From Eledone cirrhosa (lineage: Eukaryota), in contig OZ024746.1 in assembly GCA_964016885.1 (NCBI GenBank), positions 87,668,001-87,732,000 on the forward strand: a stretch of 64,000 nucleotides of DNA, written 5' to 3'. Position numbers and translations under genes: made by a program. The notes below the pieces were generated by a model that worked only from the letters and a program-made list of their open reading frames with translations, did not search any database and was not told the DNA's origin. This document shows positions 1-64,000 of this stretch, in pieces (position 1 is the first letter of the stretch; each line of letters begins with the position of its first letter).

Positions 1-3
1 AAC

Positions 4-71
<68 letters not shown>

Positions 72-775
72 AGAGAGAAAGGGAGAGAGAGAGAGTTTTT
101 TCCTACCGCTATAGTTTCCATATAGTTGCATTTACTTATGTTTGTTGTCTTTGCTGCTAACTGCATTATTTACCAAAAATATGAAGCTTATATATCTATA
201 GTTCAATCAATTGCTTATTTATTTTGTCATATTTTTACATTATTTAATTGTATAGATTAAAATGTGTTAGATAAAGTTATCCTCATTTGAGAGTTGTGTT
301 TTTTTAAAGTATTTAAATCTTATTTTAAAATTCACTCTTTAAGATTGTGTTTTTGTATTTTTAATGTCACCTCTAGTTTTTATTTCCATTTTGCTTGTTC
401 GTTGTGTTTAAGACTCTTTTGTATATCTCTGTATGAGTACCTATTAATGCTGTTGTATTTTCGATATATATTTACATTTATATGTTTTCATTGCACTGAA
501 CACATCACAGTGTATGGATGCAGATATAAGAACGACAAGTACCGTCTCATATAAGAGATATTATTTTCTTATATATATATATATATAAATTAATAAAAAC
601 AATGAATAAAAACAAAGAAACAGTTCCTTATATTTAAAAAAGTCATCATGTTACGATCGTTTCTAGGATATATATGTGTGTGTTGGTATGTATATCATAT
701 AGATCTATGTAAACATTTTACAAACTATCAGAGGAAATATACATACCTACACATATATATGCTGTCTTCAGAAAT

Positions 776-883
776 AATTGTTTCTACTTTAGGCACAAGG
801 CCAGCAAATACCCTGTGTATTACTGGTACTTTATTTTATCGACCCCATAAGGATAAAAGGCAAAGTTAACTCCGGCGGAATTT
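776..883 (-). mobile_element. 5'-truncated tRNA-derived SINE
   Basis: Matches family core ggcacaaggccagcaa...actggtactttattttatcgacccc..aaggat.aaaggcaaagtt; approximate TSD gctgtc..cagaaataat on both sides. Confidence 0.85.
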
Positions 884-1639
884 GCTGTCAGAAATAATGA
901 TATTTGTTTATTGAAAAAAAACAACAAAGATTTAATATAATAGGTCTGTTTGGGAACAAGTTTTGAATTGACCAATAGAAAAATAGTAAGTGGTAAAGTT
1001 GATAGAATAGTAGTAGTAGCAATTTAATTTAGAGATAGAGGAATGCATACTTCAGTTTTGAATGGAAAGAATACTTTTAATGAAAATATTAATTTGGGGA
1101 TGAAAAGAGGTCAAGCCGGTGAAAGGTACGCGAACATTTGATGTTATTAAAGAATAATGCTAATGTTAAAATAGAAGGAGAATAAAATTTTAGGGTAAAT
1201 GTGTTAGTTAGAAATACCAATCTTATTTAAAACACAAGGAATTTAGATCTATAACAAGAAATTAAATTAATGTAAATGATAGGTATACTGATAGGGGAAA
1301 ATGTATATTGATTCATATAGATGTGATAAATAAGAGTTAGATGTTATTAAAGAATTTTTTTTAAAACGAAGGAAATCAAATGTTTGGGATAAATGTATTA
1401 GTGAGAAATAACAAACGTATATAGACTACAAGGTGTTTAGATTCATAACAGGAAATTAAAATAGTTTATACGTATACTTATAGGTATTCATTTTAGGAAA
1501 AGAGAGCTGTAAAAGGGAAATAAAATTATGAAGTTCTAAGTAGTAAAATACTAATTATAGGTTAACTAAATTAAAAAACTAATTATAATAATTTGAAGAA
1601 TATAAGGTGTATATTAATTAGGTTTATAATATTTGAAAG

Positions 1640-1990
1640 TTCTTCTAATTCTATGATTGCACGATATAATTAATTCTTGTCGCTTATTTAATACGATATC
1701 CTTAGATTTCATTATTTCAAAAAGTTCGTGGGAACATCATCTACACTCATATCTATTATTTTGATAAGGGGTGGCCCTTATGAGCACAGTCCAGATCAGG
1801 TTATAATCGATATTCTTTTTTCTATATTTATTAATTATTTCAGCCAAGGATGTTGTATTAGCTAATGCGGCATTTGTAAAACTATGTTTGAGGGTATTAA
1901 ATCTTACTTTAAATTGATTAGAAGTAGCTCCTATATATGAATAAGTTGAGTCCATAGTGCTAATTTAACAATTATATACTATGTTATTAA
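1640..1990 (-). pseudogene. Penelope GIY-YIG endonuclease fragment
   Basis: VY...YIGATS..FK.R, TSLA, W.VL.RA.PY, then LNKRQEL. Confidence 0.85.
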
Positions 1991-2963
1991 TAAGATAATT
2001 TTCCTTTTAATGGGCAATTTCCTTTGTTTCTATAGTTACAACCATTCGTGAGTATTATATCAGGGGAGTTAGTCAAATTTGGTGTGGAATTTACTCCACT
2101 TCTTATATGTGAAGGAGATGGTGGTTTGTTGCGGTTTATTTTAGTATTATGGTTAGTTTGATGTGTTGGTGGTTTATTCATTGTTTTTTTTACATTTATA
2201 TGCATTGTAGGCACTTATATTTTGTTGTATATTTTTGGTAGTGGAGTAGGAAAATTTGACCGTTGATCTATTTAACATTTGATGGTATTTATGGTTTGGC
2301 GGGAATGTTTTCCCTAGGATAGTAAAAAAAAAATTTAGGGATATTATCTTTAATTTGTAGATTAAATGGAACATTATACCAAGTAACTCGTCTATTACCG
2401 TTTCGATGTTGTTTTTTATATTTATACGATGTATCTGGATGTTTACTAAGGGAGTTAGTATTAGTGAATTTATTATATATCTTTAGTTAGATTAACTGAT
2501 TTAGGTGTTTTAGTCTAATTATTAGGAATCGTGTTAGTAATGTTATTAAACTATATTGGAGTATTAGGATGAATGGTTTTATGAAAGTTATTATATTGTA
2601 TGTGAGAAGAGGTAGAGAAATTAAATTTAAAATTGGTATTTTGGGGTATAGTGTGAGTGGCATTTAGGTGTGTGTTTTTCATTTGGTGTTTGTGGGTAAT
2701 ACTGGGTTGTATGTTTGAAGTATTATTGGTACAAGGTATATAGACTAATTTGTTTTAGTGGCTGCTTCTAGCTAAAGCTGGTTAGATGAAAGGTTAGACA
2801 TTCTGAGTGAGATATTATATGCTAGGTTTCTAAGAATAGATCTAGTGTGATTGGATTGTGAGTGTATGTAATGTAAGTTTTGGTTAGGTTTATGGTAAGG
2901 TTGGTAGATACCCGTAGATATGTCTAAATTATATCAAGGAAATTAACTACTTTACTGGTGTTT

Positions 2964-3584
2964 TCAAATAGTCTTTGAGGAAAGTTCTAATAAGTTTTTT
3001 ATTTTTTCAATTTCTGATAGGCTAAGGTTAGTGGAAAGAAGAAGACAATCATCACGATATAAACCACCCTTAAGGTGGGGAAAATAAGCATTTATGTTAA
3101 ATAGAAGAAGCAGTCCCACAAGATCGGTAATTTGGGCAGAATCACTAGAGCCCATAATAATGTCGAATATATTACAATATGTATTTCTGATCCAGTAGTC
3201 CTTCTGAAATTCCAGTAGTGTTTGTCTAGCGGGCGTGATAATATTAATCTCATCCATAGTTAAGTTTGATCTATTTTGGGCAAATATCAATGGTTTGTTC
3301 AGGATTATGGGTGATATACAGGGATAATAAGCATCTATATCGAATTGTAGAAATGAAGCAAAGGATTTATTTCTAATATTAGTAAACCAGTTAATTACCT
3401 GGGATGTGTTTTCCCAGAGTGGTAAATTAACATGTTTTCTTAATTGTGGGATGACACTGTCTAAAATATGTTTACTAATGATGCCAATGTCAGATTTGGA
3501 AGGGCATATAAGTCTTATAGAAGGATTAGAGTTAAAGTTAGATTTGTGATCTTTCAGGATAATGTGTGGTATTTTCAGTGTCAA
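2964..3584 (-). pseudogene. Penelope-type reverse transcriptase core fragment
   Basis: FDI..YYP, MGS..S...DLVG and GLYRDD motifs in the ORF track. Confidence 0.9.
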
Positions 3585-3617
3585 AGGTTATGTTCTATCT
3601 TCAATATTGAGTTCATT

Positions 3618-3678
<61 letters not shown>

Positions 3679-4161
3679 TTAATATATGTGCTTTTGTGTG
3701 CGTATATGTAAGTGATGTAAGTTCGTGTATGTGTGAGAATGTGTCTGGGGGTAGTGTACGTATTTGTGAGTGCGTGTGTTGTATGTGCATGTGTGTGAAT
3801 GTGTGTGTATTTGTAACATAAAAATATTTCTGAAAACCCTAGATTTATTATTTGGTCAGCTATAATCTTCATTGTTCAGTATCGATGGTTTATTTGCATA
3901 ATATATTCAGTGAAATCTTCAGAGCGACATAATAGAGACTGGAACCATGGAATATCTACGGAACAACGTGTTTGAATTCACAGCTAGCCAAATCCTTATT
4001 GCCCTTCCACTATCACACGAATGGAGTATGATTATATTGAAAATATCATATATAAAAAAAAAAAATTAATCACGTTTGACAGGGAGTTAACCATTGTTGG
4101 GTGGGGAAAGTTTTACAACGATAATCAAAAATCATTAATGAGTGGGCATATAATACAATTA

Positions 4162-4300
4162 TGTATGTATGCATGCATGCATGCATGCATGCATGTATGT
4201 ATGCATGTATGTATGTATGCATGTGTCTATGTATGCATGTATGTATGCATGCATGCATGTATATATGTATGTATGAATGGATGGATACATGGATGGATAA
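4162..4300. repeat. (ATGC)n/(ATGT)n/(ATGG)n compound microsatellite
   Basis: Direct reading. Confidence 0.95.
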
Positions 4301-6128
4301 ATCGATGTATATAAGTATAATAGTATAATCATTTTGAAAGGGTACATTACATAACCTTAATTCACAGTTTGCTTAAAATTAATTAAATGAGAGGATCGAT
4401 CTTTCTAAGATCTCTGCGTGGTAAATTAACAAATAGCAATGACGATCAATGTATAGATTTTGCTCGCTATATCAATATACAAACATTGAAAGGGATAACT
4501 ACTATAGTCTCCTTAATATAGTTTCAGAGCGAGTGTCTAATTTTAAAAGAAAGGCGTCTACAGATAACATATTGTTAAACGTCTATGTTTTCTTTGATTT
4601 TTAACTACCATGTCATATTCTATAAGGATATTGTTCCTCTAAAACATTATTTTCAGCGAATGATCATTATGTCACAAACCGTAGAAGTGTGTTGTTCATC
4701 ATATTTAAGCAGTGTCACTGCCATTATTAAAAGTAATAGTTTCTCATGTGTAGTGATAAGGGAAGCCATACAACTGACTGCAATAAATATGTATAAGTAT
4801 GTGTTGAAATGTATATATGTTTTTTTTTTCTTTTTGTATTGTTTTTGTTTGTTGTCTTGTCATCTATTTGATGATTATCCTTACTGTATCATTACTAATC
4901 TGAGACGAACATCTACTCTCCTCTCTCTCTCCATTTATTCCAATGGCTCACATTTTTAACGCATCTTCTTTTAACCTTTCTGCCTCTTTTTTCTTCTTTT
5001 CTCTCGTGATATATTTGTTCTATAAGAGACACAATAATTTTCTTTGCCATCACGTTAAATTCTGTATCTACTTGTCACTGTTTACTTGCTACAAGTTGCT
5101 GTTTTGTTTTGCCTCTTACTCCCCAGGACAGATCTTTCACTTGTCTCAAATCCTGTGACCCTGCATCGACCAGCATTATGATTGGTAGGGGTCGAAACTG
5201 CCAAATTCCATCTTAACAGCCGATGACCCTGGTGTACTGTGTCTTTCGTCGGTACAATTAAATATGTCTGCAGTAACCACGAATTTCAAAATATTGATGT
5301 AATCTAATGAAACGTAGATTACATTTGAATGGCTTCAGCGTAGGTGTGAATGTACTAGTATATGACTATAAGAAACAATAATAATACGAATCCACCATTT
5401 GTTTTTAAATTCTGAGATGCTGGTTCTTCCTAAACATTTAGTTTGTTTGGGGAAACTTGCGGCAATTTAAATTTCAAATATGTTGAATATATGAATGCAA
5501 TAAGATCTTTTAAAACTAAGGCTCAGAGCTGTCAATATAAATTCTGAAAGCATAGGCATTTCATTTTTCGCTTGGATTTTAACGGAGTATTTGATCTAGC
5601 CATTAATTGCCGTCAATAATAATTATATTTGGAAATAATATCTGACGTAATTTATATTCAAAAATATGCAGGAACAAGTAGATGTGGAAATTAGATCATT
5701 ATTTTGGGGTTGTTCAATTTCAAATGAATTGGTTAATATATATTGTAAAATGTTTACTACATGTATAGTATATTTTAATCATATTTCCATTAAAGAGATT
5801 ATGACATATATTATTTATCAAAAATTGAAATCAGATTAAATTTATTAGGAATCTGGCATTGTGGGTGTGGGCATTAAGGCTAAATAACTGTTTTATTATA
5901 TAATATTTCTAGTTTCAGTTTACGTTGGGAAACATTCTTGAATTTAATATATTTTATTTTATCAGTAAAATCCTATTACTAGAAGGTTCATTTTAGTAAT
6001 GAAGACACTAAGAAATACGGACTCATTGGAAGATAAGCACGGTATTCATTTATCTAGTTGATTGACTAAATCTCTAATAGTACGAAGATATAATCAATTG
6101 CTTATCTATATGAAATCATTTCATGATA

Positions 6129-6751
6129 TCTATATATATAAAACTGTGGATGTATGTGTGAGTTTGAATCCCTAAAATTCGAGAAGTACCCAACCGATCT
6201 TTTTACAAACTTTATATGTGTATTACTTGTGTTTCAGGGAGTGTGATGCACATAAAACAATTCAACTTGTTGATCTCCTAGAGCCCGCATTAGGTGAAAA
6301 ACTGCGTTTTTTAAAGATTTTTAGGTGTTTTTTGAGGCGTTACGTCAGACCGATTTCCTTGAAATTGTAACTATGTATTATTCAGCTTCTTCTTCATACC
6401 ATGAGCAAAGGAAATTCAACTTTTTTATGGCTTAGGGCCCGCATTAGGTGAAAAACTTCATTTTTTCAGCTTTTTAGGGATTTTTTGAGGCGTTACGTCT
6501 AGCCGATTTTCCCGAAATTTCAAGGCATATCATGCACATAAAAGAAATTGATTCCCTAGGGCCCGCATTTGGTGAAAACCTGCATTTTTCCTGCTTCATC
6601 GAGGAAAATCTTAAAGATTATCCAGCCGTCAGAGTATTCCGTTTATTTTCTTTACATATTGTCCAGGCATGCAGTTTTTCCACGATTAGGTCTGTTGGCG
6701 GCCCGCGTTCCAAAATAAATTATCCCGTGTAGCGCCGCGTACCACTGCTAG
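6129..6751 (+). mobile_element. Non-autonomous Helitron
   Basis: A|TC 5' end (TCTATATATATAAAA), subterminal GC-rich hairpin-like cccgtgtagcgccgcgt, 3' CTAG|T, no TSD; homologous to 35848-36441. Confidence 0.85.
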
Positions 6752-7079
6752 TGCTATGATGGAAATAGAAATAAAATTTAAACAAATAACCAATCGTAGC
6801 TATGTTAATGTCGGTAGAACAAAACTGTTCTAGCTCTTGACGTTTCATTGCACGAGACGCGCAATAAAATGTATTTTATGAAGGTGGGAGACACTCAGTC
6901 TCTCAAGGAAGCCTGCACTGTGCAATCTACACGCAAATGGAATCCTACACTAGCAAGTGGAGAAGTTCAAATATATCGGGAACATGTTCATGAGTGATGA
7001 AATGTAGGAGGCTGCATTAATTACAAAATACGCAGGAGCTAGTGCAGTAATGGTGCACACCTCTCAGGAATAATTGGGC

Positions 7080-7080
<1 letters not shown>

Positions 7081-7110
<30 letters not shown>

Positions 7111-7172
7111 AAGAAGAAGAAGAAGAAGAAGAAGAAGAAGAAGAAGAAGAAGAAGAAGAAGAAGAAGAAGAA
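7081..7172. repeat. (AAG)n microsatellite, ~30 units
   Basis: Direct reading. Confidence 0.98.
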
Positions 7173-8089
7173 TGTAATCATCGGTTAGTCACGACTGGGG
7201 ATCCAGCCTGTTCAGTTGGAAACTGCTGCTTCTGACAGAACCCGCTGAAAGAAGTGAGACATTTCCTCCACAACACTCAGGAATATATCGACAAAGAAGA
7301 AAATGATGATGACGATGATGATGATAATGTCTTCATCGTCCGTTGTTAGGAATCATACGTGATCCATTTGTTACGATCAACCTAAGTTATAACCATGACA
7401 TGAGAGATGGCGAATTCAACACAGATGTCACTTTCATTCTCTCTTTGCAGCCCACCAGCAGCTAGTTTGAATGTGTGCGTGCTTATGTGCGTATGAGTAT
7501 TTACGTATATAAGATTGAAATGGTTCACATGTGTACGTGTTATGTTACACATAGACACATTTGTACGACCAAGAAATGAGTCTCTGTCATTCAGCTGGTC
7601 ATCTCGTGCACTTGTCACAGACTCTCCCGTATAGACTACAACTTACAGACAATAACACCTCAACCACAGTCATGGTCTGTCGCGCATCCTGATCTTCATA
7701 GCTTCAATGCTTTCTAAATAGAAAAATGCACGTAAATGCGTTCCCGCTCACATACACAGAAACACATACAACACCAATCTCGTCTTGAAATGCAGCACTT
7801 TAAAATAGCTCAATAACAATACATGTGATTTTTTTCACTCATTTTTATTTTATTTTATTCTCGTATTCACGTTTAGCTTCGTATTTTTAACTCTTTCAGC
7901 TAAATGATTCCCACTCTTTGTTTTTTCACTCGCACAAAGGTTCCAGCACACTCAAATATACAAACTTCTGAAAGATGTATCTGAAACAGGATTGCCCAAT
8001 CTGCTCACTGACCAGAAATATTTGTAAATGCCGGGGCATTGGCGTATTTCGGCACTTCAATAGCTAGTTACATGTTATAAGCAGTAAAA

Positions 8090-8500
8090 TATATCCTTTC
8101 TATGAGAAATGAAAGAGAATATACCCAAACTAGTTAGGCGAGAACTGGTCAAGTACAACCATCAGAATGTAATATATGAAGGGCTTGGCATATGCGTACA
8201 CCATCCCTTCGCGATGTTTAAGGGACATCTTCGCCTTGGTTCATTTCTGGGTGAGATTGGAATCACCTCTCGTTAAGACACCCCCTTCTTTCTTTTAGGG
8301 AAAAGGTTGACCACCTGTATTTCCAATGTGTGCGTCACCATGACGCTGACCCTCATTCGTATGTACCAACGCAGATTTTTCCGGTCCGTATTCGAGCAGA
8401 ATACAATCCTGGGCCTATCATCAGTTGATGATAGGCCCAGCCAGAAATCGCCCAGCACGCACTGTCCAATGTCCGAGCATTGCTGACGTTAATCTTTGTC
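8090..8500 (-). mobile_element. Highly decayed Tx1/L1-type ORF2 fragment
   Basis: Manual translation KMSLKHREGMVYAYAKPFIYYILMVV resembles the post-RT LSLKGR...Y.L segment of L1/Tx1 ORF2. Confidence 0.4.
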
Positions 8501-9197
8501 GAAATGTTCCTGTCGCATGTAGGATGTTGCAATTAGCTAGGACAACCATGAACATAGGCGCTTGATATCTTTCACTAATCGGAAAGAGCAGGCAGGTGAA
8601 ATCTGCCTGCTGACCATGACAAACGTAGCTGTGAGTTAATTGCGCGTGAAAGTGCGAAGGACAGGTACATTCCACGTAAGCCAGGCCCTGATTAACTCTT
8701 CAAGTTTATCTGGGGACAGGAATATCAAGGTGGTGGGGGAAGTACTGTCACCCAGTCAATTTGTTGAAAGGTTGATGTTTGTGGTAAGGAGAGTCCGAGT
8801 ATGAACCTGCAAACTGGGGGATAACTGAGCGTGAGCTTTCCACAGGGGTGTCCCTTTGCTTATTTACAGTTCTGTGTAAATATTTTACATATTTATTGTT
8901 TTGTCAAACGTTTTCTTATACGGAAAGAACCACATTGAATAGTCCATATGTTTTGTATGCCAGCTCTCGCTAATAAATAAGTCATTATCATATAGTAGAA
9001 TGGAAATCCATGAATGCGAAAATCAAATAAATATATTCATAATTATTTGTTATGGTTCCCAATGGCTACAATTCTCATCTAAAAGAAGTTCTGAGAGTGA
9101 TTAGAAAGTCACGAATTTATAAACCCAACATCGTAAGATGTAATATAGAAAAGTGAATTACAGAAATTCATTTATTTCACGTCTTGATTATTTCTGT

Positions 9198-9380
9198 CGT
9201 GAATTGGCAGATTGTCGGATTAAGATCTTTTACTTCTAGCTCACTACACCTTGAGTTCAATTTATATTTTTTCCTTTTCGGTGTGGATAAACTAACGTAA
9301 CAGACAATAACTGGAGTCGGAGTAATCCATTTCCTCATTTTCCTATAATTGCCGGCCTTCTGCTTAAATGTGAAACTAGT
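9198..9380 (+). mobile_element. Diverged SINE copy
   Basis: gtgaattggcag head, tgagttcaa B-box, aattgccggcctt.tgc.taaa..gaaac tail. Confidence 0.6.
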
Positions 9381-10433
9381 ATATATATATACCTTTTTTT
9401 AATTTCACTTTTAAAAAATGTGCGTATATCCTCTGATGGGAAATAATAATTAGCTGTACTGGGTTTGCATGGCGTTGATAGAGGAAACGGATGAAAAATC
9501 ACGGCAAAATGTTCATTATTTCAAACCTACATCATAGTCAATGTTGCACGGAGTTTCATCAAATATATGAAACAAATCTAATTTCCTACCACGTTTTAGA
9601 TGTAAGAATGTATTACCCTATTTATTGATTTTAGTTCTACTTCAGCACACAAACACACACATACATTCAATTTCAGAAACACATGCACACTTTTACACAG
9701 ATTCATACACACAAACCTACGTGCATACACACTGTCACACATATACACAAAACAACATTGACGCTGTACACATGCCCACATATTCACAAAAACATCAAAC
9801 ACGCAAATAATGAAATACACTCAAACACAAAAACCACATACAAATACACATACAAATAGAAACGCAAATTCAGAGAATCATATGCATAACCATATCTCAT
9901 ACAAGCACCGACCCCCCCCCCCACACACACACACATACACAAACATAAACACACACATATAGATATAGAAGACTGCACTCATACATACACAATACACCAA
10001 CACAAAGATGTATTAAGTGATATGAAAACAAATGACATTTGTTTTTTGTTTTGATTTTCCGCAACAGCAAAGAGAAAACCTTTTCCTAACAGACAGATAT
10101 AAATTGAACAATGGAATGGAAAGTTATTTAAAGTGAAACACTATTGGAAATATACAGGTAAACATACTAAATTACAAATATATATATATATATATGGGGG
10201 TGAGGTAAGGGAAAATAATAAAGAACACATGAAGCTAGATAAATTATATAATGTATACATAAACTGAGAATGTATAATAACATTTTGTAATAGAAATTGT
10301 ATGATTTTCGGAAAAGAGAATAGCGTGTAAATTATAAATATTGAATATGACACTTTACAGAAAATTTCATTTTCTCTGTTGCTATCTTTGTCAGTCTCTC
10401 CCTTCCTCTCACTCTCTCTTCCCTCCGGTATAA

Positions 10434-10466
<33 letters not shown>

Positions 10467-10470
<4 letters not shown>

Positions 10471-11315
10471 GTTTACATATATATATATATAAAGTCATAC
10501 ATATATATATGTTTTGCAACGGGTCACTTTGTGGCTCAATGAAGAATTAATAAATTAAATAATCAGAGCTATATATCATAAAACATGTCTATAGAATCAC
10601 CAGATAAAATATATACCGTTTCCTCTCCCAATTAGCATAATTAACCATATAAAAAATCAATTAGACCAAGCTATAAGAATAAAAGCTCCTATGAAGAAAT
10701 CTCCGACAAATAACCGAAAGCAACGCCTTCGCGGCGGTTACGACGGATCATGTACGAATATTTCGACAGCATGTAGGAATCGACCAGATATACAGTCAAC
10801 TAAACAGAATTAGGTGTAAAATAAACTAGAAGAAAAGTGTACATATTTAAATACCTCTACCATGGTTTCATTCGCATTTTAAGACATCCGATAACATTGG
10901 ATATCTAGAGCTTCGAATTCTTCAGGAAGTTAGCTCAAATTTAGACAATTAATTTTCCAAAGTGATCGCGCCAAGAATACATTCAAAAATGGCTAAGAAT
11001 CGTGACGTGTCAGCGGTCAAGTTAGAAAGGATGTGATTAGTTGCTTACGGCTGGTAGACATTTTGCTAGAAAGCGCAGCCCAATACAGCCAAAATTGTAT
11101 CTCAACCTAACGGGAGATTATTACATATAAAGGTTTACATATATATATAAAGTCATAAATATATATGTGTTTTGCAAAGGGTCACTTTGTGGCTCAATGA
11201 AGAATTAATAAATTGTTTTATGATATATAGCTCTGATTATTTAATTTATTAATTCTTCATTGAGCCACAAGCGACTCGTTGCAAAACACACATATATTTA
11301 TATATATATGTAAAC

Positions 11316-11320
<5 letters not shown>
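10467..11320 (-). mobile_element. Non-coding PLE-like insert in (TA)n with direct plus inverted terminal repeats and a hammerhead (family D)
   Basis: 10467-10585 is repeated directly at ~11128-11215 and inverted at ~11215-11320; (TA)n on both sides. Confidence 0.75.
10853..10930 (-). ncRNA. Type I hammerhead ribozyme motif
   Basis: Minus strand: ACTTC-CTGAAGA-ATTCG[hairpin]CGAAT-GAAA-CCATGG-TA-GAGGT; stems I and II pair, palindromic stem III, intact core. Confidence 0.85.
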
Positions 11321-11360
<40 letters not shown>

Positions 11361-11807
11361 CATACGCAAGCACAATGACAACAAACACATATAAACACAC
11401 ACTAGTAAACTAAGATAGAATGCAATAACCAAAATACAGTCACCCAAACACGAACACACATCATACACTATACACACACGCAAACGCATGCGCAGAGAAG
11501 AAGACAAAAATAAATAAATAAACGGATTAAATAAAAATGGCGTAGACATACACTACAACAGGAGGAAACATAATAACACCACTGACGATGTTGCAGATGT
11601 ACAACGAAATAACTTTGTTAGACTATATGTATGTGTTTGTGTCTATATTATATCTGTATTTTTGACGGTCGGTCAGTCAATGGTAACATTGAGGACTGAA
11701 TAAATTAAATTAACTGATATAAAAGATACAAAAGCGAAAACCAACCAAACAGTGAGTGTGTTCTGTTATTAATTCTGGCAATATTATTACACGAATATGA
11801 CACTCCT

Positions 11808-11847
<40 letters not shown>

Positions 11848-11848
<1 letters not shown>

Positions 11849-12216
11849 GTTATTAAACAAATGGAAACTATATTTATAAAACCATATTTATTTCATTATA
11901 CATATTTCGGGGATACCATATTAAAACTATGGCATGCCTTCGTCAGATAAAATACAATATATTATTGTCGCTCACATTTATGGTACGTCAAAATTATTTA
12001 TAAAACTGTTTATATATTGTATTTTGTCTGACGAAGGCATGCCATATTTTTAATATGGTATCCCCGAAATATGTATAATGAAATAAATATGGTTTTATAA
12101 ATATAGTTTCCATTTGTTTAATATCGTATATCTACTCCAAAAATTTGTCGAGTGCTTTATATCAGTTAAAAAATATTTACTTGTTGTAACCCAACAATTT
12201 TAAATAAAACTTTTGC
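11848..12216 (+). mobile_element. Fold-back hammerhead element, family A copy 1
   Basis: Inverted arms ~11851-11960 and ~12014-12123, ~90-bp unpaired 3' tail, (TA)n flanks. Confidence 0.85.
12020..12085 (+). ncRNA. Type I hammerhead motif (mirror copy on minus strand at ~11889-11954)
   Basis: TATTTTGT-CTGACGA-AGGCATGCCATA..TATGGTATCCCC-GAAA-TATGTA-TA-ATGAAATA. Confidence 0.8.
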
Positions 12217-14199
12217 ATATATATATATATTTATATATGTAAATATATCAGGAAAATGGCAAATCTCGGCGCATATAATTATATGAAAAAATCACCAAAT
12301 TTCAATATGTCACACATTCAATATACCATAAATTACCATAGCCTCAGTCAGATGGCTGAAACAGGAGAAAGAATTAATATGTGTGTGTATTTGCGTGTGT
12401 GTATGCATATTTGTGGGAACGTATCTACATGCGTGTGCATGTGTTGTGTGTGTGTATCCCTGTATCCCATCTATTTGCTGTCGGATTATGTCTGTTATTA
12501 TATTCTATGATTGCATGTGAGAAAACCTCTTGCTATTTCTTACAATTGTTTCATCTAGAAAAATGATGTATAATTCATTAATGACACATGTTTTTATTCT
12601 TTATCCCGCTCAAATGCAATGCTATCTGCTGGATAAAAGGTACATTCTACTTGCTGTTGCTCTTGCAGTGATTTATTGCATAAAGGCTTTTGTGGAAAAG
12701 GTTAAACGTTTGTTGAACCACGTTTATTCAAGATTGTGATAGAATCATACGGTTTAAATATTTTAAGCGTCAAATTGGGGTGCGTGGGGAGGTTTTAATA
12801 TAAATTGGTTTATAATTGAGTAGTGTGTGGCAAGATGTTTGTAGAGATGGCATGGATGGATATAATGTAATCTAGAATGCTATTGTTTAAAAATATTTAT
12901 TCTCTTTTATTTTATTAATTTTAGTTTAATTTAAAAAAAGAATTAAACATGTGTTGTGACTGTGAAAACGTCCAGTTTTCATTCTTTTATTTAAATTGGC
13001 TTGTGTGGCTTACGTGATAGTACCAGGTGTGGGTTGGGGGTGTTAATTGTTTTGACACCTTACTTGGCGGGAAAGTTTAAGAAAAAGGTGAGATTACTGT
13101 GTGTGACGGAAATAATTAGGATTAGCACCCTTGTCATCAGCCACATCCACCTGGTAATTACATGTAATCATTTCCTTCCTGTATCTCAAGAAGCGAAAAC
13201 AGGTATGCACATGTTGTGACGCAGGTGGGTTATTTATTTATTTATTTGATTGAATTGTTCGGTTAATTATGTTATCCTTGTGTTATGCCTTTACCATTAA
13301 TATTTATTATATCATATTGTTTGGATTTTATATTAATCTGGCTTCAATTAAGTTTTAAACTCCTGTTTTTAAGTTTTTTCATTTTGATGTATTCAAATGC
13401 TGTTTGAGATTAAAAGATTTATATGTTGCTGTGTATGAGTTTCTCCATTTAGATTTTTTTTTACTATTTATTAATGCATGCTGTTTAGATTTTACTGTAA
13501 TCTTGTGCTATTTGAATTAATCCTTTGTTTCGTTATTCTGTTCCAGTATTTATTTTGTTCATAGTGTTGGCTATTTATTTGCATTATTTAGTGTGATATA
13601 ATTAATTTAGTTTTAGTTTTAATTACGTTTTAGTATTAAGAAAGTATGCAAACTAAAATAACATGACTGCCGGAACATAAATGATATAGACCCTTCAGCA
13701 ATAATGGTATCAAGACTAGAAATATAGACAAAACATTGTGACCATTTTCAACAACAGTCTGACGACAACGCATTAGCTTAATGACATGTATATGGCTTTA
13801 ACATTTACTTAACATGTATGATGTAATAAAGTGAAGTTGAATATGGGAAAACATCACCGGAAAAGTATAGAAGGCTCAGTCGGGAAAGCATTGGCACGTT
13901 GGAACGATAAGGAAAGGAGAAAAGTAAAACATGTGAAGACTAAGATTACGAAAAAAGTGGTGATTAAAGTTACATAACTTGAGAGCTAATACAAAATCTC
14001 AGATGCACATAAAACTCATCCACTCACACCTGGCTACCTAGTATTCAAATTGACTATGATTTTATATACATATATACATATATAAATATAAATACATATA
14101 TAAATACATGCATACATACACAAATACATACACACATGCATACATACATACACATATATATATATATATGAATGGAAACTATATTTATAAAACCATATT

Positions 14200-14260
14200 T
14201 ATTCTATTATATATATTTCAAGGGTACCAAAATGTTGGTATGCTCTCATCAGATAAAATA
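14200..14260 (-). ncRNA. Type I hammerhead motif
   Basis: TATTTTAT-CTGATGA-GAGCATACCA..TGGTACCCTT-GAAA-TATATA-TA-ATAGAATA. Confidence 0.82.
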
Positions 14261-14407
14261 GAATGTTTGTTTTATAAATATTGACATATCCAGGAATGAG
14301 ACATTAACGATTGAATTTTCACGCTATCCAGGTGAAACTATCTTGGTGAAACTTGAACCGTTAAGATCTCATTCCTGGATATGTCAATATTTATAAAACA
14401 AACTTTG

Positions 14408-14468
14408 TATTTTATCTGATGAGTGCGTATCAAAGTTTTGGTACCCTAGAAATATATATAATAGAATA
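14408..14468 (+). ncRNA. Type I hammerhead motif
   Basis: TATTTTAT-CTGATGA-GTGCGTATCA..TGGTACCCTA-GAAA-TATATA-TA-ATAGAATA. Confidence 0.78.
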
Positions 14469-14601
14469 AATATGGTTTTATAAATATATTTTCCATTTAT
14501 TAATATCATTGATATTATACTCCAGAAAAGCTGTCGAGTGCTTCGAATATGTTATTAATATATATATTTGTTGAATTACCAACAAACTAAATATCCCTTT
14601 G

Positions 14602-14680
<79 letters not shown>

Positions 14681-14720
14681 TTCTCTCTCTCTCGCTCTCT
14701 CACTCTCTCTCTCTCTCTCC

Positions 14721-14766
<46 letters not shown>

Positions 14767-14818
14767 ATATATATATACATAATTATACATGAATTATACA
14801 TATATACATATATATACA

Positions 14819-14878
14819 TGAATTATACATAATGTAAACAATTCCTAGGGAAACGTAAATCTTTACTTTTAGAGTGGG

Positions 14879-14922
<44 letters not shown>

Positions 14923-14982
14923 CCCACTCTAAAAGTAAAGATTTACGTTTCCCTAGGAATTGTTTACATTATGTATAATTCA
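14819..14982. repeat. Perfect ~62-bp inverted repeat centred on a (TA)n tract
   Basis: 14819-14880 is the reverse complement of 14921-14982. Confidence 0.95.
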
Positions 14983-15465
14983 CCATTTTACTGTCAGAGT
15001 GTCCAGCAATATGCAATCTCTTAAACCATCGAATACGTGAGACGACCTTTGACACCAAAACAAAATAAAAACCACATCCTTCTTATAACATATAGGTTAT
15101 TTAATCGATAGCTATTAGAAAAACTTTAAAACTAATTGATTTAACATTTACTGTACAAGTTGCACGAGATACACCGATTTCTGCATTATGAGTAAGTTTC
15201 ACATCCTCATGTCAACATCAAATAATCTAAAGCAGACATGTGACCTAATAGACAAACATAACTCGACTAAATTATTGATTATCTTATTATGAAGCTAAAA
15301 CGACAGTTTTAGTACGGTAGCAGGTGAGCATCTCAATTTGAATATCAAAAACATGAATAGCCACACACGCTAAGAAACTTAATTGGGGAGATTGAATTTT
15401 CCCCCACTACTGACCACGTCTAATGGTTGAATGGTTTAAGCTGCAGTATTGTAAAATATAATAAA

Positions 15466-16446
15466 CTAGCAGAATGGCCCGGCGTTGCTCGGGATTTGCT
15501 ATAGGGTTCTTATATATTTAATATATATTTATCCTTATCGAACCTCGTGAAATAAATACGTTTGTTTATTTTTTGTTATTGTGTACGCAAAAATATCTGT
15601 CCATAAATATATAATTATATATATATATTAAAATAACAGACTAAAGTTTAAGCAAAGAATCACTGCTTTCACGCTTAACGGATATTTTACCTAAAAGCAG
15701 TATGCAGTACACTACGACTAATTGATGTAATCTTTGGCCTTGTTTGTTTATATTTTGTTTTTGTGTGTGCAAAAATATCTGTACATGAATATCTATTTTA
15801 AAATAACATATTAATGTTTAAGCAAAGAGCGGTGGATTGGCAGTATCGGTAGAGGGTCGGACGCCATGCTTTCCAGCATAGTTACGTCACTTTACGATCT
15901 GAGTTCAAATCCCGCCGAGGCTGACTTGGCCTTTCATCCTTACGGGGTCGATAAAATAAAGTACCAGTAATGAACTGGGTAATTGCTGGCCTTGTGCCTA
16001 AAGTAGAAACAATTAATGTTTAAGCAAATAATCGCTGCTTTCAACCTTAACGGGATCTTCTTAAACTAAAAAAATCAATCTGGAAAACAGGAAGACGATA
16101 CTTTGGTTCGTGAAGACATTCCCTGGCATAAGAATATACACACAGACACACACTGATCGCGTCATAATGACGTAATACAGACAGTCAGGCATACAGACAG
16201 ATATTATGAAGGCGCGACGTCATATCTATGTATATATCTAAAAAGAGAAAGACTAAGAGAAAGCGAAAGAGATCGCTAAATCGCCTAATGCGGTCCCTAG
16301 GGCATTGACAATTTGACATCTGTTTTGCTCAAAAGAATTCCGGGGTCATACGGGTTACATGTATAAAGTTTGAAAAAAACCGGTTGGGTACTTCTCGAGT
16401 TTTAGAGAAACAGACACACAGACATCCTCTGTTTTATATATATAGA
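15466..16446 (-). mobile_element. Non-autonomous Helitron with nested SINE
   Basis: Minus-strand 5' TCTATATATATAAAA at 16446; 3' hairpin cccgagcaacgccggg plus CTAG at 15466, in an AT site. Confidence 0.85.
15829..16013 (+). mobile_element. Full-length tRNA-derived SINE
   Basis: A-box-like tggcagtatcgg, B-box gagttcaaatcc, central cctttcatccttacggggtcgataaaataaagtaccag; TSD attaatgtttaagcaaa. Confidence 0.92.
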
Positions 16447-19400
16447 TATGTAGAGTATTACTTATTCCTACATATAACATGATTTATTATTTTACTTTGT
16501 TCCTATAATTAATCAATGCCAAACGTTAATTATGATTCTTCAAATATTTGCTAAAACGCTACCATCTACATATACATAAATGTGCATGTGTTGTTTACAT
16601 GTTTATGTCTGCGTTTGGGTATGAGTAGCGTGCGCGCGCGTGTGTGTGTTTGGTACTGCGTGTGAGGGTTTGAGTAAATATGTGTGTGTACAATTTTCAA
16701 ATTTTCTGAACAATTATGAAAAAGTAGAATAGCTGAGGGTTTTCTGTCTCTTATTCTATTATTCTCAAATGATTCTCATACGGTTCACTCCACTTTATGG
16801 TATATAGGAACTGTAGATTAGGAAATAGAAAAACATCTCAGCTGTATGCTTTTGAGTAACTGGAAACATTTTGGGGTAGCTTAATACGTCCTTGATTCGA
16901 GTTTCAAACTCCCTGAACATACAGTTCAAGAGATTGTAGAAGAGATCGGTGGTTTAAGACACACATTGAAAGCACAGTATATCTATTAGGCAAACCATTT
17001 ATTTAGCATGCTATTATACTGATTGCTTAGCACTCATACCCAACCATCATATCACACCCTAATGACAGATTGATACGCTGGAATATGTATGTTTAGATAC
17101 ACTATCTCTGAAATCAAGATAGGATGGTCACGACTATGAATTATTTGATCATTTCTTAGCTCGAGCTAAATAACTACGACATGAATCAGTCATGAAATAT
17201 TTTTCTTTTACTTGTTTTACTGCTGTCAGCTGTTTCTTATTTACTAAATGTACTTGTCATATTATATCTGTTAGCAGTTATTTGGATAGAATAGTTGAAA
17301 CTTTAAAATCTGTTGATATCCTACTTGGGGAGATATTAAAGTTACTGGACATCGAAGCCGATACGTCGTTTACATGACTAAACCAATCGCATTGTTATAC
17401 CTTAAAATACATTATTTCTTCAAATTCTGTAAACATGCTAGTCATTCTTGACAAATTGATGTGTCTATGTCTAAATTAGGCTGGAAGAATAAGAACGCCT
17501 GGTGGTAGAAGAAATTACTAGTGCATCTGACAAGATGGCTTGCTTCGAGTGTTCATTTTCTATTTTTGTTTTTGTTCACATTCCGTGTACAAAGCAATCC
17601 CAGTCAATTTTGACTCCCATACGTCAAAATCTGAAATAAATCCCTAAGCAAAATCTTTAGATTAAGTTAAACGTCATTCCTTTCACATGCAGACATCCTA
17701 AGCAACATCCAATACAGAAAGATCACAATGATAATTTATAGACAAAGGCATTCTCAACCACATCTAAAACATTATAGTATCGGAAATGACAAATTACTGG
17801 ACTCTAACAGTCACTAAATTTTCTGCCGACCAAATTTCGCTCTTCCTCTATTTGTCAATCGTTTGACCTCACTTCCTCGATAGTGCACTCATTCAGATTA
17901 AACCCCGGAACCACGTTCGTTTAAGATAGAATTATTGAGAAAAATATATCCCTGAATCCTTCATATTAGCTCCGTTGTGTCAATCTAATAAGCACTAGAT
18001 AAGCGAGAGTCAATTTCTTCGACTATAATCTTCTTTTGAAAATATATTGCATTCTGTTAATGCAACACGAACATTATTATTGTCTTAATGTATATTTTTT
18101 GGCTGTCAGCTTATCGGATGTGAACGTTCAGCAATGATTCTATCCCTTAACTCAATTTCCGGTTAATTTTGAACATCATGCTAAGTAAAGTCGGATATTT
18201 TCAGTTCTTTGACACGACTGAGCGTTTCAAATAACTGCTTTGAGAATAAAAAAAATCTCGAACCGAGAAAATGACATGTTCATTGTGACTCCATAGACAT
18301 GTTCCAGTTTGGCTCATATTTTGTCATGATTGTAATGCAATTGTGTGAAAGAGAACCGAGTTATGAATTTTGTTATACCGCCTTAGAAAAGAACTTGACG
18401 GTAACAATATATAGTAACGAGCAACTAGATAGATAATTAAATTCATATTATCCATAGTATGTAGCGATATTTTCTGATGGGCAGATGTAAATTAATACTG
18501 GAGAAGACATTGATTTTCACTTTACATTTTTTTTTTAGAAATATAACGTGCAAGTAATACACTAGATCGGTTCAGAACGTTTTTATAGTTACAAGAAATG
18601 ACAGCGCATTAAGTTAATATGACGCTTTGAAGAACGGATTTTATTTTATAGTGTCCGAAACTTGTCATATGTTTTCATTTTCGAGTTAAAGCAATTTCGC
18701 TTTTTACATTTGATATTAATGTCTTTGTAAGAGCTATAAACTTCAAGAAATTGTATTCGGCGCTATCCACGCAATATGTGTAATATCATCTTTCTTGGAA
18801 ATGAAAGGAATCTTGATTAAGTTTGCAGTTTGAGAGCTAAATTATAGCATCTCAGTGAGTTAGGGAGTAGATGTTATTTGTTACACACTTTCGATTTTAA
18901 GGCACATATGGAGCGTCAACACAGTCTCCCGTTTTCTAACCAGAATTATTACGTAAATCTCCCTCAAATTACAGGATGAAAAAACGTGAAACGTCGGGTA
19001 ATGGATTCGCAGACAAGCAATATCTAAAAGTAGGGCGTGACTGAAACATAAATTGATTATAAATCTATGAGCTCATCAACCACAACAACAATATAAACAC
19101 TCTGTTACATTTATTTGTATCTTCTTAAATTGAAAAGGGGCTGTATAATTTAAAAGCGTTGCTATATTAAACGTTTTCAAAGCCTTTAGAGCATGTTCCA
19201 ATACAGATTCAACTATTTCGATTCCCCTACACATTTCCAAATCATCTCCGACCGAAATAATTAGTTCACTTCGTTCTGCCGAGCGGGTACAGATTAATCA
19301 CAACTTAAGAAGGTAAATCATTTGATCCGAAAGCAACAAATGATCACCGTTGATGGAATGTTTTCATTAGCTTTTCAATAGATAGTTCAAATATCTTTTT

Positions 19401-19966
19401 CATCAGAAGGAAATACATCCTCATGTATAGAGAAATAGATAAATTGGTAAACTGTGACATTCATGCCTTTGTAAACTCCATAGTATGAAAATAAGTGTGA
19501 AATAGCTGCAAACTAATTCGTAAAGAACAGAAATGTATGCCCCTAGCTAAGGGGCATAAATTCAACTATAATACGTTCGGCAAATTTCGAGTTTCAAACT
19601 GTATTGGATTAGTTTGTTTTCTCAGTATTGTTATTTATTTGGCAAGTAAGTGATTTGTATATATGCTCAATCAACCAATTTAGTTCCCAAGAGAAGTCGA
19701 ATTATTATCATATGAGAGCCAAATGGTTTTCAGGCGGAAATAATGGAATTTTAACAGTGTCTGGAAAGGTTGATTTGGCAACCAAACATATTTCTATGTC
19801 GCGTCGCTCAGAATATACTGGCATTTCTGTATTGGACAATTTTATTTCCTGTCCTATGTTAATACATTATAGGTGGCAATAGGTTGGATGGATGCTGCTA
19901 GGTGAAATATGAGTTACACTAACGGTTTCAATTCCCAACATAATTATACACACATACACACACATA

Positions 19967-20044
<78 letters not shown>

Positions 20045-20156
20045 TTGTTACGGTTTCCGAATCGACATGTTATAACTTGTTGTCTACTCTTTCGTCGTCG
20101 GATCTGCATCTCTTTCAAACATTAATAACTGCATCTATTAAATACTTCATATATAA

Positions 20157-20372
20157 GGGCAGTGTCAATAAAGCGGCGGACACCACGCTTTGCAGCATAG
20201 AGTTACTGTCCTTTATAGTCTGCAGCATCCTTTACGCCGAGGTTAACTTTGTCATTTATCCTTACAGGGTTGATAAAATAAAGCACCAGTAACGTACTGG
20301 GGTCATTTAATCGACTTTCCCTTCCCCCCAAAAAAAATTACTGGCCTTGTGCCTATACTAGAAATCCTTAAT
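20157..20372 (+). mobile_element. SINE copy
   Basis: Family core and tail. Confidence 0.8.
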
Positions 20373-20911
20373 TACTTCAAATATTTTGAAATTATCAAAC
20401 AAAAACTATTTTATTGTCGTCGAGAACGCTTGTTCGCACCATATCTCATACTGCTAATTTAATTTCTAATAAGTTCCTACACATTATATTATAATCTATT
20501 GAGTAATTGATATTTTATTAAAATTGTCATCTACTTTACTTAACTAGATGAAAAACTAGTATCTTAATACGCCGTTTAACTAGGCCATAATAGAAGTGTA
20601 GCAAAATTATTTCCCGGATATTAAGTTCATTTGTCACAGGAATGTTCTCTAAATTATACGCTTGTGTTGTTTTTGATTATCTTAGCTATATGTTCCTAGA
20701 AAAGAAACTTTGTAAGTGGTGATGACAGACACTGATTCGTCTATTCATCAGTAATGGTTCGATTGCACGCTTATATTTTGCGTTGCAGTATCGTCAAGTA
20801 CTGATATGATTTCTAGAGATTGGATCACCACATTTGAGATTTCAAAATTCTTTCTCACTTACACCCGCACTCACCCCACTCTCTCTCCCGTTTCTCTCTT
20901 TCTCTCACCAT

Positions 20912-20958
20912 CTCTCACTCACTCACTCACTCACTCACTCACTCACTCACTCACTCAC

Positions 20959-21030
<72 letters not shown>
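20912..21030. repeat. (CTCA)n-(CT)n microsatellite
   Basis: Direct reading. Confidence 0.95.
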
Positions 21031-21033
<3 letters not shown>

Positions 21034-21881
21034 TTTTGCTCTAATCTCCGTTGTATTAAATTGTTTCCTAAGAATTTTCAAATATCGAAAGCGTATCATC
21101 GGGATAGTATTTTACCAATATATATTTGTGGAAATATATAAAAGTGTAGTTGCGTAGGTGTTTATAGTTAAATAGTAATATATGCTTATAAATGATTCAT
21201 CAAAGAAGACCCTTTGTGGTTGTAGGTTCTGTTTGGTTTGGAAGGATGATATCTCTCAAAGCATACATACCTTACCGTCATATAATAGACATTTGTTGGA
21301 TAACGCATTAGAAATTCTCTGAAAAAAAGAAGAATTGAATGGTCACTGAATTTTTATCAAATCAAGCATTCTCCCATTCAAAAAGGGGAGAAGATATTTT
21401 ATAACGTAGATTATGGTACAACAAGCCTATTTATAACATGCTATAAACCAGAATGTAAAGCTACTAATCGATTGCCTCGGCAATCAGCAATGCCAGAACT
21501 TATCGTTTTATTGACCCAGCAAGGACGAACATCAATGATGATTGTCGCAAGGTGTGGGGAAAAAATTGAAATCACCGTCACCTGTATTTAATTCAATATT
21601 TAAAGGAATATAGATATATACTTCAAACACATTTTTGTGGCGCTACCCCAATTTTACCCCATTATATCCATATAGCTGAATTATGTTTTCCTGATATAAA
21701 ACACATAACATCTATTGTTTAATCATTCTGTTATTGCAGATCTAAAATAATAGGTTAGTTTTATCATATTTAAGGTAGAGAAGATTATAATCTTATTTTA
21801 GGCTTATGAAATCCAGAATACAAAAGTATCTAGTTGTGGGATAATGTATTTTAAATAGACATTACTATATAGTATAGGCCT

Positions 21882-22070
21882 GTGGATTGGCAGTATCGGT
21901 CGAATGTCGGACACCATGCTTTACAGCATAGAATTACGTCCCTTTACGGACTGAGTTCAAATCCCACCGAGGTTAACTCTGCCTTTCATCCTTACGGGTT
22001 CGTCTAAATAAAGTACCAGTAATGTATTGGATACTTGTTGGCCTTGTGCCAAATACAGAAACAATTATTA
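21882..22070 (+). mobile_element. SINE copy
   Basis: Full head-core-tail match. Confidence 0.9.
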
Positions 22071-22382
22071 CACAAACAAAAAATATGTTCAATGCGAAAC
22101 TTTTCGGTAAAGGAAAATATATCATTGATTTCACCCAAGTTGCTTACCACGATAGAGAATAGAATCATTTAAAATTTTAAATGTTATATATACGAAAACA
22201 TTAGGGAAGGTGCCGCTCCTGTAATTCCTAAGGTGTCACAGTGGTGATGTACTAATATACGGCGTTTCTAGGACATCTTTAAACCTGGTGGATCCCATCA
22301 CTTTCCAGGACTGAATACAGCAGATATCTCCTAGGGAAGGATAGGTGTCAAGAAAATAGAAGTGATAAAGCGATAGCGAAAG

Positions 22383-22540
22383 AAAATCGACCCCACTAGA
22401 AGACTGATATTTTTTTACTGACCTTGAATGAATAAAAGGCAAAGTTGACCTTGGTGAGATTTAAACTTAGAGAGCTGAGAGTCTAAACGAATACCACAAA
22501 TTCTCTATCTGACTTTCTAATAACTCTGCTAGTTCACCGC
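22383..22540 (-). mobile_element. Older related SINE subfamily
   Basis: aaaggcaaagttgacct..g.gatttaaact.aga core. Confidence 0.65.
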
Positions 22541-22739
22541 TTTTTAAAACATTATGGTGGTTCAAATAACACATAACACGCTTTTCCCCATATATCTATT
22601 TTTATTTTTACTGTTCTTGACAGAGATCTTGCATGAATACATTTTACCCACGGCGTAACACTGACTTCGTTGTTTGATTTAAATTTACGTTTGTTTTTAT
22701 TTTTTAATTGACGGCCCTATTCAATAGCATTATCTCAGT

Positions 22740-22952
22740 GACTATTCTTTAATCATTTCGGCAAGAGTTCATCGAAAATGTATACACTCTACTGTACATA
22801 ATAGAATAGTGATGAGATAGTCACTCTATATATCTATAATATTGTTGACTATTCTTTAATCATTTCGGCAAGAGTTCATCGAAAATGAATACACTCTACT
22901 GTACATAATAGAATAATGATGAGATAGTCACTCTATATATCTATAATATTGT
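22740..22952. repeat. Near-perfect tandem duplication of ~107 bp
   Basis: gactattctttaatcatttcggcaagag...ctataatattgt occurs twice head-to-tail. Confidence 0.95.
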
Positions 22953-23151
22953 AGAACAATAGACATTGAAAATTGTTAAATATTAGGAAATGTTATGTTA
23001 TCTAGCGAAATCTAATTATTATAATGTATATGTCTGATGAATTGCCATTCAACTATGTTCAATAATAGCAACATTCCATAACTATAAGAAGGTGATAGCA
23101 TTAGTCGTATTATCGGCACTACAGGGAAAAACTGCCACTATTCTATCGACA

Positions 23152-23370
23152 GTGGATTGGTAGAATCGATAGAGTGCAGGACAGTGTGATTTGTGCTATA
23201 TAGTTACATACCTTTACGTTCTGACTTCAAATCCCACTGAGGTTAGCTTTCCAATTCATCCTATTGGGTTCGATAAACTAAAGTACCAGTAATGCACTGG
23301 GGATCGTTGTAATTGAATTTTCCTTTCGCTGAACATTGTTGGCATTGTGCCTGAATCAGAAACCATTATT
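23152..23370 (+). mobile_element. SINE copy with TSD
   Basis: Family match; TSD tattctatYgaca. Confidence 0.88.
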
Positions 23371-23638
23371 CTATTGACATACTTTTGGTGTGATGTACAG
23401 GAAAGTTTTTCTAAACTGGATTTAAATTTTGAACATTGAAAAACAAGCCTGCTGCATTTACTCTACCTCTTGCCATCTCTAATACATACCAGTATCTAAA
23501 GATTACGAATTTGCTGCAATAATATCAGTACCACGAAGTTTGGTGTTGCATGATAACATATCAGAATGCACTTTTTACGTTCAGTCTTGTAAATATATTG
23601 TGAGAATAAAAACACATTGATAAATTATGTATCACAAA

Positions 23639-23812
23639 ATAATTGTTTCTACTTTTTGGCACAAGGCCAGCAATTACCCAGTGCATTACTGTTACTTTAT
23701 TTTATCAACCCCGTAAGGATGAAAGACAAAGTTGACCTCGACAGGATTTGAACTCAGAATGGCAAGGGTCGTAACTCTATGCGTCAAATCATGGCGTCCG
23801 ACCGTCTACCGC
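23639..23812 (-). mobile_element. SINE copy
   Basis: Family match. Confidence 0.9.
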
Positions 23813-24599
23813 ACAATATTCTACGAACTTTGATTGAAATCTATTATATGTGTCAATGTTAGTGGCATCTGTCTACGCAAATGACTTACAAGAAATATGT
23901 CATATATATTTCTAATATCACGTTCTACCTTCATAATAAATGGAAAAAGTATTGAAAATATAATTTCACAAACATTTCGTCTGAATATACATGCTGGCCA
24001 CAACTAAAACTCCCTCGCCGATAGGCTGCTCAATCAATGCTGGCCTGGGCAGAACAGACAGATATACTTTCTCCGGCTTATTTGCGATAACAGAAATGTA
24101 ATCAAGCTAGTCAGAAAATATTATATTTCAATAATCTTCTTCTTTACAAAGAACTTCAGTTCAGTTACAGAGCCATGTTTCATCCAACTAGTGAAAGAAC
24201 TAAATATTCGTGTATTTGTTATCTATAAACCAACGTTAAACAGGCGCTGTGATATGAGTTCTTATTTCCAAACAGCAGACTCAAACTTATTGCAACCAGT
24301 TCGTAAAAGTGAAATTATTTACCTCTCCTATGTTTATGAATTGACTAATAATTTGTCCTAAATGCATCACAATTCTGGTTTTATTTAAAGTAAGTAGTCG
24401 ATCTTTTGCATAATTATACATGATATTGTTATACACACTGATTCACAGATTAAGCCCAACTGTCCCATGAATCAATGCTAAATATATTTCTTTCATTAGA
24501 ACAAGCATAATTTGTTGTATCTGATGAGATAGAGGGTAATCTTAATCTACCAATTTCAGTATCCTAGCAATACATATATTTATTTTGTGTAGGGGAGTT

Positions 24600-24830
24600 A
24601 TAATGTCAGTTTCGATGATAATGAAGTTCAATATTCGTCTTGACTTTGTGCAGTTTGCTGTAGTTTGGAGAAACACAAAATGGCACCGAATTCCTCATGA
24701 CCATAGCCCAATGAAGGGAATAGGATGCAACATGTAAAAGAGTATTTCAGGCTGAGGGAAACATTTAACTCCCAAAATAAGCTACTATGATGATTCAACT
24801 GTGGAAAGGAATACATCACCAGGTCTTGAA
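24600..24830 (+). mobile_element. Possible ancient DNA-transposase relic
   Basis: Manual frame WHRIPHDHSPMKGIGCNM loosely resembles the W....HGKGP.DG.G motif; contains stops. Confidence 0.25.
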
Positions 24831-25605
24831 TTTTCTTTCGAATATTGTGGAATTTTACCTTTATTCTAAATATTCAGAGTGAAATATTCCAGACATACAG
24901 CAGCAGTACACAAAAATATCTATATGTATTTATCAATTCGCGAGAGAATTGGTCATAATATTTTACATCAGTTTCTTTAATTCACTATAATTTATTTGTG
25001 TTATTTTCTAATTTGCTTAAGAGATTATACAGAAATTTTTTAGAAAAAATATAAATTGAATTGAATGTATGAGTTAAATAGATAAGTTACAACAACAGAG
25101 ACAGTGTATATAAAATATATCAGAAAAAAAAGAAACATTCTCAAAAATGTAAGTATCGAAATAAATCAAATACATGAAAAGAAATAACGAGATTTTTTAA
25201 GAACACCAATGGAACACGAACAATATCAGTAATAACAAAGGCAGCAGCTAAAATCTCAACTAGAGCGAAGAACTATTCAATTAAAACATGCGTTACATAT
25301 CATTATATCGATTCACATTTCAAATGGCGCCATTATTATTTTAAGGTATTCCCCCAGCTGAATAGTTTAACGAACTAAAAATAGTAAAATTGGCGTTCAA
25401 AAGTCTATTGCAATTCACGCTGCGTTTAATTCCTTCTTCTTCTTCTTATCGCCTTATTTCTTATTTTATTTATACTATTATTTATTTATTTTATTTATTC
25501 TACTTGATAAAGTCTTCTTTTTTTTATTTTATTTCATCTCAACTGATATGTTATACTCATCATTTCTGTTTTTGAAATCGTCTTCCCTTTGCTCTCTTTC
25601 CCTAT

Positions 25606-25667
<62 letters not shown>

Positions 25668-25866
25668 CTTTAGGTTTGTTGGTTCACCACTGGATACGAC
25701 TGGTCATTCCGTATGGTCAATCCTGGTGTAATATTGTGAAGAGTACTCAACGCAGTGCAGTTCACCCATCTTCGTTTGTGTAGTTGGTGGTGCGAATACG
25801 GAGTTAATTATAAATAAAATATAATAACAGGAGGCTAGACTGGTGTAAATCATTGAAAGGTTTATT

Positions 25867-25924
25867 ATACTATGATCATTTCAATGACAGGGTTCCATAT
25901 GAATCCGGTGATATCATCAGGTAT
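25867..25924 (-). ncRNA. Type I hammerhead motif
   Basis: ATAC-CTGATGA-TATCACCGGATTC..GAACCCTGTCATT-GAAA-TGATCA-TA-GTAT. Confidence 0.8.
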
Positions 25925-27183
25925 TGGAATATAACAAAGGAATATGTAAAAAAACATGGGTCCGAAAAATCAGAGACAGAGACAAAGCGGACGACTGACC
26001 AACTAGCTGCTCGGCCAGTCGCCCTCAAAGTGGTGGCAACTGAATCTACTAATGAACATCTGGTGAGGGGGCGAAGGCTTATAATGCACTACCACCTCTC
26101 CGTCAAAGAAAAATGGGAAGAAAGAAAGAATGGGAGAAAGAAGTCAGTGTAGGGGTCACACTACATTCATGTTAGAAAATGCCGCGAAAAAATGCTACTC
26201 CAAAGAATCTATAAAGGGTCTCTGTATGGTCTAATGTGTGAACCGAAGATTGGAACGTTAAACTTATGTTGCGAGTTATAGGATGAAATTAAATTAAATT
26301 AAAAATATTAAATTGCAAAATGATAAATTGAAAAATAAGTTATTAGAGAATTAAAGGTTAAGGTAGCGAGATTTATTTATTTAATGAATTTACGGAGAGA
26401 GTCTTATATGAAAAAATTAATCTCGATAAGATATTGGGATGGGATATAGAGTAAAGATTTCGATTGGGAGTCCCAGCCAGCATCCCCCCCCCCCCACCAC
26501 CACCACCATGAGTCAGCCAGTCTCGAGTGGTATCGTCCAGCGAAAGAAATGGAAATTAATTTTTCCGAGTACTCAAGGAACGTAGCTACGTTAGGCCCTG
26601 GGAGCGCTAGCGGGAACTCCACAATTTCGACAGGCCATCGTCTATACCAAACGAATACTATTAAATCACACATGAGGGGTTTATTTACGTGCCAGTAGAG
26701 GCATGATGCAGCTAATAGTTATGCCTAAACCTGGAGTTTATAGGTATAAGTGTAATATGGCGGCCAAAACACGCCGCGCAGTGGGACCGGGTCAAAGCAA
26801 CCCGCTCCGAGTAATTTCGTTTACCGAAAGAGGAGAAATTTATTTTTCCGAGCACTCAAGGATGGCTGAACTTTCCGAGTGCCCAGCGCGCAGCCGGGAA
26901 AAGCCACCTCACAAGTCGAATGTAGCAACCCAATGAAAAGTGAAAATGGACCAAAATTATTTTAAAGTCCCAGTTAGTCCGGGTTATAAGTAGTGTGGTT
27001 CATTGGTGGGTAGGGAGCTATGAAATGTGCATAATGAACTGAGTAAGGAAAGTTACAAAAACATATTAAATGCAGCATACAAATAATTAATACAAATATA
27101 AAAATAGAATACATTGATAAAAATACATTAATAAAATAATAAAAAATTAATGAGATAATAAAATATTCATTTGTCATATACGA

Positions 27184-27241
27184 ATACCTAATGATATCAC
27201 CGGATTCATATGGAACCCGGTCATTGAAATGATCATAGTAT
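27184..27241 (+). ncRNA. Hammerhead motif with core mutation (CTAATGA)
   Basis: Mirror of 25867-25924. Confidence 0.65.
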
Positions 27242-27289
27242 AATAAATCGTTCAAGGATTTACACCAGTCCAGCCTCCTGTTCTTTTAT

Positions 27290-27752
<463 letters not shown>

Positions 27753-27990
27753 GTGGAAAAGTAAGAAATAGGAGAACAGACCGTTAGTACATGTTTAAAT
27801 AAACCTGTATTAACGGTCTGTTCTCCTATTTCTTACTTGTCCACGTGCTCTGCTAACTCTCTCGCCCAGTAGATATTAACACCTCTAATGTCTAACACTG
27901 CCGGCACTAGTATTGAGCACCTTCTGCATACGGTATTTGGCAAATAACTACATGTATCACCTATCCCTCCTCTTTTCTCTCTCTCGATAC

Positions 27991-28053
<63 letters not shown>

Positions 28054-28529
28054 GCAGACACCTGTAAAGATAGATATTCATACATACATACATACATACA
28101 TACATACATACGAACTTAATAATGATTTATTTAATTGTCATAAAATGGCAAAAAACAATCCCTCCATTGGCTATATGAACAGAATGAAGGTACACTGGGA
28201 CGAAATGCATCCAGAGCTAAATTATTTCACAGCAAAACGATTACGCCACCAAACTACGTTTGTTGAACGTAAAAATAAGCTAAATATTATTAATTGTAAG
28301 TCCCCCACAACAAAAACTGCCACAACTCGCCATGGTACTAGACTTCCTAGCAGCCAGGTCGAACAGTGCCTTGAAACAACTATGCCTGTAAGAAACTTGA
28401 CACCACCTGTACCATCTAAATCTACGTCGAATCCTGGGGAAAACACTATCGATAATAATAATAATCGAAGAAATTTGACACCACGTGTACAATCCGAGTC
28501 TACCTCGACTATTGTGGAAAATACTATCG

Positions 28530-28688
28530 ATAATTGTTTCTAGTTTAGGCACAAGGCCAGCAATTACCCAGTGCATTACTGGTGCTTTATGTTATCGACC
28601 CCGTAAGGATTTGAACTCAGATCGTAAAGGGACGTAACTATGCTTGAAAGCATGGTGTCCGACCCTCTACCGATAGTGCCAATCCACT
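28530..28688 (-). mobile_element. SINE nested in the R4-like element
   Basis: Family match; TSD actatcgataat. Confidence 0.9.
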
Positions 28689-28771
28689 ATCGATAATGAT
28701 AATTAAAAGTATAAAAGTATAAACAATTGAAAATTTCCCTCAACGAAATCTTCCAGAGAGAATTTAATTCA

Positions 28772-28833
28772 TACTCTTTTACTCTTTTACCTGTTTCAGC
28801 CATCCGGCTGAGGCCATGCTGGGGACCGCCCTT
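28772..28833 (-). mobile_element. 3' tail of a second retroposon family, nested in the R4-like element
   Basis: Minus strand cagcatggcc.cag..g.atggctgaaacaggt(aaaagagt)n; related piece at ~12335-12372. Confidence 0.6.
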
Positions 28834-31800
28834 AGCTAAATGTATAAATATCTCTCTTGCTGAACGTATTAAAACCACAACGTTTAATTCAAAAACCAAA
28901 TAATGAAATATTACGTGTTATTGACAAAATAGGGGATGGATATTTACGACGGATAAAAACCCCAACATTTTGGCTCATCAATGCCTATTTATATGCCTTA
29001 GCAACGACAGTGAAGCATTATGTTTGTGATAGCAGAGATATTAACAAGAAGAGAACACTACCAAAAATACTATCATATATAACTAAAATAGAAAAAGAGA
29101 TTGCTGACCTACGAAAAACCATAGAATATGTGACAATGCTCCTTACATGCAAATAAACACAAACAAATCTCACTCCTCACCAACAAAGAGTGCAAAATAA
29201 AATAGAGACGATGTTTGGTAACAGTAGAACCAGAACTCTTCAATATAAACTGATCACCATCAAACAAGAATTGAGAGCTGTTAGCGAAAAACGCCGATAC
29301 CTGAAGAAGGTAGATGAGAGAAAAGTGCTTAATAAAAGATTCAGACGAAACCAAAGAGTCTAGAGAGATATGAAGAACAAAATAATAAGTGTTACCGAGG
29401 CCCCATCCCAGAAAGACATAGATTCCTTTTGGAGCAAAATATGGGGTGAAAAGAAGAATTTCAACCAAGATGCAGTGTGGCTAAGAGAAATCCGAAAGAA
29501 CTATTGCTCCTACACTACAACAAAATCATACAAAATAAGTGAGGGTACTCTTGAGACTGTGACAGGAAAACTCCAAGATAAGAAAACACCAGAAAGAGAC
29601 ATGATTGTCGGCTACTGGTACCAACAAGTTCTTAAGGGAGATACACTTATACCAGAATGGTTGACATTAACACAAAAATTACTGGTCCCCAAGAACAAAG
29701 ACACCCATTTGGCAAAAAATACCGACCCATTGCATGCCAGAACCTGATGTATAAGATGTATACAGTCTGACTGAACCTATTCCTCCAAGATCACTGTGAA
29801 AATAATAACATCATCACAGATGAAGAGGCACCTGGAAAGAAAGGGGTTTGGGGATGTGCTGAACAACTCCTAATCAACAAAACTGCGATGTCGGAGGTGC
29901 GACAACTTAGGAGGAATATGGCTACAGTCTGGCTGGACTACAGGAAAGCTTTCAATTCTGTTCACCACTCTTGGATGATAGAGGCTTTCCAACTTGCTAA
30001 AGTCCTAGACATTATTGTCAGAGCCATAGAGAGGCTGTTTTCTTCTTGGACTACTATCCTAAGGTTAAAAACAGAGAGGGAGGACTCTATTTTCACTGAT
30101 AAAATAAAATATTGCAGGGTTATATTTCAGGGGAACAGTCTCTCTGTGATATTATTCAACTTGTTATTAAGCCCATTGTCTTTTCTGCTCAAGAAATGTC
30201 AGGGATACATCATTGGCTCACAGGAAGAGAAATACGAACCTAACCCATAATTTCTTTGTGGACGATCTGAAACTCTATGCCAAGAACATGGATGTGATGA
30301 AGAAACATCTTGACCTGGTTACAACGTTCTCAGTGGATATAGGAATGGAGTTTGGCCAAGATAAATGCTCATACATGATTGTAAAGCGGGGAAAAACAAC
30401 AACCCAATCTAGCAACATTGTCATCAATCGCCTAACTGTTTCACCGATATCTGATGAGGACTGCTACAGATACCTGGGGATAGATGAGAACATATCCTAT
30501 AATGGTATATGTAATAAAGAACGCGTAACCACGGAATACTACACCAGATTAAGATCTGGTCATCCGAACTCTCTGCGCAAAACAAAACAGTGGCTCACAA
30601 TGTGTTTGCTGTGCCTATCCTAACACCAACGTTTGGAATACTCAATTTGACGATAGACGAAATCCGAGCAGTTGATGTTGGAACTCGAACAATACTAAAC
30701 AACACCGGAAACTTCCACATCAATAGTGATATAGACCGCCTTTACTTGAAACGTAAGCAAGGAGGCAGCGGCCTAACATCAGTCCAGACAACATTTGAAT
30801 GTCACATCATATCTCTCCGACAACATCTACGAACCTCGAAGCGTAGGAGCCCGTTTCTTGAGCAAGTATATCTGCATGAAACAGATAAGATCATGAGAGT
30901 TGGGAGGAAATCTTCGAGATATATTCCCTGTGTGATAATCAAAAACTCACACCCAGGGAAGTCGCTCAGCAGTATCGCAGTGAATCCATGGATGGAAAAC
31001 TGCATGTTTATCAGCAAAAAATTATGCATGGATATGTTGCCAGGAAGCTCCAGAGTGAGAGTAATATAGATAAGGAGAATCGTCAATATTGTACCAACAA
31101 CCGCTATATTGGCTCCTACTTTGAAGGATACGCTTTTGCAATCCAAGAACAGTAGATTAACACGAAATACCTGATTCACAAAAGAGATAGGGATGCAGGC
31201 GAAACATCTAGATGTGATAACAAGTGCAGACTCTGCAGAACTAACATCGAGGATATCACCCATGTCATCAGCAGCTGTCCAAATATGTCATCGCGGTACT
31301 ATCTACCTATGGGGCATGATATAGTAGCCAAAACACTGTACACTGCAGTTCGTAAAAAAGATAGCCCCGATAATAAACACATTAAAAGCTACAGTAATGT
31401 GGAAGGCATCCATGCACATAATATTAAAAAGTACTGGCGGAATGTCCCAGTCAAAACCCCAATACAATGCAGGCATAGCAGACCAGATATTATGATATGG
31501 GACAGGAAGAAGAAAGCATGCACAGTGGTGGAAATTAGCTGCCCAGCAGATACCAATATAATATCAAATATTAGCGAAAAGGAGAATATTTATGCAGAAC
31601 TGATGAGAAATCTGCAGATACTCCAACCTGATTACAGCTTCAGATTTATTCCTGTGATTATTGGGGCACTGGGGTATGTTAGTAACTGCCTCAATACAAA
31701 TCTTGAGAAGCTAGGCTTCACAGGAACAGAAAGAACACGACGACTAATTAGGAAATTATAAGTACAATCCAATGGAACAGTAAAAATATGTAAAACATTC

Positions 31801-32038
31801 CAAAAATTGTGCATCTAATAACTACATATGCACATGTACAGATACAAAGCATATACATATGCACACATACAACTCAAAACATACACATCCAAACATGCAG
31901 ACATGCATACATAATGTACCTAGTTGATGTTGTGTAAATTCCAATGAGAGAGTCATGTGTCTATGTTAGAAACCTACTCTCTCTATATTGGTAAACATTT
32001 GTGAAATTATAAAACCAGAAGAACATACATATATATGT

Positions 32039-32088
<50 letters not shown>

Positions 32089-32809
32089 CCGTGTGCGTGT
32101 GTGTGTGTGTATGTGTGTGTGATAGTGTCTATTTTATCTATATCCTATTGTATATCCTCTTTCATTAATTCTTTAGATTATATTTTTGTATATTTTCAAT
32201 TCCATTGTTTTCTTAAGAAATTTCCATTTTTTTTTTCAGTCACACCTTTTTCCATACGTGGCCGTTAGATGAGTCACTATGATATGACATTACTCACTTT
32301 ATTTATATGATTATATTAAACTGGTTGCTGGAATTTTCCTGGGTTACTGTGTCAAACATAGTTATAAAACCGGTGTGGTAGGACTCAAAAGGAGGAATAA
32401 TGAAAACATAACAAGAAAACCAACACTTCTTTCCTTTGTACCTGTACGTTTATCATAAATTATATTGGTGTCGACTCAAAATATTTTAGGTAAATCAGTT
32501 ATGCAAACATTGTAAAAGCCCCAGCAATAGTTTGAAAGTATCTACGATTTAACGTGAAATTTTCGTTTTCATTGTAGCACATTGAACCTGTCGGAGGATT
32601 AAGTGATGGGTATATAATTATATATTAAGTACTACACAAATAATACTAATAAAATGAGGAGTTAATTCAGTCGAACAACTAGAATACGCATCTTCGAAAT
32701 CAAAGTATCATCTATTAAACTAAATGTTAAACAACAAAATCTGATGTCACCATAGCTCCGAGAGATAAGAATTACTACACACACGCACACACACACACGC
32801 ACACACACT

Positions 32810-32909
<100 letters not shown>

Positions 32910-32983
32910 CATATACACACTATCGTCCTCAGTTAGGGTAAAAAAACTGCGAAGTCTCCCTATAGCTGTGAAAGTCGCTGGAC

Positions 32984-33213
32984 ATCAATCAAATCTGTAG
33001 AATTACAGTCGGTCACAGTTAATGTGAGTGGGTACAGACACACTCACGATACATGACGCGAGGTCAAAGAAAAGAAATATATATATACATACCAACATAC
33101 CATCAAATCTGTAGAACTATAGACGGTCACAGTTAGTGTGCGTGAGTACATACACACACTCACACACCGACACGAGGTTAAAGAAAAAAGAAAAATACAA
33201 ATATACCAATATA
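32984..33213. repeat. Diverged tandem duplication of ~115 bp
   Basis: atcaaatctgtagaa...ggtcacagtt...cacactcac...cgagg occurs twice. Confidence 0.85.
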
Positions 33214-33817
33214 ATATTCAACGAAAGTTAGTTTACAAAACAACAAAAGATATATATATATATATATACATATATCTATTCCATTTTTAAGCAATTTAAA
33301 TTTTGAAATCTGCATAACTAATAGCTGCGGCACCGCATGGGGGGAATCAATTAAACATTTATAGGTGTCAACTCAAATATCACAACTTATATAGGTGTCA
33401 ACTATATGATTTGATCAATATATTCTAATTGAATTTGCATTTAATCATCTTTCAAACTTAATATTTACCTCATTTTTTACTCATAAACAGCCACATTCAC
33501 AAAAACATATACGCGCACACACTGGTGTGTGTAAATATATGTGTAAGGTTGTGTAAGTTTATATATAGATATATATATATTTATATATATATATTTTTTT
33601 TTTCAATCACATTTTTTTCAATCACATTTTTTTATTTATTTGACCCGAATTACTTGGTCGTTTCTATGGCCGTGCGGATGACGGTTTAACCATCGTCTCG
33701 GTGTGTTTGGCCTTTAACATATGTTGTAGCTAGGGTTCGTCAGAATTATTGAGCGCTTGCCACACATCTCGGAAGTTGTTTTTCGCTAATTCCAAAGCCG
33801 AAATACGATTCTCGCTA

Positions 33818-33848
<31 letters not shown>

Positions 33849-33851
<3 letters not shown>

Positions 33852-34475
33852 TGAATCTTCGCTTATCCGGAAGGCCAAAACCAAACAGTTACAAACATAT
33901 CCGGTTAAGTGAAATATCCTGATAAGTGAATTCTAAAATCCCATTGTTACATAATGCTCGTGGTTTCTAATGTTTTGGCTTCTTTTAGTTAAAATAAATG
34001 ACAAATGCTAAGTAAAGAAAGTGTATTAGAATAACAAAAGAACAGCAAGAATTTATAAGAAAATTAATTAAAGAAACTTAAGAATAACTAAAAACTGGTT
34101 TAAATTGAATTGAGTCAAACCATAAAAAGTTAGTACTTTTTTAAACATGAATAAATAGAACATTGTTTTCGCGCCGAAGCTCTTCGTTCCTCTACCATTT
34201 CCACGCAACAGTTGAACGGTCAACCACATGCCTCATGTTTATCGCACGTAAAAATGGAATCATTCTCGTGTACCCTTTTCCGATCAAATCCCGCAGCAAT
34301 TGTTTTCTGTAAATCCGCTTTAGTGTCTCCAAAACTCCCTGGTCCATTGGCTGAATAAGTGACGTAACGTTCGCCGGCAGAAATGCTGCCCCAATCAGTC
34401 CGTCTGCCGAAATTAAGTCCTCCTCATCCGGAGGTAGTATAGAAATAACCGTCCGGTAAATCGAATTACGGATAA
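33849..34475. mobile_element. Probable DNA transposon relic
   Basis: TA|CAGTGAATCTTCGCTTATCCGG terminus with repeated ccgg.taag motifs (pogo/Tigger-like end); the other end is incomplete. Confidence 0.4.
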
Positions 34476-34543
34476 TATATATTTATTTATATTTATTAAT
34501 ATATATATATATTTATTAAAATATATATATATATATTTAATAA

Positions 34544-34582
<39 letters not shown>

Positions 34583-34585
<3 letters not shown>

Positions 34586-34688
34586 TAATTGTTTCTACAT
34601 TAGGCACAAGGCCAGCAATTACCCACTGCATTACTGGTACTTTATTTTATCGACCACGTAAGGATGATAGGCAAAGTCAACCTCGGCG
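34583..34688 (-). mobile_element. 5'-truncated SINE
   Basis: Family core and tail. Confidence 0.88.
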
Positions 34689-34697
34689 TAGCTACGT

Positions 34698-34876
34698 TTA
34701 CTCTTAACGGGATCTTATATATCTGGTATAGATTTATCCTTATCGAGCCCTCTTTGGATTTTAGTCTTCAAATTTATTAGTATATAGTAATAATAATAAA
34801 TTTGAAGACTAAAATCCAAAGAGGGCTCGATAAGTATAAATATATATCAGATATATAAGATCCCGTTAAGAGTGAA
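34698..34876. repeat. ~80-bp-arm hairpin made of a dispersed repeat end
   Basis: ctcttaacgggatc...cttcaaatttatta / taataaatttgaag...gatcccgttaagag; single arms also at ~37170-37243 and ~43329-43375 next to (TA)n. Confidence 0.9.
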
Positions 34877-34933
34877 AGCACCGATTCTTTGCTTAAAAAC
34901 ATTAATCTGTTATTTTAATAAATATATATATAT

Positions 34934-35500
34934 GTATAAATGTAATAGAATGAAACGAAATTTCATTTCTCACAATTAGTAGGGCACTTACTTAAATGTA
35001 AGTATGTATGTATGTATACGTACATACATATATATATATACAGATGTACAGCAGTATGTATATATATACATACATGCACACATATATATATGTACGTATC
35101 GGTTTACCGAACATTTATTATAATGCTCGGTTTGTTTGTAAACAAACAAACAGCCCGAATTACGCCGTACAGTGTTTAGGCAACCACGTCACCTTTATGT
35201 TCAACACTGAGACAGGAACGATGTACTACTTTCAAGCTTATTAGCTATCGTCAGCATCGTATACCTTCCTACCAGATGGTTGAACGTCTGAAAGTATATA
35301 CTTTCCTTATGCTTATTAACGGCTGAGCAGCCTAATTTGCACATCGAGTGAGTTCAGTCGGCCGGACACACCGAAAACGATAAATGGAATTCGTTTCATT
35401 CTATTCCATTTATAGTTTTCGGTGTGCCCGGCCGACTGAACTCACTCGATATGCAAATTAGGCTGCTCAGCCAATAATATGCATAAGGAAAGTATATATA
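34934..35500 (-). mobile_element. Non-coding PLE-like insert, family B, with hammerhead and terminal fold-back
   Basis: Inverted arms ~35296-35390 and ~35403-35498; the element start recurs inverted at ~35390-35412; related pieces at 39533-39670 and 50488-50745. Confidence 0.78.
35218..35260 (-). ncRNA. Minimal type I hammerhead motif
   Basis: ACGATG-CTGACGA-TAGC.TAATAA.GCTT-GAAA-GTAG-TA-CATCGT; perfect 6-bp stem I. Confidence 0.78.
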
Positions 35501-35581
35501 TATATGTATATATATATATTTATTTATTAAATATATAATAATATATATATATATATTAATGAAAATTTATATATATATTTA

Positions 35582-36441
35582 TATATATATATATAAATCT
35601 GAGGATGTCTGTCTGTGTGTGTGTGTGAGTTCGAATTCCTAAAACTCGAGAACCACCAAACCGACTGTTTTCGAACTTTACGTATGTAATACTAATGTTT
35701 CAGTGAGTGTTCTGAGCCGAAAATAGTTCAAATTGCGATCTCTCTCTATAATGCTTAGTCTTTCTCTGTTTAGATAGATACATACATATAACGTCGCGCC
35801 CTTATAATATCTGTCTGTATGTGTGGCTGTCTGCATTACGACACTTACCTGAGGATGACTGTGTGTGTGTGTGTGTGTCTGTGAGTTTGAATCTCTAAAA
35901 ATCGAGAAGTACCCAACCGATATTTTTCAAACTTTACATGTGTATTACTTATGTTTCAGTGATTGTTACGCACATAAAATCCACTTTTTGATCTCCTAGG
36001 GCCCGCATTCGGAGAAAAACTGCTTTTTTAAAAGCTTTTTAGGGGTCTTTTGGGGCGATACGTCTAGCCGATTTAACTGTGTATTAGTCAGTCTCTTCTC
36101 CATATCGTCAGCAAAGAAAATCTATCTTTTTTATGGCCTAGGGCACGCATTAGGTGAAAAACTTAATTGTTTCAGCTTTTTTGGGCTTTTTGAATTCGTT
36201 ACTTCTAGAAGACTTTGCCGAAATTTCAAGGCACATTATGCACATAAAACGATTTCATTAGGTGAAAACCTGCATTTTTCCTGTTTCATCGAGGAAAATC
36301 TTAAAGATTATCCAGCCATGAAAGAATTAGGTTTATTTTCTTTACATATTGTCCAAGCATGCAGTTTTTCCACGATTAGGTCTGTTGGCGGCTCGCCTTA
36401 CAAAATACCTCATCCCGTGCAACGCCGGGTACCACTGCTAG
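35582..36441 (+). mobile_element. Chimeric non-autonomous Helitron with two 5' ends
   Basis: 35590-35845 resembles the 5' part of the 15466-16446 element; 35848-36441 resembles 6129-6751; ends cccgtgcaacgccgggtaccactgCTAG|T. Confidence 0.8.
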
Positions 36442-36899
36442 TACATATATATATTTATTTATCATACATACACATACAAACATAAATGTGTCTGTGTGTG
36501 TATGTCCGTGCATACTCAAAATCATACAAACGTACACAAATATACACACATAAATACGTATATAACGCGCGCACATACATACAATATAACGTGCGCACAT
36601 ACATACCTACATGTAAATACACATATGTTCGCTAAACGAACGTCACCCAAAACGTAAAGTACACATATACACACACCCTACATACGTGCAAAACCGCATG
36701 CACACGCAAACGCTAAACTCACGTTTACACATAACCATATACACATGTACCAGTATATATGATATAATATATGCGCCAATAAGAAGTACAAGAAAATATA
36801 CATACGAGAAAGTATAAGTACCTTCGCAAAACATACAGTTAATATATACTTACCTATACAAATAAGTAATGGTATAAGCATATACTTAGCTACCACATC

Positions 36900-37085
36900 A
36901 GGACGTAAATTATCCCCGTATAGTTCGTACTATCCGTTAGGGTATAATGTGGGGTTGTAATACAGAAAATTGTTCTGGAATTTATGTTTACAAGCCGAAA
37001 TTGCCTCAGATTTGTTGTTTAAGATGGCGTAGAGTATTTCCAGGTTGCAGCATTTTTCGAAATATTTTCTTCTGCGTTCACAGAT
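36900..37085 (-). mobile_element. Penelope C-terminal relic
   Basis: Manual translation LEILYAILNNKSEAISACKHKF resembles the PLE end LNKRSE..S.CRH. Confidence 0.55.
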
Positions 37086-37237
37086 AGATTTTTTTTAGTT
37101 TCAGGATGAAAGCAACGATTCTTTGATTACAATTTAATCTGTTATTTTAATAAATATTTGCTCTACCGTTCTTATATATTTGATATATATTTATCCTTAT
37201 CGAGGCCTCTTTGGATTTTAGTCTTCAAATTTATTAT

Positions 37238-37300
<63 letters not shown>

Positions 37301-37536
37301 TGTAGGAACACATATTCTATTATTACTATCCTCCTCTATGTTGAGAAAAATATGTGGTCGTTCTGACTGCTGCTAGTTGTAGCGGTAGCCGACTGACTTG
37401 CCTGCCCCTGCCTCTATCTTTACTCGGCCCTTGAAAAAATTGATTCCACTTCATTTACTCTAATCTCAGGAACAATTTTGAATAGCGCCAGTTTGTAATT
37501 TAAGTTCGAGAATTTTATATTCTTCGAATGTAAAGA

Positions 37537-37620
37537 ACCTTCTGACGAGAATCTTTCTTTGCAACGAAGGCCGTATGGACTCCGTTTATTTTTGAGATTC
37601 GAAACCGATTCGGTAAAGGT
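37537..37620 (+). ncRNA. Type I hammerhead motif (family E) in a ~390-bp insert between (TA)n tracts
   Basis: ACCTT-CTGACGA-GAATCT[loop]AGATTC-GAAA-CCGATTCGG-TA-AAGGT; all three stems pair. Confidence 0.88.
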
Positions 37621-37687
37621 AACTATACTAGGTAATGTTAATTTTTCTTAATTTATTTTGAAACTTATTCCTTATTTGCTAAACCTT

Positions 37688-37908
<221 letters not shown>

Positions 37909-37917
37909 GATATATAT

Positions 37918-38053
37918 AAATGATATTAATGAGTGGAAACTATCTTTATGAAACCATATTTATTTTATTATATATATGTCAAGGTTACCAACAGTTTGGT
38001 ACGCTTCATCAGATGAAATACAAAAGTTGTTTTATAAATAGTGACATATCCAG
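37918..38053 (-). mobile_element. Family A single arm (copy 3), hammerhead degraded
   Basis: Aligns to the left arms of other family A copies; GAAA mutated. Confidence 0.75.
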
Positions 38054-38329
38054 AAAACAAGAACATATAAATAACAAAGAGGGTGTGATGAGATACCAGG
38101 TGAACTATAACACACCACAGTAATCAATAATTAGGGTAGTAGAGTTTAACGAATGGTAAAACATTACTTAGGCATTCTCGACTGCTACTGACATTCTGTG
38201 GCAAGTTCTCAGAACAAAAAAAATAAAGGGAAAATATGGTTTTCGTTCATAAAAAAAATATTGTTGTTGATAGTGACGCTATCATATATTTACTGAATAG
38301 AAATATATGGTAAATGATATCATATACAA

Positions 38330-38392
<63 letters not shown>

Positions 38393-39220
38393 TAAATATA
38401 TATATATATATACTTATAGATAAGATACTTAAATTTAGAAATTGTTTATAACCTTATATAATAGAGACTCATTTGAAACACCATTAATGTACTTTAGGAT
38501 AATAAATTTAACTATGAAAATAGGCTAGTTACCTCCCCTTACGCATTAATTCCCCTTAATCACACACACACTTCCGGAATATAATACAATGTCATCTCTC
38601 ACAACAAAAACAACCTGATCTTTGAATCGAATTAAGGAACGACAAGCTATGATTTATAGCAGGCACCCAATGTTGAATCATCGTGGATTGTGTGATGGAT
38701 ATGTAGTCTATAAATTGCGTTTCCTGGATTGTGTGAGTGGTGGTGGGTGCGAGGACAGTGGTGTTGTTTTGCTTCACATTTGTAACATTTTTGATATTTT
38801 TGGTGTTTCTCTACAAACGGGCTTATATATCGTAAAGGTGTGTGTGAAAAATACTTTAACAATACAGCCCCCATGATGCTATTGATTGCCTGCTTTAACT
38901 GCTTGTTTTAAATGTAACAATATGCCGCACTATAATCCTGTATAAATAAGATACGCGTGCATGCCACACGTGAGACTGTTTCATACACTGACTACTCTAG
39001 ACTTTCCTCTTGCTTTATCTTCATAAACTGCCAATGTTTTATTTTTATTTTTATTTTAACTTTAATTTTGTCCTTTAATATCATTGTAACCTTTGTATGT
39101 AAATTTCCATGCTATATTATTATGATGGATGTCAACCCACTGTGGGTCAATATATACATATGTTTTTATATGTCTCTTGTGTTGAAAAGGAGGTCAAGTA
39201 TGTGAAAAATCACTAAATAG

Positions 39221-39269
39221 TTGCTCCGAAGAATCCAAACCTCGGTTTGGAGGAAACAATTGTAAGCAA
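39221..39269 (+). ncRNA. Hammerhead motif (family F) with CCGAAGA core variant
   Basis: TTGCT-CCGAAGA-ATCCAAAC.CTCG.GTTTGGAG-GAAA-CAATTG-TA-AGCAA. Confidence 0.75.
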
Positions 39270-39305
39270 ATAAATGATTTAAACTGAACTTTGATTCATG
39301 TAACT

Positions 39306-39337
<32 letters not shown>

Positions 39338-39414
39338 ACGAAGGAAATGCGGTAAGGAACCAGATGGACCATAACGCACCAAAGTACGCAATACTTAGGG
39401 TAGTAGAGTGGGTA

Positions 39415-39493
39415 ATAGGAACGAGTAATGCCCCGACGGCTGAGCTCAAGCCGTTTCGACGGCTTGAGCTCAGTCGTCGGGGTCCTACTCGTT

Positions 39494-39498
<5 letters not shown>
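39415..39498. repeat. GC-rich ~40-bp-arm hairpin abutting (TA)n
   Basis: ataggaacgagta..ccccgacggctgagctcaagccgt / acggcttgagctcagtcgtcgggg..tactcgttcctat. Confidence 0.9.
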
Positions 39499-39536
<38 letters not shown>

Positions 39537-39662
39537 GGAAAAAATGAAACGAAAATTCATTTCTCACTCTTAGTACGGCTGTTACTTAAATATAAGTACG
39601 TATACGTACATACATATATGTATACAGACGTACAGTAGTATCTATATATATATACATACATG

Positions 39663-39740
<78 letters not shown>

Positions 39741-39755
39741 GATATATATATATAG

Positions 39756-40890
39756 ATCCATAATTAAGGCCGTGGTCAAGAGTGTCTCGGACAGGATCTC
39801 CAACCTGTCCACCAATGAGGAAATCATCGATACCAACGCAGAGTATTACAACGCATCTCTAAATAAAGCACCGCATGGCCGAAATACATCTTATATTCGG
39901 AGGCGCCATGATGGGGATAGCCCATCGTACCCCCTGACCTAGGAAGAGGGGAAACCACTAAACCCCATGAACCCGACACCAACATATTAGCGAAAAGGAC
40001 GAGTACCCCTAGCCATGGGAGGAAACCCAGTACGAGTAGCGGTCTCAGAGGTGATACTAACCACCCCGGGTCTGGCGCCCCCAACCGCAACACAGGAAGC
40101 TGGACGGATGGAGGATCATCCCATTGTAGTACTCCCAGCGTGTGCAACAACCACCCCACGGGTACGGGCCTGGAAGCTACCATAACACATAGCGCCCAAA
40201 GGGGAAGCAACAATGCGGGAACCACTAGCAACCCAACAACTCCCCAATAGCCCACAGCCCGCTCAACCCACTCACATACAAATAGACGTAGAAAAATCAG
40301 GTGGTAAAACCTACCGTACACATCGGACCTAAAGATCACTCTTCAACAGGCACACTGTGCACCTCATGTATTCTACCAGCACATAGCTGGCATCAATAGG
40401 GTAGACTTAGAAACTACACACAACCAGAAGCTGGCAATATAAGCACCCAACAAAGCCATGTGGAGGGAAGGAAAGGTTGACCCGGTACGGACCCTGTGAA
40501 TCCAAACAGATCCAGGGACCTACCACCGGGCCCAGGTGAAGACCACCCTATAATACGCAACGGGAACCTCACATTGGGCACTAGGGGATCGACCAGCTCC
40601 TGCAGATGCCCCACATTATGCCGCTTTACTAATGAATGCCTAAGGAAGAATTTAATATACGGATAAAGATTAAAACAAAACATTTCTGAGCACCTTTACA
40701 TAGGAGCCACATCAGCGAGCTTCAAAGACCGATGGTATAACCATCGCCATTCATTTAATATGAAGGACAACAGGAAAAGTATGGCTCTTTCCAAACTGAT
40801 CTGGATGTTCACACTAGACAGGACCCCGTATTCTCTGGCCTGGTCCAAAATTAGGAAATTACCACCTTATAGAGGGAGATCTGGCATCCT
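39756..40890 (+). mobile_element. Second Penelope-like element, 3' part (thumb to GIY-YIG), decayed
   Basis: Manual translation: [15 protein letters not shown]...YYNASLNKA; FNRHTVHLMYST; NECLRKNLIY; LYIGATSASFKDRWYNHRHSF...ALSKLIW...WSKIRKLPPY. Confidence 0.88.
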
Positions 40891-40917
40891 TGCTGGATGA
40901 TATTTAATTTGATATAT

Positions 40918-41445
<528 letters not shown>

Positions 41446-42251
41446 TGTAGGTATGTGCGTATGTGTATGCATGTACGTGTATCTATGTATGTATATGTGT
41501 GCATATATATATATATGTGTCTGTGTATGTATGTATGCACGTATGCATGTGTAGGTGTGTGTTTGTGTATCTTTGAATGTATATATATATAGAGAGAGAG
41601 ATATATGTGCATATATTTATATGTATATTTATGTGCCAGGTTTTTTTCTGCGTGTGTGTATCTTGGTGTATGTGTGGTTGTACGTAATGTGATCGTAATT
41701 TGGATCAATGCTTTTATAAGTGTTAAACAATTAAGGAATGTATTGCAAAATATGAAGATAATTTCCAACAGAGTTTAGCATTTGTAGAATATAGGTGTAA
41801 CATTCTGTCATTTGTTTAGCAACATTCGGTGCAATGATTGAAGAGTCAATTCATGCAACTTCGTGATGTGACTGCATTTCGAGGAGCATGCTGTGAAATT
41901 TGCTATCGTATGATAGCTTCAATTGTTACAGTAGAATAACACCATCTTATTCAATACACATAAGATCAAGTGGAGACTTATACAAGTGTGTTCAATGTAC
42001 GTCGCCAAGTTATTAATGTCTTCGAATCGAGTTTATAATGCCATATATTAGATAATTGAACGGAAGTGCGTTGAGTCTTTAACAGAGACACTTTCTTTCA
42101 TATTGTTCTATTTAATATTCTAATCAACTGAAAAATAAATGAATTCCACGGTTAAACATTGAAAAGGTTTGGTCACTTGTCCAATTATATTTTCATGATT
42201 TATAATTATATTATAAATATGAATATATAATTATATGTATGAATATATATA

Positions 42252-42326
<75 letters not shown>

Positions 42327-42331
<5 letters not shown>

Positions 42332-43311
42332 ATATTAAATAAATGGAAACTATATTTATAAAACCATATTTATTCTATTATATATATTTCAAGGGTACCA
42401 AAGCTTTAGTACGCTTCCATCAGTTAAAATAGAAAGTATGTTTTATAAATTTTTACATAGCCGAGGAACATATCTTAACGGTTGAAGTTTTCCTTGGATA
42501 GTGGAATTAGACAGATATTTCAAAATTGTTAAGATGAGTATGCAAATGAATATGTAAATGATGTTGCGGTATAGGTTTGAAAAAACGTTATTTCAGACGC
42601 TATAGAGAATTTAGATATGTGTTTGTATGAGAAGGAAAGGAAGTAAAAGAAAAAAAAAGAAAAGAAGATCTCGTATTTACGTTCATTTTGGGGAAAACAT
42701 TTGAATATTTACCTATATTATGTATATACTTATATGGATAATTATGTATGTAATTATTTATCTTTTTACAATATTATAGTAGGTTATATGCATAGATATC
42801 TATAGATATTAATACTTGCATATGTATTAGTATTAAAAAGATATAGATAATTTACAATTATTAGTTGTTTATTATTCTAATATGAGATACAAGGGATGTT
42901 GATTTTGTGTTTTATGTAAATAAATATGTGATTCAAATTCTCCATAGCGTCTAAAATAACGTTTTTTCAAACCTATACCTCAATATCATTTACATATTCA
43001 TTTGCATACTCATCTTAACAATTTTGAAATATCTGTCTAACTCCACTATCCAAGGAAAACTTCAACCGTTAAGGTATGTTCCTTGGTTATGTCAAAATTT
43101 ATAAAACACACTTTGTATTTTATCTGATGAAAGCGTACCAAAGCTTTGGTTCCCTTGAAATATATATAATAGAATAAATATGATTTCATAATTATAGTTT
43201 CCATTTATTTGATATTGAATATTATACTCCAGGAAAACTGTCGAGTGTTCTGAATCAGTTATAAACATTTATATTTGTTGAATTACTGACAAATTGAATA
43301 TCCCTTCTGCT
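42327..43311 (+). mobile_element. Fold-back hammerhead element, family A copy 5 (longest)
   Basis: Arms ~42330-42612 and ~42935-43213; hammerhead 43116-43176 (+) intact, mirror 42371-42431 has CTGATGG; (TA)n flanks. Confidence 0.9.
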
Positions 43312-43375
43312 TATATATATATATATATAGTAATAATAATAAATTTGAAGACTAAAATCCAAAGAGGGCTCGATA

Positions 43376-43479
<104 letters not shown>

Positions 43480-43744
43480 TGTGTATGTAGGTGTGTGTGT
43501 GCGCGTATGTGTGTGTGCGTATGTGTGCGTGTGTGTGAGTGTGTGGGTGTGTGAGCATGTGTGTGTGCGTGGGTGTGTGTATGTGTGTTAAGATGGGTAC
43601 GTGTACAATTAATATATGACTTTCTCCATCCTTTACTTGTATGTGGTACCTTTTACAGATGATAGCAATTACTATATATTGGACCCTACTTTGCTAGTCA
43701 ATCCCTCTATATTAATCATTTCGATTGGTTAGATCACCTTTTGA

Positions 43745-44048
43745 TAATAATTGTTTCTACTTTTGGTACAAGGCCAGTAATTACCCAGTGCATTACTGGT
43801 ACTTTATTTTATCGACCCCGTAAGGATGAAAGGCAATGTTAACCTCGGCGGGATTTGAACTCTGAATGGCAAGGGGCGTAACTCTATGCGTCAATTGATA
43901 ATAATGACACTGCAGCATTTTAACGTCTATTTTACTGACTACACCCAGCAGAAACTTTGCCTTTCATCCTTACGGGGTCGATAAAATAAAGTAGCAGTAA
44001 TGCACTGGGATAATTGCTGGCATTGTGCCAAAAGTAGAAACAAATATT
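43745..44048. mobile_element. Two SINE fragments in inverted orientation (43745-43894 minus; 43954-44048 plus)
   Basis: Family core on opposite strands ~60 bp apart. Confidence 0.88.
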
Positions 44049-44617
44049 ACTTTGAAGTATAATTAATTATCTATGTAGATAGGACTGAAAAACTGAGCTG
44101 AAGTTTTTATTAAAATATAGTAAGAATGTACCATGGAGATGTATTTTTTACATTCTTAAATTTGATCCATGCATTATCTTATATAAAATGTTCTAATGCT
44201 GAAGTTTTATGTAAATTTGTCAGTATATGACATATCTGCTTTATGCTTAAATTTCTTATAGCAGCTTTTTTTATTTTTTTTTATTTTCATTATACCAGCT
44301 TGTTTTTAATTGTTTAATGTTGCTGATACATAATTATATTTATATGATCAGGTTTTTCATGTGCTTCTTGCTTTCCTCTCTTATATCAATGTTAATATCT
44401 ATTATTTTTGCTTTTTTTCCCATGTACGGTATCACCAGAATGTTCTTTGACAAAGTTATATGCGTTCTAACTGTTGATGTATACTCCGATGTATCGGATG
44501 AAACGATCGTTAGTAAAGAAATGTTATTAAAAACTCATTGATTGTTATTTATGAAGTATTGCGGCTCTGCAATATATTTGTTATTTTACATCGAGCTCAT
44601 CTCATACTTGTAATTGG

Positions 44618-44658
<41 letters not shown>

Positions 44659-44682
44659 CTGTGTATATATATATATATATAT

Positions 44683-45247
<565 letters not shown>

Positions 45248-45367
45248 TAAATATAGACATATATGGTTATGCTCACAATTGCAGATGTCGGTGTATAGGG
45301 CGGCCTTAGTGAAATGTTTGGTGGGATTGGAAGAATAAATTGTTGGATAGAATATACATATGTATAC

Positions 45368-45419
<52 letters not shown>

Positions 45420-45421
<2 letters not shown>

Positions 45422-45900
45422 ATGTGGTTGATGGTTGAGAGAAAGAAGTAATCAATAGTGAAGTCTGGGATGCCACAAGCAGCGGCACAGCCTGCAGAGG
45501 CAACCGGTGCAGGCTGCGACTAACCCTTGCTCTGTTGCAGTTGAGCCCCTAGCTGTGGACACTTCTGGTGTCCTTGGCCCTAGGGCTGCTTCCTCACTCA
45601 ACACCCTAGGCGTTGAGCTGGCTAGACGCAGGTGTGTCCCTCGCGAGATGAAATGTCTCTTCCACGGCACCTCCCTTACCATCCTCCTGCGAAACGCGCT
45701 CTCTATTCTGTCCTCCGAGGCGTGGCGACCAGCGCGTGGGACACCATTTGCTCATAATTGTTAGAGATGGGGAGGGTGAGAGTGATGGAGGCGATGGCTG
45801 TTGGAGTTCGTCTCTTCTCTATTCGGACCTGGTGTACGTGTGTGTGTATGTTTAATTCTATTCATTCAATACTGATATTGTTGTTTACAAACTATGAAAA
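45420..45900 (+). mobile_element. CRE-like non-LTR retrotransposon 3' fragment (RLE domain)
   Basis: VWDAT followed by PLAVDTSGVLGPRAASSLNTLG...E..CLF...SLTILLRNALSIL, matching the CRE-type endonuclease end. Confidence 0.7.
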
Positions 45901-46439
45901 ATATCAACATTATAAAGATTCCCAAGTTTTAATATTCATTTTATTAACGCTGAATAGTGAGTCTTGTTTCTTTGGGATTTCGCCTGTTTATCACAGGGTC
46001 ATAAGACAATAATTAACTCTTCAATAGCAGATACAGAATGAATAAGGGGGATTTAACTGTGTGGTAATTAAGATTGGATGGACAGGGTGGAGATGGAAGT
46101 GGGGGGAAGCGCTGTATGGAAGAAGCTGATAAAGGGTGGTAGTGAGCAGAACCATATCATTTTAACTGGTCGGTGTAAGGCACGTGACAAATGTGGATGT
46201 CGGTGTATAGGGCGTTAGTGAAATGTTTGGTGGGATTGGTAGAATAAATTGTTGGATAGAATATACATATGTATACAATTACACATGTAGATAAATATAC
46301 ATACCCACATACATATACATATGCATACAAGACACATATATACCCATGCAAACATAAACATATATTCATGTGTATATATATATATATATGTGTGTTTGCG
46401 TGTGTGTGTATGTAGATAGATAGATAGATAGATAAATAT

Positions 46440-49088
46440 CTTTCTTTATTTACCACAAAGGCGTACAAAATTGGGACATTACAAGACGTGACGGCGGGGG
46501 TTTTATATAAAAATCATATAACCCAGTTGGAATTGGCTGATGAGATTTTTGAGGCTATTACACTCCCCTCTATTATCACAAGTTCCAATCCCCGCTAGCA
46601 CTAAGGAGCGAGACGTTCCTTGGAATGGCTCCAGACGCTTAAAGAACTCTGGTCGCGATGTCCCAGTCGGCCACCAGTCTGAAAACTCCACTTTCACTAC
46701 CAATCACGCCAGGACCACCAGGCTTCCCTCCAGGTCCAGGTGAATCATCTGCACTTTGAGATCCAAGTTTTTTCGAAACAGAACAGCAACTCCCCCTCCA
46801 CCTCCTGGCTGACAGAGAGATGCGTAGATCTCAAAATCATCGAACATGCAGGTTAGCTGCTGCTCGTCGTGAATCCTGGACGCGGTGATGGCTATCACAT
46901 CTATACAATGTGAACTGAGATCATTTAAAAGCTGGCCCTGTTTCCAGGGCATGTCCAGGACACGTACATTCAAACATCCAACTTGTATAATCGCCATGTT
47001 GGTGAAGAAGAGTTAAAGAAAAGGCAGGAACACTTACCTATTCATTTCCTGGAGGTCCGTTTGTTCGATCTCCATGTCCAGATTGGGGATGTTTGGGGAG
47101 GGAGGGAATCATTTTCGCAGGACACTGTTAAAGGGTTTTTGGCAAGGGGGTCCCACATCATGTGGGAAGTTCCCTTTTAAAGTTTCGTACTGTAGGGAAG
47201 TTACTCTGATAAGTTTGAGGTTTGGGGGCGGGTCGTTGGTGGGGAAGGTTTTTCCCTTCCGTTTGTATTTTGGGGTCCTTTCGGACAGTTTCCACCAGTT
47301 CTTTGTTTCTTGTTTTTATGTATGTGTAATGTGTTTTGTTTTTTATGTGTACTGTTTGTTTATAGTTTTCTGTTTGTGGTTGAGATTTGTGATTGTGGTG
47401 GTGTGGGTGTTCGTTTTGTTGATGGCGTGTTTGGTTGTGTTGTTGGTGAGCTTGTCGTTTGTGGCAGTATGTTTATGTCAGTGTTGGGTGTGTGCATGTT
47501 TTCAGTTGATGTTTTTGTTGTATTTTTTCTGTCTTTTTGCTTCTTGGATTTTGGCGGTTCCTCTTCAGCCTCACTTGGAGATGTTGAGGTTCCTGTGTCT
47601 GAGGTGTTATCATTGTGGGTAGGTGGGAGGTGGTCTGTTGTGTGGTGGTGGTGTGTTTGCGTGTGTGTCTGTCGGAGTGTTGGACAGAGGGGTAAGGGGT
47701 GGGACAGAGTCCTTCAGGGGAATATTTGGTGTGGTGTCTTTTGTGGTTTGTGATGGTTAGGTGATTGTTGATGGGCTGGGGGGTAGTGTTCTTGTTCGGG
47801 TGTGTCTGTTGTAGTTGTGGGTTGGCAACAATGCCTTTTGTTTGTCCACATCCAGCATAGGGCAAAATGCTTTTAAATGTGGGTTTGTACCACATTTGAA
47901 ACATTGTGGTATTTTGCCCTCCACTGCGATGTAGACAGCATGGTTATCATCCACCGGCACCCTTTCCGGTATTTTTTCAATCCTCTCCGGTCTCATTTGA
48001 ACAAAAAGCTCAATTGAGGTCCCGTTCCAGTTCTGTGGCATTGATTCCTTTTACAGAGAGGAGGTTGTCTTCACCCTCCTCCAAAAAAACACCCAGGAAC
48101 CACGAAATGTTGCTGTACGGTGAGATCTGGAAGATCCTTATTTTATTACTTCTTCTTCCCATGTATGTTGGGAAGAAGATATGTTGGCTCGTTCTAATTG
48201 GAGCCACCGAATAATTCTGGTCGAGGGCCTCACTTTTAAATAGCACCGAGATGCTCCCGTACTGCTTGGCCCGTTGGAGGTAGCAACGTCTGGCATTGCC
48301 TGCTTTAGTGCGTTTTCCACCGTGCTATTGCGTAAAGCCATAGGTTTCTTTGTGAGCAGATCGTCCGGAAGAAAATTGTTTTTCTGAAGGTCGCGCACCT
48401 AATTTACGATGGGGTACTTATTCGAAAGCCGTTACCTTCGAAAGTTATATGTTGCGCGGCGTCCTTTACGTGCTGCGCTTGGTTTGACATATTTATTTCT
48501 ATAAACCCTGTCTATTTGGCAAGGCCTTCTGCAAAAAGGTTTTTGTGTGTGTGTGTGTGTTTGGTTGTTTTCATTTGTGCTGGAGTTGTTGTTTTTGTTG
48601 TTCTTGTTGTTGGTGTTGTTTTCGTTGATAGCAGTGTTGTTTTTGTTGCTGGTGGGGCCGGTTGTGTTGTTTTTGTTCATTTTTTCACACTTTGGGTTTT
48701 GGTTGGTTGCCATGGCAACGTCAAGTTGTCGGTCAGCAGGTGGAGAAAATACCTCCTCTCTGTGACCCTTGTCTGAGAAATCTGCTACTATGACAGTGGA
48801 AAGTGGAAGCTGTAAGCATATCTTCCCTGTTCCTCCTTCGAATGTTGGTGAAGTAGTTGTTGTTGGCTCAGCCTTTTTTTTTTTAAAAGTTAGTATTTCC
48901 AAAGGAATATTTTGCCATGAACTATTTCGCCTAAAGGCTTAGAATATTTTGAGAGACTGACTAAATCAAAATTTTACCTGGCATTCTCTCTACAAATTGG
49001 TATAAAAATGAAGGTTCACAATCATGAATTTCTATAGAAATTTAGGCAGAACGTACCCAGATAGTTTCACAAGTGTGCCCATCCCGAA
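46440..49088 (-). mobile_element. Internally deleted Tx1/L1-type element (ORF1, start of APE, 3' end)
   Basis: ORF1 zinc knuckle CFKCGTNPHLKAFC; ORF2 start MAIIQVGCLNVR...DVIAI...GGGVAVLF; joined at ~46505 to a 3' end aataaagaa + (TATC)n. Confidence 0.85.
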
Positions 49089-50110
49089 GATAGATAGATA
49101 GATATGATTCTTTATTAGCCACAGGGCCACACAAAAAGGGGACAAATACAAAGGGGGAAGTTTACATACAATAAAAACGTGTAAAATATTATCACAATTG
49201 TAATTTAAAAATTAATCGATTTTCCCCAATAGAGGGAGACATTTCATATGGGTAACACATAACCCCCCCCCCCCCAAAAAAAAAATATCCAACCCTCATC
49301 TCCAGGAGTACGAAACGTTTGTACCCCTTTCCTCTCTTCCTCCTTTTCCTTAACCTACAGGCTGATTTAGAGAGAAGGCCCATTCACTCGGACCATTCTC
49401 GCCATTTTCACCCACCTTTCATAAAACTTGCTGGGGTACAGCACCTCTCTCTCCATCCTGATTCTTCTTCCAAAGTGGTATTTGAAAAAAAGAATCAGTT
49501 GTCGGCCGGAGAGAAAGGTGTCTGACCTCAACCCTTTTAAACTCGTCCACCATACAACCTCTTTCGCCATAGCTATCACAGAAAGGAAAACCGCCTCTCC
49601 TTCGTTTTTGAAGGAGGGTGGCTGTTTGATTATGACAAATGGACTCGGTGGTCAACCGGATTGGTCCCACCCGCGACAATAGTCGTTCTACATAGCCCCA
49701 CAGGTCGGTAACGCCCGGGCAGTGTACAAGTGCGTGCACGACGCTTTCTTCGTCGTGAACGCATCACGGACAGATCTTTTTGTAAGAGTCCCTGCCCGGG
49801 CGCCCGTGTCTGTAGAGATTGTCTCGAACTGGTAGAGCTCCTCGATAGCACTGCCAGGCCAGGGACTTTTGGAAGTTGTCCATTGGTCCCGGGTGGAAGG
49901 TTCTACCGAACAGACTGGCCTGTTCGTCTTCCTCTACGCCCAGAGTTTCTCCGAGCGCGTCGTCGCACTTGCTGCGGCCCAACCTTCTATAGAATGACGT
50001 AGTGGAGTCTCCACTGATCGCCGGGTCCACCTGCCAGAGGGCTGTGAGCGCCTGAGCACATTCGATGTGCCAGTCGCCCATCTTCCTTGTCTTTGCTTGA
50101 CCTGGAACTG
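49089..50110 (-). mobile_element. Tx1/L1-type 3' fragment (ORF2 C-terminus and 3' UTR)
   Basis: NFQKSLAWQCYRGALPVRD, CP.C...E...HALVHCP, MAKEVVWW; 3' aataaagaa + (TATC)n. Confidence 0.88.
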
Positions 50111-50358
50111 CAGATCAGTCAGCGAGACAATTATATTTAGTTGATTTTAATCGTAATACTCAACATTTGATGAGATGGATTTCACTGATACATAGAAACT
50201 GGTTATATTTTATATATACACTATAAAATCTTTTTTAAATAATTGCCCTTCTGATTTTCTTTAATACTGTCACTTTGGCGAATCAAAGAGGGAAAAACAA
50301 AAGAAAAACCGTTCCTTAAACATATTTTCCGTTCTATTTCAAATTTGAACTTTACTCC

Positions 50359-50496
<138 letters not shown>

Positions 50497-51520
50497 ACGT
50501 ACATACATATATGTATACAGACGCACAGTAGTATGTATATATATACATACATGCACACATATATATATATGTACGTATGGGTTTACAGAACATTTATTAT
50601 AATGTATGTTCGTCTTGTTTGTAAAGAAACAAACAGCCCGAATTGCGCCTGCATACATATTGTATGTACCTATACATACATACTTACATTTAAGTATCAC
50701 CCGTACTAAGAGTGAGAAATGAAATTTCGTGTCATTCTTTTCCATGTATATATATATATACACACACGCATGCTTATATACATACATATAGGAGTATAAA
50801 TATACAAAATTCAATTCATAGCTACATATAAGCTAGTGGTGGGTGAATCTATAGGCACTGTGGTGATGGTGGGGGAGAGGATGTGTGGATGGTGGTGGCG
50901 GCGGCTGTAATGTAGTTAGAATGAGTCAAGTGTATCTAGTTTAAAATTAAAGAATTGAATAATTAAAGAAGTGATTACGGTGAAGTAAATGTGAATATAT
51001 ATTTATAGAAGCTGTGATGGGTGAATAAGTGCGCGGTAGCAGTGTGCTGTTGATGTTTTGTAAATATATATGAAACATATAAAATATATGAATATACATT
51101 ATGGAAATATTTCTACGATGAAGGTTATAAATATTAAGGATTTTTATATGATGATGATTTTGTGCTGGTGGTGTGGTGTGGGTGTTAGGCACGTATAAGA
51201 TATGAGCTAAGGCGTATAAATGAAGTAAGCAAAAAATGAAAGCATCCTGTAAAAATAAAAAAAAATAAAAAATTAAATGTTGAAGAATTTGAAGATGACA
51301 GTAATGACAAAATGACATATTGGAATAAAAGAAGTTTTAAATTCTTCAGGTGTCTGCTAGTGAAAATTTAGTTCTTGTCTGATGACCCGACAAACAGGCG
51401 AAATTCCAGAAAACAATACTCATAATTTAGCCTAACACACACACATACACACACATATATACATATAGGAAAACGTATGAAATCCTTCGTACAGTTAGGT
51501 ACTTTTAAAAAAGTTAATAG

Positions 51521-51846
51521 AATGACTTCTCGTGGAGTTCTAAACAATTTAATTCAATTCATAATATTATAAATTTACTATTTGGTTTTGTAAATCTAGC
51601 AAGTTCTTTATTAACTTCGGTTGGAGATTTTAAAAGATTCCTGGTTAACATTCCCGGGAACTTTCTCGCATTCATCGGTGGCGATTGTCCAACTGATCTC
51701 AAACGTTCTACAGGAAAGTTAACCGGAATCTTTAAAAATCTTCCCACCGAAGTTAAAAGAACTTACTGGATCTAAAAAAACAAATTGTAAAATTATAATA
51801 TTATGAAATTAAATTAAATTGTTTACAACTACAAGTGAAGTCATTT
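51521..51846. repeat. Diverged ~135-bp-arm inverted repeat
   Basis: aatgactt...aagattcctggttaac / gttaaccggaatctt...aagtcatt. Confidence 0.85.
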
Positions 51847-52159
51847 TTTCCCTTTTTTTCCTTTTGGGGTGTGCGCTTGTGCGTGTGTGCTAAGGCTAAG
51901 GTCACCACTGATAGAGAAAGATAGAGAACTACAGACAAAAATATGAACTTTTGTCTCTAAATATGTATGTAAAAACAAATCCCCCCCCCCATATTCTTCT
52001 TATTAATATGCAATGTAGTTGCATTATACACTTCCGTCGATGAAAAAGCGTATAAGCTGAAACCGGTACACGTGGAAATTCCTATTTTGTAAATAAATGT
52101 TTTGATGTTATTCTGAGAGAAAATCCCTTTACAGTTTTCTACTTTTTTTCTCTTTTTCA

Positions 52160-53019
<860 letters not shown>

Positions 53020-53086
53020 AGATAGATAGATATAAATATGTGTGTGTATGTATATATAGTTGAGTCTATGTGTATGTATATGTATG

Positions 53087-53120
<34 letters not shown>

Positions 53121-53244
53121 TAGAGATAGAGAGAGACAGATAGATAGATATAAATATGTGTGTATGTATGTATGTATAGCTGAGTCTATGTGTATGTATA
53201 TGTATGTGTATGTATGTATGTATGTATATATATGTATATTTATG

Positions 53245-53849
53245 TCAGGTCACCAGTTGGTGCTACTGGTAACATGTATCCCAGTACAACCTGTCTCATG
53301 GTCGGGTCGTTGGCGACTAAACTGGCAACCCCACCAAGGTTTCTTGGTGAGGAGGGTGACTTTGGACATCCTGCAGGACTAAAAACAAAACCTGTCAAAG
53401 GGCAAAGGAGCTCTTAAGAGTCAATGGCCATCCAAAATGACCGGGATAGATGACCCCTTAGCCTTTGTCAAGGCAGAATTATAGGAGAAGGAAAACTCTG
53501 ATATAACACCTGCAACCCTGATGGTATCCAATGATGTTGACTTGTTTTTCTTTTTGGTAAATATCATCTTGGTTAAGAGAGTGGGACTGGCTTTGTGCAG
53601 TGCCTTTGCTCACTATATAAGCTTCACGGCACAGGCATTGCTTTATATCTGGAGATCTCTCTGCACTTGTCCTCACATGGTACCATGGGCCCAGTACTAT
53701 GTGTCAATAATTGTCACAAGTGTAGTGTTTGTACCAGAGTTTTCAAGTCGCTGGCTGGACTAAAAAGACACACTCGTTCAGCGCTTCGGTAGGGGTTCTC
53801 CTACATGGATATAAAGTAGTGGCCGTACTCGAAAACGAGTTGGCAGCCA

Positions 53850-53852
<3 letters not shown>
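53245..53852 (+). mobile_element. Short RTE-like derivative (5'UTR-like part, C2H2-like zinc finger, 3' end)
   Basis: aggagaaggaaaactctga 5'UTR-like motif; HKCSVCTRVFKSLAGLKRHTRS*; short 3' hairpin actcg aaaa cgagt then (AT)n. Confidence 0.55.
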
Positions 53853-53886
<34 letters not shown>

Positions 53887-53944
53887 TATACATATATATA
53901 GAGCACTCTTTTTTCCTGAACTTTTCCGATGGAATTACTTCATT

Positions 53945-54008
<64 letters not shown>

Positions 54009-54329
54009 ATTGTATGTATATATATATATATTTTATGTATATATATATATATATATATATGTAAGCTTTAAATATAATCATTATTATGTGTCAACGTTTC
54101 TGGTTTACCAATTTATTCAGCGAGATCATTGGCCGTATGTGTAAGGAAGACACTCGGCAAAACAAATTTAGAAGAAAAAACGGAAACAAAACTAAAGGAA
54201 GTGAAAAAACATACAATCAAATTAATAATATGTTTTTATTAACTACATAAAGATGACATGAAGAAAATATAAATATATTACATGGCAGCACATCATGATA
54301 CAAAGTGTGATAACAGTTACAACAAATAT

Positions 54330-54860
54330 GTAAACATTCAAATACAAACATTCTCCAATCAGGGATGGCTTCTGATAATGCCTCATGGGGAAAGCCGACC
54401 AAAGGCCACAGACACAATGACTGCTGGAGCTAATGGATCATTCAGCTCTCCTCCTCCAATATGTTGGCGCATGAATAGACCAGATCCGTTCACTCGGATG
54501 ATGTTAGGCACACACACCCGTCTATATTTCTAAATACTCTTCCGTCAGCACTCTGATTTTTCTTTTCAAATGAAACATGAAACAGTTAAGCAGGGTCTCT
54601 CTCCTCAGTCACTTTATCGCCGTCTACCACAATACCTCTTTCGCCATGGACACCATGCATAGGAAATATGGCTGCCCATCACCACTAATGCACTCTGCTG
54701 GTATCCGGTCTGTCATGCACGTGATAGCAACTGTTATACATAACTCTAGAAGTCAGCAATACTCATGAGCTGCAAATATGCTTACAAATCGTTTCGTCGG
54801 CCTACACTCATCATTGACATGCTCAGCCGAGGACACCGCCATGTTTGTAGAGCTTACCCT
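54330..54860 (-). mobile_element. Older Tx1/L1-type 3' fragment
   Basis: MAKEVLW*TAIK aligns with MAKEVVWWTSLK at ~49570; colinear downstream similarity. Confidence 0.65.
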
Positions 54861-54898
54861 TTAGTCTGGGGAAGAACATTCTATGGAAAGAGAGAATT

Positions 54899-54989
54899 CA
54901 GCTGCTGCTGTTGTTGCTGCTGCTGTTGCTCGTGGTGATGATGAGGATGATGATGACGATGGCGATGATAGCGATGATGACGTGATAAC

Positions 54990-55026
<37 letters not shown>

Positions 55027-55200
55027 GCGATGGTAGCTATGATGACGATGGTGAAGATGATGACGATGATGCTGATGATGACGAGGAGGGGGAAGGCGGA
55101 GGATGATGATGATGAGGAGGAGGATGAAGAGGAGGGGGGATGAGGAGGAGCAGGAGGAGGAAGAGGAGGGGGGATGAGGAAGAGGAGGAGGAGGAGGAGG
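54899..55200. repeat. (GCT)n-(GAT)n-(GAG)n trinucleotide region
   Basis: Direct reading. Confidence 0.95.
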
Positions 55201-58200
55201 CATAATTTCAACGGCAGCATTATTAACAAAATGTCGGATTTTGATATAAGCAAAACAAAATAAAAAAAAGAGCATTTGAGAAACCTCTCTGCAACAGCTG
55301 CAACAAAAGAAACAAGAATAATGAGGATATGAACACTAAACTATTGAAAAACAACGAAAATAATAGACTGTAAATAACATTTTGAGCAGCGATGATAACA
55401 AAAGCAACAACGAAAGCAATAATAATAATAATGCCAGTAGTATCAAAAGTATATTCACTACAAAATGTAACGAGAGCAGCAATAGCAGCATCAAGAGTAG
55501 TAGAACTGCATCACTTGAGCAGAAAGCACCAATATATGCAAGATCTTCATGAGCAGCATTAATAGAAATAGGTATGACAACAGCTGCATCAATATTAACG
55601 AGATGCTGAGCAATTAGAATCTCAACAGAGATGGTTACAGCTGCGAGGAAATCAGCAAAACCATCATCATCTACAAATATATCTCAACTGCCGGTAGATT
55701 GTAGACTTGTTAGTGCAATCGGTAAAATGTCTTTCAGGATTTAGTCTCAGCCATTTACGTTCTGAGTTCAATTCCCACCTATATCAACTTTGGTTTTTCA
55801 TTCGACCGGTACCGATTCTATAGTTTTAGTCAAGTTCTATATGGAATTACAATATAAAACTAGGATTATCAACAAACTCCTCATATCCATACCACTAAGT
55901 CTTTGTTATAGAGTCAATTATTATATTTAGTGATGTTTATCCCCGATCTCTGCAATTTCAGTTAAAATCCTTAGAAGGTCAATAAACTGAAAGCGCAGTC
56001 CATGATGGTGGATTGGTGACACTGGAAGAGCGTCGGATAACATTTATTGTGGTATTTACAACGGAGATTTGCATTCTGAGTCAAAACCTCTCTCGTGTTT
56101 AAAACTCAATGATGGTCAGCACTAACCTCCTGATGACAGGGACATAGGTAACTATGAAAGTTGCAGTGTGTAGGGGAGTAGAATGATTAATTGCTCCTGG
56201 AATCCAATCAGAAAATTAGAATACCATTTTAACATCATAAATAATTCTTCCCTGAAAATTGGAATTATGTCTCCCTTAAAACCCACCCAATTGATATTAA
56301 GATTAAAATAATGTTAACCAAAATATATATGATTGTAGATATATCAGCATGCCCATAAATATGACAACATTGATAACAGTATATTAAGCAATAACGAAAA
56401 GAACAACAGCTGCATTAACTAAAAATAACACTGATGTTTTCAGTGTGCTGCCCACTCAAAGATTGTAAAAAAAATAAATGATAATATCTAGAAAAAAACT
56501 AAAGCGCTACTTACTAGAGTCTCATTAGCTAAGTAGCCAGATATTTCATCTAGTTGAGAAGGGACAATCTACGTAATAAAACGGCCTGCCGGAAATAGCA
56601 ACCAAATCACTATCAAATAAACTTTAATATATTTTTAATAGGACGCATTGTATAATGTAATATATGCCTGAAAAAAGGTTTGGAATATTCCATGAACTTC
56701 TTTGGTTATTTGTCTATCTAATTGCGACCGCACCGAGGCTAGGGGAATCTAGGTAGATATTTTACCTCGATAGAATAACAGCTAAATTACAGTAGACCAA
56801 CATTCTACTGACTCCGGAAATTGGACACATTGATATTTATAATCTATACCAAATGCGTGCAAGTTATGATCTCATTTTCTTTACCTAGAAAAAAATTAAG
56901 TGATTGTTGCTATTGTAAGGCGATTGTCCATTGGCTTGTTTGACCTAGGCTGAACCAGGGCTAAGAAACAATAATGTTAAATATTGCTATCAAAATATTG
57001 CTACAATTATTAGGCAAGCCATTGCAGGAAAAGCAATATATCCCACTGCAAAACTACAAACCACAATATAAAAGTATAAATGTTGAAGTATTTTAGATGT
57101 GAATTGTAGTGAATTGAGAAAACTTGGATTAATGGAGATCAGATAAATAATTAACAAACAAAACCTACCTTTAGGGCAGTTTAGAATCTAAATCGGACGA
57201 GTGATTAAAAAGTGGAAAACTGATAAGATTATTTGGGCTAATCTGTTGGGCAATAGTGATTCTGGAGATGGAAATGTAACTAGTATAACAGAATAATTAA
57301 TGGAAAATACTCATTGAATACTGCCGCACAAAAAAGATTAATAGCAAATAAAATTTGCATATTAATGTCTTAGTGAGCCAGGTAATATTAATTAATTAAA
57401 TTTACATCCTTAGTGATTAAAATAAAATCTGTTATGCAAATCATTGATTTTGATTAAGAAAGTGGGTGAAGGCAAGCCGGAATTTAAATATATTGAAATA
57501 AATTATTAAGAGAATGCACTAGAGTATAGGACTCTTATTTGCGAAGCTTATTCTGAAGATAGCGGCAGATTAACATTTAATGTCCTGTACCACATGAAAA
57601 CACATATTTTACATAACAACACCTTAACTTCATCATTTAAATATACATAGTATGACCTCTAATACTGCCAATTTTTTACATTATGTCTCCCAGAAAAGAT
57701 GTTTATACAATTGAAATTAAATGCATTTTTAATTATGTTTAATTGTTAAATACGCTAATACATTAGAGATAACATTATTGGTTTCTGGTAAGTTCGACTG
57801 CAGATTAGTGTCCACAACTATATAGATTCATAGCATATGTAGAACACTGATTATCGAGATCAAATGTTGTCGTTGGACGACTCTATTTGGGCTGACGTTT
57901 AATAAAATTATCAGTCAAATCTCCTTACCTACAAAGTATATTACAATATATATTGCTAGATATACCTGAAAAAATAACGCTCTATCAGGCCTCATCAAGG
58001 GCTGAAGGGTTCTATGAAAGTGCTTGATTTATTAGAAGTGTCAATCAAATATTTTGCAAAACAGTAGGGACGCAAATGATAATATAATGTTAAATATATT
58101 GTTAAAATCTGAAATTTCGTATAGTCACAGAAATATATTTCGTGCTAGGGTTACTGGAATATGATGATCAAGTGTTAATCAATGTTAACAAGATCAACAA

Positions 58201-58271
58201 AAGGCGTAGGGAGAATCACAATTACATCCACAGACTCTACATTATCAGCATCAATTGCATATTCAACAACA

Positions 58272-58460
58272 TAATTGTTTCTAATTTTGGCACAAGGCCA
58301 GCAATAACCAGTGCATTACTGGTACTTTATTTTATCGACCCCGTAAGGATGAAAGGCAAAGTTAACCTCGGCAGGATTTGAACTCAGAATGGCAAGGGCC
58401 GTAACTCTATGCGTCAAAACATGGCGTCCCGCCCTCTACCGATACTGCCAATCCGCCGCC
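58272..58460 (-). mobile_element. Full-length SINE with TSD
   Basis: Family match; TSD atattcMacaacataat. Confidence 0.93.
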
Positions 58461-58873
58461 CAATATTCCACAACATAATGACACTTGGTGTGCAAATGCG
58501 TGAACTTTTAAATGGTTGCACGCTCTACTGAAATTAGCACTAAGTCTTCCAGAAACAACACCCACATTTCTTTATTTCATTTTAGAATATACTTTGAATA
58601 TAGTGGTAGAGAATACTGCCAGAATATAAATTAAAAATATGCTGGTCAGAGATTGAAAACATTCGATTATAAGCCAACGCAACATTGTAGCCTGGGGTTA
58701 AACAGCAAAAATAGAAACATAAATAATGAAGGCAACAGTAGTAGCAGCAGTAGTAAAATCAGCAACAGCAGCAACAACAGAAGCAACAGAAGCAGCAACA
58801 GTAACAACATACATTTCGTTAAAAACAATAAAATTATGAACATCAACTATAGCTACAGCAGCTGGACCATTGT

Positions 58874-58874
<1 letters not shown>

Positions 58875-58918
<44 letters not shown>

Positions 58919-58923
58919 ATAGC

Positions 58924-58954
<31 letters not shown>

Positions 58955-59311
58955 TGATGAGGAGAAGGAGGAGGCGGTGGAATAGGGGTGGTGACACAAT
59001 AAGCCGGGAATGGGAGAAAGTGTATGTCAAGAAATTTGTAAGAATGAGAGAAGGAGAAATGAGACGAATTAACCGAAAAATAGAGCCAAGCATATTATTT
59101 GTTAGTGCGTCTAAGTGCTTGCCTAAGACAGTCTAGTGACTACTACTACTACTACCACTACTACTACTACAACTACTACTACTACCACTACTACTACTTC
59201 GGTTTGCTGCTGATTTTGACGATGTTGATGATGATGATGATGTAGACGATGATGATGATGATGATAATGATAATAATATTACTATTGCTGCTGCTGCTGT
59301 TGATGCTACTA

Positions 59312-59371
<60 letters not shown>

Positions 59372-59420
59372 TTACTACTACTACTACTACTATTACTACT
59401 ACTACTACTACTACTACTAA
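58875..59420. repeat. (TAG)n followed by (CTA)n/(GAT)n tracts
   Basis: Direct reading. Confidence 0.95.
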
Positions 59421-60369
59421 CAACGCTAGTGTAGCTGCATATGCTCCACTATACAATCAGTGAAATAATTATTAGCAGCTGTGCAGCCGCCGGCTAAAAA
59501 GTTAAATTATTTACTTAATAGACTACAACAGGGTTACATACAACTCAGACAATAGTAAATATGATGCAGCATTCATGACTTTCCCAAGGACAAAAATCAA
59601 ATAATGTTAAACGAATTGGCTAATTTATTTTATACTTACGGATTGCATTATCGGTTTCCTATAACTTAGTACAAAAACGGAATTCTGTGACGTCCGGAGG
59701 GGCTACAGTCGTTTGAATTAATCTCAGTGTGCGTTAATAGTAAAGTGACATAAATATACGTGATGTGTTAAGTCAAGGAATTCTAATTAATTATATTGGG
59801 TCGACAAGTATGAAATTTGTAGGAATTTTTTTTTTTTTTCTTATAAATGTCTGCACGTTTCATACTTGACGACCTAATATTTCAAGGTTTAGTGGAGAAA
59901 AGAATAACTTTGTAAATGACAAATTTTGTTGAGATATGACTTTATTCGACCTCTTCATATAACACGCTATTATATTGGAATGAATATAACAGCGAAGCCC
60001 CTTGCTAAGACACCCACTGAAATAAAAGAAACTTTATGGACTTTGATATCAGATTTGTCTTCTATTATTACAATCCATCCACGTTAACTTTACTTTCATC
60101 CTTTCATAAAGGATGAAAATAACGTGTAAGCAGTGATTGATGTATTTGCCTGAATTGTTACAGCGTTAGACAAGATACTTCGCAGTATTCATCCCGAACA
60201 TTCCCATTCTGAATGGTGGTGGGCTTAAATCAGCACCTAATACTTGGTTGTCCTTAGCGGAGCGCACTGTTATCAGTATATGAGCTAGGCAACCGCTTCG
60301 ATTATAACTTCCTCCCACTCTTTCTACAAATCACAGATAGCCTTTTTTCTGGCTAAACGGGAACGTAAT

Positions 60370-60752
60370 ATTGATTTCTAATTTAGGTACATGGTTAGCA
60401 AATTTGAAGGAAGAGAATGTTGATTAAATCAACACTAATACTTTACTTTATCAAATGGAACGAAAAGATGATCTTAGAGGTATTTGGACTCAGAATGCAA
60501 ATAACATGAAGTAATACCACATAAACATTTTACCCGACGCGCTAACAATTCTACCAACCCGCTACAATAACTGTTTCTACTATTGGCACAAGGCCAGCAA
60601 TTATCCACTACATTACTGGTACTTTATTTGTTCGACCCCGTAAGGATGAAAGGCAAAGTTAACCTCGGTGGGATTTAAACTCTAACCATAAAGGGGCGTA
60701 ACTCTTTGATGCAAAGCATGGCGTCAGACCCTCTACCGATACTGCCAATCCA
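60370..60752 (-). mobile_element. Old SINE (60370-60562) with an adjacent young SINE (60567-60752)
   Basis: Family matches; young copy has TSD ctacaataac. Confidence 0.85.
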
Positions 60753-61359
60753 CTACAATAACGCAAATTAAAACTAAAATCTCCACTTAAGTTTCTAATT
60801 AACATTTTTTTTTTCAAAATTGCAGTGTCAAACAGTTCATGAATTTTTAGTAGTTCTTATTTGCAGTAATACAATAAAAACTACACACTTATAACTTTCA
60901 TATATGTAAACTTCAGCGAAATATAATTACCGGAAAACTTAGAATGACTAATCAGGTATATATGACGCCTGGGGCGTTATCAATGAACTGATCATTGAAG
61001 AAATATCTAACTGGAAAGCCTTCTTCATGAAATATTCGCTGGAAAATAGGCTCTGTTGATTACATAACCCAAGATACGTTAATTAAAATTTCTAAGTTTA
61101 CGACGAGGTTACACACATTTCAAAGTTCACGCACAGAGTCAAATATATATATATATTTAAGAGTTATGTTTCTTCTTTGTGATGCATTTATGTTTCGCTA
61201 TACAGCTTAAACCGTATAATCTATCATTTGCCTCGCTTGTTTTATACGAATTAGTGGACATGTGTTTTTGAATTGGTGACGTTGATTGAATATGTGAATA
61301 TTTTGCTTATGCTTAATCTGAAACTTTTGACTACATCTGTACCACGGTATCTTTATTTG

Positions 61360-61420
<61 letters not shown>

Positions 61421-61441
61421 ATTATATATATATATATATAC

Positions 61442-61500
<59 letters not shown>

Positions 61501-61669
61501 ATTTTGTCGAGCTTTTACATGTCGAGTGAATCTGGCTGCTACTTTTAGTAACCTACGTGTTACTAGACCCGCTAAGCACGGAATACCATGTGCTTTTTTT
61601 TTGCACATAAAAGACGCGTATCATATATTCTTCTAAGATATTTAGGAGTGAAGGTATTTCTAATCTATG

Positions 61670-61731
61670 CATCCACTGAAGAGCAATCTCCACTTAATTG
61701 CGAAACAGTTCTACCAATGACTATGGGGATG
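61670..61731 (+). ncRNA. Degenerate hammerhead motif in a (TA)n-flanked insert
   Basis: CATCCA-CTGAAGA-GCAAT..ATTGC-GAAA; stem III imperfect; GGATG closes stem I. Confidence 0.55.
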
Positions 61732-62019
61732 TTGATAGTTATCATAATTCGGTTTGTAATTCTTGATTTATCCTTTTAATTGAGTCTAGCAAACCGTATT
61801 ATCCTTAGTTAGTATTTTCCTCACCCTAGCGGTTTTCGTCCCTTTGGATTTGAACGCATATATTTATATATCTATATTTGTCTCTCTTTATTATATTTTA
61901 TTATCTTTATTATATTTTATTATAAGGCTCGGAAAATGTTTCCTTGAGCTATTTTAATTATAAGGGACTATTGTGATTTTTTAACTCAATATATCCTTTT
62001 GATACATATATATATATAA

Positions 62020-62680
62020 TCATCATTATTTTAGGTCCACTTGTTGCTACTTGCAAGGATGGGACGTGTGCTATTCTGCACAGTATCTCTCCACTTGTCA
62101 CGGTCCTTCGTCATCTCCTCCGTGAGCTTCAGCGATCTGAAGTCTACTCTCACCATCTCCGCCAATGAACTTCGTGGTCTTCGTGGACTGCGTCTTCCTT
62201 CTACTGGGGTTTCTTGGCACTTCTTTACCCACCGATAGTCGTCTCTCCCACACACTAAAACTTATTCCTCTTATCCACAGTTTCTCTTTCAACTCATCTA
62301 TGCTTGGTTGTTCACGCATATTGACATTGCACATCGAACGGAGCATGCTTGCTTCATCTCTCTCCAGCCGTCGCAAATCCTCTGCAGTTGCTGCCCATAT
62401 CTCATTACCATGCAGCATCGTGCATCTCACAAAGGTATCATATAATCGACCTTTCGTACACAGGGACGAACCCTTCTTTGCCAACAGAGGAAGCAGCTCC
62501 CTAAACTTCTTCCAACCCGTCCTTATTTTAGAGACTATGGCCTCGGAACAGCCCCTCCCTTGCTAATCTGAGCACTTAGGCACCGGAAGATATCAACCAC
62601 TTCTATAGAACCTACCTGCATTTGAAAAATGTGTCTATGACTATGACTTCTACTGTCAAATTTTTCTGTACATCTACAGC
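62020..62680 (-). mobile_element. RTE-clade LINE 3' fragment
   Basis: IRTGWKKFRELLPLL, KGRLYDTFVRCTMLHGNEIWA, ERRL, WVKKC..VEGRR..RRPR..W. Confidence 0.88.
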
Positions 62681-62777
62681 ATATGTAGTTATATATATAT
62701 ACATATATATATACACGTGTGTGTGTGTGGGGAGGTCTGGGTATGTGTGTAAGTGTGTGTGTGGAGGGGGGGGTATG

Positions 62778-62810
<33 letters not shown>

Positions 62811-64000
62811 GTGTGCATGTATATATATATATATATATATATATAGATAGATATATAGTGGGTTGCAAAACAAATTGATGGTAGTTTAATTTATTCAAGA
62901 AGAGAGGTCGTTCTAACTTCATCCCAGATATAATTTTAAAAGAAAAATAAGGCGAATATAAATGTATGACCCTGCGTCTTATTGTGATTTCATATTTCAT
63001 CTACGGGTATATCATTAATATTTTTATATTTGTAGGCTACTTGTCTATTTATTAATGGAATTTCACCACACACGTCTCCAATTTCTTCAACGTAAAGCAT
63101 GAAAGTGAAACGGAAATGTTTCGACTGTTGGGATTTCATATTACTCCTATTGGTATGTCGTTAAGGTTATTTCATGAAGTTACCCACGCATATGAGTGCA
63201 TGAATCGTGTAATTGTGTGTGCCAATATATTAATCTATTTTAATGTTTCAAAATCAATATCTTCCCCGTGGTGCAAGACTGTTTTCTGAAGGATGTTGAA
63301 TGTTTAATCATGTTCGTGGTACAGGGATAGAAAGAAAGAAAAAATGAAAATAGAGAAGGAAGAAAAGATATAAAGAAATAAAACAGAATACTGAATTAAT
63401 GAAAGAAAGAAGGAGATAAACCAAACAATTCTCAACTAATTACAGAGCTATTTACTCAACGAAGTAGAATATGTGCCTTATTAAACATACACATGAAAAT
63501 AATAATCACATTTTATCGCGATACACTCATTCTCGTGGCTTTATTTATTTAAAAACACCCAGTTAGTATTTATTCCCTGATGCGAAAGAGTAATATTGGA
63601 GCTTGTTAAAAGCAGCGTATTCATAAGAAGCTGTAAGTTGCTTGTTACCATCGTTTTATTAAAACGGGATAAAGCTAATGTGAAACGGCTATAGCCGGTG
63701 TGGTTTATCCGAACTATCATAATATTTATCTTTAAAAGATAATATTGTAGTTGAACGTCAGTGTCTGTTTCCACAACAACAAATACATGTATAAACAAGT
63801 AAATATTTCGTCTTGCACAAATGTCATTCAGTTGAACGAGCAACTGGCATCTTATAGGTCCATCATATAAAGGTTGCTGAACGTTCCTGAAGCCGAAGAT
63901 GTATGAGTCGTTGCACTCGCACACGTACGCAAATATACACAATTATATATATGACACATAATGCAAGTAGGAAGTAACTGTATGATTGTATTGTACACAC

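Follow-up and report, generated by a model that had tools for sequence, protein, structure and literature searches.

A Penelope-type insertion of an abundant non-coding repeat with a non-canonical hammerhead motif in Eledone cirrhosa

Penelope-like elements (PLEs) integrate in recognizable groups of copies. A truncated copy in front of the main copy forms a pseudo-LTR (pLTR), with an inverted truncated copy adjoining (PMC8557442), and the arrangement of two direct copies and one inverted copy can surround even a passenger gene that was mobilised in trans (PMC3846280). The purified protein of an anole PLE nicks AT-rich DNA on both strands and extends from the nicks, with reverse transcription beginning at fixed internal sites. 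Mutants of its ribozyme insert as well as the wild type, cleavage not being needed, and no reads ended at the ribozyme cut in the experiments described (PMC11167929). PLEs of the Hydra clade target (TA)n and carry hammerhead ribozymes (PMC8557442). Hammerheads are also carried by the metazoan non-LTR retrozymes, which a 2026 preprint derives from PLE pLTRs while describing their mobilisation mechanism as open (bioRxiv 10.64898/2026.07.22.740005).

The locus described here lies in a 64,000-nucleotide stretch of the Eledone cirrhosa genome (the window; all positions are those of this stretch). Between the left and right parts of a (TA)n target (10440-10466 and 11320-11352, neither assigned a strand), the plus strand reads, in order, segment A (10467-10556), 29 nt (10557-10585), a unique body to 11124, an (AT)2 spacer of 4 nt that forms a head-to-tail junction (11125-11128, likewise unstranded), a direct copy of segment A and an inverted copy. 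Positions 10467-11124 make up a 658-nt non-coding unit on the minus strand, with its 3' end at 10467, its 5' boundary near 11124 and a GC content of 34%. With the hammerhead strand taken as sense, segment A is the 3'-terminal part of the unit (minus strand) and ends in TAAACCTTT followed by (AT)n; its 86-nt direct copy (11129-11214, minus strand) is a pLTR; and the 106-nt inverted copy (11214-11319, plus strand) is a 5'-truncated copy of the 3' end. Both short copies, one direct and one inverted, lie upstream of the main copy in sense, all three end at one common 3' point located 391 nt downstream of the predicted hammerhead cut, and both outer borders of the insert are 3' ends against (TA)n. 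The direct copy departs from 10467-10556 by three substitutions and one 4-nt TA-length gap, with a direct-repeat period of 658-662 nt. The inverted copy departs from 10467-10585 by five substitutions, a 1-nt gap and a 12-nt gap, although over the inner 57 nt the two are identical. It joins the direct copy head-to-head with a 1-nt overlap at 11214. A sequence-only reading of the same DNA had reported that the first ~90 bp recur directly ~660 bp on, that an inverted ~105-bp copy follows at once and that the ~660-nt unit has no ORF. All three statements held, the longest stop-free frame of the unit being 72 amino acids. The unit body has no second copy within the 64-kb window, and two metagenome scans and one viral scan gave 0 matches; a match of the insert flank to 14676-14809 was dismissed as microsatellite only. 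A target-site duplication is not distinguishable from the flanking (TA)n.

By analogy, the anatomy of the insert is the published structure of a PLE insertion. As in the EN+ insertions described in PMC8557442 and PMC3846280, a pLTR lies upstream in sense with an inverted truncated copy adjoining it, copy order and orientation agree, the 3' end is fixed, the target is AT-rich, here (TA)n, and a type I hammerhead lies on the sense strand. The insert differs from these examples in having no ORF between the repeats and a hammerhead outside them, and the one-sided 30-40-nt tail that is a PLE feature was not seen at its borders. Short non-coding PLE derivatives with pLTRs and head-to-tail insertions are represented by the non-autonomous Chlamys elements such as MRC1, which differ from the unit in being green-algal, in having no canonical hammerhead and in having a known parent (PMC8557442). 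With the metazoan non-LTR retrozymes (PMC7229834; bioRxiv 10.64898/2026.07.22.740005) the unit shares its non-coding character, a GC content below 45%, a type I hammerhead and head-to-tail redundancy, and its length falls within their range of 51-972 bp (bioRxiv 10.64898/2026.07.22.740005). However, membership of that group calls for two or more hammerhead-bearing units in tandem, and the 'active' class of the preprint needs two ribozymes, whereas the insert amounts to 1.13 units with one ribozyme, its repeats carrying none. The inverted copy has no counterpart in the non-LTR retrozyme description of PMC7229834, where the word 'inverted' has 0 occurrences in the text available. The plant LTR retrozymes, with a type III hammerhead inside both terminal repeats, are a still different structure, since the motif described here is of type I and outside the repeats. 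The label 'retrozyme-like', which the sequence-only reading had attached to the unit, is apt in so far as the unit is apparently RNA-copied, non-coding and ribozyme-bearing and the insert exceeds one unit; the direct plus inverted ends are standard for PLEs and need no circle.

The minus strand of the unit carries a motif at 10853-10930 that, judged from its sequence, is a type I hammerhead predicted to cut its own RNA. The general pattern of CUGANGA, GAAA and UH with stems I to III in type I order is complete: CUGAAGA lies at 10925-10919, GAAA at 10869-10866 and a GUA triplet before the cut, stem I has 5 bp and a predicted 7-bp extension, and stem III consists of 2 bp and a palindromic loop (ACCA-TGGT). 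The motif is far beyond chance, as its descriptor found 0 matches in 3000 dinucleotide shuffles of the unit, strict or relaxed, and 0 in 40 shuffles of the window. The perfect minus-strand core that had been claimed is borne out, and we place the predicted cut between 10858 and 10857, where it had been expected (~10857/10858). A long stem II hairpin is present as well, but the previously named hairpin, at 10906-10882, accounts for no more than the outer part of a 49-nt stem II (10870-10918, minus strand) composed of 5 bp, a 7x7 internal loop, the 8-bp hairpin and a 9-nt loop. The description of the hammerhead as 'intact' suits its core and not its folding as a monomer, in which stem III has 2 bp and the active fold lies 2.9 kcal/mol (110 nt) or 4.9 kcal/mol (348 nt) above the free fold. 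Hammerheads with a palindromic stem III are described as working in dimers (PMC4209133), and for the present ribozyme activity probably depends on dimer formation or on assistance from a protein; it may serve to trim tandem transcripts.

No hammerhead model was among the 141 Rfam matches in the window, and there were 0 local matches at the unit. This blank weighs little, because Rfam also missed, in one closely scanned stretch, a second family of hammerheads in the window with a shorter stem II of 26-31 nt. This family has nine copies (11877-11956, 12018-12097, 14188-14260, 14406-14480, 37951-38022, 40948-41020, 41134-41207, 42359-42431 and 43114-43186), six of them in three head-to-head palindromic inserts, so that mirror arrangements are routine in this window. 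Other palindromic structures are a perfect palindrome of 164 nt with a (TA)n array in its middle (14819-14982) and inserts of 180-610 nt at 34697-34876, 35295-35498, 43745-44049, 44621-45232 and 51507-51858. Also present are a dispersed 190-nt repeat at 15829-16020 and roughly ten further sites, which is probably a SINE and has no hammerhead core, and a decayed non-LTR reverse transcriptase region on the plus strand (28848-31761; Pfam RVT_1 E 5.6e-8 at 29771-30247).

A second long-stem element occupies 37299-37691 (plus strand, 393 nt) between (TA)n arrays. Its type I hammerhead (core at 37542, predicted cut 37615/37616) has a 4-bp stem III and a 52-nt stem II in which 7 bp are followed by a 7x7 loop and then a hairpin, a build of stem II that it has in common with the unit. 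This element also ends in TAAACCTT before (TA)n, a string found at three places in the window, two from the insert of the unit and one from this element; the shuffle expectation of 0.06 is too low, as shuffling destroys the (TA)n arrays. Judged from alignment, sequence homology between the two is weak: the comparison is not significant 5' of the core (225 of 1000 shuffles local, 34 of 1000 global), gives no homology in stem II (328 of 1000), and yields a weak signal 3' of the cut (2 of 1000 local, 8 of 1000 global) in a region picked post hoc. By length alone a long stem II is not new, because the hammerheads of the spike-moss elements PLE-X1_sMoe and PLE-X1_sTam have stem II domains of ~50 nt, close to the 49 nt of the unit and marked as deviating from the canonical structure (PMC8557442, file S2). 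Those elements differ from the unit in being rDNA-targeting and coding, and no 7x7 loop is listed for them in that file. Ribozymes of this kind may be undercounted, since a stem II of 49-52 nt goes unrecognized by Rfam in this window and is longer than the 7-17-nt spacer used in one published core search.

Variation among copies touches the long stem. In the core-closing helix the pair 10916/10872 is U-A in the present copy and C-G in most others; in run X11 the other letter occurs in 156 of 165 reads at 10916 and in 356 of 374 at 10872, counts that were made per position and are unphased across single reads. One pair of that helix is thereby seen to covary. Position 10870 is changed toward the usual C in 228 of 374 X11 reads (61%), its partner 10918 being absent from the 40 variant rows shown of 303, and none of the hammerhead core positions appears among those 40 rows. 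Not every copy seems to keep the motif whole, as one nucleotide of stem I is lacking in 49 of 161 X11 reads. Starting at the first base after the cut, an imperfect rod of 256 nt is predicted (10602-10857, minus strand), which would compete with stem I. The folding of the 260 nt after the cut gave z = -4.0 in sense (0 of 150 shuffles) and +0.4 in antisense, a z of -4.0 being matched by 5 of 38 background folds; 16 of the 90 rod pairs are G-U, and of the family variants, 23 in number, 6 preserve a pair, 6 disrupt one and 11 fall at unpaired positions. The rod is a prediction. A fold of the whole unit as a circle (z = -3.4) was dismissed as a TA-hairpin effect, as z falls to -0.8 without the TA-rich end.

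The unit belongs to a high-copy non-coding family in two organisms. Our survey drew on reads and contigs of 4 runs among 13 listed, and reads of organisms A and B map along the length of the unit. In run X1 (organism A) the summed contig depth, which points to abundance and is not a copy number, reaches 3,000-370,000 per bin over 10525-11133, compared with 5.5-17.5 for the listed long pieces, and is several-fold higher at 10583-10698 than at 10757-11133. For organism B, 24 of 30 bins of the insert are covered, and for organism D (run X7) 7 of 30, mostly low-complexity, plus one 166-nt piece; organisms C, E, F and G had small shares, which lie outside these counts. The present copy differs from most of the X1 depth at 20 shown positions in 10520-11124 and hence lies at least 3% from the family majority. 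Across the inverted part, X11 depth is 3.9 and 0 at 11221-11249 and 0 beyond, although this region is blurred by a restriction site at 11211 and by reads that fit two places. Depth in X11 is biased by library cuts at AATT, and apparent molecule ends in this run were rejected as RNA ends since they fall at AATT sites. Joints and loose ends at 10474-10512, which come from low-complexity reads, were set aside, and the 'runs on unlike' share, zero in X1 and X5, was left unused, being swamped by low-complexity records. One X1 contig (depth 249) has a joint at 10786-10857 that skips 70 nt and ends at the first base after the predicted cut. In the parts of the literature on octopus hammerheads, non-autonomous PLEs and long stem II variants that were available, we found no description of this family, which the octopus repeat library of PMC13282606 may name otherwise.

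Hydra-clade PLEs such as Hydra-1_Obim and Penelope-13_HM resemble the unit in their (TA)n target, a hammerhead near the 3' end and a short palindrome-like stem III (PMC8557442, files S1 and S2). The stem III of Hydra-1_Obim (ACCA-A-TGGT) is nearly identical to that of the unit, and Penelope-13_HM, like the insert, bears a truncated copy in inverted orientation, located at its 5' end (PMC8557442). In contrast, their stem II measures 10-24 nt rather than 49, and their hammerhead lies closer to the end (PMC8557442). Two decayed Hydra-type remnants lie in the window, at approximate positions. One (1620-3620, minus strand) is 5'-truncated, with a reverse transcriptase (RT) region followed by a GIY-YIG-like region, its 5' end abutting a (TA)n array, and scans found no hammerhead core downstream of it; the other (39750-40890, plus strand) is followed directly by a palindromic hammerhead insert at 40914-41244. 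The best relatives of both have the RW-R/K, DKT and CxCx5C motifs and the C-terminal nuclease of the Hydra clade, and their nearest named protein relative is from Argonauta hians, which points to an octopod host. The unit has no sequence match to these remnants and no ORF for RT plus GIY-YIG: a tblastn search with 120 Hydra-type proteins gave a best E of 0.014, in antisense. Three words of 10-11 letters from the unit had 0 matches in the portion of the PMC8557442 supplement that was available. No sequence link was found between the unit and any autonomous PLE, and a Hydra-clade PLE as its helper is our guess.

We propose that a PLE-like enzyme copied an RNA unit of ~660 nt into a (TA)n tract, the unit being a likely passenger of that enzyme. 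An endonuclease would nick both (TA)n strands, and each nick might prime reverse transcription at one fixed 3' start. The first cDNA, of ~750 nt, would span the whole unit and 86 nt of the next; this overshoot could reflect copying of a tandem precursor or of a circle, a jump between templates, or a further insertion at the end of the first one. The second cDNA would stop after 106 nt, and the two could then join head-to-head over one shared base. The likeliest helper for this process would be a Hydra-clade PLE that targets (TA)n and bears a hammerhead.

Whether the insert stems from a defined unit depends largely on what lies past 11124 in other copies. Record 6 of run X1 stops at 11123. Record 7 of the same run (10986-11149, 23 differences) and record 16 of run X5 (organism B; 11040-11141, 9 differences in 101 letters) continue to align beyond 11124 until each record ends, crossing the junction by 25 and 17 letters, respectively, where the rule applied asks for 31 letters, and a plain (TA)n flank would align past 11124 with 5 mismatches. 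These alignments suggest a tandem junction in other copies; and since both copies turn TA-rich at the same place, a defined 5' end is favoured. We therefore lean, with moderate confidence, toward a defined non-autonomous unit of ~660 nt moved by a PLE enzyme over a cut-off 3' UTR. Under the latter explanation, a long coding PLE with a 3' UTR above 658 nt would have left three of its 3' ends here in one complex insertion, each truncated on the 5' side, and the 660-nt length would be accidental. PLE copies are indeed mostly 5'-truncated and form such tandem and inverted groups (PMC8557442), X1 depth rises toward the 3' end in the way expected of 5' truncation, and the window holds many short hammerhead stumps. 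The octopus element Naiad_Ovul has ~0.95 kb after its stop codon, as estimated by eye, enough for the whole 658-nt unit, which lacks an ORF, to be 3' UTR, yet the end of Naiad_Ovul, again by eye in the portion available, has no likeness to the unit. The explanation also sits poorly with the two divergent copies, one in another organism, that are TA-rich or junction-like just past 11124, and with six new Hydra consensuses in which 9-83 nt separate the hammerhead and its 20-nt flank from the element end, compared with 391 nt after the cut in the unit. We regard it as somewhat improbable; if it applied, nothing but an odd ribozyme would set the locus apart from ordinary PLE insertions. A DNA element (MITE-like) with 120-nt terminal inverted repeats and a chance hammerhead-like motif, or a local duplication, would account for outer ends that are mutual inverted repeats inside (TA)n. 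Reads are nearly absent over the inverted part, so that, subject to the blurring there, the inversion looks locus-specific, and the motif exceeds chance by far and has a double change in stem II, which makes this origin highly improbable.

A special case of the favoured non-autonomous unit, which we scored separately, is a circular-RNA retrozyme: dimers elsewhere would be cut twice, the 660-nt monomer ligated, and the insert copied 1.13 times round the circle. An insert longer than one unit with a clean junction would agree with this, the palindromic stem III suits dimer cleavage, and a circle model has been proposed for PLE tandems (both PMC4209133); circles of 170-400 nt have been shown for mussel, coral and axolotl repeats (PMC7229834). 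The locus alone cannot release a circle, because its redundancy excludes the ribozyme. Only one ribozyme is present here, and no dimer joint was seen among the 15 joints shown of 40, although short contigs and restriction cuts would hide one. The loss of the whole-circle fold signal (z from -3.4 to -0.8) without the TA-rich end, the dispensable cleavage and the lack of reads ending at the cut in the anole PLE (PMC11167929) and the cleavage in vitro of 1 of 9 frog dimers (bioRxiv 10.64898/2026.07.22.740005) also speak against the circle, and we consider it unlikely. Aligning other genomic copies for circular permutation would not separate the models, since all three copies in the insert end 391 nt downstream of the cut. 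In a fuller version, the family would be a retrozyme present in many copies in an octopod, its circular RNA would measure 660 nt, its hammerhead would represent a new long-armed subtype (7x7 stem II loop, two families), a 256-nt rod would switch the ribozyme off after cleavage, and the inserts would bear the PLE signature; in our estimate this is slightly less likely still.

As a PLE-type insertion the locus is real and well preserved, and it belongs to an abundant non-coding family with a non-canonical hammerhead. PLE anatomy and non-LTR retrozymes with their circles are known; what is unusual is the 49-nt stem II with its 7x7 loop, a build that recurs in the second element, together with the predicted 256-nt rod. 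So far, PLE-driven mobilisation of animal retrozymes has been argued from co-occurrence and pLTR similarity. If the fuller retrozyme version were true, the tandem-plus-inverted signature of PLEs on retrozyme inserts would be direct structural proof of such mobilisation. A unit-length ORF-less family with this PLE-only signature would tie retrozymes directly to PLE enzymes, and its junctions would record PLE reverse transcription beyond one unit.
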